Shown: positions 1-64,000 of the stretch, in pieces | Layout of the letters: every line of letters begins with the position of its first letter | Numbering within the stretch: the stretch's first letter is position 1 | Assembly (NCBI GenBank): GCA_045536565.1 | Contig: JAZSNU010000003.1 | Location: forward strand, 64,001 to 128,000 | Direction of reading: 5' to 3' | Length of the DNA stretch: 64,000 bases | DNA from: Clostridia bacterium | Lineage (GTDB): Bacteria; Bacillota; Clostridia; TANB77; CAG-465 | The notes under the pieces: model-generated | Database searches by the model: none | Told to the model about the DNA's origin: nothing | What the model saw: the letters and a program-made list of their open reading frames with translations, nothing else | Program-made: the position numbers and the translations under genes

Positions 1-33
1 TAATAATATATATGTGTATAAGGAGATTTTATA

Positions 34-648
34 ATGGTATTTGTTATATTAGGAGCACCAGGTTCCGGGAAAGGAACAAGGTCAAAAATTTTAGAAGAAA
101 AATTAGGAATAATTCATATTTCTACTGGTAGCCTTATAAGAGAAGATGCTGAGATGTATGAAAAATATAAAGAGGAATTAGAAAAAGGACATCTGCTTTC
201 TGATGAGGTAATTAGTGATATATTAAAAAGAAAACTAGAAAGAGATTGTGCAGGTAAAACCTGTATAATTGATGGATATCCAAGGACTTTAAAACAAGCA
301 TATATACTAGATAAAATGCTAACAGAGATAGGTAGAAAAATAGAGAGAGTTTTCTTGCTAGAAGCGGATATTGATACTATATATTCAAGAATATTAAGTA
401 GAACAGTTTGCAGCTCTTGTGGAAATATATATAACGAAAAGTATGCAAAAGAAAACAATAATAAATGTGGAAAATGTGGAAAAGAACTAACTTTAAGATT
501 AGATGATAATGTTGCAACACTAAAAAACAGAATTAATTTATATCATGAAAATATAGATGAGATAAAAGAATACTATTCTGAGAAAAAAATATTAGAAATA
601 GTTGATGCAAATGAAGATCCAAATAAAATAATAGAAAGGGTAAAATAA
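34..648 (+). CDS. adk: Adenylate kinase (Zn-lid type)
   Basis: P-loop GAPGSGKGT, IDGYPRT motif, CxxC...CxxC lid, upstream of map. Confidence 0.95.
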   Translation: MVFVILGAPGSGKGTRSKILEEKLGIIHISTGSLIREDAEMYEKYKEELEKGHLLSDEVISDILKRKLERDCAGKTCIIDGYPRTLKQAYILDKMLTEIGRKIERVFLLEADIDTIYSRILSRTVCSSCGNIYNEKYAKENNNKCGKCGKELTLRLDDNVATLKNRINLYHENIDEIKEYYSEKKILEIVDANEDPNKIIERVK

Positions 649-649
649 A

Positions 650-1414
650 ATGATACATATAAAATCGGAAAAAGAAATTGAACTAATGAGACAAAGTGCA
701 GAAGTTATGAAAAAAGTTTTAAAAGCAATAAAAGAAGAAATTAAAGAAGGAGTAACCACTTCATATCTAGATTTTGTTGCTGAAAAGGTAATGAAAGAAA
801 ATGGTGCTACTCCATCGTTTAGAGGAGTAGAGTGTCCATATAGAGGAGGCAAAACATACACACATGCAATATGCGTATCAGTAAATGATGAAATAATACA
901 TGGAATACCATCAGGAAGAGTACTAAAAAACGGAGATGTGGTATCGGTTGATGTTGGTGTATACAAAAATGGTTTTCACTCTGATGCCGGAAGAACATTT
1001 ATTGTAGGTGAAGGAAGTAAAATTGCTAAGAAATTAGTACAGGTAACAGAAGCAGCATTTTTTGAAGGAGTAGCACAGGCAGTACCTGGAAATAGAATAG
1101 GTGATATATCAAACGCTATTCAAACATATGTAGAAAAAGCAGGATTTAATCTTCTTCGTGAGTTCCAAGGTCATGGTATAGGAAGAGAAATGCATGAGGA
1201 TCCTGGTGTGCCAAATATAGGTAAAAAAGGAAGAGGTGAAAGACTACAAAAAGGCATGGCTCTTGCCATTGAACCTATGGTTACAGAGGGAAGTGCAGAT
1301 GTATATGTTGCAAAAGATAAATGGACTATAAAAACACAAGATGGTAAACTTACAGCATATTATGAAAATACGATAGTTATAACAGATGGTGAGCCGGAAA
1401 TACTAACACTATAA
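650..1414 (+). CDS. map: Type I methionine aminopeptidase
   Basis: CVSVNDEIIHGIP, SDAGRT, GHGIGREMHEDP, AIEPM motifs. Confidence 0.97.
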   Translation: MIHIKSEKEIELMRQSAEVMKKVLKAIKEEIKEGVTTSYLDFVAEKVMKENGATPSFRGVECPYRGGKTYTHAICVSVNDEIIHGIPSGRVLKNGDVVSVDVGVYKNGFHSDAGRTFIVGEGSKIAKKLVQVTEAAFFEGVAQAVPGNRIGDISNAIQTYVEKAGFNLLREFQGHGIGREMHEDPGVPNIGKKGRGERLQKGMALAIEPMVTEGSADVYVAKDKWTIKTQDGKLTAYYENTIVITDGEPEILTL

Positions 1415-1545
1415 CATAAATAATACACAAATTATTAATAGATGAGTTAATAATTTGGTTGTTTTTCATAGCAATATCAAAATAACAAGTGTTGACAATT
1501 TTTGCCTTTTTAGTGTAACATATATACGGAAAAGAGGTGAAAAAT

Positions 1546-2235
1546 ATGGAAAATGAAAATGTTGGTGGAGAAGTAAATAACATATCAGTAGAAGAAAAAT
1601 CAAAAAGCTCTGATAAAAAAATGATTGTTAAAATAGTAGTAGGAGTATTAATATTTTTAGCATTAATTGGTATAGCAGGTTTCTTGTTTGTGCGTTCTAT
1701 GATGTCAAATGCAGTAGACTCAATAGTTGGCTTAGGAACATCACTTGTAGATGATGCTATGGATAATTCATCTGATATAGCAAATCAAGTACAAAGCAAT
1801 ATAAAAGATACTGCAACATCAATTAAAAATTCTGCTAATACCAAAACTGCTATAACAGCAGATACATTCGCTGAAATAATGCAACAAAAAGGTTATGAAG
1901 TTGGTGATGTTACTATTCAATTTGCTCAATATGGTGATTATATGAAAAAAGCATATGGTGCTAGAACAAGTACTCACCAAATAGAATTTTACGAATTATC
2001 TACTGTGGCAAATGCAATGGATATGTATAATACTAATAAAAACATATTTGAAAGTCAAAAAGGTGGTACATCATCGTATTCTACTGTAAGCAAAGGTAAT
2101 TACAATACATATACTTTAACAACAAATGGAAAATATAAATATATATGTAGAGTAGATAATACATTTATATATATGGATGTTGCAGAGGAATACAAAGATG
2201 TAGTAAAAAATATTGTAAGTGAATTAGGATATTAA
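1546..2235 (+). CDS. Single-TM membrane-anchored hypothetical protein with probable extracellular domain
   Basis: ORF with one N-terminal hydrophobic helix; SD AAGAGGTG before ATG 1546; no family recognised. Confidence 0.75.
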   Translation: MENENVGGEVNNISVEEKSKSSDKKMIVKIVVGVLIFLALIGIAGFLFVRSMMSNAVDSIVGLGTSLVDDAMDNSSDIANQVQSNIKDTATSIKNSANTKTAITADTFAEIMQQKGYEVGDVTIQFAQYGDYMKKAYGARTSTHQIEFYELSTVANAMDMYNTNKNIFESQKGGTSSYSTVSKGNYNTYTLTTNGKYKYICRVDNTFIYMDVAEEYKDVVKNIVSELGY

Positions 2236-2441
2236 TGATAGAATAATATAAAAATAGTATATAATTTTATATTTATAAAAACAAAATAATATGTAGTCTA
2301 AAAATTACATAAAATAGCCCAAAAGTTAACAAAAACAGTTGACTTTGGGCTGTTTTTGTTTTATAATAAACATGTTAGACTGTGGTATTTTGCCTGCGTG
2401 GTAAAATACATTGTACTATATAGTTATATTGGGAGGAAAAT

Positions 2442-2660
2442 ATGGCAAAAGATGATGTTATAGAAGTTGATGGAGTAGTAACAGAAGCACTACCTAATGC
2501 TACATTTAAAGTAGAATTAGAAAACGGACATCAAGTATTAGCTCATATATCTGGTAAATTAAGAATGCATTATATTAAAATATTACCAGGTGATAAAGTA
2601 AAACTAGAATTATCAACTTATGATTTACAAAAAGGTAGAATCATTTGGAGAGATAAATAA
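2442..2660 (+). CDS. infA: Translation initiation factor IF-1
   Basis: [11 protein letters not shown]...LPNATF...[17 protein letters not shown]. Confidence 0.98.
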
Positions 2661-2787
2661 TTAATTTGCTTAAAACAAAAAACGGGAGCGGCTGTTGAGA
2701 TAAATGTGTACAATCTCAATTTCTTAGTTTTTGTTTTATATATATAATCATACGCAAAGTAGATAGGAATTTTTAAGGAGGATAACT

Positions 2788-2901
2788 ATGAAAGTAAGAC
2801 CATCTGTAAAAAAGATTTGCGAAAAATGTAAAGTTATTAAAAGAGCAGGTGTGGTTAGGGTAATATGCGAAAATCCTAAACACAAGCAAAGACAAGGTTA
2901 A
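2788..2901 (+). CDS. rpmJ: 50S ribosomal protein L36 (not in ORF track)
   Basis: Manual translation [37 protein letters not shown]; SD AAGGAGG; between infA and rpsM. Confidence 0.98.
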
Positions 2902-2915
2902 GGGGGTAATTTAAA

Positions 2916-3287
2916 GTGGCAAGAATAGCAGGAATAGACTTACCTAAAAACAAAAAAGTAGAAATAGGTTTAACTTATATCTACGGTATTGGTAGAACTT
3001 CTTCATTAAAAATATTAGAAGAAGCTAAAATTGATTTATCAAAAAGAATCAAAGATTTAACTGATGATGAAGTAGCTAAAATAAGAGCTATAATCGATAG
3101 AGATTATACAGTTGAAGGCGACCTTAAAAGAGAAGTTTCTTTAAATATTAAGAGACTTATGGAAATAAACTGTTTTAGAGGACAAAGACATAAGAGAAAA
3201 TTACCAGTCAGAGGTCAAAGAACAAAAACTAACGCAAGAACAAGAAAAGGCCCAAGAAAAGTTGTGGCTGGAAAGAAGGGGGTATAG
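2916..3287 (+). CDS. rpsM: 30S ribosomal protein S13
   Basis: [10 protein letters not shown]...[17 protein letters not shown]. Confidence 0.98.
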
Positions 3288-3290
3288 TAA

Positions 3291-3683
3291 ATGGCACCTA
3301 GAAAGAAAACAACAACAAAAAGAAAAGTTAAAAAGAATGTACCAAATGGTGTTGCTCACATACACTCATCTTTTAACAATACTATTGTTACAATGAGTGA
3401 TGAAAACGGAAATGTTTTATCATGGGCAAGTGCTGGAGGACTTGGATTTAAAGGTTCAAGAAAAAATACTCCATTCGCTGCATCAGAAGCAGCAACAGTT
3501 GCAGCAAATGCAGCTAAAGAACATGGTTTAAAATCAGTTCAAGTATATATAAAAGGGCCTGGAGCAGGTAGAGAAGCAGCTATAAGAGCACTTCAAACTG
3601 CTGGACTTGAAATCAGTATGATTAAAGATGTAAGTCCAATACCACACAATGGTTGCAGACCACCAAAGAGAAGAAGAGTTTAA
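3291..3683 (+). CDS. rpsK: 30S ribosomal protein S11
   Basis: [26 protein letters not shown]. Confidence 0.98.
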
Positions 3684-3699
3684 TCGGGGGTGAAGATAA

Positions 3700-4329
3700 A
3701 TGGCAAGATATACTGACGCACTATGCAAAAAATGCAGAAGAGAAGGTGCTAAATTATTCCTTAAGGGGGAAAGATGTAATACAGGTAAATGTGCTATCGA
3801 AAGAAGAGCTTATGCACCTGGACAACATGGAAAAAACAAATCTAAATTATCTGAATATGGTCTTCAACTTCGTGCAAAACAAAAAACAAAGACATATTAC
3901 AGAGTATCAGAATCACAATTTAGAAAATATTATGAAAAAGCATTCGCAAGTAAAGGAGTTACTTCTGAAGTATTATTCCAATACTTAGAAACAAGATTAG
4001 ATAATGTAGCATACAGAATGGGACTTGGAGCTTCAAGAGCAGAAGCAAGACAATTAGTTAGCTATGGAATGCTTGAAGTAAATGGTAAAAAAGTTAATAT
4101 CCCATCATACATCGTAAGAGTTGGGGATGTTATAAAAATAAGAGACGCTAAAAAAGACAATAACGCTGTTAAGGTAGCTTTAGAAAAAACAGCTTCTAGA
4201 AATATCCCAGCATGGATGGAAGCAAATAAAGAAAGAACAGAAGTTAAAATCTTAAGATTACCTGCAAGAGAAGAAGTAGATTTAGATGTACAAGAAAACT
4301 TAATTATTGAGTTATACTCTAAGAACTAA
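3700..4329 (+). CDS. rpsD: 30S ribosomal protein S4
   Basis: CKKCRREG, APGQHG, LETRLDN. Confidence 0.98.
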   Translation: MARYTDALCKKCRREGAKLFLKGERCNTGKCAIERRAYAPGQHGKNKSKLSEYGLQLRAKQKTKTYYRVSESQFRKYYEKAFASKGVTSEVLFQYLETRLDNVAYRMGLGASRAEARQLVSYGMLEVNGKKVNIPSYIVRVGDVIKIRDAKKDNNAVKVALEKTASRNIPAWMEANKERTEVKILRLPAREEVDLDVQENLIIELYSKN

Positions 4330-4385
4330 TAAAAATCATTTGTTTATAATACGTGTAATCAGAGCGTATTAGAAGGAGGATAAAA

Positions 4386-5333
4386 ATGGTTGAAATGAAG
4401 AGACCAAATATTAATTGTGTTGAAATTGATGTTGACACATATTATGCGAGGTTTGAGGTAGAGCCTTTAGAAAGAGGGTTCGGAATTACTTTAGGAAACT
4501 CATTAAGGAGAATACTACTATCATCTTTACCAGGTTATGCAATTAACACTGTAAAAATAGCAAATGTAGCTCATGAGTTTTCAACTATCACAGGAGTTAC
4601 AGAAGATGTTACAGATTTAATGCTTAACTTAAAACAAGTTTGTATCAAAGCAGAAGGCGAAGATATGAAAGAACTTAAAATTGATGTTAAGGGGCCTTGT
4701 GAAGTTACAGCAGCTGACATCATCGGTGATTCAACAGTTGAAATCATCAATAAAGATTTACATATTGCATATGTTGATGAAGGCGGAGAACTTAAAGCAG
4801 ATATGACTGCTATAAGAGGTAGAGGTTATACACCAGGAAATGTTAATAAAGCAGAAAGTGGTGTTGTAAATACTCTTCCAATAGATTCAATATTTACACC
4901 AGTTAAAAAAGCAAACTTTACTGTTGAAAAAACAAGAGTTGGTCAAGATATAGATTACGACAAATTAACATTAGAGATTTGGACAAATGGTGTAATCGAG
5001 CCATATGAAGCATTATCTATGGCAGCAAGAATATTAGACGAACATTTAGAACTATTTATAGATTTATCTGAAATAGCTAAAAACATGTCTATAATGTCTC
5101 AAAAAGAATTATCTGAAAGAGATAAAATGTTAGAAACAGCAATTGAAGAATTAGAATTTTCAGTAAGATCATATAACTGTTTAAAAAGAGCAGGTATACA
5201 CACTGTTGGTGATATAGTTGCTAGAACAGAACATGATATGATGAAAGTTAGAAATTTAGGAAAGAAATCATTAGATGAAGTTATAAACAAAGTAAAATCA
5301 CTTGGTTTACAATTTAAAACTATTGAAGAGTAG
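4386..5333 (+). CDS. rpoA: RNA polymerase alpha subunit
   Basis: EPLERGFGITLGNSLRRILLSSLPG; alpha-CTD SVRSYNCLKRAGI. Confidence 0.98.
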   Translation: MVEMKRPNINCVEIDVDTYYARFEVEPLERGFGITLGNSLRRILLSSLPGYAINTVKIANVAHEFSTITGVTEDVTDLMLNLKQVCIKAEGEDMKELKIDVKGPCEVTAADIIGDSTVEIINKDLHIAYVDEGGELKADMTAIRGRGYTPGNVNKAESGVVNTLPIDSIFTPVKKANFTVEKTRVGQDIDYDKLTLEIWTNGVIEPYEALSMAARILDEHLELFIDLSEIAKNMSIMSQKELSERDKMLETAIEELEFSVRSYNCLKRAGIHTVGDIVARTEHDMMKVRNLGKKSLDEVINKVKSLGLQFKTIEE

Positions 5334-5345
5334 GAGGAATTTAAA

Positions 5346-5870
5346 ATGCCTAAAACAAATAGACTATCAAGAACAGAATCACAAAGAAATGCACTATTAA
5401 AAGGGCTAGTTACAAGTCTTATCTTAAATGGTAGAGTTGAAACTACTCTTGCTAAAGCTAAAGCTCTTAAACCTTTAGCAGATAGCATAGTTAGTCTTGC
5501 AATAGCAGAAAAAGATAACGTTGTTGAAAAAGAAAAAACAATTTCAAGTGCAAAACTTGATAAAAACGGTAAAAAAGTTAAAGTTGAAAAAACATCTAAA
5601 AACGGTAAAAAATATGAAGTTATAGAGAGAGAAATTAAGAAAGTAACTGTTAAAGTTGACGCTCCATCTAAACTTGCAGCTAGAAAGAAAATGTTTAAAT
5701 TAATCAACAAAATAAAAGACAATAATGGAAAAACTATTGATTTAACAGATAAATTATTCGATGAAATCGCACCAAAATATGAAGCAAACAAAGGTGGTTA
5801 TACTAGAATAACTAAATTAGTTGCTAGAAAAGGTGACGGTGCTGAAATGGCAGTTGTTGAATTAATATAA
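5346..5870 (+). CDS. rplQ: 50S ribosomal protein L17 with Lys-rich internal insertion
   Basis: [32 protein letters not shown]; follows rpoA. Confidence 0.96.
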
Positions 5871-5889
5871 TTAACATTGTAAAACAAAG

Positions 5890-5920
5890 AAACGGAATCA
5901 ATTAAGATTCCGTTTTTTTT
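5890..5920 (+). terminator. Rho-independent terminator of the alpha operon
   Basis: AAACGGAATC / GATTCCGTTT stem followed by a T-run. Confidence 0.85.
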
Positions 5921-5923
5921 GTA

Positions 5924-6091
5924 TTAAAATAATGTGTTGGCAATTTTTGTTACAATCACCATAATGGCGAAGCCTATAACACTTGCAATTGTAGCAAATC
6001 CCCAATTCTCTTTCTTAGATGCTAGCCAAGTTGCAAGACATATCAAGGTTACAAGGGCAAGTATAATTGCTATAATTTTAGCTAAAATCAT
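5924..6091 (-). CDS. 55-aa two-TM small protein (MILAKIIAIILALVTLICLATWLASKKENWGFATIASVIGFAIMVIVTKIANTLF)
   Basis: Manual translation; SD AAGGAG upstream; two hydrophobic helices. Confidence 0.7.
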   Translation of the reverse strand: MILAKIIAIILALVTLICLATWLASKKENWGFATIASVIGFAIMVIVTKIANTLF

Positions 6092-6115
6092 GTTACATCA
6101 CTCCTTAAATTTTTA

Positions 6116-6283
6116 TTAGAAACTTGAAATTATAGTACATATAGTTCCTATGGCTAAAAATATCAGTGGCCATGGGTGCTTGGAATTGATTTTAATGGTA
6201 TCTGTGTTTTTGTCTAAATTGATAAATAAAGATATCCATACTAGAATTAAAGTGACAACACCAATAGTTTTTACTACAATCAT
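6116..6283 (-). CDS. 55-aa two-TM small protein (MIVVKTIGVVTLILVWISLFINLDKNTDTIKINSKHPWPLIFLAIGTICTIISSF)
   Basis: Manual translation; SD AGGAGG 7 nt upstream of ATG; two hydrophobic helices. Confidence 0.7.
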   Translation of the reverse strand: MIVVKTIGVVTLILVWISLFINLDKNTDTIKINSKHPWPLIFLAIGTICTIISSF

Positions 6284-6450
6284 AAAAAAACCTCCTAAAA
6301 AAGTATAATTATATATTTTATTTTTTACATTAATACATTACTATTATACCATAGTTAACATAAAATATCAAGCATACACTAGTATACTTGATATTTTAGT
6401 AAAAAAGAGTATAATAATTAATATAATTTAAATATTATGGAGATGTTAAA

Positions 6451-6948
6451 ATGAAACTTAATATAGTATTGGTGGAACCTGAAATACCACAAAACACAGG
6501 AAATATAGCAAGAACTTGTGCGGCGATAGGAGCGAAACTGCATTTAGTGCATCCGCTTGGTTTTGATATATCTGAAAAACAAGTTAAAAGAGCGGGACTA
6601 GATTACTGGGATAAATTAGATATAGAAGAACATGAAAGTTTAGATAAGTTTTTGGAAAAGTATGATATAAATAAACAAGATATGTATTTAGTATCAACAA
6701 AAGCAACACATGTATATAGTGATGTGAATTATTCAAATAAGGATGAAATATTTTTGCTTTTTGGAAAAGAAACAAAGGGACTACCAGAAAGTCTTTTAAA
6801 ATCGAATTTGGAAAAAACAATTCGTATTCCTATGGGATATAATATTCGTTCTTTAAATCTTTCTAATTCTGTTGCGATAGTAGCATATGAAGTAATGAAA
6901 CAATGTAATTTTGATGGTTTACAAGAAACAAGTGAATATTTATTATAA
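6451..6948 (+). CDS. trmL: tRNA (cytidine/uridine-34-2'-O)-methyltransferase
   Basis: PEIPQNTGNIARTC, KRAGLDYW, FGKETKGLP, RSLNLSN SPOUT motifs. Confidence 0.95.
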   Translation: MKLNIVLVEPEIPQNTGNIARTCAAIGAKLHLVHPLGFDISEKQVKRAGLDYWDKLDIEEHESLDKFLEKYDINKQDMYLVSTKATHVYSDVNYSNKDEIFLLFGKETKGLPESLLKSNLEKTIRIPMGYNIRSLNLSNSVAIVAYEVMKQCNFDGLQETSEYLL

Positions 6949-6968
6949 CAAAACAAACATGCTAAATA

Positions 6969-8162
6969 TTACAGCATGTTTGTTTTATCATTATTTAAAT
7001 TACTGTTACAAATAATTTCATATATATTTGTAGAATTAAAATCAAGTAGTAAACTTTCCTTAGTTTTTTGTTCTAAGTTATCTATATTATTATCGTTTAT
7101 ATTCGCTAGAATTGGAATAGAAGAGCTTTTGTTAAGTGTACTTAAAATATTATTATCTTTATTTACTTTTAATATTCTAGCGTAATATTTACTATTTAAT
7201 GCATCATATTTTTCCTTTGTTATATCTAGTAATATATGGACTAAGATGCGTTTTATTCTGCTCATAGCATATCTTTTACTTTTTATATTATTAATTAATT
7301 CATCATAAGTTTTAGAATTAATAGCCTCTTCATATATTTTGTTTTCTAATCCCTCTGATACATCGTATATATTATGTATATTTTCTTTTCCAAGAGTAAG
7401 GATTTTGTATCTTAATAATTTAGACATGTCTTCATTGAATGATATATTTGAATTATTTAATATTTCATAAGTTTCGTTAGGTATAAAATTTACGATATCA
7501 TTTATATTTTTTGTTTCCTCTAATTTATTTCTTATACTTGTAGCACTTGTAAAAATACTCTCGTTGTTCAGATTGTTATCATTGTGATTTGAATCTTTTC
7601 TAGTTATACCAACAGGTATTATTTTACTGTTTAATAGTTTTAGAGATTTTAGATATTCTATTGCAAGAATGTTGTTAGGCTTTGAAAATTCGTTATACTC
7701 AATATCAGTAAGAATTGATTTTAAGGTATTATCTCTTGCAACAGCATAAGATATGCCGTTTTTGATTTTGTTTTTTATAGCAGTATTAATTGCATCATTG
7801 TTTGTTAATAGCTTAGTTGCAATGCTATTTAATATATCTATATTATCACACTCAGTTCCAAATACTAAATAGTCAACTATGTTTAATTTATCTAATATGC
7901 TAACTGCCCCATATGCAAACATTTCAGCACTTGATACAGCAAATATTGTTGGTAGTTCAATAACTAAATCTGCACCATTTTTTATTGCCATTTCTGCTCT
8001 TTTAAATTTATCTGTAATTGCAATATTTCCTTGCTGAGTAAAAGAGCCTGACATAATGACTATAACGGTATCTGCACCTGTTAATTCTTTTGCTTTTTTA
8101 ATTTGATATTTATGACCATTATGAAATGGGTTATACTCTGCTATTATTCCAACTGTTTTCAT
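6969..8162 (-). CDS. tmcAL: tRNA(Met) cytidine acetate ligase (HIGH nucleotidyltransferase family)
   Basis: GIIAEYNPFHNGH, GADLVIELP, PNNILAIEY, SATSIR; start placed at MKTVG (8162) by SD. Confidence 0.9.
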   Translation of the reverse strand: MKTVGIIAEYNPFHNGHKYQIKKAKELTGADTVIVIMSGSFTQQGNIAITDKFKRAEMAIKNGADLVIELPTIFAVSSAEMFAYGAVSILDKLNIVDYLVFGTECDNIDILNSIATKLLTNNDAINTAIKNKIKNGISYAVARDNTLKSILTDIEYNEFSKPNNILAIEYLKSLKLLNSKIIPVGITRKDSNHNDNNLNNESIFTSATSIRNKLEETKNINDIVNFIPNETYEILNNSNISFNEDMSKLLRYKILTLGKENIHNIYDVSEGLENKIYEEAINSKTYDELINNIKSKRYAMSRIKRILVHILLDITKEKYDALNSKYYARILKVNKDNNILSTLNKSSSIPILANINDNNIDNLEQKTKESLLLDFNSTNIYEIICNSNLNNDKTNML

Positions 8163-8268
8163 TTTTTCTCCTTGATATATTGAAATATTATCTAATTCTA
8201 GATATAATATGATATCATAAATATTGAAAATAATCAATTAGAGTTGATTTATATGTAGGTGATATATA

Positions 8269-8709
8269 ATGAATAAAGAAGTTACAATATATACAGATGG
8301 AGCGTGTAGCGGTAACCCTGGACCAGGTGGTTATGGTGCAATACTTATGTATGGTGATAATATAAAAGAAATATCTGGGGGAGAAGCAAATACTACTAAT
8401 AATAAAATGGAACTAATGGCTGCGATAGTGGCATTGGAAATGTTAAAAGAGCCTTGCAATGTTAAATTATATAGTGATAGTGCATATCTAATAAATGCAT
8501 ATAACCAGAAATGGATAGATGGATGGAAAAAGAATGGTTGGAAAAACAGTAATAAAAAAGAAGTAAAAAATAGAGAGTTGTGGGAAAGGTTAGATAGACA
8601 GATTAATATTCATAATGTAGAGTTTATTAAGGTAAAAGGACATAGCGATAATGAATATAACAATAGATGTGATAAAATGGCAGTAGAAGAATCTAAAAAA
8701 TTCATGTAA
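8269..8709 (+). CDS. rnhA: Ribonuclease HI
   Basis: [37 protein letters not shown]. Confidence 0.97.
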
Positions 8710-8771
8710 TAAAATACATATGCTTGTATAAATAAATCACTTAACACATATGATGTGGTAGGTGATTTATT

Positions 8772-9389
8772 TTGTTAAAGAACATGGTTAAAGAATATAT
8801 AAATCAAAATAGAAAGATAGTAACAGGTTTGTTTATATGTATATTAGCGGGAATGGTAGCGGGTTTGTTAGTATATAACTTTTCAGATAAGGAAATAAAA
8901 GATGTTTTAGTAGAGCAAATGACACAGTCAATAAAAGCATCTGGTGAAGGAGAAGTTATAAAAACAAACATGGTATATAATGGAATGAAAAATAACATTA
9001 TATTAGTGCTTTTTATGTTTTTGTTTAGCATAATGTTATATGGCACAATTTTAATATATTTACTTTATATTATTAAGGGAACTGCTATTGGAATATATAT
9101 AGGTACATTGTTTGGCGTTTTTGGGTTTTGGTGGGGTATTTTAGCAATACTTGTATTAATTATATTAGTAAATATAGTTTATTTACCAGGAATCATATTT
9201 ATAGGTAGTACATTTGTAAATTATAACTTAAATGTATTAGAGTATAAAAATGAAATTAGAAAAGTTGATTCTATATCTAAGGTTCTTTTTAAAGTGTTTT
9301 GTGGTATGGTAATAATATTTTCTAGTATAATAATAGAACAATTATTGAGTAATATTGCTATAAAAATATATAATTGTATTCAAAAATAG
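8772..9389 (+). CDS. spoIIM: Stage II sporulation protein M
   Basis: ~205-aa multi-TM protein directly upstream of xerD, the conserved firmicute position. Confidence 0.75.
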   Translation: MLKNMVKEYINQNRKIVTGLFICILAGMVAGLLVYNFSDKEIKDVLVEQMTQSIKASGEGEVIKTNMVYNGMKNNIILVLFMFLFSIMLYGTILIYLLYIIKGTAIGIYIGTLFGVFGFWWGILAILVLIILVNIVYLPGIIFIGSTFVNYNLNVLEYKNEIRKVDSISKVLFKVFCGMVIIFSSIIIEQLLSNIAIKIYNCIQK

Positions 9390-9565
9390 TTGGTTTTTAA
9401 AGGTATTTTGCCAAGTATTTTAAAAAATATTGGGGAACATTACATAAAAAATGAAAAAGTAGTTGCAAAATTAAATAAAATGGTGTAAAATAATGTAGAA
9501 AATAAATAAGGTAAGCATAACACCGTAATATAAAGTTGTGTAATGTATTGAATGAGGTAAAAGCA

Positions 9566-10447
9566 ATGGAACTTATTATTCAAGATTTTATTGAATACTT
9601 GAAAAGTAGACAAGTATCAAAAAACACATTAGTATCTTACGAAAGAGATATTAATCAGTTAGTAGCACATTTAAATCAAGTTGGTAAAAAAATGGTAGAT
9701 GCCAAAGAAGAAGATTTACAAAACTATGTTGTATACATGCAAACAGTTGGAAAATCAAATGCTACTATTTCTAGAAGTGTGGCTTCTATAAAAGCATTTT
9801 ATAAGTATTTATTAAAAAATAAAGTAATTGAAGAAAATATCACAGAGGGATTAGTGGCTCCAAAAGTAGAGAAAAAAGAGCTATCAATACTTACTCCAAA
9901 GGAAGTAGAGTGCTTACTTGAACAACCAAGTTCAGATGACTTAAAAGGTCAAAGAGATAAAGCGATGCTTGAAGTGTTGTATGCTACTGGAATAAGAGTA
10001 ACAGAATTGATTTCTATTAGAATTGCAGATGTTAATCTTAATGCTGGATATATCAAAGTTAAAAAGAAAAATAAAGAAAGAACAATTCCTGTTGGGAATG
10101 TTGCTTTAAAATGCTTAAAAGAATATGTAGAAAATGTTAGACCACTTCTAATAAAAACTGAGGAAGAAGAAACTTTATTTATAAATGCGAACGGACAAAA
10201 GATGACAAGACAAGGATTCTGGAAAATACTAAAACAATATAAGGATCAAGCTAAAATAGACAAAGAATTAACACCACACACTATAAGACACTCATTTGCT
10301 GTACATTTATTACAAAATGGTGCAGAAGTTAAAATGGTACAAGAAATACTTGGACATACTGATGTAGCATCAACATTAATGTACACTCAAATGGCAGACA
10401 TGAAGTTAAGAGATGAATATTTAAAAGCTCATCCAAGAGGAAACTAA
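9566..10447 (+). CDS. xerD: Site-specific tyrosine recombinase XerD/RipX
   Basis: RDKAMLEVLYATGIRVTEL, TRQGFW, TPHTIRHSFAVHLL, LGH...Y, C-terminal HPR. Confidence 0.92.
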   Translation: MELIIQDFIEYLKSRQVSKNTLVSYERDINQLVAHLNQVGKKMVDAKEEDLQNYVVYMQTVGKSNATISRSVASIKAFYKYLLKNKVIEENITEGLVAPKVEKKELSILTPKEVECLLEQPSSDDLKGQRDKAMLEVLYATGIRVTELISIRIADVNLNAGYIKVKKKNKERTIPVGNVALKCLKEYVENVRPLLIKTEEEETLFINANGQKMTRQGFWKILKQYKDQAKIDKELTPHTIRHSFAVHLLQNGAEVKMVQEILGHTDVASTLMYTQMADMKLRDEYLKAHPRGN

Positions 10448-10505
10448 GAATATTATTGATGGCGAATACCTTTATGGTGTTCGCTTATGTTTTAAGGAGA
10501 AATGT

Positions 10506-11243
10506 ATGAGAAATATAAAATTAACAATAGAATATGATGGAACAAATTTCTGCGGTTGGCAAATACAACCTGATAAAAGAACTGTTCAAGAAGAAATAGA
10601 AAATGCACTTGCTGCTATTTTAAAGGAAGAAGTTAAAATAAACGGTGCAGGAAGAACAGATAGTGGAGTTCATGCCATAGGACAGGTTGCTAATTTTCAT
10701 ACTGATAAAACAATAGGTTGTAAAGAGTTATACATGGCTATAAACAGCATAATACCAAAAGATATAACAATTCTTAATGTGGAAGATGTGGATAATGATT
10801 TTCATGCAAGAAAATCTGCTAAGGCAAAACATTATAGGTATGTTATAAATAACTCTAAAATTCATTCGGCGTTAAATATGAATAGAGAATATCTGTTTAA
10901 GTATAATTTAAATGATGAAGCAATGAGATTAGCAAGTCAGGATTTAATAGGAAAACATGATTTTGCAGCATTTAAATCTGCTGGAAGTGATATAGAAAAT
11001 ACTCAAAGGGAGATGTATGATATATCAATAAATAGAATGGGAAATAGGGTAATTATAGATATAATTGGAAATGGATTCATGTATAACATGGTTAGAATTA
11101 TAGTAGGAACACTTTTAGATATAGGTTCGGGTAAATTAGATATGTGTACTATAAAAAACATGATAGAAACAGGAGATAGAGCATTAGGCGGGCAAACTGT
11201 AGCGGCTTGTGGGTTATATATGGTAGAAGTTAAGTATAACTAA
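10506..11243 (+). CDS. truA: tRNA pseudouridine(38-40) synthase
   Basis: YDGTNFCGWQ, GRTDSGVHA, FMYNMVRI. Confidence 0.96.
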   Translation: MRNIKLTIEYDGTNFCGWQIQPDKRTVQEEIENALAAILKEEVKINGAGRTDSGVHAIGQVANFHTDKTIGCKELYMAINSIIPKDITILNVEDVDNDFHARKSAKAKHYRYVINNSKIHSALNMNREYLFKYNLNDEAMRLASQDLIGKHDFAAFKSAGSDIENTQREMYDISINRMGNRVIIDIIGNGFMYNMVRIIVGTLLDIGSGKLDMCTIKNMIETGDRALGGQTVAACGLYMVEVKYN

Positions 11244-11465
11244 AATAAATAATATGATTTAGATAATATTAAAAAAGGTGGTGTTGATATATACGCTGCC
11301 TTTTTATGAAAATATATACAAATTCATGAAAACATATTGACATAATACTGGTAATGGAGTATAATAGAAGAGTAGTAAATAAAAAGGAAGATATATAATT
11401 ATCTCTTGGGTAATAACGGCAGTTGCCGTATATTATAAATAATATATATAAAGGAGTAGAACAAG

Positions 11466-11741
11466 ATGGTTAATTACAAAAAAGGATTAGTGAGTCAGTT
11501 ACACAGTATGCTTACAAACCACCCAGACAGAATGCATAGCATGTTAGAGGTTAGGTTGGTAAACAGGAAAACAGATGAGCTTATTGATTCGGACAGATTT
11601 GAGATTTATACAAATCATCCTGTTAAGAAGATTGAAGACAAGGTGGAAAAATTAAGAACAAAAGGAGATATATATACATTAGAAATAAAAGAGCTTGTTG
11701 AAAAAAGTGAGGGAGAATATTTCTTGATTCTCGGAGTATAA
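11466..11741 (+). CDS. Hypothetical protein with its own promoter and terminator
   Basis: 91-aa ORF, SD AAGGAG, upstream TTGACA...TATAAT, downstream GCGCCAGCTA hairpin. Confidence 0.7.
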   Translation: MVNYKKGLVSQLHSMLTNHPDRMHSMLEVRLVNRKTDELIDSDRFEIYTNHPVKKIEDKVEKLRTKGDIYTLEIKELVEKSEGEYFLILGV

Positions 11742-11820
11742 AACTTCTTTAAAATTTAGCGCCAGCTATTGATTAGCTGGCGCTTTTATGTTATAATATA
11801 CTAGCTTGTTATAAGCAAAA

Positions 11821-11890
11821 TACACACATAGATATAGTTTATACTTCTCTCTAAAAAATTAGAGTAAAATAAACGATAATATTTATGGAG
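11821..11890 (+). promoter_or_regulatory. rpsB 5' leader (probable S2 autoregulatory RNA)
   Basis: ACACAC...TGGAGG hallmark of rpsB leaders between the promoter and the rpsB SD. Confidence 0.55.
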
Positions 11891-11913
11891 GAAATAAGAA
11901 GGAGGAATTTTAA

Positions 11914-12771
11914 ATGGCAATTATACCTATGAGATCATTACTAGAAGCCGGTGTTCATTTTGGACATCAAACAAGAAGATGGGATCCAAGAATGGCTCCA
12001 TATATCTTCACAGCAAGAAATGGTATCTATATACTAGACTTGCAAAAAACTTTAAAGAAAGTTAAAGATGCTTACGAAGTAGTAAGAACTACTGTTGAGC
12101 AAGGTGGAACAGTTCTATTTGTTGGAACAAAAAGACAAATAGCTGATTGCATCAAAGAAGAAGCTGAAAGATGTGGAATGTACTACATTAACAGCAGATG
12201 GCTTGGTGGAACATTAACGAACTTTACTACAATCAAAAAGAGAGTAGCAAGATTAAAACAATTAGAAGAAATGCAAGAAGATGGAACATTTGATGTTTTA
12301 CCTAAAAAAGAAGTTATCAAATTAAAACTTGAAATGGAAAAATTAGAAAAGAACCTAGGCGGAATAAAAGAAATGGATAAAGTACCATCTTTAATATTCT
12401 TAGTAGATTCAAAGAAAGAATTTATTTGTACACAAGAAGCTAGAAAATTAAACATACCTACAATTGGTCTAATAGATTCTAACTGTAATCCAAATGATGT
12501 TGATCATGTTATCCCAGGAAATGATGATGCTGTAAGAGCTGTAAAATTAATAACAGCAAAAATGGCAGACGCAGTTATCCATGGTAGAGATGGTGAAGCA
12601 CCTGTTGCTTTTGATGATGAAGAAGAAACATCAATGGAACAATTAGTTAAAGAAGTTGGAGAAGACAAAATAGAAAGAAAACCTAGAAAACCAAGACAAC
12701 CAAGAAATAATGATAAAAAAGAAGAAAAAGCAGAAGTAGAAGAAGCTAAAGAAACAGAAGAAAATAAATAG
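11914..12771 (+). CDS. rpsB: 30S ribosomal protein S2
   Basis: [30 protein letters not shown]. Confidence 0.98.
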
Positions 12772-12782
12772 GAGGGATTAAT

Positions 12783-13430
12783 ATGGCAGTAACAGCTGAA
12801 CAAGTTAAAGAATTAAGAGATATGACTGGTGCAGGAATAATGGACTGCAAAAAAGTTTTAGTAGAAGTTGATGGAGACATCAAAAAAGCAGTTGAAACTC
12901 TTCGTGAAAGAGGAATAGCAAAGGCTGCAAAAAAAGCTGGAAGAATTGCTTCAGAAGGATTAGTAGAAGCATACATCCATAACGGTAAATATGGCGCTAT
13001 GGTAGAAGTAAACAGTGAAACAGACTTCGTTTCTAAGAATGAAGAATTTAAAACTTTTGTAAGAGATGTAGCTATGCATATAGCAGCATCAAATCCTTTA
13101 TATGTTTCTAGAGAAGAAGTACCTCAAAATGTTATTGACGCTGAAAAAGAAGTTATAAAAGCACAAGCATTAAATGAAGGTAAACCAGAAGCAGTTGTAG
13201 AAAAAATGGTAGAAGGAAGAATTAATAAATACTTGGCAGAAATTTGTTTATTAGATCAACCTTTCGTAAAAGATCCAGACAAAACTATTGGACAATTATT
13301 AACTGAAAAAATAGCTACAATTGGTGAAAACATAGTAATCAGAAGATTTGTTAGATTTGAAAGAGGCGAAGGAATCGAGAAAAAAGAAGAAAACTTTGCT
13401 GAAGAAGTAATGAAACAAATTAATGGTTAA
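12783..13430 (+). CDS. tsf: Elongation factor Ts (short form)
   Basis: [24 protein letters not shown]. Confidence 0.98.
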
Positions 13431-13581
13431 TTATAGTTAAAAAGATATATAAAAGTATAGAGATATTTTCAATATTTCTATACTTTTTCTTTTATAAAAT
13501 AATTACCAAAATACTTGATTTTACGCATATATATAGTATAATAATAGAAGATTAAAATAAGGGTTTGGAGGAAGATTTTTT

Positions 13582-14130
13582 ATGGATTATAATGTAGTAG
13601 AAAATAAAATGAATGAAAGAATTGAATATTTAGTATCAGAACTTGGAAATATAAGAGCAGGTCGTGCTAATCCACAAATACTAAATAAAATATCAGTAGA
13701 ATATTACGGAACAATGACACCACTTAATCAAGTAGCGTCTATATCAGTTCCAGAAGCAAGACAACTTGTAATTGCACCTTGGGATAAAAGTTTAATAGGA
13801 CCAATAATGAAAGCTATACAAGTAGCAGAGCTTGGTATAAATCCTATGAATGATGGAAATGGAATAAGACTTACATTCCCTGAGCTTAATGAAGAAAGAA
13901 GAAAAGAGATAGTAAAAACAGTTAAATCATTAGGTGAAGACACAAAAGTAGGTATAAGAAATGCAAGAAGAGATGCAATAGATGAAGCTAAAAAAGCACA
14001 AAAAGCAGGCGAGATGAGTGAAGATGACCTAAGAGGTGTTGAAGAAAAAGTACAAAAGATAACAGATAAATATGTTGCTAAAGTAGACGAATTAGTAACA
14101 GGAAAAGAAAAAGAGGTTATGGAAATATAA
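13582..14130 (+). CDS. frr: Ribosome recycling factor
   Basis: IRAGRANP, PELNEERRK, IRNARRD. Confidence 0.97.
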   Translation: MDYNVVENKMNERIEYLVSELGNIRAGRANPQILNKISVEYYGTMTPLNQVASISVPEARQLVIAPWDKSLIGPIMKAIQVAELGINPMNDGNGIRLTFPELNEERRKEIVKTVKSLGEDTKVGIRNARRDAIDEAKKAQKAGEMSEDDLRGVEEKVQKITDKYVAKVDELVTGKEKEVMEI

Positions 14131-14145
14131 CGAAAGTGGGTAGTT

Positions 14146-14958
14146 ATGAAAACAAGAATTTTATCTGGGATTGTTATAACAATTATATGTTTAGGTATTG
14201 TAATACTTAATAACGCATTAATAGATAGTATATTTATAACTGGACTTGCTATATTTGCTTGTTATGAGTTTTTTAGAATGTTTAAAAGCAAGGAGATAAA
14301 TGGAATCCAGTGGATAGCATATTCAGGATGTCTAGGGATAATGTTAATTGATAATCATATTGCAGAAGAGTATAAAATATTAATATACAAAATGGCAATA
14401 TCTATATTTGCTGTAAGTATATTTGCATATATGGTAATTGGCAAATTAAATAGAAATATTAGAGATATTGCAGTTACTGTTATGTCGTTAATATATATTC
14501 CGACATTATTTTCTTTTATAAAAAGAGTATTAATGCTTGAAAATGGAAGAATATTAATATGGTATGTTGTACTTGGTGCTTTTGCAAGTGATACCTTTGC
14601 GTATTTTATAGGGTGCAAATTTGGAAAACACAAATTGTGCCCAACTATAAGCCCTAAAAAATCAGTAGAGGGATCAATAGGCGGAATATGTGGAGTTATA
14701 GTATCATATGTTATTTTGACAGTTATAGGAAATACATATTTTAACTTTAATATGAATATAGTATATTGGATATTAATAGCGATAGTATCTAGTATAGTAG
14801 GACAATTAGGTGATTTAACAGAATCTGCTATTAAAAGATATTGCGGAGTTAAAGATTCTGGAAATCTTATCCCTGGTCATGGCGGAATATTAGATAGATT
14901 TGATAGTTTAATGTTTGTTGCACCAATTGTGTATATATTTATAATATTATATGTATAA
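14146..14958 (+). CDS. cdsA: Phosphatidate cytidylyltransferase
   Basis: SDTFAYF, ISPKKSVEG, GDLTESAIKR...KDSG...PGHGGILDRFDS. Confidence 0.96.
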   Translation: MKTRILSGIVITIICLGIVILNNALIDSIFITGLAIFACYEFFRMFKSKEINGIQWIAYSGCLGIMLIDNHIAEEYKILIYKMAISIFAVSIFAYMVIGKLNRNIRDIAVTVMSLIYIPTLFSFIKRVLMLENGRILIWYVVLGAFASDTFAYFIGCKFGKHKLCPTISPKKSVEGSIGGICGVIVSYVILTVIGNTYFNFNMNIVYWILIAIVSSIVGQLGDLTESAIKRYCGVKDSGNLIPGHGGILDRFDSLMFVAPIVYIFIILYV

Positions 14959-14996
14959 TTATATAGTGCTAAAAAGAAAGTAAAAGGTGAAAAGAA

Positions 14997-16241
14997 TTGG
15001 GAATAATACTTACAGTACTTAAATTAATTATAATACTTGGAGTAGTTGCATCTATTCATGAGTTTGGCCATTTTATATTTGCCAAACTTTTTAAAATGAA
15101 AGTAGATGAATTTGCAATAGGATTTGGTAAAGCAATATGGAGTAAAGAATATAAAGGAACTAAATTTTCTTTAAGATGCCTTCCACTAGGTGGATATTGT
15201 GCAATTGATGGAGAAGATGGAGAGTCAGATAACGAAGCAGCCTTTTGTAATAAAGCATGGTGGAAAAGACTTATAGTGTTAGTTGCAGGTGTTGTATTTA
15301 ATGCTATACTTGCCATGGTTATATTTGTTTCTATCAACCTTCCAGGTGATACTTATACAAATGTAATAACGGATATCGATGAAACATCAATTGCATACGA
15401 ATTAGGACTAAGAAATGGAGATAAAATTAAAGAAATAAACGGAAATAATATACATATACTTCAAGATATATCTACATTTAATGATGTATCAGAAAAGCAA
15501 GTAGAAATAGTATACGAAAGAGACGGAGAAGAAAAAACAATAATAACTGATAAGTTAGTTCAAACAATAGGATATATAGGCGTGTATTTTGATGCTAGTC
15601 AGGAAATAATAACAAGTAAAGTTGATATGGTAGAAGGCGGAAGTGCTGCTCAAAAAGCAGGACTTAAATCAGGAGATGTCATAACAGCAGTAAATGGACA
15701 AAAAACAGAACTTTCTTCTGATGTTATAAGCATAATATATGTAAATCCAGGAAAAGAAATAGAAATTACATATACAAGAGATGAAGAAGAATTTACCAAA
15801 AAAATAACACCTTCATCAAAAGAAGTATTTGCAATAGGAAATTTCTCTGCTGAAAAGGTTGATACAAATCTATACTATGCTTTTTGTAAAGCCGGAACAA
15901 GTGTAAAACAAATAATAGGTTCATATGTTGATTTATTTAAAGGTAATGTATCAGTAAATCAATTATCTGGTATAGTTGGAATGGGAGAAGTAGTTTCAAA
16001 AACAGAGGGATGGCTAGATTTCTTAAATTTACTTGCAATAATTTCTATGGCAGTAGGCGTTGCAAATATAATGCCATTCCCACCACTTGATGGAGGAAAA
16101 GTAGTTCTTGTTTTAGCAGAGGCTATAACAAGAAAGAAAGTGTCTATAAAATTAGAGGCTATACTAAGTTATATAGGGTTAGCACTTTTACTTGGACTGA
16201 CGCTATATGTAACATATAACGATATTGTTAGAATATTTTAA
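14997..16241 (+). CDS. rseP: RIP metalloprotease RseP/RasP (M50, two PDZ domains)
   Basis: HEFGH, LPLGGY, NIMPFPPLDGG. Confidence 0.93.
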   Translation: MGIILTVLKLIIILGVVASIHEFGHFIFAKLFKMKVDEFAIGFGKAIWSKEYKGTKFSLRCLPLGGYCAIDGEDGESDNEAAFCNKAWWKRLIVLVAGVVFNAILAMVIFVSINLPGDTYTNVITDIDETSIAYELGLRNGDKIKEINGNNIHILQDISTFNDVSEKQVEIVYERDGEEKTIITDKLVQTIGYIGVYFDASQEIITSKVDMVEGGSAAQKAGLKSGDVITAVNGQKTELSSDVISIIYVNPGKEIEITYTRDEEEFTKKITPSSKEVFAIGNFSAEKVDTNLYYAFCKAGTSVKQIIGSYVDLFKGNVSVNQLSGIVGMGEVVSKTEGWLDFLNLLAIISMAVGVANIMPFPPLDGGKVVLVLAEAITRKKVSIKLEAILSYIGLALLLGLTLYVTYNDIVRIF

Positions 16242-16398
16242 TTAAATAAATATTGTAATAATTATTTAACGAATGATAATAAAATCCAAAATGATATTTT
16301 CCTTCATTTTGGATTTTATGGTATTTCATAAAATTAAATAGATAATATTCAAATTAGATAAGAAGTATATATAAAGAGAGAAAAGAGGTGTAACTAAA

Positions 16399-19300
16399 AT
16401 GAAAAGTGTTAGAGAACTTTTTGGACATGCTGTTCAAAGATGTAGTACATTAGAAGATTTAATGGTAGAAGAAGTGAAGTTTTCTAAAAAGCAAAATGCA
16501 GCTATTGTAACTATTGTTGTTGATAGAAAAATAAATCCATTAGATATTGCTGAGCTTGAAGAAAGAGCACTCCAAATATTTACACTAAAAAGTTTTAAAG
16601 TTATACCTCATCTTACAGTAAAAGATATTGAAGTGACAGAAAGAGATATAATAAATGTAATAAGTTTTTGTGCAAAAAGGGAAGAATATTTAAAACCTAT
16701 GCTTGAGTCAAATAAAATGACAGTAGAGGATAACAATATAACAATAGAATTAAAAACAGCACAATCCAGTTTTTTAAGATTAAAGAAGTTAGACGAAAAA
16801 ATATCAAATATAATTAAAACAATATATGGTAAAAACTATACCGTTTTAATAACTGATTCAAAAGAAGCAAGAGAAAAAAGAAAACAAGAATTAGAAGACA
16901 GAAATAGAGAAGTTAAGTTAGAATATACAAAACAAGAACCAAAGCAAAAAGAACCAGAAACACCACCTACAATACCTAATGAAGAGCAAGTTCAAAATAT
17001 TGCACAACCAGAAAATATAGCTCACGAAGAACCTAACCAAATAAATGAACAGGTCTTAGAGGATATATCAGTAAATAACGAAAAAGTTATATATGGTAGA
17101 GATGTGTCAAGGGAAATGGTTACCAAAGTTGAAAATATTGTTCCAGATATTCCTAGACTATGTATTGATGGTAAAATAATTACCATGGATACAAGAGAAC
17201 TAAAATCTGGAAAAACACTTTTAATGATAGATGTAAGTGATAAAACAAGCACAATATCTTGTAAGGCATTTTTAGATGAAAAAAGAAAAGATGAAGTTTT
17301 GGGAAAAATAAAAGCAGGGAACTATGTTAAAGTATGTGGGAAATCACAAATAGATTCGTTTTCAAATGAACTTACCGTAATGGTAAATAGTATAATGGAA
17401 TCTGATGCTCCTCCTGCAAGGCAAGATTTCTCAGAAGAGAAAAGAGTGGAGCTTCATATGCATACTCAAATGAGTTCAATGGACGGTGTAACAAGCGCAA
17501 CTGATATTGTAAAACAAGCAATTAAATGGGGACATAAAGCGGTAGCAATAACAGACCATGGTGCAGTACAAGCATTTCCAGAAGCACACCTTGCAGCATA
17601 TGATTTTAAATCTGGTGAATACAAGATAAAAGTACTATATGGAATGGAAGGATATTTAGTACCTGATGTAGTTCCAAATTTAGATGCCCAAGACACTTTT
17701 GTTGTATTTGATATAGAAACAACAGGATTTGAACCAGGACTTGATAAAATAACTGAAATAGCAGCAGTAAAAGTTAAAAATGGTGAGTTTATAGAAGAAT
17801 ATACAACATTTGTAAATCCAGAAAGACCAATACCTAAAAATGTTCAAGAACTTACACATATTACTACTGATATGGTAAAAGATGAAAGACCGATAGAAGA
17901 AGTATTGCCGGAGTTTTTAAAATTCTGCGAAGGCGCAGTAATGGTAGCACATAATGCTAAATTTGATATGTCATTTATAAACTATTTTGCTGAAAAAGAG
18001 AAGTTAGAAAAACCTAAATTTGCAGTGGATACATTAGCAATTGCGAGGGAAATATTTGAAAGTTATCAAAATCATAAATTAGGAACAATAGCAGAAAATT
18101 TAGGTATTGAGCTAGAAGGGGCACACAGAGCAATAAACGACACAAGAGCAACTGCAAAAGTATTTGTTAAAATGTGTGAAATACTTAAAGAAAAAGATAT
18201 GGACATAATGGGATTTGTTCAAGACGCAGATAAATTAGATTACAAACAAGGACAGGCTAACCATGTTATCATATTTGCAAAAGATTTAGTGGGTCTTAAA
18301 AATTTATATAAGATAGTATCATACTCAAATCTTCATTATTTCTATAGAAGACCAAGAGTTAATCGTTCTATGATTAATAGGTATAGAAAGGGATTAATAA
18401 TTGGCTCTGCTTGTGAAAGAGGAGAGCTTTATCAAGCGATATTAAATAAAGCGCCAGAAGAAGATATAGAAAATATTGCAAACTATTATGACTATCTAGA
18501 AATACAACCACTTGGAAACAATGAATTCTATTTAAGAAATGGTGAAGTTAGTTCGCTCGAAGAATTAATTAATATAAACAAAAAAATTGTGGAAGTTGGG
18601 GATAAGTTAGGTAAACTTTGTGCTGCTACATGTGATACTCACTTCTTAAATGAAGAAGATGAAATATATAGACGAATTATAATGGCAGGACAAGGTTTTG
18701 ATGATGCAGATAATCAAGCACCGCTATATTTTAGAACTACTGATGAGATGTTAAAAGAATTTGAATACTTAGATGAAGAAAAGAGGAAAGAAGTAGTTAT
18801 AACAAACCCAAATAAAATAGCAGACTGGTTTGAAACAATAGCACCAGTTGTAAGTGGAACATACAACCCTGTAATAGATGGCTCCGATGAAGAAATAGAA
18901 AGAATGACATATGAAAATGCGAGAGCTATATATGGCGATAATCTTCCTGAAATAGTAGAGGCTAGAATAAAAAAAGAACTTAATTCTATAATTACAAATG
19001 GATTTTCCGTTATGTATTTAATAGCACATAAACTTGTTAAGAAGTCAAACTCTGATGGATATCTGGTTGGTTCCAGAGGTTCTGTTGGTTCATCATTTGT
19101 TGCAACAATGACAGGGATAACAGAGGTAAATCCACTACCAGCGCACTATGTATGTACACAGTGTAAATATAGTGAATTTCCAAATACTATTGTTACAACA
19201 GGAATAGATATGGAAGATAAAGATTGCCCACATTGTAACATTCCTATGAAAAAGAATGGTATGGATATTCCGTTTGAAACATTCTTAGGCTTTAAAGGAG

Positions 19301-20739
19301 ATAAAGTACCTGATATCGACTTAAACTTCTCAGGTGATTATCAACCGGTAGCACATGCATTTACGGAAGAGATGTTTGGTAAATCTAAAACATTTAGAGC
19401 AGGAACCATAAGTACACTTGCTGATAAAACAGCATATGGATATGTAAAAAAATATTATGAGGAAAGAGAAAAAAATGTACCAGGATGTGAGATAAATAGA
19501 CTGGCTATTGGATGTACTGGTATAAAAAGAACGACTGGTCAGCATCCAGGTGGAATTATTGTTGTTCCAAGGGATAAAGAAATCTATGATTTTACACCTG
19601 TTCAAAGACCAGCAGATGATGTAAAAACTAAAACAATAACAACACATTTTGATTTCCACTCAATACACGATAACCTTTTAAAACTTGATATACTGGGCCA
19701 TGATGATCCTACGGTCATTCGTATGCTTGAAGATATTACAGGTGTAGATCCTAAAAAGATTCCACTTGATGAACAAAAAGTAATGTCGTTATTTAAATCA
19801 ACAGATGCACTTGGTGTAACACCTGAACAAATCAATTCGCCAGTTGGTACATATGCTGTACCTGAGTTTGGAACTAAATTTGTAAGACAAATGCTAGTAG
19901 ATACAAAACCTACAACATTTGGAGAGTTGGTTAGAATATCTGGATTATCACATGGTACTGATGTGTGGTTAAATAACGCACAAACACTTATCGAAGAAGG
20001 AATAGTAACACTTAAAGAGGCAATTTGTACAAGGGATGACATTATGATTTATTTGATACAAAAAGGTATGGATCCAGGTCTAGCGTTTAAAATAATGGAG
20101 ATAGTTAGAAAAGGTAAAGCTAGCAAAATGCTTACAGAAGACTTAGTAGAGGAAATGAAGAAAAATGATGTACCAGATTGGTATATAGATTCATGCTTTA
20201 AAATTAAGTACATGTTCCCCAAAGCCCATGCGGCAGCTTATGTTATGATGGCATATAGGATAGCATATTTTAAGGTGTATTATCCAGAGGCTTTTTATGC
20301 TGTATATTATACAGTAAGAGCAGATAATTTTAGTACTGATATAATGTGTGTATCAAAAGAAAAAATTAAAGAAACAATCAAGCAATATGAAGAACTTCAA
20401 AAGCCAACACAAACTGAAAAAGATGTACATACAATTTTAGAAGTTGTAAACGAGATGTTAGAAAGGGGAATAACATTCCTTCCAGTAGACATATATGAAT
20501 CAGATGCAACTAAATTTAAAGTCGGTGAAAAGAGTGTTAGACCACCACTTTCAGCACTTACTGGGTTTGGTACGGTCAATGCCATAAATCTAGTAAAAGA
20601 AAGAGAAAAAGGCTCTTTTGCGTCAAAAGAAGAACTTATGCTTAGAGCAAAACTAGGTAAATCCGCTATGGAAATACTTGAAAACAACAATTGTTTGAAA
20701 GATATGCCAAATTCAATGCAAATGAATTTGTTTGATTAA
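16399..20739 (+). CDS. polC: DNA polymerase III PolC-type
   Basis: OB fold, PHP (ELHMHTQMSSMD), inserted DEDDh exonuclease (FDIETTG), VGSRGSVGSS, KVPDIDLNFSG. Confidence 0.98.
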   Translation: MKSVRELFGHAVQRCSTLEDLMVEEVKFSKKQNAAIVTIVVDRKINPLDIAELEERALQIFTLKSFKVIPHLTVKDIEVTERDIINVISFCAKREEYLKPMLESNKMTVEDNNITIELKTAQSSFLRLKKLDEKISNIIKTIYGKNYTVLITDSKEAREKRKQELEDRNREVKLEYTKQEPKQKEPETPPTIPNEEQVQNIAQPENIAHEEPNQINEQVLEDISVNNEKVIYGRDVSREMVTKVENIVPDIPRLCIDGKIITMDTRELKSGKTLLMIDVSDKTSTISCKAFLDEKRKDEVLGKIKAGNYVKVCGKSQIDSFSNELTVMVNSIMESDAPPARQDFSEEKRVELHMHTQMSSMDGVTSATDIVKQAIKWGHKAVAITDHGAVQAFPEAHLAAYDFKSGEYKIKVLYGMEGYLVPDVVPNLDAQDTFVVFDIETTGFEPGLDKITEIAAVKVKNGEFIEEYTTFVNPERPIPKNVQELTHITTDMVKDERPIEEVLPEFLKFCEGAVMVAHNAKFDMSFINYFAEKEKLEKPKFAVDTLAIAREIFESYQNHKLGTIAENLGIELEGAHRAINDTRATAKVFVKMCEILKEKDMDIMGFVQDADKLDYKQGQANHVIIFAKDLVGLKNLYKIVSYSNLHYFYRRPRVNRSMINRYRKGLIIGSACERGELYQAILNKAPEEDIENIANYYDYLEIQPLGNNEFYLRNGEVSSLEELININKKIVEVGDKLGKLCAATCDTHFLNEEDEIYRRIIMAGQGFDDADNQAPLYFRTTDEMLKEFEYLDEEKRKEVVITNPNKIADWFETIAPVVSGTYNPVIDGSDEEIERMTYENARAIYGDNLPEIVEARIKKELNSIITNGFSVMYLIAHKLVKKSNSDGYLVGSRGSVGSSFVATMTGITEVNPLPAHYVCTQCKYSEFPNTIVTTGIDMEDKDCPHCNIPMKKNGMDIPFETFLGFKGDKVPDIDLNFSGDYQPVAHAFTEEMFGKSKTFRAGTISTLADKTAYGYVKKYYEEREKNVPGCEINRLAIGCTGIKRTTGQHPGGIIVVPRDKEIYDFTPVQRPADDVKTKTITTHFDFHSIHDNLLKLDILGHDDPTVIRMLEDITGVDPKKIPLDEQKVMSLFKSTDALGVTPEQINSPVGTYAVPEFGTKFVRQMLVDTKPTTFGELVRISGLSHGTDVWLNNAQTLIEEGIVTLKEAICTRDDIMIYLIQKGMDPGLAFKIMEIVRKGKASKMLTEDLVEEMKKNDVPDWYIDSCFKIKYMFPKAHAAAYVMMAYRIAYFKVYYPEAFYAVYYTVRADNFSTDIMCVSKEKIKETIKQYEELQKPTQTEKDVHTILEVVNEMLERGITFLPVDIYESDATKFKVGEKSVRPPLSALTGFGTVNAINLVKEREKGSFASKEELMLRAKLGKSAMEILENNNCLKDMPNSMQMNLFD

Positions 20740-20826
20740 TTATGGATATTATGTATAAAATTGGTGAAATAGTTGAAAATTAAAGAAAAATAATATATAA
20801 TAATGCCATAGTGAGGAGATGATATT

Positions 20827-21162
20827 ATGAAATTAGATTTAACTGGTAGACAAATTGAAATTACAGAAGGTTTGCATGAATTTGTTGAAAAAAAAGTTAA
20901 AAAATTTGATAAATTTTTTGATGAAGACACAATAGTTCATGTTACAGTTTCTGCTAGAAAAGAAAAACAAAATATGGATATACGAATTGAATATAAATCA
21001 AAAACATACATGGCAGAAATAGAAACAGAAGATATATATAAAGGTATGGATGAATTATCTGAAAAACTTTTAAGTCAAATTAGAAAAGAAAAAACTAAAA
21101 TGGAAAAATCAAGAAGAGAAGGATTTGACAAAGAAGAAAAAGAGCTAGAAATAGAAGAATAA
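20827..21162 (+). CDS. hpf: Ribosome hibernation factor HPF/RaiA, short form
   Basis: MKLDLTGRQIEITEGL...KKVKKFDKFF S30AE domain; no C-terminal dimerisation domain. Confidence 0.85.
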   Translation: MKLDLTGRQIEITEGLHEFVEKKVKKFDKFFDEDTIVHVTVSARKEKQNMDIRIEYKSKTYMAEIETEDIYKGMDELSEKLLSQIRKEKTKMEKSRREGFDKEEKELEIEE

Positions 21163-21163
21163 C

Positions 21164-21203
21164 CCAAATAGAAACTACCCGTTAATGGGTAGTTTCTATT
21201 TGG
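21164..21203 (+). terminator. Long hairpin terminator after hpf
   Basis: CCAAATAGAAACTACCC / GGGTAGTTTCTATTTGG perfect stem. Confidence 0.8.
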
Positions 21204-21305
21204 TAAGAGTATAGAAAAAAAGATAAATTAATGGTAAAAAATAGTATATAATAGAAGGGAGAAAATGCTAAATACAAATAATATCTATTTAGCCATATAA
21301 ATAAT

Positions 21306-21900
21306 ATGAAAGTAATTTTAACCTCAACAGGATTCGAAGATATAGAATCATTAGATAAAATAAAGAAAATAGTAGGTACACCGTTTCAAACTATAAAAAT
21401 GTTAGTTATACCATTGGCGCGTAAGTATGAATATAGAAAAGAAAAATACACTAGTGATTATATTAAATTGGGATTTAAAGAAGAGAATGTTTATTTTTTT
21501 GATGATGATAATCCGGATTTATATAGGAACCTAGATATAGATTTAATATATGTATGCGGTGGGAATACTTTTTTGCTTAAAGATTGTCTGGAAAAATCCA
21601 ATTTTGAACCAGACATAATAGAATATGTAAAAAATAGACGGTGTTATATATTTAGGTGCAAGTGCAGGAACACATATTGCAACATCTAGTATTAAACATG
21701 TACAAGCATTTGATGATAATAGTGTAAAAATTTCTGATTATGAAGGACTAAATTTATATAATGGAATAATAATTTGCCATTATAATAAAACTAGAAAACA
21801 AATATATGAAGAATTAAAAGGAAATGGTATGTATAACATAGAAAAACTATCTGATAGTCAAATATTATACAATAACAAAGAAGCTTGGATAAAATTATAG
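21306..21900 (+). pseudogene. Peptidase E / S51 family (class I glutamine amidotransferase-like), split by a +1 frameshift near 21630-21641; pseudogene or recoded gene
   Basis: Frame 0 has IYVCGGNTFLL; +1 frame from 21640 reads GVIYLGASAG (catalytic Ser motif)...IICHY to TAG 21898-21900; fused product about 197 aa. Confidence 0.8.
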
Positions 21901-21933
21901 TATTAAAAAATAGATTATCGTAGTATAGAATAT

Positions 21934-21968
21934 AAAACACGAAGTAAAAAATAATACTTCGTGTTTTT
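21934..21968. terminator. Hairpin terminator (possibly bidirectional) abutting the left direct repeat
   Basis: AAAACACGAAGTA / TACTTCGTGTTTT. Confidence 0.75.
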
Positions 21969-22028
21969 AGTATTTAATATACTATTGATTTAATACAAAC
22001 TCGGGCTTAAATTACATATTGCTTTCAG
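21965..22028. repeat. 64-bp direct repeat copy 1 (att-like; duplicates the SASP gene 3' end and 3' UTR)
   Basis: TTTTAGTATTTAATATACTATTGATTTAATACAAA-N6-CTTAAATTACATATTGCTTTCAG; 59/64 identical to 24048-24111. Confidence 0.9.
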
Positions 22029-22044
22029 TGCACTCTAATATGAA

Positions 22045-22072
22045 TTGACATTTTACATAATTGTGATATAAT
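22045..22072 (+). promoter_or_regulatory. Consensus sigma-A promoter of the radical SAM operon
   Basis: TTGACA-16 nt-TATAAT with extended -10 TG. Confidence 0.75.
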
Positions 22073-22123
22073 ATTCGAAAAAATATTAGGCTATAATATA
22101 ACTATATTAAAGGAGTGATTATA

Positions 22124-23125
22124 TTGATTAAGACAGTATGGCTTACTTTAAATCGGAAGTGTAATTTACAATGTCAATGGTGTTATTCAAAATATTCTAA
22201 TAAAAATGAAAACATGAATTTTGAGGAAGTTAAGAAACAAATTATAAGACTAGAAAGGCAAGGTATTAAAAAAATTATATTAATAGGAGGAGAACCGTTA
22301 TTATATAAAAATATAATTGAATTAGTCGCGTTTATTAACGGTTTAGGAATAAATCAATCAGTAACAACTAATGGTATTCTTTTAAAGGATTATGATTTTT
22401 GCAAAAAACTGGTTTCTAGTGGTATTAAAAATTTTAATATGTCATTAAAAGGTAATAATGAAGATCAATACACAAAATATACAAATCGTAAAAATGGATT
22501 ATCAGAATTTCTAAGAGGATATAATAATTTAAAAAACTTGGGAATTAAACCAGTAGTTTCGTATGTTATAGTTGACGATAATAAAGAAAATTTTGATAAT
22601 CTTATAGATATGCTCATAGAAAATAACATATATGATGTGTGTTTTCAGTTTGTAAAACCAGCATTGACATTAGAAGAAAAACAAGATAAGCAAGAATTAG
22701 ACAGAATGGGTATGTTTTGCGAATACATATTTACAAAATTAAGAAAGACTGCCATTGATTTTTCTTTTGAAATCTCATTTCCTCTTTGTTTGATAAAGAA
22801 AGAAGTTCTTGAACAAATGATGAAAGAGAAGTGTATTTCAACATGTTGCCATATACAAAAAGGAACAGGGCTGATATTTGATACAAATTTTAATATACTT
22901 CCTTGCAATCATTTTGCAAATTATCCTTTTAGTATAGAAAAAAATGAAATTTTACAAAGTAATATTGCAGATATATTTTCTAATAACAAAGAAATAATAG
23001 AGTTTAGAAAAAAAGTAAGCTGTTATCCAAGTTTAAAATGTAAGTCGTGTAGTCTTTGGGATTATTGTGGAGGAGGATGCTTTACTAGATGGCTTTATGA
23101 TGATCCTGATGATTATATAAAATAA
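22124..23125 (+). CDS. Radical SAM/SPASM peptide maturase without an RRE domain
   Basis: CNLQCQWC (CX3CX2C), GGEP, TTNG; SPASM CC...LPC...CKSCSLWDYCGGGC; TTG start 8 nt after AAGGAG. Confidence 0.9.
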   Translation: MIKTVWLTLNRKCNLQCQWCYSKYSNKNENMNFEEVKKQIIRLERQGIKKIILIGGEPLLYKNIIELVAFINGLGINQSVTTNGILLKDYDFCKKLVSSGIKNFNMSLKGNNEDQYTKYTNRKNGLSEFLRGYNNLKNLGIKPVVSYVIVDDNKENFDNLIDMLIENNIYDVCFQFVKPALTLEEKQDKQELDRMGMFCEYIFTKLRKTAIDFSFEISFPLCLIKKEVLEQMMKEKCISTCCHIQKGTGLIFDTNFNILPCNHFANYPFSIEKNEILQSNIADIFSNNKEIIEFRKKVSCYPSLKCKSCSLWDYCGGGCFTRWLYDDPDDYIK

Positions 23126-23144
23126 AAGAAAGGAGAGCGTCGTT

Positions 23145-23276
23145 ATGTTGAAAGAATTGTTAGATATGTACAAGGGTACTAATCAATCAGCGCCTAGTGC
23201 TAATGGTTTGAGACCAGAAAATTCAACTATGTTAGATTGTAACTGTGTAGATAGCGATTGCGCAATTTCTGATTAG
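23145..23276 (+). CDS. Putative RiPP (ranthipeptide) precursor, 43 aa: MLKELLDMYKGTNQSAPSANGLRPENSTMLDCNCVDSDCAISD
   Basis: Manual translation; SD AAAGGAG; starts 19 nt after the rSAM stop; three CX3D motifs; followed by a terminator. Confidence 0.8.
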   Translation: MLKELLDMYKGTNQSAPSANGLRPENSTMLDCNCVDSDCAISD

Positions 23277-23280
23277 GATC

Positions 23281-23310
23281 AAAAGAGGGTAGATATTTCT
23301 ACTCTCTTTT
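23281..23310 (+). terminator. Terminator closing the rSAM-precursor operon
   Basis: AAAAGAGGGTAGA / TCTACTCTCTTTT hairpin. Confidence 0.75.
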
Positions 23311-23337
23311 GATATAATAATCGTGAAGGTGAATTTT

Positions 23338-24016
23338 ATGTATATGAATGATAAAAATATTAGTATAACAAAAATCGATGACCAAGAATTTGTATTAAAA
23401 GTATTAGATAAAATAGAAAAAGTAACAAAAAAAATAAATCAATATGCAGGTATACCAAATATAAGAGAAATAAAAATAAATATTTATACGGATAGAAAAA
23501 AATTTATATCTGATATATCAAAATTTTATAGAGAAAATTCAGTTCCGGAATATTGCAAGGGTACTATACAAGAAGGGGAAATATATTACTTTTTAGATCA
23601 AAATTATGATGAAAGAAAACCTTTATATGTTTGCCAAATAGTTCATGAGTACATACATATATTATATAATGAATATATAAAAAAACGGAGAAAGATTAGA
23701 TTGGTTAGATGAGGGATTCTCAATATATTTTTCTGGTGAAAAAGATGGTTTAACACAAGATAAGATTAAAAATATTATTAACACTATTATTAATAAAGAA
23801 GATATAAATATTGAAAATATATCACATGATAAGCAATTTGTGATTCCAGGAAAATACAATGGCTATGAAATATCATATTTAATTGTAAAATATATATTTG
23901 AAAATATGAATAAAGCTGAAATTCATAAAATAATTAAAGATACTTTTTATACAAAAAGTATAGAAAAAGAATTATATGAAAAAACAGTGAAATATTATTA
24001 TAATCTGTATAATTAA
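23338..24016 (+). pseudogene. Gluzincin (peptidase MA-like) zinc metalloprotease, split by a +1 frameshift near 23680-23688; pseudogene or recoded gene
   Basis: Frame 0 has VHEYIH (HExxH); +1 frame from 23687 reads GERLDWLDEGFSIYFS (third-ligand Glu)...GYEISYLIVKYI to TAA 24014-24016. Confidence 0.78.
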
Positions 24017-24022
24017 TAATAT

Positions 24023-24051
24023 AAAGAGGCGAGTTTAAATTCGCCTCTTTT
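24023..24051. terminator. Bidirectional terminator between the peptidase and the SASP gene
   Basis: AAAGAGGCGA / TCGCCTCTTT stem with A/T tails. Confidence 0.8.
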
Positions 24052-24111
24052 AGTATTTAATATACTATTGATTTAATACAAATTAAAACTTAAATTACAT
24101 ATTGCTTTCAG
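24048..24111. repeat. 64-bp direct repeat copy 2 (overlaps the SASP stop codon)
   Basis: 59/64 identical to 21965-22028. Confidence 0.9.
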
Positions 24112-24286
24112 CTCTTTCTATAAGTTTTTTAACCATTTGACCACCTATAGCTCCCGCTTGTCTAGATGTTAAATCACCATTGTATCCTTCTTTTAAGTTT
24201 ACACCAACTTCAGAAGCTACTTCGTATTTCATTTTTTGTAAAGCAGCTTTAGCGTTTGGGTTAACATATGAATTTCTAGATGCCAT
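24095..24286 (-). CDS. Alpha/beta-type small acid-soluble spore protein
   Basis: ALQKMKYEVASEVG, GDLTSRQAGAIGGQMVKKLI. Confidence 0.95.
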   Translation of the reverse strand: MASRNSYVNPNAKAALQKMKYEVASEVGVNLKEGYNGDLTSRQAGAIGGQMVKKLIERAESNM

Positions 24287-24436
24287 TATAATTCACCTCC
24301 TGTTTTTGTTAATTATAAAACAAATAAGTTTTACAATATTAATGTGTGAAAAAATAAGTAATTTAATACTGGAAATAAATAGTAAATAATATTTCAAATA
24401 TTTTTTAAAAATAAAGGTATAATAATTAATAAAAAA

Positions 24437-24466
24437 TTGATTTTTTATGTAAAGTATGCTATAATA
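24437..24466 (+). promoter_or_regulatory. Sigma-A-type promoter, copy 1 of a 30-bp direct repeat
   Basis: TTGATT-17 nt-TATAAT with extended TG; 29/30 identical to 26913-26942. Confidence 0.7.
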
Positions 24467-24501
24467 TACTTATCTATTGCGTTATGTGGAGGTAATAATA
24501 G

Positions 24502-26877
24502 ATGAAAAAATATATAAATAAAATAGTATCAATTTTTTTATTAATAAGTTTAGTATTTTCTAATTTGCCATTAGGAGCAATATTAGCATATGTAAGACCA
24601 TCTATAGCTATAAGTTCACCAAGTAAATCATCTGTAAATAACGGTGATTCGGTTTCATATACAGTTACATATAGCGATGCTGATTATATAAACTTATCAT
24701 CTTCATATGTAACGCTAAACGGATTTAACGCAAATATTTATGTATCAGGTAATGGTGATAGTAGAACTATAACACTATCAAATATACAAGGATCAGCAGG
24801 TAGAAAAAGTATTAGTATACAATATGGATCAGCTGAAAATGAAAACGGATATACTCCAACGACTCCAAATTCTGTTGCATTTATATTAAACAATAATACA
24901 GACAGTATAAGACCATCGATATCAGTGAGTTCACCAAGTAAAACCACAGTTAATGTAGGAGATACTGTTTCATATACACTTTCGTTTACAGATAATGTAT
25001 CAGTTGCCAGAGTAAATACATCTGCATCATATATAACTTTAAATGGATTTACAGCAGATATTTATGTATCAAATACATATAATAAAAGTGTAATAACATT
25101 ATCAAATGTACAAGGAGCAGCAGGTAGAAAAAGTATTAGTATAAAAGCTGGAACAGCGTTAGATAGCGCAGGGAATTTAGCAGCAGCCATAGATTCAACA
25201 GTATCATTTAATTTAAATGTAAATAATAATAGTACAAATAATAACAATACAAATTCGGGAACACAAAACATAGACAACACTAGACCTTCTGTTAGTATAA
25301 GTTCGCCAAGTGCAAATAAAGTATATAAAGGTTCTTCATTAACATATACAGTAAGTTTTGCAGATAATAAAGGTGTAGATAAGATTAACTTATCAGATGC
25401 ATATATTAATTTAAATGGATTCACAGCTAATGTTAATATAACAGGAAAGGGATTAAATAGGTTAATAACATTATCAAATATACAAGGAGTAGCAGGTAAA
25501 AAAAGTATCAGCATAAAAGCAGGAGCAGCGTTAGATAGCGCAGGGAATAGCAGCTTAGCAACTTCAAATTCAGTATCATTTGAAATAGTAGAAAAACAAG
25601 CAACAAAACCTACTCAAAATAGCAATAAAGTAACAGCAAGTAATAATTCAAATAATATTAATATATCTTCAAATAATAACACAACATTAATTCAATCAAC
25701 AATTGCATCTGTTGTAAAAAGCACACCTAAAATAATAAATACATGCGAGGATAGTGCAGAAGTTTTAGGAGATGTTAATAAAGAGATAAAAACTTTTTCA
25801 ACAAGATTTACATCAGAAAAAAGTTTAACAACTTATGCTCAAGAAAACAATTATGTTGCAAAAAATGAAGAAATAACATATATAGTTGATTATTATAATG
25901 GAAAAGATAAAGATGCAAAAAATGTAAATATAAAATTAGTAATACCATATAATGTAGATGTATTAGAAATAAATGCAGGTGGTAAAATATCATCTCAAAC
26001 TGCATCTCAAACAGTAATTGAATGGGATAAAGGCACTATAAAAAAAGAAGCAAAATGTAGATTATATGTTAAAGTTAAATATTTACAAAATATGTTATTG
26101 GAAAAATCAGATAGAATTTCAGAAGAATTCTATGTAACTGTAAATACTAAACATGATTCTAAAAATGAAAGTACATATTTAAGACAATTATTTATAGACA
26201 ACAATCCAAATAAAACAGCAACAATTAACAAATATTTAACTGCAATTGATAGTACTAATTCAATAAGACCAGATGATAAAATAACAAGAGCAGAACTTGC
26301 TAAATTATTAGTTGACACCGGAATAATACAAGTAAAAAATTCGAATACAGATTACAAAAAATATAAAGATGCAGAAGAAATTCCAGCATATGCGAGAGAT
26401 GCCGTATCAGCATTATATAATACAGGTATAATAGAGGAGTTTTCCGATTCTGAATTTAAACCTAACAATCCAATTGTAAGGGATGAATTCTTTAAGATAG
26501 TTGCAAAAGCAGCAAAGTATGTATCAAACGGTAAATTAGAAACAAACAAACCAACATTTATATATACAGACATTATAGATGATAAGGATAAGGCAATATG
26601 TTCAAATAAAGATTATATTATGGAACTTATTAGAATTAATGTTATAAAGAAACAAGATGTAAGACCAGATGAATACACATTAAGGAAAGAAGCAGTAGAG
26701 ATAATAAATGCTTTAACATTTAGAGGACCTTATGTACATCAAATGGAAAGTAATGTATTAAAGTTTGTGGATATTGATGAAAACAACTCATATTTCTATG
26801 ATATAGTAGGCGCTTCAAATACATATGTATATAGTTATACAGATACATTATGGCAGAAAATAACAAGTGTAAAATAA
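24502..26877 (+). CDS. Secreted surface protein: three tandem Ig-like repeats, DUF11-like domain and C-terminal SLH domains
   Basis: Signal peptide; 3x RPSxSISSPS...YTVxxxD...YITLNGFTA...ITLSNIQGxAGRKSISI; SLH motifs RPDDKITRAE, FKPNNPIVRDE. Confidence 0.8.
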   Translation: MKKYINKIVSIFLLISLVFSNLPLGAILAYVRPSIAISSPSKSSVNNGDSVSYTVTYSDADYINLSSSYVTLNGFNANIYVSGNGDSRTITLSNIQGSAGRKSISIQYGSAENENGYTPTTPNSVAFILNNNTDSIRPSISVSSPSKTTVNVGDTVSYTLSFTDNVSVARVNTSASYITLNGFTADIYVSNTYNKSVITLSNVQGAAGRKSISIKAGTALDSAGNLAAAIDSTVSFNLNVNNNSTNNNNTNSGTQNIDNTRPSVSISSPSANKVYKGSSLTYTVSFADNKGVDKINLSDAYINLNGFTANVNITGKGLNRLITLSNIQGVAGKKSISIKAGAALDSAGNSSLATSNSVSFEIVEKQATKPTQNSNKVTASNNSNNINISSNNNTTLIQSTIASVVKSTPKIINTCEDSAEVLGDVNKEIKTFSTRFTSEKSLTTYAQENNYVAKNEEITYIVDYYNGKDKDAKNVNIKLVIPYNVDVLEINAGGKISSQTASQTVIEWDKGTIKKEAKCRLYVKVKYLQNMLLEKSDRISEEFYVTVNTKHDSKNESTYLRQLFIDNNPNKTATINKYLTAIDSTNSIRPDDKITRAELAKLLVDTGIIQVKNSNTDYKKYKDAEEIPAYARDAVSALYNTGIIEEFSDSEFKPNNPIVRDEFFKIVAKAAKYVSNGKLETNKPTFIYTDIIDDKDKAICSNKDYIMELIRINVIKKQDVRPDEYTLRKEAVEIINALTFRGPYVHQMESNVLKFVDIDENNSYFYDIVGASNTYVYSYTDTLWQKITSVK

Positions 26878-26912
26878 AAATACAAATTTAAATCAACACC
26901 AGATATACGGTG

Positions 26913-26942
26913 TTGATTTTTTATGTAAAGTGTGCTATAATA
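26913..26942 (+). promoter_or_regulatory. Sigma-A-type promoter, copy 2 of the 30-bp direct repeat; overlaps the SLH-gene terminator
   Basis: TTGATTTTTTATGTAAAGTGTGCTATAATA; its 5' end is the right arm of the AAATCAACACC/GGTGTTGATTT hairpin. Confidence 0.7.
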
Positions 26943-27063
26943 AGTATATATGTTTTATAGCGTAAATATATATAATTATAATTTTTTTTATGTATGTACG
27001 ATTGTACATTTTAATATAGATAATAAGTAATATAAAAAATATAAATTATGGAGGAAAGACCTT

Positions 27064-27924
27064 ATGAAAAAATTTTTACTTATTTTTAGCATTATTTGCT
27101 TTGCTTTATCGTTGGTATGTGGCTTGTTTACAGGATGGATAGGAGCCATTGTATTTACTCTTTTAAGTGTTGCTGGAATATTGATAGCAAGTTTCCTTTT
27201 AAGGAATATTGCAAATGCAAGATGGATTCCTATTATTATTCTAATTGTTTTAGCAATCTTTCTTGTTAAAATTTCAATTTGCAAGTGTGTAATGGACAAT
27301 GCGGATACACTAGCGCAGAATCAAATTACTAACTGTGAAAAAGAGGAAGAAACTGATTTAAACTCTCAAATGGTAATAACTGATATTGAAGAAGAAAAAC
27401 AGCAAGAATCAGAAGAAACAACAAAAACAGAAAATGTTAAAGTGGTTGAAAAAGAGGTTCCTGTAACTGTTGAAAAAGTAGTTGAAAAAATAGTTGAAAA
27501 AGAAGTACCAGTAGAGAAAATAGTTGAGAAAGAAGTTATAGTTGAAAAAATAGTTGAAGTGGAAAAAGAAGTTCCCGTTCAAACAACAACTCCTAATTCA
27601 AATCCGACTATTAATTTTTACGGTGATCCAACTGTTCCTAATTATGGCAATGGCTATGGTTACAACAATGGTTATTATGGTGATTCATATAACAACTATG
27701 GTAAAATAACAATATCAGGCGATGATGAAGTTGTTATGGGAGAATCGGTGGCATTTACTATTAAAGGTGTAAACACAATATCAGAAAGCAAACTTGAACT
27801 CCCCCAGTATGTTTCGTTTGATTACAGCAAAGGTAACAAAATTTACCTTATATTCAAAAAAGTAGGCTGGTATGAGTTTGAATATGGAAATGCGACATTC
27901 GGTGTTACCGTAGTAGCAGAGTAA
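27064..27924 (+). CDS. Membrane protein with VEK/EVP-rich repeats, a Gly/Tyr/Asn-rich linker and a C-terminal beta domain
   Basis: Three N-terminal hydrophobic segments; EKVVEKIVEKEVPVEKIVEKEVIVEKIVEVEKEVPV. Confidence 0.75.
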   Translation: MKKFLLIFSIICFALSLVCGLFTGWIGAIVFTLLSVAGILIASFLLRNIANARWIPIIILIVLAIFLVKISICKCVMDNADTLAQNQITNCEKEEETDLNSQMVITDIEEEKQQESEETTKTENVKVVEKEVPVTVEKVVEKIVEKEVPVEKIVEKEVIVEKIVEVEKEVPVQTTTPNSNPTINFYGDPTVPNYGNGYGYNNGYYGDSYNNYGKITISGDDEVVMGESVAFTIKGVNTISESKLELPQYVSFDYSKGNKIYLIFKKVGWYEFEYGNATFGVTVVAE

Positions 27925-27979
27925 AATTTAAATCTTGTCTAACATGTTTAGACAAGATTTTTCTTTTATGTTTTCAAGT

Positions 27980-27986
27980 TTCGACA
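27980..27986 (-). promoter_or_regulatory. Spo0A box upstream of spoIIAA
   Basis: TTCGACA is the reverse complement of the TGTCGAA 0A-box consensus; lies upstream of a known Spo0A-target operon. Confidence 0.6.
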
Positions 27987-28032
27987 AATAATTACTTGAA
28001 ATATATGTATAATATTACAAGAGGTGGAACAT

Positions 28033-28338
28033 ATGAAGCATGAATATAATAAAGAAACAGAAAGTTTAAAAATAGAACTAACAGAAGAAATAGATATGAG
28101 TAGTTGCAAGGTGTTAAGAAATATAATGGATGGATATATAATTAAGTACAGTCCAAAAGAATGTATATTAGATATGGAAAATGTAAGTTTTATGGATAGT
28201 TCTGGCTTGGGCTTAATAATGGGAAGATATAACCTAATAAAGATGTTAAACTCTAAAATGACATTACTTAATCCAGGAGAACCAATAAAGAAAATTCTAT
28301 CGATGACAGAACTTGATAAAGATATAAAAATAATATAG
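28033..28338 (+). CDS. spoIIAA: Anti-sigma F factor antagonist
   Basis: STAS domain VSFMDSSGLGLIMGRY. Confidence 0.9.
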   Translation: MKHEYNKETESLKIELTEEIDMSSCKVLRNIMDGYIIKYSPKECILDMENVSFMDSSGLGLIMGRYNLIKMLNSKMTLLNPGEPIKKILSMTELDKDIKII

Positions 28339-28346
28339 GTGATAAA

Positions 28347-28817
28347 ATGAATAATAAAATTAAAATAGAAATAAACAATTTGCTTTCTAATGTATCTATT
28401 GTAAGAGTTGCACTTACATCTTTTATATCTAATGAAGGTCTATCCTTAGATGAGATAATGGAGATAAAAACAGCGGTATCAGAAGCCGTTACAAACAGTA
28501 TAGAGCATGCCTATGATAAAGAGGAAAATATAGTAGTGGTAATCGCTAAAATATTAGAAATTGATAAAATGAAATATATATCCATAACTATCGAAGACTA
28601 TGGCAGCGGCATAGAAGATGTTGAAATTGCAACAACACCTGGATATACTACAAAACCAGAAATGGAGCATGCTGGTATGGGATTTACTATAATGGAAACA
28701 TTTATGGATGAAGTGATAATTGATTCTGATGTAGACCAAGGAACAAAAATAACAATGACAAAGAGGCTAAATATAAAACAAACAAATAATATAAAAGGAG
28801 AAACAAATGATGAATGA
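28347..28817 (+). CDS. spoIIAB: Anti-sigma F factor kinase
   Basis: EIKTAVSEAVTNSIEHAY, TTKPEMEHAGMGFTIMETFMD. Confidence 0.92.
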   Translation: MNNKIKIEINNLLSNVSIVRVALTSFISNEGLSLDEIMEIKTAVSEAVTNSIEHAYDKEENIVVVIAKILEIDKMKYISITIEDYGSGIEDVEIATTPGYTTKPEMEHAGMGFTIMETFMDEVIIDSDVDQGTKITMTKRLNIKQTNNIKGETNDE

Positions 28818-29079
28818 AAAAATAATTTGTGAGAATAGTATTTTAGAATATAACTTTAAATATTATTTGGTAGAGCCATTAGATAATACAAATAATGAAA
28901 TGTATGGAATAAAAATAGATAAGTATAGTGCAGATAATGAGTTAGTTGATACGAAATGTATACCTAACATTTTTCAAAGTAGAGAAAAAATGATTAAGGC
29001 AATAAGGATACTTAATAAATTACAAGTTACTCCTATAACATTAGAAGATATAGTAATAGATAATATATATACAAAATAA
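28807..29079 (+). CDS. Small hypothetical protein (DUF6514-like)
   Basis: YGIKIDK...L..LQVTPITLEDIV pattern of a clostridial small-protein family. Confidence 0.6.
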   Translation: MMNEKIICENSILEYNFKYYLVEPLDNTNNEMYGIKIDKYSADNELVDTKCIPNIFQSREKMIKAIRILNKLQVTPITLEDIVIDNIYTK

Positions 29080-29152
29080 CACATTTATATATGTGTTATT
29101 TTTCTTGCAAATTTACATAATAAATGGTATCATATATGTAGGGAGTTTTGAA

Positions 29153-30073
29153 ATGAAAAAGATAATAGTTGAAGAAAATTGTAATATTAGAATTGATCAA
29201 TACCTAAATATGCAAGATAGTGAACTTACTCGTTCATTTATTCAAAAACTTATTGCAGAAGGTAGCATTAAAGTAAATGGAAAAAATATTAAAAGTTCGT
29301 ATAAAGTAAAGGAAAACGATATAATTGATATAGAAGATATAGATATAAAAGAAACAGATATACTTCCAGAGGATATTCCTCTTGAAATTATATATGAAGA
29401 TGACGATATAGCGATAGTCAATAAACCTAAGGGAATGGTTGTACATCCTGGAAATGGTAATTACAGTGGAACAATGGTAAATTCACTTATGCATTCTCAT
29501 AAAGATAAGCTATCAACTATTAATGGTGTTGTAAGGCCAGGAATAGTGCATAGAATAGATAAAGATACGAGTGGACTAATTGTTGTAGCTAAAAATGACA
29601 AAGCACATAAGATATTATCTGATAAATTTAAAGTTCATGATATCACAAGAGAATATATATGTGTTGTTAAAGGTATAGTTCAGAAAGATAAAATTACTAT
29701 TAAACTTCCAATAGGTAGAGCACAAAACGATAGAAAGAAAATGGCAGTAACAAATAAAAATGCAAGGGAGGCAATAACACATATAGAAGTATTAGAAAGA
29801 TTTAAAAAGTCTAATTATACATTGGTGAGTGCAAAATTAGAAACAGGAAGAACACATCAAATAAGGGTACATATGTCATACATTGGTCATCCTATACTAG
29901 GTGATACTACATATAGCAAAGGTAAAAACGAATTTGATGTAGAAGGGCAAATGTTACATGCAAAAGTATTAGGATTTAATCATCCCATAACAAATAAATA
30001 TATGGAATGGAGTGTTAATCCTCCAAAAGAATTTGAAGATGTAGTACAAATTCTTAGAGAAAGAGAACAATAG
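29153..30073 (+). CDS. rluD: RluA/RluD-family 23S rRNA pseudouridine synthase
   Basis: S4 domain; NKPKGMVVHP, RPGIVHRIDKDTSG, LETGRTHQIRVH. Confidence 0.9.
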   Translation: MKKIIVEENCNIRIDQYLNMQDSELTRSFIQKLIAEGSIKVNGKNIKSSYKVKENDIIDIEDIDIKETDILPEDIPLEIIYEDDDIAIVNKPKGMVVHPGNGNYSGTMVNSLMHSHKDKLSTINGVVRPGIVHRIDKDTSGLIVVAKNDKAHKILSDKFKVHDITREYICVVKGIVQKDKITIKLPIGRAQNDRKKMAVTNKNAREAITHIEVLERFKKSNYTLVSAKLETGRTHQIRVHMSYIGHPILGDTTYSKGKNEFDVEGQMLHAKVLGFNHPITNKYMEWSVNPPKEFEDVVQILREREQ

Positions 30074-30181
30074 CAGAAAAAATATAAAAGGTTTGGCATA
30101 TCAAATATGCCAAACAAATCTATATGAACATAAGCTTATGATAATATAGTATATGAAGAATAAATTTGGTGGTGAGTAAAA

Positions 30182-30877
30182 ATGGACAAAAGATTGAATA
30201 AATTTATAGCTGAGTCAGGAGTTTGTTCTAGAAGGCAAGCAGATAAATTAATAGATGAAAAAAGAGTAAAAGTAAATGGTAAATTGCAACTAGAAAAAGG
30301 TATAGTAATAGACCCTAAAAAAGATGTTGTAGAAGTAGATGGCAAGAAGATAAACATTATACAAAGCAAAAAGTATATTATAATGAATAAACCAGTTGGA
30401 TATGTAACAACAGTCAAAGAACAAATGGGTAGACCTTGTGTTACTGATTTAATAAAAGAAAATATTAGAGTATACCCGGTAGGAAGACTTGATATGGATA
30501 CATCAGGACTCTTAATATTAACAAATGATGGAGAGCTAACAAACAAAATAACACATCCAAAAAATCATATATACAAAACATATGAAGTAACAACATATAA
30601 AAAAGTAGAAAATGAAGATGTAACAAAACTAAAAAATGGAGTAGATATTGGCGAATATATTACAGCACCTGCAATAGTTAAAAAAATATCAGATACAAAA
30701 CTTGAAATATCAATACATGAAGGAAAAAATAGACAAGTTAGAAAAATGATAGAAGCAATAGATAATAAAGTAAAAACATTAAATAGAACTAAGATCGGTG
30801 GTCTTTACCTAAGAAAACTTAAACAAGGTGAATACATGTATGTAAATAAAGCATTTATAGAAAAAGTATTTAAATAA
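30182..30877 (+). CDS. rluB: RsuA/RluB-family pseudouridine synthase
   Basis: RLNKFIAESGVCSRR, VGRLDMDTSGL, EGKNRQVRKM. Confidence 0.85.
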   Translation: MDKRLNKFIAESGVCSRRQADKLIDEKRVKVNGKLQLEKGIVIDPKKDVVEVDGKKINIIQSKKYIIMNKPVGYVTTVKEQMGRPCVTDLIKENIRVYPVGRLDMDTSGLLILTNDGELTNKITHPKNHIYKTYEVTTYKKVENEDVTKLKNGVDIGEYITAPAIVKKISDTKLEISIHEGKNRQVRKMIEAIDNKVKTLNRTKIGGLYLRKLKQGEYMYVNKAFIEKVFK

Positions 30878-30925
30878 AAAAGAGCACTCAAAAGTATACA
30901 AACTTTTGAGTGTTTTACACATATA

Positions 30926-31099
30926 CTAATGTTTTCTTTTTCTAGCTGCTTCAGCTTTTTTCTTTCTCTTTACACTTGGTTTTTCATAGTGTTCTCTTTT
31001 CTTTATTTCAGCAAGCACACCATATTTAGCACATTGTTTTTTGAAACGTTGCAATGCGTTATCTAAACTTTCATTATCTTTTATTTTTATTCCTGGCAT
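30926..31099 (-). CDS. rpsU: 30S ribosomal protein S21 (not in ORF track)
   Basis: Manual translation [57 protein letters not shown]. Confidence 0.96.
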
Positions 31100-31353
31100 A
31101 TATATTCCCTCCCTTCAGTGGGAAATACTTATGTTTTATACAATTTATTAAAGTATTTCAAATCTACTCATAAATTATACTATATATGTATAAACAAGTC
31201 AAGCGTTTTGAACAATTTATACTCCATAAATAAACATAATTTGTACTAAACTACATTATACATATACTGAGTAAGAATTTTGTCTTATAGGCTAATTTAC
31301 ATTGACTTTGAAAACTGGATATAGTAAGATATATAATTAATGGGGGAAGTTAA

Positions 31354-32565
31354 ATGAAATTAAATTTAGATTATAGAAAGATAATATCAGAAGTAATAAC
31401 AGCATCACTTATTATTATAATATCAGGTATTGCGATCTATTCATTCATTGTAATATCAGATCAAGATGTGGATGTATATAATAGTAGTCAAAAAGTAGAT
31501 GCTATAAAAGGAACAAATAAAATAGAAGAAGTTCTATCAATAATACAAAGTAAATACATGGAAGATGTAGATGTAAATGATTTGGTAGATGGAGCAATAG
31601 AAGGAATATTTAATTCGGTAGAAGATAGTTATACAAGATATATATCAGCAGAAGAATATGCAGATATGTTAGAGTCTGGAAATGAAGAATATGTAGGAAT
31701 TGGAGTGCATATAGCACAAAATTCAAACACAGGTGCTATGGTTATAATAAGTGTAATGCCTAATTCTCCGGCTAAAGAGGCTGGAATTATATCAGGTGAC
31801 ATTATAACAAGTGTAGATAATGTAGAGGTGACAAAAGAAAATTATTCAGAAAGAGTATCTGCTTTAAAAGGTGAAGAAGGAACGACAGCAAAGGTTATTA
31901 TACAAAGAGGAGAAGAAAAAATAGAGAAGACAGTTACAAGAAAGAAAATAAATGCAAATAATGTAGAGTCTTCTGTAATATCAAGTGATATTGGGTATAT
32001 CAGAATATTAGAATTTGAAAACAACATATATAATCAGTTTAAGGCAGAATATGAAGAACTTGTAAATAATAAAAAAGTTAGTGGACTAGTAATAGATGTA
32101 AGAAATAACCCAGGTGGGATAGTATCAGAAACAGTTAAGATAGCAGATTTATTATGTCCAGAAGGTAAAATAGTAGAGACAATATATAGAGATGGTACAA
32201 AAAAAGTATACATGTCAGATGCTAAAAAAGCAGATATTCCAATAGTGGTATTAGTAAATGAGAATAGTGCAAGTGCAGCAGAGATTTTAGCTGGTGCTAT
32301 AAAAGATTTAAAACAAGGTACACTAGTAGGAAAAAATACCTTTGGAAAAGGAGTAGTTCAATCAATAGTACCTTTAAGTGATGGAGCTGCTGTAAGCGTA
32401 ACAACTGCTAAGTATTATACAGCATCTGGAATAGAAATACATGGAAATGGAATAAAACCTGATATTGAAATAGATATATCAGATGCAAATAGAGGACTTA
32501 CAGTAGATTTTAACCAAGATGAACAATTGAGAAAGGCAATTGATATTATAAACAGTAAAAAATAG
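31354..32565 (+). CDS. S41 C-terminal processing peptidase (CtpA/CtpB family)
   Basis: PDZ domain; DVRNNPGG, NENSASAAEILAG, TFGKGVVQ. Confidence 0.92.
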   Translation: MKLNLDYRKIISEVITASLIIIISGIAIYSFIVISDQDVDVYNSSQKVDAIKGTNKIEEVLSIIQSKYMEDVDVNDLVDGAIEGIFNSVEDSYTRYISAEEYADMLESGNEEYVGIGVHIAQNSNTGAMVIISVMPNSPAKEAGIISGDIITSVDNVEVTKENYSERVSALKGEEGTTAKVIIQRGEEKIEKTVTRKKINANNVESSVISSDIGYIRILEFENNIYNQFKAEYEELVNNKKVSGLVIDVRNNPGGIVSETVKIADLLCPEGKIVETIYRDGTKKVYMSDAKKADIPIVVLVNENSASAAEILAGAIKDLKQGTLVGKNTFGKGVVQSIVPLSDGAAVSVTTAKYYTASGIEIHGNGIKPDIEIDISDANRGLTVDFNQDEQLRKAIDIINSKK

Positions 32566-32735
32566 AATGTAACACAAATATTAAATAAGTGTAATTATTA
32601 ATTGGGTGTTGGTGAAAATATTGTTTAAACCTTACATAATATTGAAATAAAAGGGCTTTTGTTAAAGCCCTTTTTTTGACATTTTTAGCCCTTTATGCTA
32701 TAATTCGCCTTAGCAAGAGGTTATGAGGTGATGAT

Positions 32736-33026
32736 ATGATTTCTAAGAATTCATTACTTGAAGTAAAAAAACATATGGAAGGTTGTATAGGCCAAGAGAT
32801 ATATGTTAAAGCAAATCTTGGCAGAAATAAACAAATAGAAAAGAAAGGGACTATTGACGGCGTTTTCTCAAATCTTTTTGTTATAAAAGAGCAAGACACC
32901 GAGCATAAAATGTCATACACATATGCTGATATTTTAACTAATAATCTTGAAATAACAATGTTAGATACTGGGGAACCAGTAATAGATTATCAAGTAGAAG
33001 TTCCTAAAAAATATACTAGACTATAA
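32736..33026 (+). CDS. veg: Veg family protein
   Basis: VKANLGRNK...GVFSNLFVI...SYTYADILT. Confidence 0.88.
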   Translation: MISKNSLLEVKKHMEGCIGQEIYVKANLGRNKQIEKKGTIDGVFSNLFVIKEQDTEHKMSYTYADILTNNLEITMLDTGEPVIDYQVEVPKKYTRL

Positions 33027-33145
33027 AAAATATAAATAGTAGATATATTCAAACATTATCAAATTATTGGTAATGTTTGTTTTTTATTGGTATAAAAACA
33101 AAATAAGCTTAATATATATGTACTAAATAAATAAGGAGGGTCTTT

Positions 33146-34672
33146 ATGCCAATAAACATAGATAAACAAAAAATAATAGTAAATAAAAATATAATTAAGG
33201 GAGCGGTTTCTACTTGGATAGAACAAGATTTGCTGGTACCTGATACAAAACCTGATGTTATGAAAATTATTAGAGTAGATGGTAATGTATATATAACATC
33301 TACTGAGGTTATGAACGGGAGTATTAGAGTAAGTGGTCAAATTGCATACTACATTATATATACATCAGAAGAAGGAGAAGTAAGAGGAATAAATACTATA
33401 TACCCATTTGTTAAAGTAATTGAAGATAAGAATATAACAAATGTTATGAGAATAAGAATTAAACCTGTCGTTAAAAATATAATTTACTCAGTACCTAATG
33501 AAAGAAAAATAGCTATAAAGACTGAGGTTTTGTTTAAATACAAATTGTCTGAAATAGGGGAAGTAGAAATATTAAATAGAATAGATGATTGTAAAGGACT
33601 TGAATGTAAAAAAGTAAAGGATAGTTTCTTTAATATTATAGAATATAAGAAAGAAACATTTGATACAAGAGAAGATATTATGATTCCTGAGGGACTTCCT
33701 GCTATTTATGAAATACTTAGAGTATCAACTGATATAGTAAATGCTGAATACAAAGTAAGTTATAACAAGATATTAATAAAAGGTGAGATAAAAACAACAA
33801 TTATTTATACTGCGATAAATGATAATAAAGAAATATATAGCTACGAAACAAATATACCGTTTACAGGGATGGTAGAGTTTTCTAATATATCAGATTCTTC
33901 TAAATTTGATATACAGTATTTACTTAAAAACTTTGATGTAACGCTAGACACTTCAAGTGAAAACCCAAGAATGATAAACATATCAGCAGAAGTTATAGCA
34001 GATGTTATGATGTATGAAGAAAAAGAGTTAGAATATATTGAAGATTTTTATAGTATGGAGGATAATTTAGAATACGATAAAAATAATGTGTCAATTATTA
34101 AGAATAAAGAAAAAATAGAGAAGAACATATCTTTAAAGGATAATATAGGTGTAGTTCCAGATGGAGCAAGATTACTTGACTATACAGTAGATATATCAAA
34201 TTTAACAACTAAAATATCGGGTTCTAATGTGTACATTAATGGTAATATTAAAATAAATTTAATGTATGAGGTGCAAGATAATAGAAAAGTTGAAAGTAAA
34301 ACATTTGATATGCTAGTTGATACTGTCGTTGAACTTCCAAAAGATGTTGATGAAAAGTATGTAAATGTAAATCTTGAACTTATAAGGGGAATAGTAAGAT
34401 TAAATGGTAATAGTTTGGAAGCAGACATTGAAATGGTAGCAAATATAGATGTTGATAATGTGGAAAATATAAATCAAATTGGCAATATTAAAGAAGAAAA
34501 AATAGATACAAGTATGTTTGATAGTATGAATATATATATAGTTAAAAAAGGCGATAATCTTTGGGATATAGCAAAAAAATATAAAACAAGTGTAGCAAAA
34601 ATTGCTAATATTAATGACTTATCTAATGAAAACAAATTAGATGTTGGTCAAAAAATATTAATTATTAGGTAG
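33146..34672 (+). CDS. SPOCS/DUF3794 + LysM spore coat assembly protein (SipL-like)
   Basis: VPDTKPDV; C-terminal LysM YIVKKGDNLWDIAKKYKT; follows veg. Confidence 0.85.
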   Translation: MPINIDKQKIIVNKNIIKGAVSTWIEQDLLVPDTKPDVMKIIRVDGNVYITSTEVMNGSIRVSGQIAYYIIYTSEEGEVRGINTIYPFVKVIEDKNITNVMRIRIKPVVKNIIYSVPNERKIAIKTEVLFKYKLSEIGEVEILNRIDDCKGLECKKVKDSFFNIIEYKKETFDTREDIMIPEGLPAIYEILRVSTDIVNAEYKVSYNKILIKGEIKTTIIYTAINDNKEIYSYETNIPFTGMVEFSNISDSSKFDIQYLLKNFDVTLDTSSENPRMINISAEVIADVMMYEEKELEYIEDFYSMEDNLEYDKNNVSIIKNKEKIEKNISLKDNIGVVPDGARLLDYTVDISNLTTKISGSNVYINGNIKINLMYEVQDNRKVESKTFDMLVDTVVELPKDVDEKYVNVNLELIRGIVRLNGNSLEADIEMVANIDVDNVENINQIGNIKEEKIDTSMFDSMNIYIVKKGDNLWDIAKKYKTSVAKIANINDLSNENKLDVGQKILIIR

Positions 34673-34676
34673 GATA

Positions 34677-35366
34677 ATGAGAGCAAAATACTATTATAGA
34701 TTGTTTGGGCAAATGCACATAAGAAGGGCATTTGCCTTTATTTTAATATTAACAGGAATATTCATACTTTTTTATTTGTATTTCATAAATCAAGTAAGCC
34801 CAACAATAAAAACATTAAGTGATACAAGAGCAAAAGCAATAGCACTTAAAGCAACAAATGAGGCAGTAATAGAGAGGATAGAAAAAATCAAATATGATAA
34901 TTTGATACATATAACAACTGATAGTAATGGTAATGTTAAAGCTGTAAATGCAGATGTTATTGAAATGAATAAATTAGCAACTGAGATAACAAGTGATATA
35001 CAGCATAAATTGATAAAAATGGAAGATACAGATATACAAATACCATTAGGTAGATTTTTAGGTTTGTCAGTATTTTCAGGATATGGTCCTAAAATAACTG
35101 TAAGAGCGATACCAACAGGAAATGTTTCGGTAGATTTTAAAACTGAATTTAAATCAGAAGGAATAAATCAAACAAGACATAGAATATATCTACAAATAAA
35201 AACAAGTGTAAGGACGGTAGCGCCGTTTATTAGTGATATAGTACCATTTGAAACTGATATGACGGTTGCAGAAACTGTAATAGTCGGTGATATACCAAAT
35301 TCGTATTATAACTTAGAAGGAGTTGAAAATATGGATAAACTAGATACCACTGAATTTATGGAATAA
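34677..35366 (+). CDS. yunB: Sporulation protein YunB
   Basis: IPLG...GPKI...GINQTRHRI...AETVIVGDIP. Confidence 0.9.
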   Translation: MRAKYYYRLFGQMHIRRAFAFILILTGIFILFYLYFINQVSPTIKTLSDTRAKAIALKATNEAVIERIEKIKYDNLIHITTDSNGNVKAVNADVIEMNKLATEITSDIQHKLIKMEDTDIQIPLGRFLGLSVFSGYGPKITVRAIPTGNVSVDFKTEFKSEGINQTRHRIYLQIKTSVRTVAPFISDIVPFETDMTVAETVIVGDIPNSYYNLEGVENMDKLDTTEFME

Positions 35367-35406
35367 TAAAAGCAGTTCGAAATGAACTGCTTTGTATATC
35401 CAAATA

Positions 35407-35811
35407 TTATCTCTTTGAGAATTGTGGAGCTTTTCTTGCTTTCTTTAAACCATATTTTCTTCTTTCTTTTACTCTAGAATCTCTAGTTAAAAGACCGTTT
35501 CTCTTAATAACTCCTCTAGCTTCTTCACTAGTTGTAGCAAGAGCTTTTGCTATACCATGAGCAACAGCACCAGCTTGTGAAGAGAATCCGCCACCTTTAA
35601 CAGTAGCTATAACATCATATTTTTCAGCTAGGTTTGCAACATTAATAGGCTTCATTATAACTGCTTTTAATGTTTCTAAACTGTAAAAATCATTGATATC
35701 TTTTTTGTTTATAGTTATTTTACCAGTACCTGGTGTTATTCTAACTCTTGCAATAGATGATTTTCTTTTACCTGTTGCATATATAAATTTCTTTTCTGAA
35801 TTCTTTGGCAT
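35407..35811 (-). CDS. rpsI: 30S ribosomal protein S9
   Basis: ATGKRKSSIARV, RKAPQFSKR. Confidence 0.98.
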   Translation of the reverse strand: MPKNSEKKFIYATGKRKSSIARVRITPGTGKITINKKDINDFYSLETLKAVIMKPINVANLAEKYDVIATVKGGGFSSQAGAVAHGIAKALATTSEEARGVIKRNGLLTRDSRVKERRKYGLKKARKAPQFSKR

Positions 35812-35827
35812 TGTTAATTACCTCCCA

Positions 35828-36262
35828 CTAAAAATTCCATACTTCAGGTTGTTGAGCTTGGTTTTCATGCTCGCTACCTTTGTATGCTCTTACTTTTGTA
35901 AGCATTTTTCTTCCTAAGTTGTTTTTAGGTAACATACCTTTAACTGCTAAAAGAAGAACTTTATCAGATTTATTAGCCATCATATCTTTTGCTGATACTT
36001 CTTTCATACCACCAACATATCCTGAATGATGTCTATATACTTTTTGGTTTATTTTGTTTCCAGTTAAAACCATTTTATCAGTATTTATAACGATTACATG
36101 ATCACCACAATCAATGTGTGTTGAGAAAGTTGGTTTGTGTTTTCCTCTAACAAGTCTAGCAACTTCTGTTGCAACTCTTCCAAGTGGTTTGTTTTCTGCA
36201 TCGATAATATACCATTTTTTTTCAATTTCATTTAATTTAACACTATGAGTCTTGTTATTCAT
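35828..36262 (-). CDS. rplM: 50S ribosomal protein L13
   Basis: WYIIDA, RGKHKP, KGMLPKN. Confidence 0.98.
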   Translation of the reverse strand: MNNKTHSVKLNEIEKKWYIIDAENKPLGRVATEVARLVRGKHKPTFSTHIDCGDHVIVINTDKMVLTGNKINQKVYRHHSGYVGGMKEVSAKDMMANKSDKVLLLAVKGMLPKNNLGRKMLTKVRAYKGSEHENQAQQPEVWNF

Positions 36263-36284
36263 TGAAGATTTCCTCCTATTTACT

Positions 36285-36336
36285 ATTTAATTACTAATGT
36301 ACTAGAATCCGGGGTGTTCTAGTTTACATTAACATT
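36285..36336 (-). promoter_or_regulatory. L13 leader RNA (probable)
   Basis: Minus-strand stem CTAGAA-CACCCCGGA-TTCTAG nested in AATGT/ACATT pairing upstream of rplM. Confidence 0.6.
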
Positions 36337-36543
36337 GCCTATATATTTTACAACAAAATTTTCATAAAGTCAAATAAAATAGAGAAAAAATATATAAAAA
36401 TTATGTTGTTTAAGTCTTTTATATTGATACTTGATAGATAGTACAAAAATAAATTATAAAAAATGTCAAAATATTAAAAATTAATTGTATATTTTTTTTA
36501 TATATGATAGGATATAAAATGAAAATAATCTAAGGAGGAAGAT

Positions 36544-38304
36544 ATGTTCGGCGAAAGAGAGTTGTCGGGAGATCTAGGGGATAACTTTGTTGATATTGAT
36601 ATAAAGGAAGATAAAAAAAAGAATAAAGAAATTGAAGATATTGTAGCATATTTAATGCTATATACTAACGATGCTAATGCACTTACAAGAAAATATACTG
36701 AACTTTTAATGGATGATAATGTAATTAGTATATTTACCAATTTAAGTCACAATACTATATTTATGGAACATTTTCCTGAATTTTATGAAAAAAACATAAA
36801 TGGTGAGAATGTTATAAATTGTCAGCAAAATAGTAAATATCATAAATATGGTGTTTTTAGACATATATTATATACAATTGAAATTGTTGGAAAAGAAAGT
36901 ATACAAAGAAATAGTTTTGAGCTAAAAATATTAAAATGGGCTATGTTTTTGCATGATGTTGGAAAACCTTATGTTAAAGTAATAGATGCAAATGGAAATG
37001 ATTCTTTTGCAGGACATGATGATAAATCAGTAGAAATAGCATCTGGCATACTTGATAGATTTACATTTAGCGAAGAGGAAAAAAATATTATTTTAACACT
37101 AATTAAGTATCATGATAGATATCTAAATGAAGGCGAATTAACATTTGACAATATGAGTTTTCTTGCAAAGGAATTAGGTAATAGAAAAGATTTATTCTAT
37201 ATGCTTGTAGATGTAAAGATAGCAGATAGTAAAGCAAAAACATTAGAAGTATACAATAAATTTATGACTATTGTTGATAAATATTATAATTTTGCAAATC
37301 AATATTTTGCTAATATGGGGATGGTTGCATCTGATTATATAAGTGGAGAGGCTCCTAATATTGTTCTGGAAATGGCAGGAGTAGATGTAAATAAAGTTAC
37401 ATTGGATATGGAAGAAAGCGTTGATTTAGAAGATAGTATTGCAAACACGGAAACAATAAAACATGACAATAAAATAGACGAAAGTATTATACCTTCACTA
37501 GATAATAATGTGGAGATCTTTGAAGAAATAAATGATGAAGATTTCAAAAAAATATATAGCGAATTACTAGAAAGAAAATTAATATATCCAGTATATCAGC
37601 CTATTATAGACATAAATGAAGGTAAGTATTATGGATTTGAGAGTTTTAATAGAATAGCATACGAAAAAAATGTTAAAATCTTTGATTTTATACAAAAATC
37701 CAAAGATTATGATAAATATGATAAAGTACAACAACTATTGTTTGTAAATTCTATTGATAACTTTTTAGAAATTAAGGCTAATGAAAATAGCAGGATATTT
37801 GCTTCAATTGATGTTAAAAGTTACATGAAATATCCAAACAAACCAAGAATATATGATTTGATGGATAAGGTTGAAGTTATAGTAGAACTTAGCAATTATG
37901 ATTCTATTGCCTTATCTGAGTTGCAAAACTGTATAGGTGATATTAGAAAAAATGGCGGAAAAGTGTTGCTTAATTATTTTGGAACAAATAAATTCACATT
38001 AAATGACTTGGATTTGTTAGAAGTAGACTATGTTAAATATGATCTTATATTATTAAACAATTTTGAGGAAAGCGAAGAAAACAAAAAATATTTATCTGAA
38101 CTTTCAACTTATTGTTTATCAAAAGATATAGAGCTTGTAGTTATAGGAGTTGAGAATTTTGAACAATTAAAAATTGTTAAAGATATGGGTGTAAAATATG
38201 TCCAAGGATACATATATGGAAAACCTAGTATTGAACTAGATAAATCATCAAGTAGAGTTAAAGAGGTTAATGAAATACTAGAATCGGATGATAGCATAGT
38301 TTAA
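36544..38304 (+). CDS. HD domain + degenerate EAL domain protein
   Basis: H...LHDVGKP...GHD...YHD HD motif; YQPII..GFESFNR, LNYFGT, VKYD, GVE, YVQGYIYGKP EAL fold. Confidence 0.8.
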   Translation: MFGERELSGDLGDNFVDIDIKEDKKKNKEIEDIVAYLMLYTNDANALTRKYTELLMDDNVISIFTNLSHNTIFMEHFPEFYEKNINGENVINCQQNSKYHKYGVFRHILYTIEIVGKESIQRNSFELKILKWAMFLHDVGKPYVKVIDANGNDSFAGHDDKSVEIASGILDRFTFSEEEKNIILTLIKYHDRYLNEGELTFDNMSFLAKELGNRKDLFYMLVDVKIADSKAKTLEVYNKFMTIVDKYYNFANQYFANMGMVASDYISGEAPNIVLEMAGVDVNKVTLDMEESVDLEDSIANTETIKHDNKIDESIIPSLDNNVEIFEEINDEDFKKIYSELLERKLIYPVYQPIIDINEGKYYGFESFNRIAYEKNVKIFDFIQKSKDYDKYDKVQQLLFVNSIDNFLEIKANENSRIFASIDVKSYMKYPNKPRIYDLMDKVEVIVELSNYDSIALSELQNCIGDIRKNGGKVLLNYFGTNKFTLNDLDLLEVDYVKYDLILLNNFEESEENKKYLSELSTYCLSKDIELVVIGVENFEQLKIVKDMGVKYVQGYIYGKPSIELDKSSSRVKEVNEILESDDSIV

Positions 38305-38388
38305 AAGCACTAAAATTAATTAAAATATAATAAAAAATGAAAATCGTTTTGTTATGATTTTCGTTTTTTTATACATAATAATATTATT

Positions 38389-38733
38389 ATGATATATTTG
38401 ATAAGTTGTATAAGCGGCATTATAAATGGACTTTTTGCAGCGGCTGCTGGGCAAATAATGATATTTTATTTAGTATTTATATTGAAGATGGAATCTCACT
38501 CTGCCAGGGCAACAAGTATTTTTTCTATATCTATTATAACAATAGTAAGTTTAATAGGATATTTAAAAATTGTGGATTTTAAAATAAAAAATGTTGCGGT
38601 AGTTGCTCTGTGTGGTTTTATTTTTGGTGTAGCAGGATCCGAATTTATGAATAAAATTAAGTCTAATTATTTAAATCTTATCTCAGGACTTCTTGTCTTT
38701 GGACTAGGTATATATAATTTGTTTTTTAAGTAG
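38389..38733 (+). CDS. TauE/SafE (TSUP) family exporter half
   Basis: SGIINGLFAAAAG...HSARATS pattern; four TM segments. Confidence 0.75.
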   Translation: MIYLISCISGIINGLFAAAAGQIMIFYLVFILKMESHSARATSIFSISIITIVSLIGYLKIVDFKIKNVAVVALCGFIFGVAGSEFMNKIKSNYLNLISGLLVFGLGIYNLFFK

Positions 38734-38741
38734 GTAATAAC

Positions 38742-39131
38742 ATGGATTGGAAATTTATATTGATATCGAGTGTTTCGTGCCTTTTGGCTGGTATGGGACT
38801 TGGTGGTGGAAGTTTGTTTATAATATTTGGAATGTTGTTTTTAGATTTCCCTCATAAAGAACTTCAAGGACTTAATTTAATAATGTTTATAGCATCAGGG
38901 TTTTCTGCAACTATATCGAATTTTAAAAATAAAATAATTGATAAAAAAATTTCAAAAAAAATACTACCATGCCTAATAATTGGAAGTATAGTTGGAGTAT
39001 ATATAGCATCTAAGATTAAAGAGGATAACCTTAGAAAATATTTTTTGTGGTTTATTACAATAATAGGATTATATGAAATAATTTCAAGTTTAATTGATAT
39101 AAAAAAAGGAAAAAATAATAATGAAAATTAG
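38742..39131 (+). CDS. TauE/SafE (TSUP) family exporter half
   Basis: LAGMGLGGGSL...QGLNL pattern. Confidence 0.78.
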   Translation: MDWKFILISSVSCLLAGMGLGGGSLFIIFGMLFLDFPHKELQGLNLIMFIASGFSATISNFKNKIIDKKISKKILPCLIIGSIVGVYIASKIKEDNLRKYFLWFITIIGLYEIISSLIDIKKGKNNNEN

Positions 39132-39145
39132 AAAGGAGAAATGTT

Positions 39146-39295
39146 ATGAAATTTGTTAAAGGAATGATGATTGGTATAACTTTTGGTGCTGTAATGGGCA
39201 TGGCAATAGGTGCAATGAATAGTGACTCATTATGTGGAGCGATAAAAACTGGAAAAAAGGAAATAAAAAGATTCAAAAGAAAGTATTGTTCGTAA
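39146..39295 (+). CDS. YtxH-like 49-aa membrane-anchored protein
   Basis: Manual translation MKFVKGMMIGITFGAVMGMAIGAMNSDSLCGAIKTGKKEIKRFKRKYCS; SD AAAGGAG. Confidence 0.65.
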   Translation: MKFVKGMMIGITFGAVMGMAIGAMNSDSLCGAIKTGKKEIKRFKRKYCS

Positions 39296-39501
39296 AATCA
39301 AATAGTAATTTAAAATAAGCCATTGTTTTGAAATATAGACAATGGCTATTTTTGCGTTTTTAATAAATTAAATAAAAACGCTTATATATAAAGAAATTTT
39401 ACATTAATTTTTACCATAATTACTTGCTATTTGAGAGTTGGTATAGTAAAATATATATGTTAAGAAAGATATAAAATAATGTATGCTTTTAGGAGGTAAC
39501 T

Positions 39502-39828
39502 ATGGTTTATAATAAACTTATGAAAGTGTGTGTTTGTATAGCACTTTTTATGTTGGTAATTTCAAATGTGCTTTTTGCAACAACTTCACTTGGAACAAAT
39601 AATGATGAAGTATATAACACTATTATGAAAATATTATTAAAAATACAAAAATATTCTTGGCCAGTAGCAGTTATAATATTTATATATGCTATTTACCAAT
39701 ATTATATTATTGGGTCAGAAGCATTTGAACATAAAGTATCTGGGCAAAGGCTAATACTAGGATTGTCAGTATTTATGGCAATACTTCAATCATTGCCTTT
39801 GTTATATGCTTTTATAATAACTAAGTAA
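39502..39828 (+). CDS. TrbC/VirB2-like pilin-shaped small protein
   Basis: Signal peptide ending VLFA, then two hydrophobic helices separated by a short charged loop. Confidence 0.5.
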   Translation: MVYNKLMKVCVCIALFMLVISNVLFATTSLGTNNDEVYNTIMKILLKIQKYSWPVAVIIFIYAIYQYYIIGSEAFEHKVSGQRLILGLSVFMAILQSLPLLYAFIITK

Positions 39829-39874
39829 AAAATTCAAACAAAAGATTTATATAAGAACATAGGTGGTGTAAATA

Positions 39875-41617
39875 TTGAAAGTATTATTTGGATTAAGTAA
39901 TGATGATACGGTTAAATCTATCGTAAAATTTTATGAAGAAACATATAAAGAAAAAATAGAATATAAGAATGTTTATTATTTTAAACAAGCTATACAAGAA
40001 GTGCATAATGGCGGATATGATAGGGTAGTATTACTAGAAGATTTAGAAAAATATCCTACCAATAACTATGCACAAATAGATGATTATATATTTAAAAATG
40101 TAGATAGTATAAGTGATGAATTTGATGCTAAACATATAATATTTGTTGCATCTGATAGAAGAAAACTTGGAGACTCATTTTTAGCAAAACTATTTAATCT
40201 TGGAATATATTCTGTACTTACAGGATCAAATAGAACAAAAAGTAAAGTTTGTGAAGTAATAAATAGTCCAAAAAAGAAAAAAGATGTTAAAAAATATTAT
40301 GAAGAAAGTCTGGATAAAAATGTATATAGCAAGGTTGAAGTGTCAGAAGTTGAGATACAAAGAATACTTGCATATTATAGAAATCAAGAAGGGAATACTA
40401 GCAAATATGTAGAAATATTTGATAGAATTTGTTCTCAATATACTAATGAGCAAATGAGAATAATTATACAATTTTTAGAGCCAAGCGTAAAACAATTCTT
40501 AGAACAAAATAGTGACAAATACAAAGCAATAGCAAATATGCCTTCTGCTGTTGTTCCACAAGTTGCGCAGCAACAACCTATAATAAACGAGAATGATAAA
40601 TCTAAAACAGAAGTTATAAAAATAGAAAAGCAACCAGAAATAGTAGAAAAGATTGTTGTTAAGCAAAGCAATCAACCAGCACCAGTTATAACCTCTGTTA
40701 TGGAAAAGGAAGTTGTAAAATCTGTTTATGAAGTGCCAAAAGATTATAAAAAAGTTGTTTGTATGATTGGTGCACCAAAGTCAGGTACAACTTTTTGTAT
40801 AAATGCTCTTGCTCACATGATGTATAAAAACGATGTAAGAACAGCAATAGTAGATATGACTAAAAAGAGAGATTCATACATATTATATACATATGATAAT
40901 GAAGGGAAAAGAGCAATAGCGGCAGAGAGTTTAAAATATGCTAGCAATGGCATGAACGAGCCACTTGTATATGGAAAACTTAGCATATATACATCTATGC
41001 CTGGCGAAGATAGAAAACAATATAATGCATCTAGATTAATTGAAACAGTTTCTCATCATAGTAATGTTGTTTTTGTAGATTGTGATTTTTCTACTCCAGC
41101 AGATTATTATAGATTAGCTCAAGAAATATATGTTGTTCAAGATATGGATATTTTAAATATAAACCAAATAACAATGTTTTTAAGAGAACTTAAATCAAGA
41201 GGAATACCTATGAGTAAGGTTAAGATTGTTATAAACAAGCATGTTAGATGCGCCCTTACTTCAAAGGATATTATAGATGGAATAGCAACATATACAAGTC
41301 CTGATTTAAGGATGTATGATGAGTTATTCCCAGCAAGTGAAATGCAATATTTTATATTACCTTTTGATCAAGAAAATTATGCTAAATATGTAGAAATGAT
41401 GTATAAATACACTAATACTTTATCTACTTTTACAAAAGATTTTAGAGATAATTTAGCATCACTTGCAAACAGCATATATCCAATTGGTATAGCTAAATCA
41501 TCAGGTGGGCAAACATATAAAAAGAGTAGATCTAGTGCATTTAAGAATTTATTCAAAGCTGAAAAAATAACAATGATTGATAAAGAAAGTTCAGGGTTCG
41601 AAAAGGTAGTTAAATAA
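39875..41617 (+). CDS. CpaE/TadZ/MinD-like P-loop protein with an N-terminal receiver-like domain
   Basis: Deviant Walker A GAPKSGTT, AIVD, VFVDCD, IVINK; Q/P-rich linker. Confidence 0.6.
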   Translation: MKVLFGLSNDDTVKSIVKFYEETYKEKIEYKNVYYFKQAIQEVHNGGYDRVVLLEDLEKYPTNNYAQIDDYIFKNVDSISDEFDAKHIIFVASDRRKLGDSFLAKLFNLGIYSVLTGSNRTKSKVCEVINSPKKKKDVKKYYEESLDKNVYSKVEVSEVEIQRILAYYRNQEGNTSKYVEIFDRICSQYTNEQMRIIIQFLEPSVKQFLEQNSDKYKAIANMPSAVVPQVAQQQPIINENDKSKTEVIKIEKQPEIVEKIVVKQSNQPAPVITSVMEKEVVKSVYEVPKDYKKVVCMIGAPKSGTTFCINALAHMMYKNDVRTAIVDMTKKRDSYILYTYDNEGKRAIAAESLKYASNGMNEPLVYGKLSIYTSMPGEDRKQYNASRLIETVSHHSNVVFVDCDFSTPADYYRLAQEIYVVQDMDILNINQITMFLRELKSRGIPMSKVKIVINKHVRCALTSKDIIDGIATYTSPDLRMYDELFPASEMQYFILPFDQENYAKYVEMMYKYTNTLSTFTKDFRDNLASLANSIYPIGIAKSSGGQTYKKSRSSAFKNLFKAEKITMIDKESSGFEKVVK

Positions 41618-41647
41618 TCAAATGAGAAAAAATATAGGAGAGATAAT

Positions 41648-42709
41648 ATGGGAATTTTAGTAATATTTCTTTTAATAGTTATAACTGCGTTAATAGTTAT
41701 ATTGTACATAAAATTAACACAAATAAAATATTACAAAGCAGTAGCAGGTAATATGGCAGCTATGACAGTAATGCAAAGGATGTTTGAAATAATGGCTTCA
41801 AATATACCGGCTAAAAACAAAATAGAAGAACTTAATAAAATTATAATAGATGTATTTGATTCTAAATATTCAACAATATCAATTTTTGATGGAACAGAAT
41901 ACGAAGTAAAGGCGACAAATGTTGAAAATTCTTATGTAGATAGTATAGGCGCTATAGCAGAAGAAAATGACTTTAAAGCAAATGCAAAAAATAATGTATC
42001 AAAATATTTGGTAGCTGCTGGGCCAAGAGTTCTTGGATACAAGTCAGCAGCAGAAAGAAAGATAAAATCTGCGATGTTTTCACCTATCTATTATAACGGA
42101 ACATATTTAGGATTTTGGCTTATGGAAGATAATATAGAGGATGCTTACGAATCAGTTTCAAAAGATGAACTTGCTAAATTAAAGGATAATATAGGTGTAT
42201 TTATTGAAAATATAAAAGACCAAGAAAATTTAGAAAATGCATATAATACTGATAGGCAAACTGGTTTCTATAACAATATATATCTATATTCTAATGTTAG
42301 ACAACAAATAAGTTTAACAGAAAATTCAGCATTAATCCTTATATCTTTCTCTGGACTTGCAAATATAAATGAAGAGAGTGGTAGAGAAGTGGGAGATAAT
42401 CTTTTATTAAAAGCAACAAGGCTATTAAAAGAAACTATTCCACCAGAAAATATATTTATAAGGCATACAGGAAGTAGATTTGTTGTTGTATGTCCAGGGG
42501 CAAGTGTGGAGACTGTTCATGGTACTATTGAAAGATTTTTAAGTAATTTGAATTATCAAAGAGAGAATGTAAATGGAAAAGAAGTAACTCTTGATACTCA
42601 AATATTAATGCATACTATAAAAAAACAAAGTAATATAGAAAAAGAAATAAATAAAATGAATGCATATTTAGAAGGCATGAAGGAAGTAAATTCGATTAAA
42701 ATAATTTAG
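41648..42709 (+). CDS. TM + GAF-like + degenerate GGDEF domain protein
   Basis: TDRQTGFYN, INEESGREVGDNLL; signature motif replaced by RHTGSRF. Confidence 0.72.
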   Translation: MGILVIFLLIVITALIVILYIKLTQIKYYKAVAGNMAAMTVMQRMFEIMASNIPAKNKIEELNKIIIDVFDSKYSTISIFDGTEYEVKATNVENSYVDSIGAIAEENDFKANAKNNVSKYLVAAGPRVLGYKSAAERKIKSAMFSPIYYNGTYLGFWLMEDNIEDAYESVSKDELAKLKDNIGVFIENIKDQENLENAYNTDRQTGFYNNIYLYSNVRQQISLTENSALILISFSGLANINEESGREVGDNLLLKATRLLKETIPPENIFIRHTGSRFVVVCPGASVETVHGTIERFLSNLNYQRENVNGKEVTLDTQILMHTIKKQSNIEKEINKMNAYLEGMKEVNSIKII

Positions 42710-42742
42710 TTATTTTAATATATAGGAAAGGATGGGATAAAT

Positions 42743-42991
42743 ATGGAACAAAACACAACATTATTTAATCCACAAAAAGAAGAATCAAAAAGAGTAAGAG
42801 AAATAATGGATGAGGTAGTAGTAGCATTAAAAGATAAAGGCTATGAACCTATAAGCCAAATAGTTGGATATATATTATCAGGAGATCCAACATATATAAC
42901 TTCTCATAATTCAGCAAGAGCTTTAATTTGCAAAATAGAAAGAGATGAATTATTAGAAGAAATGGTGAAGGGATATATTAACAATGGGTAA
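42743..42991 (+). CDS. IreB/ReoM family regulatory phosphoprotein
   Basis: [28 protein letters not shown]. Confidence 0.93.
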
Positions 42992-43406
42992 GATTTTATC
43001 AATAGATTATGGAGAAGTAAGAGTAGGTCTTGCTATGAGTGATGCGACAAATACAATCGCTACTGGATTAGATACTCTTGTTATCGATAGAGATAAAACT
43101 AAATTATATGACAAAATAAAAGAATTGTTAGAAAATAACAATATAGACAAAATAGTTATAGGTTATCCTAAAAACATGAATGGAACTTTATCTAAAAAAA
43201 CAGAGGAAGTAGATGAAGTTATAGAAATGCTTAAACCATTAAATGTAGAAATAGTAAAATGGGATGAAAGACTAACTACTGTTTCTGCATATTCTACAAT
43301 GAAAGCACTTGGTATTAAGCAAACACAAAAAAACAAGTACGCGGATAAACTTGCTGCATCGTCAATATTACAAGATTACTTGGACTATTTACGAAGTAGA
43401 ATATAA
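42984..43406 (+). CDS. ruvX: YqgF/RuvX pre-16S rRNA nuclease
   Basis: [29 protein letters not shown]. Confidence 0.93.
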
Positions 43407-43453
43407 ATAAATTATCTGCAAATAATATACATATAAATTAGGAGGAATTTAAA

Positions 43454-43801
43454 ATGGAAGAAAAAGAAATAGGATGCGCAGGTTCTTGTGAATCTTGTCA
43501 CTGTTGTTCACATGATCATGAACATGATGTAGAAGAAATGGAATTAGAATTAGAAGATGGTATATTAACATTTACTGATGAAGAAGGAAATGATGTTGAT
43601 TTCCAAATACTAGATGCATTAACAGTTGATGAAAAACAATATTTAGTTGTTATGCCTTGTTCAGAGGATGAAGAAGATGCTGGTGTAATAATTCTTGAAA
43701 TAAAAGAAGAAGATGGCGAAGAAGTTTATGACACTGTTATAGATGATGAAGAAGCTGAAAAAGTATTTGAAGAATTTAAAAAATCAAACGAATTAGAATA
43801 A
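43454..43801 (+). CDS. DUF1292 protein with a Cys/His-rich N-terminus
   Basis: ILTFTDEEGNDVDF...YLVVMP; conserved position after ruvX. Confidence 0.85.
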   Translation: MEEKEIGCAGSCESCHCCSHDHEHDVEEMELELEDGILTFTDEEGNDVDFQILDALTVDEKQYLVVMPCSEDEEDAGVIILEIKEEDGEEVYDTVIDDEEAEKVFEEFKKSNELE

Positions 43802-43970
43802 AAATAAAATTGTGTAAGTAAAAGTCTTGCACAATTTTTATTTTTGTGTTTTGTTTTAAATTATGTAAATATATCGTTCTACACTTGACCTAGACTGCTC
43901 AAGGGTGTTATACTATTATGGAAAAAATAATTAATCAGTTATAATAATTTATATCTAAGGAGGAAAAAAT

Positions 43971-44471
43971 ATGGTAACTTTTATTGCGTGTTGTACTTTC
44001 TTTATTCTTATAGGTGTTAATATATATGGTTATATAGCATATCAAAACAAAATTTCAGAATTAATAATAGATTGTGATGAAGTAAAACTTCGGAATGTGA
44101 TCTTGTTTTCTAATGAGGATATAGCCAAGGCTATTAGAAAAAGACTTGATAAAGGCGAAAAATTTGTTAAGATATACTATTTTAATAAACACTATATAAA
44201 GATAAACGACACAGAAGGTAAAGAATGTATTAAGCGAAGAATTGAAGATATACAAGATTTTCTTATCGAGAAATCAGATTTGAATTTGGATAATTCTCTT
44301 ATAAATAACAAAATAGATGAGAGAATTATGGAAGTATGGATTGATTATGGATATAATCAAAGATATAGAAGAATTTTTAGAACTGAACTTGAAGACATGA
44401 TAGAAACAGAAAAAATTTCTAATTCCACATATAACCAAATATATCGTAGATTCTATAAGTTTGAAAAGTAA
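43971..44471 (+). CDS. Hypothetical membrane-anchored protein
   Basis: SD AAGGAGG, N-terminal TM, flanking hairpin terminators. Confidence 0.7.
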   Translation: MVTFIACCTFFILIGVNIYGYIAYQNKISELIIDCDEVKLRNVILFSNEDIAKAIRKRLDKGEKFVKIYYFNKHYIKINDTEGKECIKRRIEDIQDFLIEKSDLNLDNSLINNKIDERIMEVWIDYGYNQRYRRIFRTELEDMIETEKISNSTYNQIYRRFYKFEK

Positions 44472-44616
44472 CAAATTAGACTAGCAAATGCTAGTCTTTT
44501 GTTATATATATAATATATTTAGTAGTGAATTTTTAGTGAAATTAGAAATTTTACTATTTTTTTATGACTAAATATGGTAAAATATACTAGTAGGAATTTA
44601 TTAGGAGATTAGAAAT

Positions 44617-45888
44617 ATGTATAATTTAACAAAACAATTATGTGATATATATAGTATTGATTACAAGTATATAGATTTAGATAAAAAAATAGAATGTGAT
44701 TTAGAGAATGTATTTGAACATATATCAGATATAGCGATGTACAACCAAGCAAAAGTACATAGTGCATTTTTAAATAACAAAGTAAGTGAAGTACATTTTG
44801 GAAAGACAACTGGTTATGGTTATGATGACATAGGAAGAGAAACAATTGACAGAATATATGCAGATATATTTAAAGCAGAAGATGCTATGGTAAGAATACA
44901 ATTTGTAAATGGAACACATGCATTATCTACTGCTTTAATGTGTAGTTTAAGAAACGGAGATACACTTCTTAGTATTACAGGAGATCCATATGATACTCTA
45001 ATGGAGACAGTTGGAAATGAGAATAAAGTGGGTTCTCTTGTATGGCATGGAGTAAAATATGACCGTATAGATTTAGTAGATAATGATTTTGATTATGTTA
45101 GAATAAAAGAATATATTGAAAATAACAAAGTAAGCATGATATTTATTGGAAGATCAAGAGGATATACATCAAGAAAATCTATAACTATTTCTAAAATGGA
45201 GAAGGTTATACAATATATAAAAGAAATAGATAGTAGTATAAATATAATGGTAGATAATTGCTATGGTGAATTTGTGGAAACAAGAGAACCTACCGAGGTG
45301 GGTGCAGATATCATGGCAGGAAGTCTAATCAAAAACATAGGTGGTAGTTTATGTGAAACAGGTGGATATATTGCCGGTAGAAAAGATTTAGTTGAGCTTG
45401 CAGCAGAAAGACTTACAGCACCTGGAATTGGTAAAGAATGTGGTGCGACACTTGGAAAGAATAAAGAAATCCTTCAAGGGCTATATATGGCACCAGCTAT
45501 TGTTAAAAATGCATTAATGTCAGTTATATATTCAGCGCGACTAATGCAAGAAATTGGTATAAAAGCAGATCCTTTATATAATGAAGAAAGAACAGACATA
45601 GTACAACAAATAGAATTAAATGATAAAGACAAATTGATTAAATTTATACAAGGCATACAAAAACAAAGTCCAGTAGATAGTTTCGTACTTCCAGAGCCTT
45701 GGGCAATGCCAGGTTATTCTGATGAAGTTATAATGGCAGCAGGCACTTTTGTATCAGGAGCATCAATAGAACTTTCAGCTGATGCTCCAATTAAAGCACC
45801 ATATATAGCATATTTGCAAGGCGGAATAACTTATGAGTCAGCAAAAATGTCAATACTTCTTGCTTGTATAAATATGTTAGGAGAATAA
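44617..45888 (+). CDS. YnbB / aluminium-resistance family PLP-dependent (methionine gamma-lyase-like) enzyme
   Basis: TTGYGYDDIGR, VNGTHAL, VDNCYGEFVE, AGSLIKN, ASIELSADAP. Confidence 0.92.
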   Translation: MYNLTKQLCDIYSIDYKYIDLDKKIECDLENVFEHISDIAMYNQAKVHSAFLNNKVSEVHFGKTTGYGYDDIGRETIDRIYADIFKAEDAMVRIQFVNGTHALSTALMCSLRNGDTLLSITGDPYDTLMETVGNENKVGSLVWHGVKYDRIDLVDNDFDYVRIKEYIENNKVSMIFIGRSRGYTSRKSITISKMEKVIQYIKEIDSSINIMVDNCYGEFVETREPTEVGADIMAGSLIKNIGGSLCETGGYIAGRKDLVELAAERLTAPGIGKECGATLGKNKEILQGLYMAPAIVKNALMSVIYSARLMQEIGIKADPLYNEERTDIVQQIELNDKDKLIKFIQGIQKQSPVDSFVLPEPWAMPGYSDEVIMAAGTFVSGASIELSADAPIKAPYIAYLQGGITYESAKMSILLACINMLGE

Positions 45889-45890
45889 TT

Positions 45891-47150
45891 ATGAGCAAGG
45901 TTATTGTAATAGGTGCCGGGCCTGCCGGCTGTATGGCTGCTCTTATGGCTAAACAAAATGGTCATGATGTTTGTATTTTAGAGAAGAATAATATAATTGG
46001 TAAGAAATTAAACATAACTGGAAAAGGTAGATGTAATGTCACATACAAAGGGGATAACCAAGATTTTTTAAATAATGTTGTAAACAATTCTAAATTTTTA
46101 ATGAGTACAATTAATACCTTTAATAATGAAGATTTAATTAATTATCTAAGCAATCTAGGTGTAGAAACAAAGTTAGAAAGAGGAAATAGAATATTCTTAA
46201 AATCGGATAATGCAGAAGAACTATCTAGTAAGTTGTATAATAAATTAAAAAGTGAGAATATACAAATAAAATTTAATAAAGTAGCAAGTCAAGTTATAAC
46301 AGAAGATGGCAAGGTAACTGGCATAAAAATACTGGATTCAGAAATAATAAATTGTGATAGTTTAGTTATTTCAACTGGTGGCAAAAGTTATCCAGCAACA
46401 GGAAGTACAGGTGATGGATACAGTTTAGCAGAAAATGTAGGACATAGTATAAACAAAATATTACCAGCACTTGTTCCAATGAAAGTATATAATGTAAATG
46501 AATGTGAATTACTTCAAGGACTTACACTAAAAAATATTAAAATGAAAATATTAGATAGTGAAAATCCTAAAAAGCCTTTATATGAAGATTTTGGAGAACT
46601 ACTATTTACTCATTTTGGAATAAGTGGCCCAACAGTGCTTAGTGCAAGTAGTAAAATAAATAGAGTAAAGGATATTAATAGAAAATTAAGTGAGAGAAAA
46701 ATAAAATGTATTATTGATTTAAAACCTGCATTATCGCATGATGAATTATATAAAAGAGTTTACAGAGATTTTGAAAAATATACTAATAAAGAATATAAAA
46801 ATAGTTTAGATGATTTACTTCCAAAAAGCCTTATCCCTATTGTTGTAAATCGTACTAATATTCCATGTGATAAAAAGGTACATCAGATAACAAAGGAAGA
46901 AAGACAAAAAATTGTAAATGCTATTAAAGAATTTGATTTGGATATAAAGGCTATGTATCCCGTAGAAACTGGTATTGTAACAGCAGGTGGAATAAATGTT
47001 AAGGAAATAAATCCTAAAACTATGGAATCAAAAATAGTAAATGGCTTGTATTTTGCAGGTGAAGTTATAGATGTAGATGCATATACAGGTGGATATAACT
47101 TGCAAATAGCATTTTCTACTGGCTATGTTGCAGGAAATAGTATAAAATAA
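45891..47150 (+). CDS. HI0933/BaiN family flavoprotein
   Basis: GAGPAG, TGKGRCNVT, GGKSYPATGSTGDGY, LFTHFGISGP, TGGYNLQIAF. Confidence 0.93.
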   Translation: MSKVIVIGAGPAGCMAALMAKQNGHDVCILEKNNIIGKKLNITGKGRCNVTYKGDNQDFLNNVVNNSKFLMSTINTFNNEDLINYLSNLGVETKLERGNRIFLKSDNAEELSSKLYNKLKSENIQIKFNKVASQVITEDGKVTGIKILDSEIINCDSLVISTGGKSYPATGSTGDGYSLAENVGHSINKILPALVPMKVYNVNECELLQGLTLKNIKMKILDSENPKKPLYEDFGELLFTHFGISGPTVLSASSKINRVKDINRKLSERKIKCIIDLKPALSHDELYKRVYRDFEKYTNKEYKNSLDDLLPKSLIPIVVNRTNIPCDKKVHQITKEERQKIVNAIKEFDLDIKAMYPVETGIVTAGGINVKEINPKTMESKIVNGLYFAGEVIDVDAYTGGYNLQIAFSTGYVAGNSIK

Positions 47151-47171
47151 TTGTAATAGGAGGAAGATAAA

Positions 47172-48308
47172 ATGGAAAAAAAGGAAAAAGAAATGCCAAC
47201 ATATATTGTAAATAAAAAGGAGAAGAAAACTAGCACAAATACTCTTTTAATATTAGTAGTAGCATTAATAGGAGGAGTAATAGGGTCTTTTATTACAAGT
47301 GTGTTTGTAAACAACAATAGCGATGTAAAGCAAGTTATAAATGGAATAACAAACAAATATGAAATAGTAGAAACTGATAGTCCAGTAGTTGCAATTGCTG
47401 CAAAGGTATCGCCATCTGTTGTAGGAATTAAAGTTACATATTCTTATGAAATATTTAGAGGATTTTCTACTGAAACAGAAGGAGAAGGTTCTGGAATTAT
47501 ATATAGCGAAGATGGATATATAGTTACAAATTACCATGTAATAGAAGAAGCAATAGATGATGAAAAAGCAAAAGTTGAAGTAGCACTTGCAGGTAGCGAA
47601 GAATGGATTGAAGCAAAAATAATAGGACATGATGAAATAACAGACCTAGCCGTTATAAAAATAGAAAAGACAGGATTACAAGCAGCAGATTTTGGAACAT
47701 CAAACGATTTAAAAGTTGGTGATATCGCAGTTGCAATTGGAAATCCGTTAGGCTCAGAATTTGCAGGAACAGTTACATCTGGTGTTATATCAGCTTTAAA
47801 TAGAAGTGTTACAACTGATGGAAGAACATATAAACTAATTCAAACAGATGCAGCAATAAATACAGGAAATAGCGGTGGAGCGTTAGCAAATAGTAAAGGC
47901 CAAGTAATAGGAATAAATACAGTTAAAATAGTTGCAACAGGTGTTGAAGGAATAGGTTTTGCCATTCCAAGTGATGAAGCCGTTCCAATTATAAAAGAAT
48001 TAATTGAGAATAAAAAAATATCAAGACCAAACATAGGTATAGCAGGAATAAATGTAACAGAGCAGATAGCCAAAGCATATAATATGACAGTTGGAATCTA
48101 TGTAAGCGAAGTTTTAGAAGGTGGCCCAGCAGAAAAAGCAGGGTTTAAACCAGGTGACATTATAATAAAAGCAGAAGAAAAAGAAATAAAAACAATGGAA
48201 GAATTAAATGTAATTAAGTATAAATACAAAATAGGAGATACATTTAAAGTTACAGTTTTAAGAGATTCAAAAGAAGTAGAGTTAAGTGTAGTATTAGGAG
48301 AAGAATAA
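47172..48308 (+). CDS. htrA: HtrA/DegP-family serine protease
   Basis: TNYHV, DLAVIK, IQTDAAINTGNSGG, PDZ domain. Confidence 0.92.
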   Translation: MEKKEKEMPTYIVNKKEKKTSTNTLLILVVALIGGVIGSFITSVFVNNNSDVKQVINGITNKYEIVETDSPVVAIAAKVSPSVVGIKVTYSYEIFRGFSTETEGEGSGIIYSEDGYIVTNYHVIEEAIDDEKAKVEVALAGSEEWIEAKIIGHDEITDLAVIKIEKTGLQAADFGTSNDLKVGDIAVAIGNPLGSEFAGTVTSGVISALNRSVTTDGRTYKLIQTDAAINTGNSGGALANSKGQVIGINTVKIVATGVEGIGFAIPSDEAVPIIKELIENKKISRPNIGIAGINVTEQIAKAYNMTVGIYVSEVLEGGPAEKAGFKPGDIIIKAEEKEIKTMEELNVIKYKYKIGDTFKVTVLRDSKEVELSVVLGEE

Positions 48309-48312
48309 TTTA

Positions 48313-48912
48313 ATGGATAAAAGAGAATTTATTCCGAAAAGTAAAGAAAGTATTGGAAACATAAGAGGATATAGTTATATATCCTCTGGATTATATGAAG
48401 AGAAAAAGTCAAAATTTTATTCGTATATATTTAAAATAGAAGATAAGAAAAAAGCAGAAGAAATTTTAAAGAATGTAAGAGAAGAATACAAAGATGCAAG
48501 ACATGTAGTATATGCATATGTAATAGGAAATGAGTATAAATATTCTGATGATGGGGAACCTTCTGGTACAGCAGGTAAAATGATATATTCACTCTTAGAA
48601 AAGCAAAATATAACAAACATCCTAGTTATTGTTATAAGATATTTTGGAGGAATATTACTTGGTGCAGGTCCTTTATCTAGGGCGTATTTAAAGGCAGTAA
48701 AAAGTGCAGAAGAAGAAACTGATAGTATAGAATACATACCTAAAACTATATGCAAATTAGAATGTGAATATAACGAAGAGGGTAGTCTTAAAAATATATT
48801 AGAAAACACAAAAGCAGTCATTTTAAATGTAAATTATGGCGAAAAAATAGAGTATGAAATAATGGTATCTGAAAAAGATATAAATTCATTTAATAAATAT
48901 CAAAAAAGTTAA
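48313..48912 (+). CDS. YigZ/IMPACT family protein
   Basis: KKSKF, SDDGEPSGTAG, RYFGGILLGAG. Confidence 0.92.
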   Translation: MDKREFIPKSKESIGNIRGYSYISSGLYEEKKSKFYSYIFKIEDKKKAEEILKNVREEYKDARHVVYAYVIGNEYKYSDDGEPSGTAGKMIYSLLEKQNITNILVIVIRYFGGILLGAGPLSRAYLKAVKSAEEETDSIEYIPKTICKLECEYNEEGSLKNILENTKAVILNVNYGEKIEYEIMVSEKDINSFNKYQKS

Positions 48913-49065
48913 GAAAATACTAAAATTATGTAGAAAAAGAATATACATATTGGTATTTTCTTTTTTTAGACAAAAGTCGATGGAAAAAATTAACAAAAAC
49001 ACTTGAAAAAGCATGAAATAGAATGTATAATAAGCACATCGTTTGGAAAAATATGGGAGGTAAAT

Positions 49066-49881
49066 ATGGACGAAAAATTGAAAATAATGGTCGTAGATGA
49101 TAATAAAGAATTTGTGAAGATACTAACGATGTTTGTAAACGGAGAAAAAGACATGGAAGTTGTTTGTAGTGCTTATGATGGATTAAATGTGGTTAATATG
49201 ATAAAAGAATATAATCCAAACGTAATTCTTTTGGATATAATCATGCCTGAAAAAGATGGACTAGCAGTTCTAGAAGAGATTCATGAAAAAATTGAAAACA
49301 AACCGCTGATAGTTATGATGTCTGCAATTGGACAAGAAAAGATTACTCAAAAAGCATTGTCTTTGGGTGCAATGTACTATGTTGTAAAACCATTTGATTT
49401 AGCAACATTAACTGATAGACTAAGAGAATTAGTTGGAAATACAAGTAGTGCAGTTTATGAGAGAGGTCATTCGGAGTATATGTTTAAGGGTCAATCTAAA
49501 TCTAAAAAAGTACCACCAATCGAAGTAAGAGTTACAAATTTAATTCATGATGTAGGAGTACCTGCACATATAAAAGGATATCAATATTTAAGAGAAGCAA
49601 TAATAATGTCAGTAGAAAATGAAGAAATAATAAACGCAGTAACAAAAACACTTTATCCTAGTTTAGCAAAGACTTTTAAAACTACACCATCAAGAGTTGA
49701 AAGAGCTATAAGACACGCAATAGAAGTAGCTTGGAATAGAGGTCAAATTGAAGTTCATGATAAAATATTTGGATATACAGTAAATTCAAATAAAGGTAAA
49801 CCAACAAATTCGGAATTTATAGCAATGCTAGCAGATATGCTTAGAATGGAAGTATTTGAAACAAGCGAAGCGGTAGTATAG
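49066..49881 (+). CDS. spo0A: Sporulation master regulator Spo0A
   Basis: Receiver LLDIIMP; [43 protein letters not shown]. Confidence 0.98.
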
Positions 49882-50001
49882 AATAATTTTTTCGTTTAAT
49901 GGAAGATAATAAATTTATCTTCTATTTTTTTTATGCTTTTTTTAGGACAAACAGTTCTAAAAAATATAACAGATGAATATATATGTTTTAGGTGATAAGC
50001 A

Positions 50002-51036
50002 TTGAATAAGAAGTACATAGTATATTATGCAATTTTTTGTATTTTAATAATGTTATCTTTAATTGTTTCAATGCTAGCGATTAAAAAATGGGAGGACAAA
50101 AATAATGATAATGAAAAAACAAAAGAAGAAATAGATGAGGTGAAAAAATATCAATTAGAAAATAAAGTTCCAAAAGAAATAAAAGTCAAAATAAGCAAAA
50201 CAGGTGAAATATTAACGATGGATATAGATGATTACTTAAAAGGAGTTGTACCTTCTGAAATGCCACCATCATATGAAATTGAAGCATTAAAAGCACAAGC
50301 AGTAGTAGCAAGAACATATACGTTTGAAAAGATGCAGGCAGGATCACATAAAGAATTTGATATATGTGATAACTATGCATGCTGTCAAGCATATTACAAT
50401 AAGGAAAAAATACTAGAAATATGGGCAGGGAGAGGTTTTGATGAAAATCTTAGAAAAACATATTGGTCTAAGGTAGAAGAAGCAGTAGATAGTACAAACA
50501 ATATTGTAATAACATACAAAGGTGAATATATAAAAGCATATTTTCATGCAAATAGTGGTGGAATGACAGAATCTTCTACTGAAATATGGGGAAAACAAAA
50601 CATACCATATTTAGTACCTGTGGAAAGTTTAGGTGAAGAAGAACATCAATATTATGAAACAGAAGTAAAGCTAACTATAGATGAGTTAGAACAAAAACTA
50701 AATAAAGGAAGTGATATAGAGTGCACAGTAGATATAAATAAGGAAAATAATATAGAAATACTAGATTATACCGTAAGTGGTAGAGTATCAAATATACGAA
50801 TAGGAAATAACATATATGAGGGCACAGATATAAGGACAAAATTAGGATTGAAATCCACTAATTTTACAGTGGAAACTGTGGATAACAATGTTGTATTTAA
50901 AGTAAAAGGTTATGGTCATGGACTTGGCATGAGTCAAACAGGTAGTAACTATTATGCTAGAAATGGATATACATATGATGCAATTATAAAACACTATTAT
51001 ACAGGTGTTGATATAACAAAAGCAGAGGAAAATTAA
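50002..51036 (+). CDS. spoIID: Stage II sporulation protein D
   Basis: YLKGVVPSEMP, EALKAQAVVARTY, GYGHGLGMSQ. Confidence 0.93.
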   Translation: MNKKYIVYYAIFCILIMLSLIVSMLAIKKWEDKNNDNEKTKEEIDEVKKYQLENKVPKEIKVKISKTGEILTMDIDDYLKGVVPSEMPPSYEIEALKAQAVVARTYTFEKMQAGSHKEFDICDNYACCQAYYNKEKILEIWAGRGFDENLRKTYWSKVEEAVDSTNNIVITYKGEYIKAYFHANSGGMTESSTEIWGKQNIPYLVPVESLGEEEHQYYETEVKLTIDELEQKLNKGSDIECTVDINKENNIEILDYTVSGRVSNIRIGNNIYEGTDIRTKLGLKSTNFTVETVDNNVVFKVKGYGHGLGMSQTGSNYYARNGYTYDAIIKHYYTGVDITKAEEN

Positions 51037-51050
51037 ATGGAGGGATACAA

Positions 51051-51962
51051 ATGAAAATAAGTTATATTAGTTTAAGAAAAAAATTAAAAGAGTTTAGAGA
51101 AAGTAATAGAAAAGATAAAAAAACAAAAGAAGAAAAGTTACAAGCAAATAATAGAAATATACAAAATGATATAGATGATACAAAATATATAGGAATAAAT
51201 TATACAAAAAAAGAAGAAATAACAAAAAACAAATTAAAGGACATATTTAATAATATGAAAAGCGTTCCGAAAGGGAGTTACACATTACTTTTTTTCATGA
51301 TATTACTTCTTGTAGCAACAACCAAATTAAACATTGATACATATACTAAGTTAGGACAAGAAGATTATGATACATATGTATTAGAAGAGCCAGATGTAGT
51401 AAATGTTAGTAACGACAATGTAGTTATATATCAAGAGGCGGTAAGTAGTACATATGATATAGCAGAAGAGGATCAAGTTGCCGTAGAAACTACAAGTCAA
51501 AGTGTTATAGAAACTAATAAAGCTGCATTAGAAGATGAAGTTTATGTTTATGAATATACATTTATTAGGCCGGTGAAAGGAGATACTTTAAAAGAATATA
51601 GCATGGATAAAGTTATATATTCTAAAACATTAGATATGTGGAAAGTACATGATGGAATAGACATATATGCTGCTGTAGGAGAAGATGTAGCAGCTTGTGA
51701 AAAAGGAATAATAGAAAGAGTATACGAGGATAGTTTTTATGGTTATAGCATAATAATAGATCACCAAAACTCAGTTAAGACTATTTATAGGAACTTGGAT
51801 GAAAATATATTAGTTAAGGAAAAAGAGGAAGTTACCAAAGGTCAAGTTATAGGAAAAGTGGGAAATACAGCAATTGGTGAATGTAAAGATGAGGCACATA
51901 TACATTTAGAAGTTGTAAAAAATGGAGAAATAGTAAATCCAAATACTATTGGAATAAAATAA
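51051..51962 (+). CDS. spoIIQ: SpoIIQ-like M23 peptidase-domain protein
   Basis: YSKTLDMWKVHDGID, HIHLEV; located between spoIID and spoIIID. Confidence 0.8.
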   Translation: MKISYISLRKKLKEFRESNRKDKKTKEEKLQANNRNIQNDIDDTKYIGINYTKKEEITKNKLKDIFNNMKSVPKGSYTLLFFMILLLVATTKLNIDTYTKLGQEDYDTYVLEEPDVVNVSNDNVVIYQEAVSSTYDIAEEDQVAVETTSQSVIETNKAALEDEVYVYEYTFIRPVKGDTLKEYSMDKVIYSKTLDMWKVHDGIDIYAAVGEDVAACEKGIIERVYEDSFYGYSIIIDHQNSVKTIYRNLDENILVKEKEEVTKGQVIGKVGNTAIGECKDEAHIHLEVVKNGEIVNPNTIGIK

Positions 51963-52031
51963 AGAATAAAAGATAAGATTTTGAATAGTATGTAGTATGA
52001 AACAAAATAGTTTAAAGAGGTGATAGCAGTT

Positions 52032-52286
52032 ATGCAAAATGATATAGAAGAAAGGGTAAAGGCGTTGGCTACATATATAATAGAAACAGGTAGCACAGTA
52101 AGGGCAGCAGCAACTAAATTTAATGTTAGTAAATCAACAGTACACAAAGACATATCAGAAAGATTAGAGAAGATAAATCCATCCTTAGCAAATGAGGCTA
52201 GGAAAGTGTTAATGCACAATAAAGAGGAAAGACACATAAGAGGTGGTATGGCAACAAAAATGAAGTATGAGAGCAAGAGGGCATAA
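52032..52286 (+). CDS. spoIIID: Sporulation transcription regulator SpoIIID
   Basis: TVRAAATKFNVSKSTVHKDISERL, ERHIRGGMATK. Confidence 0.97.
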   Translation: MQNDIEERVKALATYIIETGSTVRAAATKFNVSKSTVHKDISERLEKINPSLANEARKVLMHNKEERHIRGGMATKMKYESKRA

Positions 52287-52438
52287 TATATATAAGAGAA
52301 TAAGGCAATCTAAACAAAAATGTTTGGGTTGTTTTTCTATAGCACGTAAAAGTTGAAAAAACACACCGATTTGTGATATAATTGGCAACATAAATTGTAT
52401 AGTTAATAATAAAAATAATTTTTTAGGAGGAATTTAAT

Positions 52439-53113
52439 ATGACAGAAATTAAAGCATTTAATAGCTATAGCAATGAGGTTTTTAAACTTTATTTTAAGGA
52501 TGGAAAACTTTTTAGAAATTACAGTTATGACTACATTACTTTAAAAACTATTTATGATGAGTACAGAGTTCCAGAAGAGGGGAAAGATAGTATTTGTGTA
52601 GAACATTTTAATAGGGCTATTAGAAATGTTTGTATACAGGATAAAGAGATTGACTTTGAAGAATTATTGTTTTGTTTAAGAGACGATCAAAAATATTTTG
52701 ATATTGCAAACAAGATTATTTCAAATGAAGCAGATAAAATGTCAAAAAGAATTGATATAATGAGTAAGGCTTTACCAAATGTATTAGAAGGTGGTTATAG
52801 AAGTCATTTGTACAACCCGTCAAATTATTTGACTCCGGAACAAATACGGAAAATGAAGGATGAGGAAATAATTTTAGTAAATCGAATAGCTATTAATTCA
52901 CAACTTGCAAGACTTGGGGTAAAAACTAATGACGAAAAAAGAAAAGCGGCATTAGAAATACTACTTAAAGTATCACATGAGTTAGGGAGTAAAGAATCCA
53001 AGAGACACAGAATATATTGGGGAGCAAGAATGACGGTAAAAGATATAAAAATAGCATTTGGCAAGAGGCTAGATGAAATGTCAAGAACATATTTTAGAAA
53101 AGTATCACAGTAG
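52439..53113 (+). CDS. Hypothetical protein
   Basis: 224-aa ORF with SD AGGAGG and a downstream hairpin terminator; no family recognised. Confidence 0.72.
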   Translation: MTEIKAFNSYSNEVFKLYFKDGKLFRNYSYDYITLKTIYDEYRVPEEGKDSICVEHFNRAIRNVCIQDKEIDFEELLFCLRDDQKYFDIANKIISNEADKMSKRIDIMSKALPNVLEGGYRSHLYNPSNYLTPEQIRKMKDEEIILVNRIAINSQLARLGVKTNDEKRKAALEILLKVSHELGSKESKRHRIYWGARMTVKDIKIAFGKRLDEMSRTYFRKVSQ

Positions 53114-53229
53114 GATGTAAAAAAGAAGATTCAAATTGAGTCTTCTTTTTTACATATATTTATATTTTGAGGATAGGGAGTATAGGTGAAAAATATAAAT
53201 ATAAAAATATCTAAAATATGAACTTTAAA

Positions 53230-53258
53230 TTGACAAACTAATGTTCTGTATATATAAT
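53230..53258 (+). promoter_or_regulatory. Sigma-A promoter with a LexA(Cheo)-like box in the spacer
   Basis: TTGACA-17 nt-TATAAT; AAAC-TAAT-GTTC (53235-53246) is one mismatch from GAAC-N4-GTTC. Confidence 0.6.
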
Positions 53259-53284
53259 ATATAATATGAAAGGGAGGCTTGTGA

Positions 53285-54169
53285 GTGGATAAAGATTTAG
53301 TAAAAGCAGAATTAAATGTAGTTAATACAAAAGTTGGTATACTAAGGTTTGGCGATTATGATTATATATCTTTGACGGATTTAGCTAGATATGTTAATCC
53401 AGAGGAACCTAAAATACCAATACAAACATGGCTGAGAAATAAAAATGTTGTTTCTTTTTTGGGATTGTGGGAAAAAATACATAACGAAAATTTCAAAGGT
53501 CACGAATTTACGACCTTTGAAATGGAAGCGGGAAAAAATAGTTTTTACTTATCTCCTCAAAAATGGATAAAGGAAACAGGGGCAATAGGTATTATTTCAA
53601 AATCTGGTAATAATGGCGGAACATATGCACATAGTGATATTGCATTAGAGTTTGCAAGTTGGTTATCTCCTGAATTTAAATTATATTTAATTCAAGAGTT
53701 TGAAAGACTTAAGAAGAATGAATCATATCAATATAGAATTGAGTGGCATGCTAATAGAGTTTTATCAAAAGTTAATTATTTGGTACATACAGATGCAATC
53801 AAAAATAATATTGTTCCAACATTAACTGAAAATCAAAAGAAATTCATTTATGCAGATGAGGCAGATGTACTTAATGTTGCACTTTTTGGCATTACGGCAA
53901 AGCAATGGAGAGAAAATAATAAGGATTTGGCAAAAACGGGAAATATTAGAGATTATACAGATTTACTGCATTTGGTAATATTGAATAATTTGGAGAATAC
54001 GAATGCTGAGTTAATAACACAAGGTATTTCTCAAAGGGAAAGATTAATAAGATTGAATGAGTCGGCCCGTAGACAAATAAAAGTTTTATCTAATAATAAA
54101 AATATAAAAGAATTAGAAGATTTACAAAAAATGGCTAATAAAAAGGAAATGTTGGAATTGCCAGATTAA
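53285..54169 (+). CDS. KilA-N domain DNA-binding protein
   Basis: DYISLTDLAR, LGLWE, GGTYAHSDIALEFASWLSPEFKLYLI, HTDAIK, YADEADVLNVALFG. Confidence 0.9.
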   Translation: MDKDLVKAELNVVNTKVGILRFGDYDYISLTDLARYVNPEEPKIPIQTWLRNKNVVSFLGLWEKIHNENFKGHEFTTFEMEAGKNSFYLSPQKWIKETGAIGIISKSGNNGGTYAHSDIALEFASWLSPEFKLYLIQEFERLKKNESYQYRIEWHANRVLSKVNYLVHTDAIKNNIVPTLTENQKKFIYADEADVLNVALFGITAKQWRENNKDLAKTGNIRDYTDLLHLVILNNLENTNAELITQGISQRERLIRLNESARRQIKVLSNNKNIKELEDLQKMANKKEMLELPD

Positions 54170-54397
54170 AAAAATATATTGGAATATAACTTAAAAAAGA
54201 TAAGGGATATAAGTTTTGGCTACTGAAAATCACATACTTTTGTGTGTACTTTTTCAGTGGCTTTTTCTAATATGGGGTCTTCTTTTTTACTATTAAAAAC
54301 ATATTATAGTTTATTTGTATAAAACTCTTAAACATCGAGTAATTTTTCACATTTTAATTAATATCAAATGGTCACAAACTGTGACTAATTATACAAA

Positions 54398-54428
54398 TTC
54401 AACCGGTGACAATTTGTCACCGGTTGAA
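54398..54428. repeat. Perfect 31-bp palindrome (15-bp arms), preceded by a smaller related palindrome at 54371-54385
   Basis: TTCAACCGGTGACAA-T-TTGTCACCGGTTGAA; GTCACA-AAC-TGTGAC. Confidence 0.9.
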
Positions 54429-54552
54429 ATAAAAAATTATTTTTGAATAAATATACAAAAATAGAGCAAAATATTTATGCGATATATTGCAAATGAAACA
54501 GAGTTGTAATATAATTGTAACAAAGAAAATGGTAAGTAAAGGAAGTGATATA

Positions 54553-55569
54553 ATGAGGTTTGGCCAAGATATAGGTATTGACTTAGGTACAGCGACAATA
54601 CTTGTATATGTCAAAGGTAAAGGTATAGTTTTAAGAGAACCAGCAGTTGTTGCTATCGATAAAAATACAAATGAAGTATTGGCAGTTGGACAAGAGGCTA
54701 GAAAAATGCTTGGTAGAACACCAGGAAATATTGTTGCTATAAGGCCATTAAAGGACGGAGTTATATCTGATTATACAGTAACTGAAAAAATGCTTAAGTA
54801 TTTTATAAATAAGGTTGCAGGAAGATTTGTTTTAAATCCTAGAATAATGATTTGTGTTCCTTCTGGTGTAACAGAAGTGGAGAAAAAAGCAGTAATAGAT
54901 GCTGCAAATCATGCAGGTGCAAGAAGGGTTTATCTTATTGAAGAACCAATAGCGGCTGCAATAGGTGCAGGTATAGATATTGCAAAACCATATGGTAGTA
55001 TGATACTAGATATAGGGGGAGGAACAGCAGATATTGCTGTAATATCATTAGGAGGAGCTGTAAAAAGCAAATCTATCAAGATTGCAGGAGATAAATTTGA
55101 TGAGGCAATTATAAAGTACATTAAGAAAAAATATAATGTAATAATTGGTGAAAGAACAGCAGAAGATATAAAGATAAATATTGGTTGTGTTTATCCTAAA
55201 ACTGTTGTTGAAACTATGAATATAAAAGGTAGAAACTTAACTACTGGACTTCCGGTTGAATTTGAAATAACATCAGAAGAAATGATGGAAGCATTAGAAG
55301 AATGTGCAAATCAAATAGTTGAAGGAGTTCATTCGGTTTTAGAAGAAACACCACCAGAACTATCAGCAGATATAAGTGATAGAGGAATATATATCACAGG
55401 TGGTGGAGGTCTTGTTACAGGGCTCGACCAACTACTTCAAGAAAGAACAGGAATACCTGTTATGATAGCAGAAGATGCTATATCATGCGTTGCAATAGGT
55501 ACAGGTAAGGCGCTTAATCATATTGATTTACTAGAATCAGGTAATGCGATTAAGATAAAGAAATTTTAA
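54553..55569 (+). CDS. mbl: MreB-like rod shape-determining protein (Mbl)
   Basis: IGIDLGTA, IRPLKDGVI, LDIGGGT, LEETPPEL; downstream of spoIIID as in other firmicutes. Confidence 0.85.
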   Translation: MRFGQDIGIDLGTATILVYVKGKGIVLREPAVVAIDKNTNEVLAVGQEARKMLGRTPGNIVAIRPLKDGVISDYTVTEKMLKYFINKVAGRFVLNPRIMICVPSGVTEVEKKAVIDAANHAGARRVYLIEEPIAAAIGAGIDIAKPYGSMILDIGGGTADIAVISLGGAVKSKSIKIAGDKFDEAIIKYIKKKYNVIIGERTAEDIKINIGCVYPKTVVETMNIKGRNLTTGLPVEFEITSEEMMEALEECANQIVEGVHSVLEETPPELSADISDRGIYITGGGGLVTGLDQLLQERTGIPVMIAEDAISCVAIGTGKALNHIDLLESGNAIKIKKF

Positions 55570-55605
55570 AGTAAAACATCTCAGACAAAAATGTTTGAGA
55601 TGTTT

Positions 55606-55857
55606 TTAATATGCAGTTTTACTAATATTTTTTGCATCATGTATAACCTTATCTATAATATCATCAATATCTATATTAGGTGATTTTTCTAGTAAACTGG
55701 TTGGTAAAAAATATGAACTTTTTTTAGTCTTTGTATTTACAACTATATATCCTACTTTATGACTTTCCAATGCATCTTTGTTTATTATCATAAAGTCAAA
55801 ATGGTATACACCTGAATATATTTGTTTGTTAAAAGTCCAAAATAGTTCTATATTCAT
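55606..55857 (-). CDS. Small hypothetical protein (83 aa)
   Basis: SD AGGAGG; resembles the neighbouring 55962-56210 ORF. Confidence 0.7.
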   Translation of the reverse strand: MNIELFWTFNKQIYSGVYHFDFMIINKDALESHKVGYIVVNTKTKKSSYFLPTSLLEKSPNIDIDDIIDKVIHDAKNISKTAY

Positions 55858-55961
55858 AAAGTTCCTCCTAATATATATTAAAGTATATTCAGCTTAATAG
55901 AAAAAATGATGTAAGCATATAAAAAACAGAAGCTACAAATTTGAGCTTCTGTTTAATTAAC

Positions 55962-56210
55962 TTAGAATATAACTTCATCCTCAAGCATTCTTGCAGTTTC
56001 TAAGCACTCGTCTGAAATTTGTAATAGTATTTCTTCTGAAAGTGCATAAGGTCTTATATGCTTATTCGTTATAGTCTTAGTTATTCCTGATTGAGTGTTT
56101 ACTGCAACTGAACCAATAGTAATTTCATGACCTTCTGTAACAGACTTTATTGTAAACAGGTATGTTTTTTTGCCTAATCTGGCTTGTGGAAAATAAGAAA
56201 TATCATTCAT
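55962..56210 (-). CDS. Small hypothetical protein (82 aa)
   Basis: SD AGGAGG; TTGCAA...TAAAAT promoter-like sequence upstream on the minus strand. Confidence 0.7.
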   Translation of the reverse strand: MNDISYFPQARLGKKTYLFTIKSVTEGHEITIGSVAVNTQSGITKTITNKHIRPYALSEEILLQISDECLETARMLEDEVIF

Positions 56211-56370
56211 AAATTTGTCCTCCTAAAAAATTATTCTTAAAATAAATTAAATACTACATCAATATTTTACCACATATTATGTAAATTTGCAAACCTTTAA
56301 ATTAAGTGTTGAAAATGACATATGATATGTGGTAAAATATATATGTATAGTATTGAAAAGGAAGTATATT

Positions 56371-57603
56371 ATGAAAAAAGTTGAATTATTAGCACCAGCA
56401 GGTAGTTTAGAAAAAGCAAAAGTTGCATTTATGTATGGAGCAGACGCAGTATATGCAGGAACATCTAGATTATCTCTAAGAACAAGAGCAGAAATGAATT
56501 CAGATAGTTTAAAAGAAACTATTGAATATGCGCATAGTATAGGGAAAAAAGTTTATGTAGCACTTAACATTTATGCATATGACGAGGACTATAAAGAGAT
56601 AGAAGAAGAAGTAAAAAGATTAGATGAAATACATGCAGATGCAATAATAGCAGCAGATGGTGGAATTATAGATGTAATAAAGAAAGTGGCACCTAATATG
56701 CCTATTCATATTAGTACGCAAGCAAATAGTACTAGTCTTAATAGTTGTAACTTCTGGAAACAAAATGGAGCAGAGAGAGTAATACTTGCAAGAGAACTAT
56801 CTAAGGATAGAATTGAACATATAATGAAAAATAAATCAGATGATTTAGAAATAGAAATGTTTATTCATGGAGCAATATGCTTTGGTTATTCTGGTAGATG
56901 CTATCTAAGCCAATACTTATCAGATAGAGGTGCAAACTGTGGTGATTGCAGTCAGCCTTGTAGATGGCAATACAAAATTACAGCAGAAGAAGTAAATACC
57001 CCCGGTAGTATAATAAATATTGATTATGATGAGAATGGAACATATATATTCTCATCAAAAGATTTATGTTTGATTAATCAAATCCCAACTATAATCGATA
57101 TGGGAGTAGAAAGTTTAAAAATAGAAGGAAGACTTAAAACTGAATACTATTTAGCAACTGTTGTAAGAGCATATAGAAAGGCTATTGATGATTATTACGA
57201 AAATCAAGAAAATTTTGATAGTGAAAAATATTTAAAAGAACTTGAAACTGTAAAAACAAGAGGACTTTCTGAATTCTATTTTTCAGATAAAAATAATCAA
57301 GATATACATGACTATTCAGGACAAAATGAAAATTTAAAATATGAGTATGGTGCAAGAGTATTAGAGCAAAATGAAAATGATATAGTAACAGTTGAAATCA
57401 AAAACAAATTGTCAGTTGGTGATACATTAGAAATACTTATTCCAAACAGTATAGAAAATAACAAATTCGAAATAGAAGAACTATATGATGTAGAAACAAA
57501 TGAGAAAATTGATACCATAAATCCTGGAAGAAAAGGACAACAAGTAAAAATAAAAATACCGTATGAAGTTCAACAAGGATATATAATAAGGAGAAAAAAA
57601 TAA
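56371..57603 (+). CDS. U32 family protein (TrhP-like tRNA hydroxylation)
   Basis: ELLAPAG, GADAVY, HGAICFGYSGRC, CSQPCRW, LKIEGR. Confidence 0.9.
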   Translation: MKKVELLAPAGSLEKAKVAFMYGADAVYAGTSRLSLRTRAEMNSDSLKETIEYAHSIGKKVYVALNIYAYDEDYKEIEEEVKRLDEIHADAIIAADGGIIDVIKKVAPNMPIHISTQANSTSLNSCNFWKQNGAERVILARELSKDRIEHIMKNKSDDLEIEMFIHGAICFGYSGRCYLSQYLSDRGANCGDCSQPCRWQYKITAEEVNTPGSIINIDYDENGTYIFSSKDLCLINQIPTIIDMGVESLKIEGRLKTEYYLATVVRAYRKAIDDYYENQENFDSEKYLKELETVKTRGLSEFYFSDKNNQDIHDYSGQNENLKYEYGARVLEQNENDIVTVEIKNKLSVGDTLEILIPNSIENNKFEIEELYDVETNEKIDTINPGRKGQQVKIKIPYEVQQGYIIRRKK

Positions 57604-57604
57604 T

Positions 57605-58303
57605 ATGTCAAAAGATATTAATACTGGTGATATATATAACAGAACGGAAATAATATTTGGAAAAGAGAATATTGAAAAAATAAAAAATAGTAAAGTTTGT
57701 ATATGTGGTATTGGTGGAGTTGGTTCTTTTTCTATGGAGGCACTGGCTAGAATTGGTGTAGGGCACATTACTATTATAGATAAAGATAAAGTAGATGTAA
57801 CAAATATTAATAGACAATTAATAGCAACAGTGGATAATGTGGATATTCCTAAGGTAAAAGTAGGAGAAGATAGAATAAAAAGTATTAATCCAAATATTAA
57901 TGTAAAAACACATGAAATATTTATTACAAAGGACAATATAGCAGAGTATATAGACAATACCTATGATTATATTATTGATGCAATAGATAGTGTTGATTCA
58001 AAAGTAGAATTAATAAAATATTGTTATGATAACAATATAAATGTTATATCTAGCATGGGAATGGCAAATAGAGTAAATCCACTTGATATAAAAGTAGCAG
58101 ATATATACAAAACAAAGATGTGTCCACTTGCAAAAATCATTAGAAAAAAATTAAAAGAATTAGATGTTAAAAAATTAAAAGTGGTATATTCAGAAGAACA
58201 GGCTATAAAACCAAATTCAAAGGAACTCGGAAGTGTATCATTTGTTCCGTCAGTAGCAGGACTTGTTATAGCATCAGAAGTTATAAAGGATATAATAGAA
58301 TAA
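57605..58303 (+). CDS. tcdA: tRNA threonylcarbamoyladenosine dehydratase
   Basis: GIGGVGS, TNINRQ, ISSMG, CPLAKIIRK, GSVSFVPSVAG. Confidence 0.9.
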   Translation: MSKDINTGDIYNRTEIIFGKENIEKIKNSKVCICGIGGVGSFSMEALARIGVGHITIIDKDKVDVTNINRQLIATVDNVDIPKVKVGEDRIKSINPNINVKTHEIFITKDNIAEYIDNTYDYIIDAIDSVDSKVELIKYCYDNNINVISSMGMANRVNPLDIKVADIYKTKMCPLAKIIRKKLKELDVKKLKVVYSEEQAIKPNSKELGSVSFVPSVAGLVIASEVIKDIIE

Positions 58304-58319
58304 TAAGGAGGTAATTTTA

Positions 58320-58466
58320 ATGGGAAGAGGTAAATGGGATAATTGTTCAAATTGTATTTATGGAACAAAAGAAAGAAGTGGTATGTATTCTTGTAAATTT
58401 GATAAAAGAAATGAATACGAAGAAGACTATTGGTGTAAATATCACGAAAGCGAAGATGAACAATAA
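58320..58466 (+). CDS. 48-aa Cys-rich small protein (MGRGKWDNCSNCIYGTKERSGMYSCKFDKRNEYEEDYWCKYHESEDEQ)
   Basis: Manual translation; strong SD AAGGAGGT; CxxC-X12-C-X13-C. Confidence 0.7.
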   Translation: MGRGKWDNCSNCIYGTKERSGMYSCKFDKRNEYEEDYWCKYHESEDEQ

Positions 58467-58542
58467 TAAAAACATATATTAATATATAAAATGTATAGAC
58501 TAAAAATCTTTACATATAATATTAATAATGATAAAATATAGC

Positions 58543-58704
58543 AAGATAGAGTCAGCAGATTATATGAAAATCTACAAATATATGATACGGGAATCGAAAG
58601 TTGTAGTTTGTGTTGAATGCTCTTTTTATCAGAGAATCCTAATGATTATGACAAGATGCCCACCTTTACAAAAGGGTTTTATCATCTACTGCTGACTCTA
58701 TCTT
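58543..58704 (+). ncRNA. ssrS: 6S RNA (probable)
   Basis: ~160-nt intergenic unit; 16-bp closing stem AAGATAGAGTCAGCAG / CTGCTGACTCTATCTT; CCCACCT motif in the 3' half; TTTACA-17 nt-TAAAAT promoter directly upstream. Confidence 0.7.
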
Positions 58705-58797
58705 TTTGTATTTTACGAGTATAATAAATAATAGACAAAAGTGACATGCAAAAAATAGTATAATTAAGAATAATATTTATCTGTGAGGAGTGATAAA

Positions 58798-59484
58798 ATG
58801 TTATCTTTTTTATCTAGTATTTTTTCATATGTTGCTTTTTTATTTGGGTATATATCAAATACAAACCTATTTCCAGAGGCTTTAAGTAAATCAGAAGAAG
58901 AGTATCTTTTAAAGAAATATGCAGAAGGAGATAAAAATGCGAAAGAAAAACTAATTGAACATAATTTAAGGTTAGTAGCACATATAGCAAAAAAATATTC
59001 AAGTAATCAGCAAGAAAACGAAGAATATATATCTATTGGAACTATTGGCCTTATAAAAGGAATAAATAGTTATAGTTTTGAAAAAGGATACAAATTAAGT
59101 ACATATATATCCAAGTGTGTTGAAAATGAAATTCTTATGACACTAAGGTCAAATAAAAAAACACAGGGAGATGTATCTATTAATAATATTATTGGTACGG
59201 ATAAGGATGGAAATGATATGGAACTAGTTGATATATTAGATAACAATGAGAAAGACCCAATTGATAATATATATAACAAGATGATGACTAAACAAATACT
59301 TGAATATATAGATACAAAATTACCTGAAAGAGAAAAAGAAATAATGTATAGTAGATATGGATTAAAAGGGAGGATAGTAAAAACCCAGCAAGAAGTGGCA
59401 AAGGAAATGGGAATATCGCGTTCATATGTATCAAGGATAGAAACAAAAGTGCAGAATTTGTTAAAGAGACATATAAATGTGTAA
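58798..59484 (+). CDS. sigK: Pro-sigma-K sporulation sigma factor (uninterrupted)
   Basis: Hydrophobic pro-peptide ending GYIS; LIEHNLRLVAHIAKKY, GTDKDGN, ISRSYVSRIE. Confidence 0.9.
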   Translation: MLSFLSSIFSYVAFLFGYISNTNLFPEALSKSEEEYLLKKYAEGDKNAKEKLIEHNLRLVAHIAKKYSSNQQENEEYISIGTIGLIKGINSYSFEKGYKLSTYISKCVENEILMTLRSNKKTQGDVSINNIIGTDKDGNDMELVDILDNNEKDPIDNIYNKMMTKQILEYIDTKLPEREKEIMYSRYGLKGRIVKTQQEVAKEMGISRSYVSRIETKVQNLLKRHINV

Positions 59485-59580
59485 TAAGAACATTATACCG
59501 TTTGCGGAATAATATATTTAAAAATTATAAAATAACAAATAAACAGAGCTATTAAAATTTTAATAACTCTGTTTATTCTT

Positions 59581-60165
59581 TTACTTCTTAATCAATTTCT
59601 CATACATTTCACGATAAGGATCTGTTCTGAGAAGCTCAGATCTTAACCTGTCATACATTTTGTGTGTTTTTTCATCAACAAATTTTGACCAATAATCAAA
59701 ATCATCTTTTACTAATGCTTCTCTTAATTTTGTGGCACAAATTGGTATGTCATCTCTTGAAACTATAAGTTCAGCAATACCTTTGCGATCTTCCGCTGCA
59801 AACCATTTACTTCTGAACTCATCATCTCCATATACCATTATGTTGGGTTTCTTACGAATATGAGTCTTTACATTTCTAAGTACATATCGTCCCCAATCGG
59901 CAGTGATATCATTTTCGTTGGTAAGGTCGTTAAGTTCCTTTACCATAAGATTTTCAGTATCCTCACCGTATATTTCTCTTATTACATCTATACGAGTAGA
60001 AGTAGGATAAGGATTACGGAGAGTACCATATTCTTGAGCGGAACCCACTAAAATAAGTACACGGTCGCATAACTTGTATGCATTGTCAACAAGAAATTTG
60101 TGGCCAATATGGAAATGTTGAAATCGTCCAACAACCAGGCCAATATCATAAGGTTTTGAATTCAT
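59581..60165 (-). CDS. NadM-like NMN adenylyltransferase (cytidylyltransferase family)
   Basis: GRFQHFHIGH, ILVGSAQ...RNP, ICATKLRE. Confidence 0.75.
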   Translation of the reverse strand: MNSKPYDIGLVVGRFQHFHIGHKFLVDNAYKLCDRVLILVGSAQEYGTLRNPYPTSTRIDVIREIYGEDTENLMVKELNDLTNENDITADWGRYVLRNVKTHIRKKPNIMVYGDDEFRSKWFAAEDRKGIAELIVSRDDIPICATKLREALVKDDFDYWSKFVDEKTHKMYDRLRSELLRTDPYREMYEKLIKK

Positions 60166-60308
60166 ATAAATTCCTCACTTTCTAAATTATTATTAAGTTT
60201 GCTTTTTTACTATTGGTATTATACCACGATTATATGTATAATGCAATTTTATGGTAATAAAACATCCTTATGATACCCATAAGGACGCGTTATATATATA
60301 ATTAGTGA

Positions 60309-61205
60309 TTAATTATCACATATTATTTCTATAAGTTTTTTAGCACTAAAACTAGGCATATAATCTTTTTTAGATAGTACTAATATTTTTTGATTTGGCA
60401 AATTAGGAGTTACTGTTATTTCATATAATTGTTTGTTTTCTAATTCTTGTTTTACGAAATTTTTTCCAACAAATCCTATACCTAGACCTATTTTGGCAAA
60501 CTCAATAACTAGTGAGTAACTAGATAGTTCCATATCTGCTTCAATTTCTACTTTATTCTTAATTACAAAATCGTTTAATATTCTTCTAGAATTCGAATGC
60601 GAGTGTTGCAAAAGTAAAGGATATTTTGTTAATTCTTCTAATGGGATTTCTTTTTTTGTAAGTTCTAAATAATTATTGTTACATATAAATGTATAAGTTA
60701 TATCCTCTGAATATTCAACATTAAAGTTTTTAAATTCACAGGTATCATTTGTAATTATTGCAATATCAATACTACCATCATCTAGTTTTTTTAATATATC
60801 ACTTGTTTTACTAGTATCAATGTTTATAGATATATTAGGATATTTTTCGTGATACTTTGCTAAGTGTTCTACTAGAAAAAATTTAGCAAGTGTTGTACCA
60901 ATTCCTATTTTTATAGTACCATTTTCTAGTTTTTTTAGACTACTAAGTCTGTTTTCCCCTATTTTAATATTTTCTATTGCTTTTTCTACATATTCATATA
61001 AAACACTACCTTCATTAGTTAGAACAACCCCTCTTTTAGTACGGGTAAATAGAGTTGTTTCAAGTTGGTCTTCAAGTTTCTTTATACTCATAGTAACAGC
61101 GGGTTGAGATATATATAAATCATTTGCGGCTTTTGTTATATTCCCAAATTTAGCAACAGTATAAAATATTTTATATAATTCAATATCTACTTCTATTATA
61201 ATCAC
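60309..61205 (-). CDS. LysR family transcriptional regulator
   Basis: NITKAANDLYISQPAVT, LFTRTKRGVVLT; start codon uncertain. Confidence 0.93.
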   Translation of the reverse strand: MIIIEVDIELYKIFYTVAKFGNITKAANDLYISQPAVTMSIKKLEDQLETTLFTRTKRGVVLTNEGSVLYEYVEKAIENIKIGENRLSSLKKLENGTIKIGIGTTLAKFFLVEHLAKYHEKYPNISINIDTSKTSDILKKLDDGSIDIAIITNDTCEFKNFNVEYSEDITYTFICNNNYLELTKKEIPLEELTKYPLLLQHSHSNSRRILNDFVIKNKVEIEADMELSSYSLVIEFAKIGLGIGFVGKNFVKQELENKQLYEITVTPNLPNQKILVLSKKDYMPSFSAKKLIEIICDN

Positions 61206-61284
61206 TCCTTATTATAAACATAATTAATATATATTTTAATTATATCATCTGTTGGTATATAATACAAGCAAGGAGATGATTAAT

Positions 61285-61863
61285 ATGTTGATTGGACTAA
61301 TGGGCAAATCAGGAAGTGGTAAAACCACAATAAGTAAGATTTTTAAAGAGCTAAATAATTCTATACAAATATTGGAGGTAGATAAAATAGGTCATGAATC
61401 TCACAAGGATGAAGAAGTAAAAAATAAGCTTCTTAAATATTTTGGAAAATATATTTTTGATGAAAGTAATAATGTTATTAGAAAGAATTTATCTGATATT
61501 GTTTTTAACGATAAAGAAATGATGCAAAAACTGTGTGATATAACATATGGATTTATGCAAAGAGAAATAGACAGAAGAATAAATGAAAATGATATAACAA
61601 TATTAGATTATGCACTGCTTCCTAAAACTAAATATTATGGCATGTGCGATATAACAATATTAGTTAAAGCAAAATATGATAAAAGATGTGATAGAGTAGT
61701 AAAACGAGATAGTATATCAAAACAAAAATATGATGAAATAAATAATAATTCATTAGATTATTCTGATTTGCATTTTGATTATATAATCGAAAACAATTTT
61801 GATACTAAATATTTAAGAAAGATAATAGGTGATATTTATGAAGAATGTGTTGTATCCAGGTAG
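61285..61863 (+). CDS. coaE: Dephospho-CoA kinase
   Basis: IGLMGKSGSGKTT, EVDKIGH, RKNLSDIVF, DYALL, DYIIEN. Confidence 0.8.
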   Translation: MLIGLMGKSGSGKTTISKIFKELNNSIQILEVDKIGHESHKDEEVKNKLLKYFGKYIFDESNNVIRKNLSDIVFNDKEMMQKLCDITYGFMQREIDRRINENDITILDYALLPKTKYYGMCDITILVKAKYDKRCDRVVKRDSISKQKYDEINNNSLDYSDLHFDYIIENNFDTKYLRKIIGDIYEECVVSR

Positions 61864-62344
61864 CTTTGACCCTATAACTTATGGTCATATGGACATTATT
61901 GATCAGGCATTAAACATATATGATAAAGTAATTATTGGAATTGCTGTAAATAGTAAAAAGAATAGCGGTATGTTTACCAGAGAAGAGAGAAAAGCACTTA
62001 TAGAGGAAATATATAAAGATAATACAAAAGTAGAAGTTATAACTACTGATGAAAATGTAGCATCGGTAGATGTAGCATTGAATAATGATTGTACTTCTAT
62101 GGTAAGAGGCCTTAGAGATTTAACAGATTTTGCGGAAGAATTAAAGCTTGCAACAATTAATAATGTTATTAGTGATAAGAAGGTAAACACAGTTGCTTTT
62201 TTTGCAAATCCAAATAATATTACTGTATCTTCAACAAGTGTAAAAGAGCTATTCAGACTGGGTAAAGATATATCCAACTTTGTTCATCCAATAGTATATG
62301 AAGCAATAAAAAATAAAATGAGGAGTGATAATGATGAAAATTGA
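61838..62344 (+). CDS. coaD: Phosphopantetheine adenylyltransferase
   Basis: YPGSFDPITYGH, VRGLR, VSSTSVKE. Confidence 0.9.
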   Translation: MKNVLYPGSFDPITYGHMDIIDQALNIYDKVIIGIAVNSKKNSGMFTREERKALIEEIYKDNTKVEVITTDENVASVDVALNNDCTSMVRGLRDLTDFAEELKLATINNVISDKKVNTVAFFANPNNITVSSTSVKELFRLGKDISNFVHPIVYEAIKNKMRSDNDEN

Positions 62345-63194
62345 TTTACATGTTCATTCTATATTTTCAGATGGTGAAAATACACCACAAGAGATTTTAA
62401 AGCTTTGTAAAGATAATGATATAAATGTAGTATCAATAACAGATCATAACAACATTGATGGTGTAAAAGAGGCTATAAAGCAGAATTCTTATTCTGATAT
62501 AAGAGTAATACCAGGACTTGAATTTTCAGCACAATATCCTGTAAAGGGAGGAGATCTTCATATATTAGGATATAATATGGATTTGGATAATATAGAGCTT
62601 AACTCAGTTTTAAAAGAAATAATGAAAGATAGTGTACGGAGAATTGAATCTTTGTTATATCAGTTAAAGAAGAACTATAACATGTCTTTTAAAGATTCTG
62701 ATATTGAAGAAATGTTTTCTGTGTGTGGAAATATAGGAAGACCGGATGTAGCCAAATTATGTGTAAAGTATGGTTATGCACCTAGTGTTGATGATGCTTT
62801 TGATAAATTCTTAAACCCCGTTGATGATAAGCTTGTGAAGAAGAAAATAGACCTTACTGGTAAAGAATGTATAGAGTATATTAAAAATGCTGGTGGTATA
62901 ACCTGTCTTGCTCATCCAATTACATTAAAGAGGAATGTTCATGATATTAAAGAATATGTGAAAATGCTTATGGGCTTTGGATTAGAGGCGGTTGAAGTAT
63001 ATCATAGTACACATGATAAAAAATTTAGTAGTAGTATGCAAGAAATGGTAGATGAGCTAGGAATTTTGTACAGTGTAGGAAGTGATTATCACGGTTATGT
63101 AGTTAAGCCAAAAGTTAAACTAGGAAGTGGTATAAATAATAATCTAAATTTTGAAAATGCAACTATTCTTTCTAAAATATTAAGGAGTGATTAA
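62331..63194 (+). CDS. PHP-domain phosphoesterase (YciV/TrpH-like)
   Basis: DLHVHSIFSDG, ITDH, LHILGY, GRP, LAHP, GSDYHG. Confidence 0.88.
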   Translation: MMKIDLHVHSIFSDGENTPQEILKLCKDNDINVVSITDHNNIDGVKEAIKQNSYSDIRVIPGLEFSAQYPVKGGDLHILGYNMDLDNIELNSVLKEIMKDSVRRIESLLYQLKKNYNMSFKDSDIEEMFSVCGNIGRPDVAKLCVKYGYAPSVDDAFDKFLNPVDDKLVKKKIDLTGKECIEYIKNAGGITCLAHPITLKRNVHDIKEYVKMLMGFGLEAVEVYHSTHDKKFSSSMQEMVDELGILYSVGSDYHGYVVKPKVKLGSGINNNLNFENATILSKILRSD

Positions 63195-63196
63195 GT

Positions 63197-63997
63197 ATGG
63201 AAAAAATGATTAAGTTATATACTAATACTACAAAAGAAAAGGCTCGGTTCTTGGCAAAGAAGATAGAGGAAACAGCTCAATATTTAGGATATGGAATAGT
63301 AAATCCTAATTATACAGGAAAGATTAATCCGGATATAGTAATTGGTCTTGGTGGAGATGGAACATTATTAAATTTTTTACAGGAGAACAATTACAAAACA
63401 AGTGCAAAATATATAGGTGTAAATTGTGGAACATTAGGTTTTTTACAGGATTTTGAAATTGATGATGTGAAAGATTTTATTAATAATATTCCAAACTACA
63501 TTGAGCAAAAACTTAATTTTGTATCACTTGATGTAAATGATGGTCAAAGTAAATTTAATGCTTTAAATGAGTTTAGTATTCAAAATGAAAATGATAAAGC
63601 TTTTAGAACTTCTGTATACATTGATGATAAGCACTTGGAAGATTTTATAGGTACTGGTCTTATATTTTCAACACCAACGGGTTCTACTGCTAGAAATCTG
63701 TCTTCGGTAGGTTGTATAGTTCATCCTGATATAGAAGCATTACAAATAACACCAAGGGAGGCTATTGTAAATAATAAAATGCATAGTTTAGCCAAAAGTA
63801 TTTGTATACCCAAATCTCTTCAAATTACATTATATCCCGCAAATGCTGATACAATTAAGATATACTCGGATGGTAAATGTGTATATATAGGATTATATAG
63901 TAAAATTAATATTAATTATTCTTATGATTATATAATTAAGTTAACGGATACTAAGAATAGTTTTATTAAAAAAGTAAGAGAAAAGCTTATTGTATAA
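63197..63997 (+). CDS. nadK: NAD kinase
   Basis: GGDGT, NCGTLGFL, ALNE, STPTGSTA. Confidence 0.88.
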   Translation: MEKMIKLYTNTTKEKARFLAKKIEETAQYLGYGIVNPNYTGKINPDIVIGLGGDGTLLNFLQENNYKTSAKYIGVNCGTLGFLQDFEIDDVKDFINNIPNYIEQKLNFVSLDVNDGQSKFNALNEFSIQNENDKAFRTSVYIDDKHLEDFIGTGLIFSTPTGSTARNLSSVGCIVHPDIEALQITPREAIVNNKMHSLAKSICIPKSLQITLYPANADTIKIYSDGKCVYIGLYSKININYSYDYIIKLTDTKNSFIKKVREKLIV

Positions 63998-64000
63998 TTA

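Follow-up and report, generated by a model that had tools for sequence, protein, structure and literature searches.

The window, i.e., the whole 64,000-nt stretch of DNA that was analysed, contains a short radical SAM gene followed by a small open reading frame rich in Cys and Asp, which raises the question of whether the two form an enzyme and its peptide substrate and, if so, which chemistry the enzyme performs. The radical SAM enzyme, the Cys/Asp-rich peptide and a broken peptidase gene together make up a small inserted island (Table 1). The locus would be a small three-gene RiPP-type cassette acquired horizontally; the proposal as a whole, comprising horizontal acquisition, a SPASM-bound leader, a modified Asp-Cys-x-Cys core, and an adjacent leader peptidase, is slightly favoured by us.

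Table 1 Features of the cassette and its surroundings (positions within the window)
Feature	Position	Strand	Evidence
Left copy of 73-nt direct repeat	21965..22037	.	Repeat family D1, 88% identity, spacing 2083 nt
Sigma-70-type promoter with extended -10 TG	22045..22072	+	TTGACA, 16-nt spacer, TATAAT; 12/12 hexamer matches
Radical SAM/SPASM enzyme, 333 aa, no RRE	22124..23125	+	Pfam, NCBIfam, alignment, AF2 model, fold search
43-aa precursor peptide	23145..23276	+	ATG start; conserved beside enzyme homologs
16-bp hairpin 3' of precursor gene	23278..23313	+	-22.7 kcal/mol, z = -7.75
Weaker promoter-like site before peptidase gene	23290..23318	+	10/12 matches, with TG
MA-type (gluzincin-like) metallopeptidase gene, split by 1-nt frameshift in assembly	23338..24016	+	tblastn, two frames
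Intrinsic-terminator-like hairpin, closes cassette	24023..24050	+	Terminator scan; congener alignment
Right copy of 73-nt direct repeat	24048..24120	.	Overlaps SASP gene 3' end
Spore-protein (SASP) gene	24095-24286	minus	

The enzyme gene and the small-ORF gene are each present once in the 1.13-Mb genome (completeness 100%). The enzyme turned up in 7 of 301 genomes across the order and in none of the five genomes of the genus, and all five congeners lack the cassette insertion and have an empty site. The left copy of the direct repeat duplicates the sequence just beyond the minus-strand spore-protein gene together with the last codons of that gene, and in two congeners the empty site holds one copy only, with which the repeat was aligned. 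The island is 2.9 kb in length. The promoter precedes the enzyme-peptide pair, as originally predicted, and ranks first among 32 promoter-like sites between 21600 and 24600, a number that is itself not unusual given a mean of 27.6 in shuffled sequences. A strong hairpin follows the pair, and none of 200 shuffles folded equally well. The original prediction had placed a terminator at 23281-23310; the hairpin stood up, but the terminator scan made no call at these positions, and since part of the U-run lies inside the stem, terminator function is here only putative. The hairpin is possibly a partial terminator or an RNA-stabilising element. The hairpin that closes the cassette is the same one that lies 3' of hpf in the congeners. 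The two-gene operon of the original prediction has to be revised, as the frameshifted peptidase gene follows the pair and all of this lies within the insertion, while the absence of an adjoining transporter was borne out; the freyrasin gene cluster has both a transporter and a protease. Neither a riboswitch nor any other known RNA was detected with Rfam between 21600 and 24600, where three chance-level matches (E 0.38-0.63) fell far below the gathering scores. The third gene, the flanking direct repeats, and the empty site in the congeners are additional to what had been described for this locus.

The listed reading frame of the enzyme opens with GTG at 22115, and the TTG start given in Table 1, located about 10 nt 3' of a GGAG, yields the predicted 333 aa. 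The protein matched Radical_SAM of Pfam with 98.2 bits (cut-off 29.5), and its CX3CX2C motif (Cys13/17/20) is invariant across 25 sequences. Seven cysteines of the C-terminal part (222, 242, 261, 306, 309, 315, and 319) are likewise invariant and include a CX2CX5CX3C motif, after which there is no eighth Cys; auxiliary cluster II has just three Cys, in the CX2CX5C part. SPASM was not among the Pfam matches of the window enzyme at E ≤ 0.1, but PF13186 scored above cut-off in the homologs P0017 and P0004, and the best fold matches of the AF2 model (pLDDT 87.9) were SPASM enzymes that modify peptides, SuiB as the best one as well as anSME, ChlB, CteB, and SkfB. Based on the invariant Cys motif, these fold matches, and the two homologs, the enzyme carries a SPASM domain with auxiliary-cluster cysteines, in line with the original assignment.

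None of the NCBIfam models reached its cut-off for the enzyme. The best scores belonged to the NirJ2 (heme pathway; 95.9 bits, cut-off 500), MoaA, and AhbD (heme; 75 bits, cut-off 500) families, and the best full-length scores to NirJ2 and the uncharacterised GeoRSP and ScmF families rather than to PapB. GeoRSP (TIGR04303) and SynChlorMet ScmF (TIGR04251) resemble the enzyme in model length (325 and 353) and full-length alignment (86.3 and 80.5 bits), although it lies far below their cut-offs of 400 and the likeness concerns the enzyme models alone; their NCBIfam names place both in peptide-associated cassettes, and to our knowledge their precursors and chemistry are uncharacterised. SuiB, the streptide maturase, which makes a Lys-Trp C-C link, has the same fold of SPASM peptide maturases (E 4e-16, query-normalised TM 0.76) and was also matched by profile (5v1q, E 2.3e-17, query residues 13-332), but it measures about 440 aa, carries an additional N-terminal domain (target-normalised TM about 0.6), and has 19-20% sequence identity to the enzyme. 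CteB, whose SCIFF system also pairs a SPASM enzyme with a short Cys-rich precursor, was a fold match as well (5why, E 3.3e-11), yet it has 453 aa and its sequence match is restricted to the N-terminal core (query residues 4-115).

The precursor gene was confirmed as originally predicted, with a start 19 nt after the enzyme stop, an upstream Shine-Dalgarno site (AAAGGAGAG), and three CX3D spacings. A conserved leader of approximately residues 1-23 is followed by a variable linker and a Cys/Asp core of residues 31-43, in which Cys32, Cys34, and Cys39 each have an Asp at +4, the last of these being the C-terminal residue; two Asp-x-x-Cys arrangements are also present. The window peptide had no NCBIfam match at E ≤ 0.1, and nine homologous peptides searched at E ≤ 10 gave two chance-level matches only, with none to SCIFF; in this the window family differs from SCIFF precursors. 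Related sequence was traced in 20 sequencing runs with shares of at most 0.14, with no RNA run among those listed, and short contigs of four of these runs cover parts of the enzyme and precursor genes. Of the six differences that these contigs show in the precursor gene, four are synonymous and none falls into the core, which points to coding constraint on the small ORF.

Homologous loci were gathered with an alignment query, as a single-protein query returned none. A census was taken of adjacent, same-strand small ORFs with at least three Cys and at least four Asp, Glu, or Asn in the last 30 residues, and such an ORF adjoins the enzyme homolog in 66 of 81 loci, so that the conserved small ORF beside the homologs by which the original prediction was to be judged is indeed there. 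Small ORFs adjacent to the enzyme were census-positive in 72 of 353 cases versus 95 of 4702 non-adjacent ones. An HMM-aided count raised the number of loci with a peptide to 76 of 81, a figure that leans towards the model because the thresholds were self-chosen and the HMM was built from the same peptides. Among 63 peptides placed by coordinates, 52 lie downstream and 11 upstream of the enzyme. The leader is shared across the family, with Gly21 nearly invariant. Many short ORFs occur in AT-rich windows, and the small ORF could in principle be a chance open frame of this kind; its conservation in most of the 81 loci, its Shine-Dalgarno site, and the mostly synonymous differences in related contigs make this hardly credible.

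At 50% identity the enzymes of the family fall into about 500 clusters; members occur in gut Bacillota, in Patescibacteria, and in DPANN archaea, and the co-occurrence of peptide and enzyme spans phyla. Cys-x-Cys combined with Asp resembles metal-binding motifs, and together with the NirJ2, MoaA, and AhbD scores this could speak for an unmodified metal- or cluster-binding peptide, or for a small-molecule enzyme with an incidental neighbouring ORF. Such a non-RiPP role is very improbable: those scores are far below the cut-offs, the peptide accompanies the enzyme across phyla on either side of it, the conserved leader is predicted to dock on conserved enzyme residues (see below), and the 2.9-kb island holds no heme or cofactor genes. 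Enzyme and peptide are very probably a RiPP-type enzyme-substrate pair.

An RRE (PqqD-like, fused or discrete) is usual for the ranthipeptide class, though not strictly defining. The CX3CX2C radical SAM motif, the SPASM cysteines, and an adjacent Cys-containing precursor with leader and core, all features of that class, are present here, but an RRE was found neither in the AF2 model nor in the PF05402 search of the genome. In agreement with the original prediction that no N-terminal RRE exists, the model begins directly with the core strand of residues 4-8, and PqqD (PF05402) had no match in the whole 100%-complete genome in a search that matched 4 of 14 control genomes and that divergent RREs could escape. 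With regard to a discrete RRE, no conserved small neighbour gene was found among the 81 loci. The predicted complex of enzyme and peptide scored 0.83 versus 0.02 for the best control, the score being a measure of model confidence built on self-made alignments; 58 of 80 solved complexes and 2 of 110 mismatched pairs came up to the mark applied. The partner had a pLDDT of 63 or more, and agreement between runs was 57% of contacts or better. Residues 1-28 of the peptide are predicted to contact the enzyme at residues 294-328, a stretch that holds Trp323, which is invariant, and Tyr301, which is nearly so; this would place the leader on the conserved C-terminal SPASM region. Core residues 29-43 were placed without confidence, hence the model is silent on which residues react. 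RRE-independent leader recognition, as proposed originally, gains support from this predicted complex, according to which the C-terminal SPASM region of the enzyme would itself bind the N-terminal leader of the 43-aa peptide.

The third gene was recognised by tblastn with the intact peptidases of the nearest homolog locus, L011, and of a second locus, L012, which matched in two frames (E 2e-24 and 4e-25). Frame 1 (23338-23712) carries HExxH and frame 2 (23693-24016) a Trp-Leu-Asp-Glu-Gly segment and the C-terminal half, with the frameshift near an A7 run at 23680-23686; no fitting contig for the site (23680-23712) was found among the contigs of the related runs. Gluzincins of clan MA have HExxH and a Glu ligand about 18-19 residues later, and the intact peptidases show this pattern, with HExxH followed by Trp-Leu-Asp-Glu-Gly. 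Against the Peptidase_MA_2 cut-off of 32.4 in Pfam, homologs scored 28.1, 20.5, and 27.6 bits and the second frame of the window 19.5 bits. The peptidase adjoins the enzyme in only three other loci of the same type. It would be the likely leader peptidase of the cassette, and as the gene is frameshifted in the assembly, maturation may here be impaired or rely on another protease. HExxH proteins also occur beside distant (group B) homologs. They were considered as kin of the window peptidase, but no relationship could be demonstrated (hhalign probability 9.7%, 18 columns), and no Pfam or NCBIfam family matched them; alpha-KG-HExxH hydroxylases, which PMC12912966 cites, are one possible identity.

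Regarding the chemistry, the core is conserved to an uneven degree. Cys32 alone is invariant and Cys34 nearly so, and Cys39 and Asp43 are not conserved. The commonest neighbour of Cys is an Asp directly before it, found at -1 in 49% of cases (64% among close relatives), and Asp at +4 occurs in 26% (38% among close relatives) versus a background of 15-18%; Asp-Cys is present in 68 of 74 cores and Cys-x3-Asp in 51 of 74. One subfamily has a single Cys, located two residues from the C-terminus, and ends in Asn-x-x-Cys, and distant members have cores that are runs of alternating Cys-x-Cys. The enzyme would modify the conserved Asp-Cys-x-Cys core by SAM-derived radical chemistry, and the most likely product would be ranthipeptide-like, with thioethers that join the sulfur of Cys to a side-chain carbon in a nearby Asp or Asn. 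This reading is based on Cys being the sole invariant core residue with neighbours enriched in Asp and Asn, on PapB being the best full-length alignment among the thioether-forming maturase models listed, and on the Cys-Asp/Glu thioethers at spacings of 0-6 residues described in the PapB papers (PMC9413430, PMC12373016). The chances that the product holds a thioether of any kind are about even.

The original prediction was more specific and had read the three CX3D motifs in the light of PapB, with a freyrasin-like tricycle of S-to-Asp-C-beta thioethers at Cys32-Asp36, Cys34-Asp38, and Cys39-Asp43. PapB and its precursor PapA likewise pair a radical SAM/SPASM enzyme with a Cys/Asp-rich core, the window peptide has all three CX3D spacings, and Asp at +4 is moderately enriched in close relatives (background for these 18%). 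PapB, moreover, can form CX3D links both nested and in line and can accept a C-terminal residue, as reported in PMC9413430 and PMC12373016. The family data do not bear the specific pattern out: Cys39 and Asp43 are unconserved, L011 has Ser and Asn in place of Asp36 and Asp38, Asp at -1 is the stronger signal, and CX3D is impossible in the single-Cys subfamily, whose Cys lies only two residues from the C-terminus. Unlike PapB precursors, the window family conserves Asp-Cys and Cys-x-Cys instead of repeated CX3D/E. The enzyme itself aligns with the PapB model (NCBIfam NF047865) over its full length (residues 2-320) but reached only 64.9 bits versus the family cut-off of 340, and it has no detectable RRE, by which the PapB leader is assumed to be bound in PMC9413430. 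The tricycle is thus distinctly unlikely. PapB also failed to cross-link a transposed Asp-x3-Cys peptide (PMC9413430); as Asp before Cys is the commonest arrangement here, PapB-like directionality may not apply.

A RiPP pair with another radical SAM chemistry, i.e., sactionine S-to-C-alpha links, anSME-like Cys oxidation, epimerisation, or a C-C link, was also weighed. The fold is about equally like SuiB (C-C), anSME (Cys/Ser oxidation), CteB and SkfB (S-to-C-alpha), and ChlB (cyclophane), the chemistry is not assigned by any family model, and the distant cores have alternating Cys-x-Cys runs, all of which suit this alternative. It is nevertheless rather unlikely, as Cys is the only invariant core residue, the adjacent Asp/Asn enrichment fits acidic or amide acceptors, and the anaerobic sulfatase maturase model (TIGR03942) gave just 60.1 bits versus a cut-off of 349.

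The thioether reading, to which we return, has further parallels in NxxcB/NxxC and QhpD/QhpC, where a thioether joins Cys to Asn, Asp, or Glu at the beta or gamma carbon. The Asn-x-x-Cys end of the single-Cys subfamily and the two Asp-x-x-Cys arrangements of the window peptide resemble NxxC, a likeness in motif spacing; neither NxxcB nor QhpD was among the best 25 NCBIfam matches of the enzyme. PMC11851443 names NxxcB among the known families. It is conceivable, and we put it forward tentatively, that gut Bacillota, Patescibacteria, and DPANN archaea share an undescribed cross-domain RiPP class, of which the cassette would be the compact form. In this class the SPASM C-terminal region would replace the RRE and Asp/Asn-flanked Cys, minimally a single one two residues from the C-terminus, would be modified with a geometry or a type of Cys modification outside the freyrasin, NxxC, and SCIFF rules.

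The enzyme-peptide family is widespread and undescribed in the databases and literature searched. No description of it was found in the open-access papers searched, although the supplementary datasets of PMC10288494 and the transporter-based set cited there may list members. According to PMC10288494, large surveys of radical SAM RiPPs were filtered on an associated RRE or a neighbouring ABC transporter, filters that would miss a family having neither. The very small pair (333 and 43 aa) would be a model for leader recognition by SPASM without an RRE, the one-Cys minimal core in the precursor family could define the chemistry cleanly, and, should its links prove to be thioethers of a new geometry, the enzyme would be of interest for PapB-style peptide stapling as well. 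The spread into ultra-small genomes, i.e., the 1.13-Mb genome of the window, Patescibacteria, and DPANN archaea, is unexpected, and the retention of the cassette in such genomes hints at a role in cell-cell interaction.

The promoter, the radical SAM/SPASM enzyme ORF and the 43-aa precursor ORF with three CX3D spacings (Asp at +4 of Cys32, Cys34 and Cys39, the final Asp being the C-terminus) were all present where the original prediction had placed them, in AT-rich, Bacillota-like DNA of a source genome (1.13 Mb, 22 contigs, rated 100% complete) that carries one copy of each gene. The enzyme-precursor system is real and conserved, and without prior characterisation. Of the terminator claimed after the precursor gene, a 16-bp hairpin does fold, but a pattern scan gave no call. 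The proposed two-gene operon had to be extended, as a third, peptidase gene follows according to the two-frame alignment of homologs from two other enzyme loci (L011, L012; E 2e-24 and 4e-25).

Positions of features in the window
Feature	Position	Strand	Details
Insertion	21163-24094		~2.9 kb
127-aa S51 ORF	21306-21689
Terminator-like hairpin, left	21934-21967		bidirectional
Direct repeat (73 nt), left copy	21965-22037		88% identity, copies 2083 nt apart
Promoter TTGACA-16-TATAAT with extended -10 TG	22045-22072	+	12/12 matches
Enzyme ORF (333 aa)	22124-23125	+	TTG start ~10 nt after GGAG
Precursor ORF (43 aa)	23145-23276	+	19 nt past enzyme stop, AAAGGAGAG upstream
16-bp hairpin	23278-23313		fold -22.7 kcal/mol, z = -7.75
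Promoter-like site ahead of peptidase gene	23290-23318	+	10/12 matches
Peptidase, first frame	23338-23712	+	homolog alignment
A7 run	23680-23686
Peptidase, second frame	23693-24016	+	homolog alignment
Terminator-like hairpin, right	24023-24050		bidirectional
Direct repeat (73 nt), right copy	24048-24120
SASP gene (63 aa)	24095-24286	-
Secreted protein (791 aa)	24502-26877

In all five congeners (other genomes of the genus), hpf is followed within ~100 nt by a convergent gene for a small acid-soluble spore protein (SASP), and the enzyme, the peptidase and the S51 fragment had no match at the corresponding loci. The empty site carries the 73-nt repeat once (G057) or only in part (G130), and in the window the two copies bracket promoter, enzyme, peptide, peptidase and terminator. 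Based on the empty sites and the flanking repeat, the ~2.9 kb are an insertion specific to the source genome and the cassette is accessory. The insertion lies between hpf and its original terminator, since the right hairpin is the one directly following hpf in congeners. The island contains no exporter gene. The 127-aa ORF inside the insertion looks truncated: of the 206 Peptidase_S51 positions, its match covers just the first ~120 (34 bits; weak PepE match). The last SASP codons are duplicated in the left repeat copy, and the 791-aa protein (three internal ~110-aa repeats) is conserved beside the SASP gene in congeners (49-64% identity).

Enzyme relatives were retrieved with a word-indexed search (364 at E <= 0.001 among 1915 candidates) and with HMMER, run in full against 1.84 billion representatives (E <= 1e-30, 517 proteins). 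Among the word-search matches listed (119 besides the query), identity to the enzyme was 38-56% and most were 328-363 aa long; six of the 120 (P0057, P0075, P0076, P0078, P0102, P0112) are 506-521-aa enzymes with an N-terminally fused GNAT domain. The enzyme occurred in seven of 301 genomes of the order (source genome counted) and in none of the five genomes of the genus. A pattern scan with one genome per species gave 192 relatives, of which 80 loci were retained; their record titles name Clostridia, Lachnospiraceae, Bacilli/Mollicutes-type gut MAGs, Erysipelotrichaceae and a few Bacteroidales, as well as Patescibacteria/Saccharibacteria and Woese- and Pacearchaeota.

These 80 loci and the window were surveyed for adjacent same-strand small ORFs (25-130 aa) with, by our own definition, at least three Cys and at least four Asp/Glu/Asn in the last 30 residues. 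Such an ORF was found in 66 of the 81 loci; the homologs therefore do not lack a conserved Cys/Asp-rich neighbour ORF, a lack that would have refuted the original prediction. The definition applied to 72/353 adjacent versus 95/4702 non-adjacent small ORFs, some of the latter being second precursors. In the remaining 15 loci, a one-Cys peptide lies just upstream (L021, L024, L025, L028, L047), the upstream peptide has two Cys (L032), Cys-containing peptides stay under the thresholds (L045, L048, L081), the peptide lies inside a longer open frame (L012), or the picture is ambiguous (L078, L082, L084, L088, L089). An HMM built from the peptides picked an adjacent peptide in 76/81 loci, a count that is partly circular. 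By coordinates (n = 63), the peptide lies downstream of the enzyme in 52 cases and upstream in 11. One genome (G019, contig C5; L008, L010, L029) carries two tandem enzyme-peptide pairs with different cores, i.e., Cys-x-x-Tyr-Cys-like repeats with Glu/Asp and an Asp/Asn-Cys run, and a 40-aa Cys-rich ORF downstream. In one genus, a 181-aa ORF directly following the precursor (L005:2881-3426, also L031), named flavodoxin-like from its N-terminal sequence alone, could encode a reductant for the enzyme.

Pfam reported Radical_SAM (98.2 bits) and Fer4_12 for the enzyme, and no SPASM at E <= 0.1; two homologs passed the SPASM cut-off. With 25 family members aligned, the CX3CX2C cysteines (Cys13/17/20) and seven C-terminal ones (222, 242, 261, 306, 309, 315, 319) are invariant, the last four forming CX2CX5CX3C with no further Cys behind it. 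The AlphaFold model, of high confidence (pLDDT 87.9, pTM 0.88), opens directly with the core strand (residues 4-8). Foldseek ranked SuiB first (E 4e-16, TM 0.76), followed by BlsE, anSME, ChlB, CteB and SkfB, and a profile search of PDB sequences returned GDGT-MAS, SuiB, SkfB, MoaA and CteB. No NCBIfam model reached its own curated cut-off, the best full-length alignments being NirJ2 (95.9 vs 500 bits), GeoRSP (86.3 vs 400), ScmF (80.5 vs 400), AhbD (75 vs 500), the PapB family (64.9 vs 340) and anSME (60.1 vs 349). From domains, fold matches and these scores, we classify the enzyme as a short SPASM radical SAM protein of a family without a curated name. In six proteins of 940-1318 aa (P0165, P0173, P0175, P0231, P0233, P0250) the enzyme profile matches three or four distinct segments each; these may be tandem-fused radical SAM domains.

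Directly after the 16-bp hairpin and the promoter-like site lies an ORF with HExxH. Its intact homologs (232-254 aa) follow the precursor gene at two loci, L011 and L012, while in L042 one is located upstream. The two frames to which they align are separated by a frameshift near the A7 run, between HExxH and a Trp-Leu-Asp-Glu-Gly segment that would supply the third zinc ligand. Against the Peptidase_MA_2 cut-off of 32.4, the homologs scored 28.1, 20.5 and 27.6 and the second window frame 19.5 bits; a weak M9 match was also found. We infer that the third gene is a leader peptidase, which as assembled is broken. At 17 distant loci between L052 and L087 (19 with the HMM's weaker E-values), from Patescibacteria and DPANN, a different ~200-aa HExxH protein follows enzyme or peptide (e.g., L052:5214-5786, L057:5022-5675), with invariant Asp11, His111, Glu112, His115, Lys140, Glu141, Gly158 and Arg166. 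It matched no Pfam or NCBIfam family, a relationship to the window peptidase was not demonstrable on comparison, and its candidate functions are those of a peptidase and of an alpha-KG-HExxH-type hydroxylase.

The peptides consist of a leader, a linker of variable length and a core. In 32 aligned peptides, Met1 and Cys32 are invariant and Gly21 and Cys34 nearly so; the leader contains an aromatic-x-Gly-Thr segment, often Ala-Pro, and then Gly, after which come an aliphatic and, as a rule, a basic residue. Among 397 Cys in 74 distinct cores (Asp background 15-18%), Asp occupies position -1 in 49% (64% plus 19% Asn in the closer half), -3 in 31% and +4 in 26% (38% in the closer half), and another Cys lies at +/-2 in ~36%; Asp-Cys occurs in 68/74 and Cys-x3-Asp in 51/74 cores. 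At the positions of Asp36 and Asp38, Ser and Asn stand in the nearest locus (L011), and peptides of a GNAT-associated subfamily end in Asn-Tyr-Asp-Cys-Asp-Pro, whose single Cys makes CX3D impossible. The three CX3D motifs thus describe the window peptide but not the family, whose common unit is a Cys with Asp/Asn beside it, in many cases Asp-Cys-x-Cys. In the GNAT-associated subfamily (L021, L023, L024, L025, L028, L047) the gene order is GNAT acetyltransferase, single-Cys 34-40-aa precursor, enzyme, which, together with the GNAT-fused enzymes, suggests acetylation as a second modification. Short contigs of four gut/faeces runs, from four different studies, overlap the enzyme and peptide genes in part (~95-97% identity). 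The peptide ORF differs at six positions, by our codon reading four synonymous (Leu6, Thr12, two in Leu22) and two non-synonymous (Asp7 to Glu, Pro24 to Ser), with no difference in core codons 31-43 in the two spanning contigs (23151-23322, 23139-23320). Given the low depths, this lends weak support to coding constraint.

The predicted lack of an RRE (PqqD-like RiPP leader-binding domain) was borne out: alignment and AlphaFold model show no N-terminal domain, and PqqD (PF05402) had no match in the whole source genome versus matches in 4/14 control genomes, although a very divergent RRE could escape this search. No conserved small neighbour gene was found among the 81 loci. RRE absence alone is not new, since SPASM enzymes without RRE exist (anSME; GeoRSP and ScmF models). 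Complex prediction with both alignments scored 0.83 over three runs (0.83-0.84), a mark reached by 58/80 solved complexes and 2/110 mismatched pairs; the highest-scoring of three controls gave 0.02 (partner pLDDT at least 63; contacts agreeing between runs at least 57%). Confidently predicted contacts connect residues 1-2, 4-6 and 8-28 of the peptide with residues 181-185, 212-217, 233-246, 260-270 and 290-328 of the enzyme, the tightest pairing Trp323/Leu324 with 8-10, Lys300/Tyr301 with 11-16 and Asp313/Tyr314 with 19-22. Across the 25 enzymes, position 323 is always Trp and position 301 nearly always Tyr. The core was not confidently placed. The RRE-independent leader recognition originally proposed is supported by this prediction, not proven, with the SPASM/C-terminal region as the predicted docking site of the leader.

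In its mode of action, the system would resemble ranthipeptide or SCIFF-type systems. The PapB, SCIFF, anSME and NirJ/AhbD families were tested for membership with NCBIfam cut-offs and peptide models, and it was found to belong to none of them. With the leader bound to its C-terminal region, the enzyme would, by analogy with PapB, take H from a neighbour of the invariant Cys and join the Cys sulfur to the carbon concerned, and the peptidase would then remove the leader. The motif by itself also invites the speculation that auxiliary cluster II, having no fourth Cys after CX2CX5CX3C, would leave a site for the substrate thiol. According to two reports, PapB joins Cys sulfur to Asp/Glu located C-terminal to Cys (PMC12373016; PMC9413430), tolerates spacings of 0-6 and leaves a transposed peptide unprocessed (PMC9413430). 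Since Asp most often precedes Cys here, any link may differ from freyrasin in its direction and its partner.

No description of the enzyme-peptide family was found in the open-access literature searched; the large surveys described in PMC10288494 filtered on RRE or transporter association. The precursor family, which matched no NCBIfam or Pfam model, and its conserved Asp/Asn-flanked Cys unit are new, as are the predicted SPASM-docked leader and the spread into ultra-small genomes. Sequence and genome comparison show a radical SAM/SPASM enzyme co-travelling across phyla with a leader-core peptide, as a mobile accessory unit.
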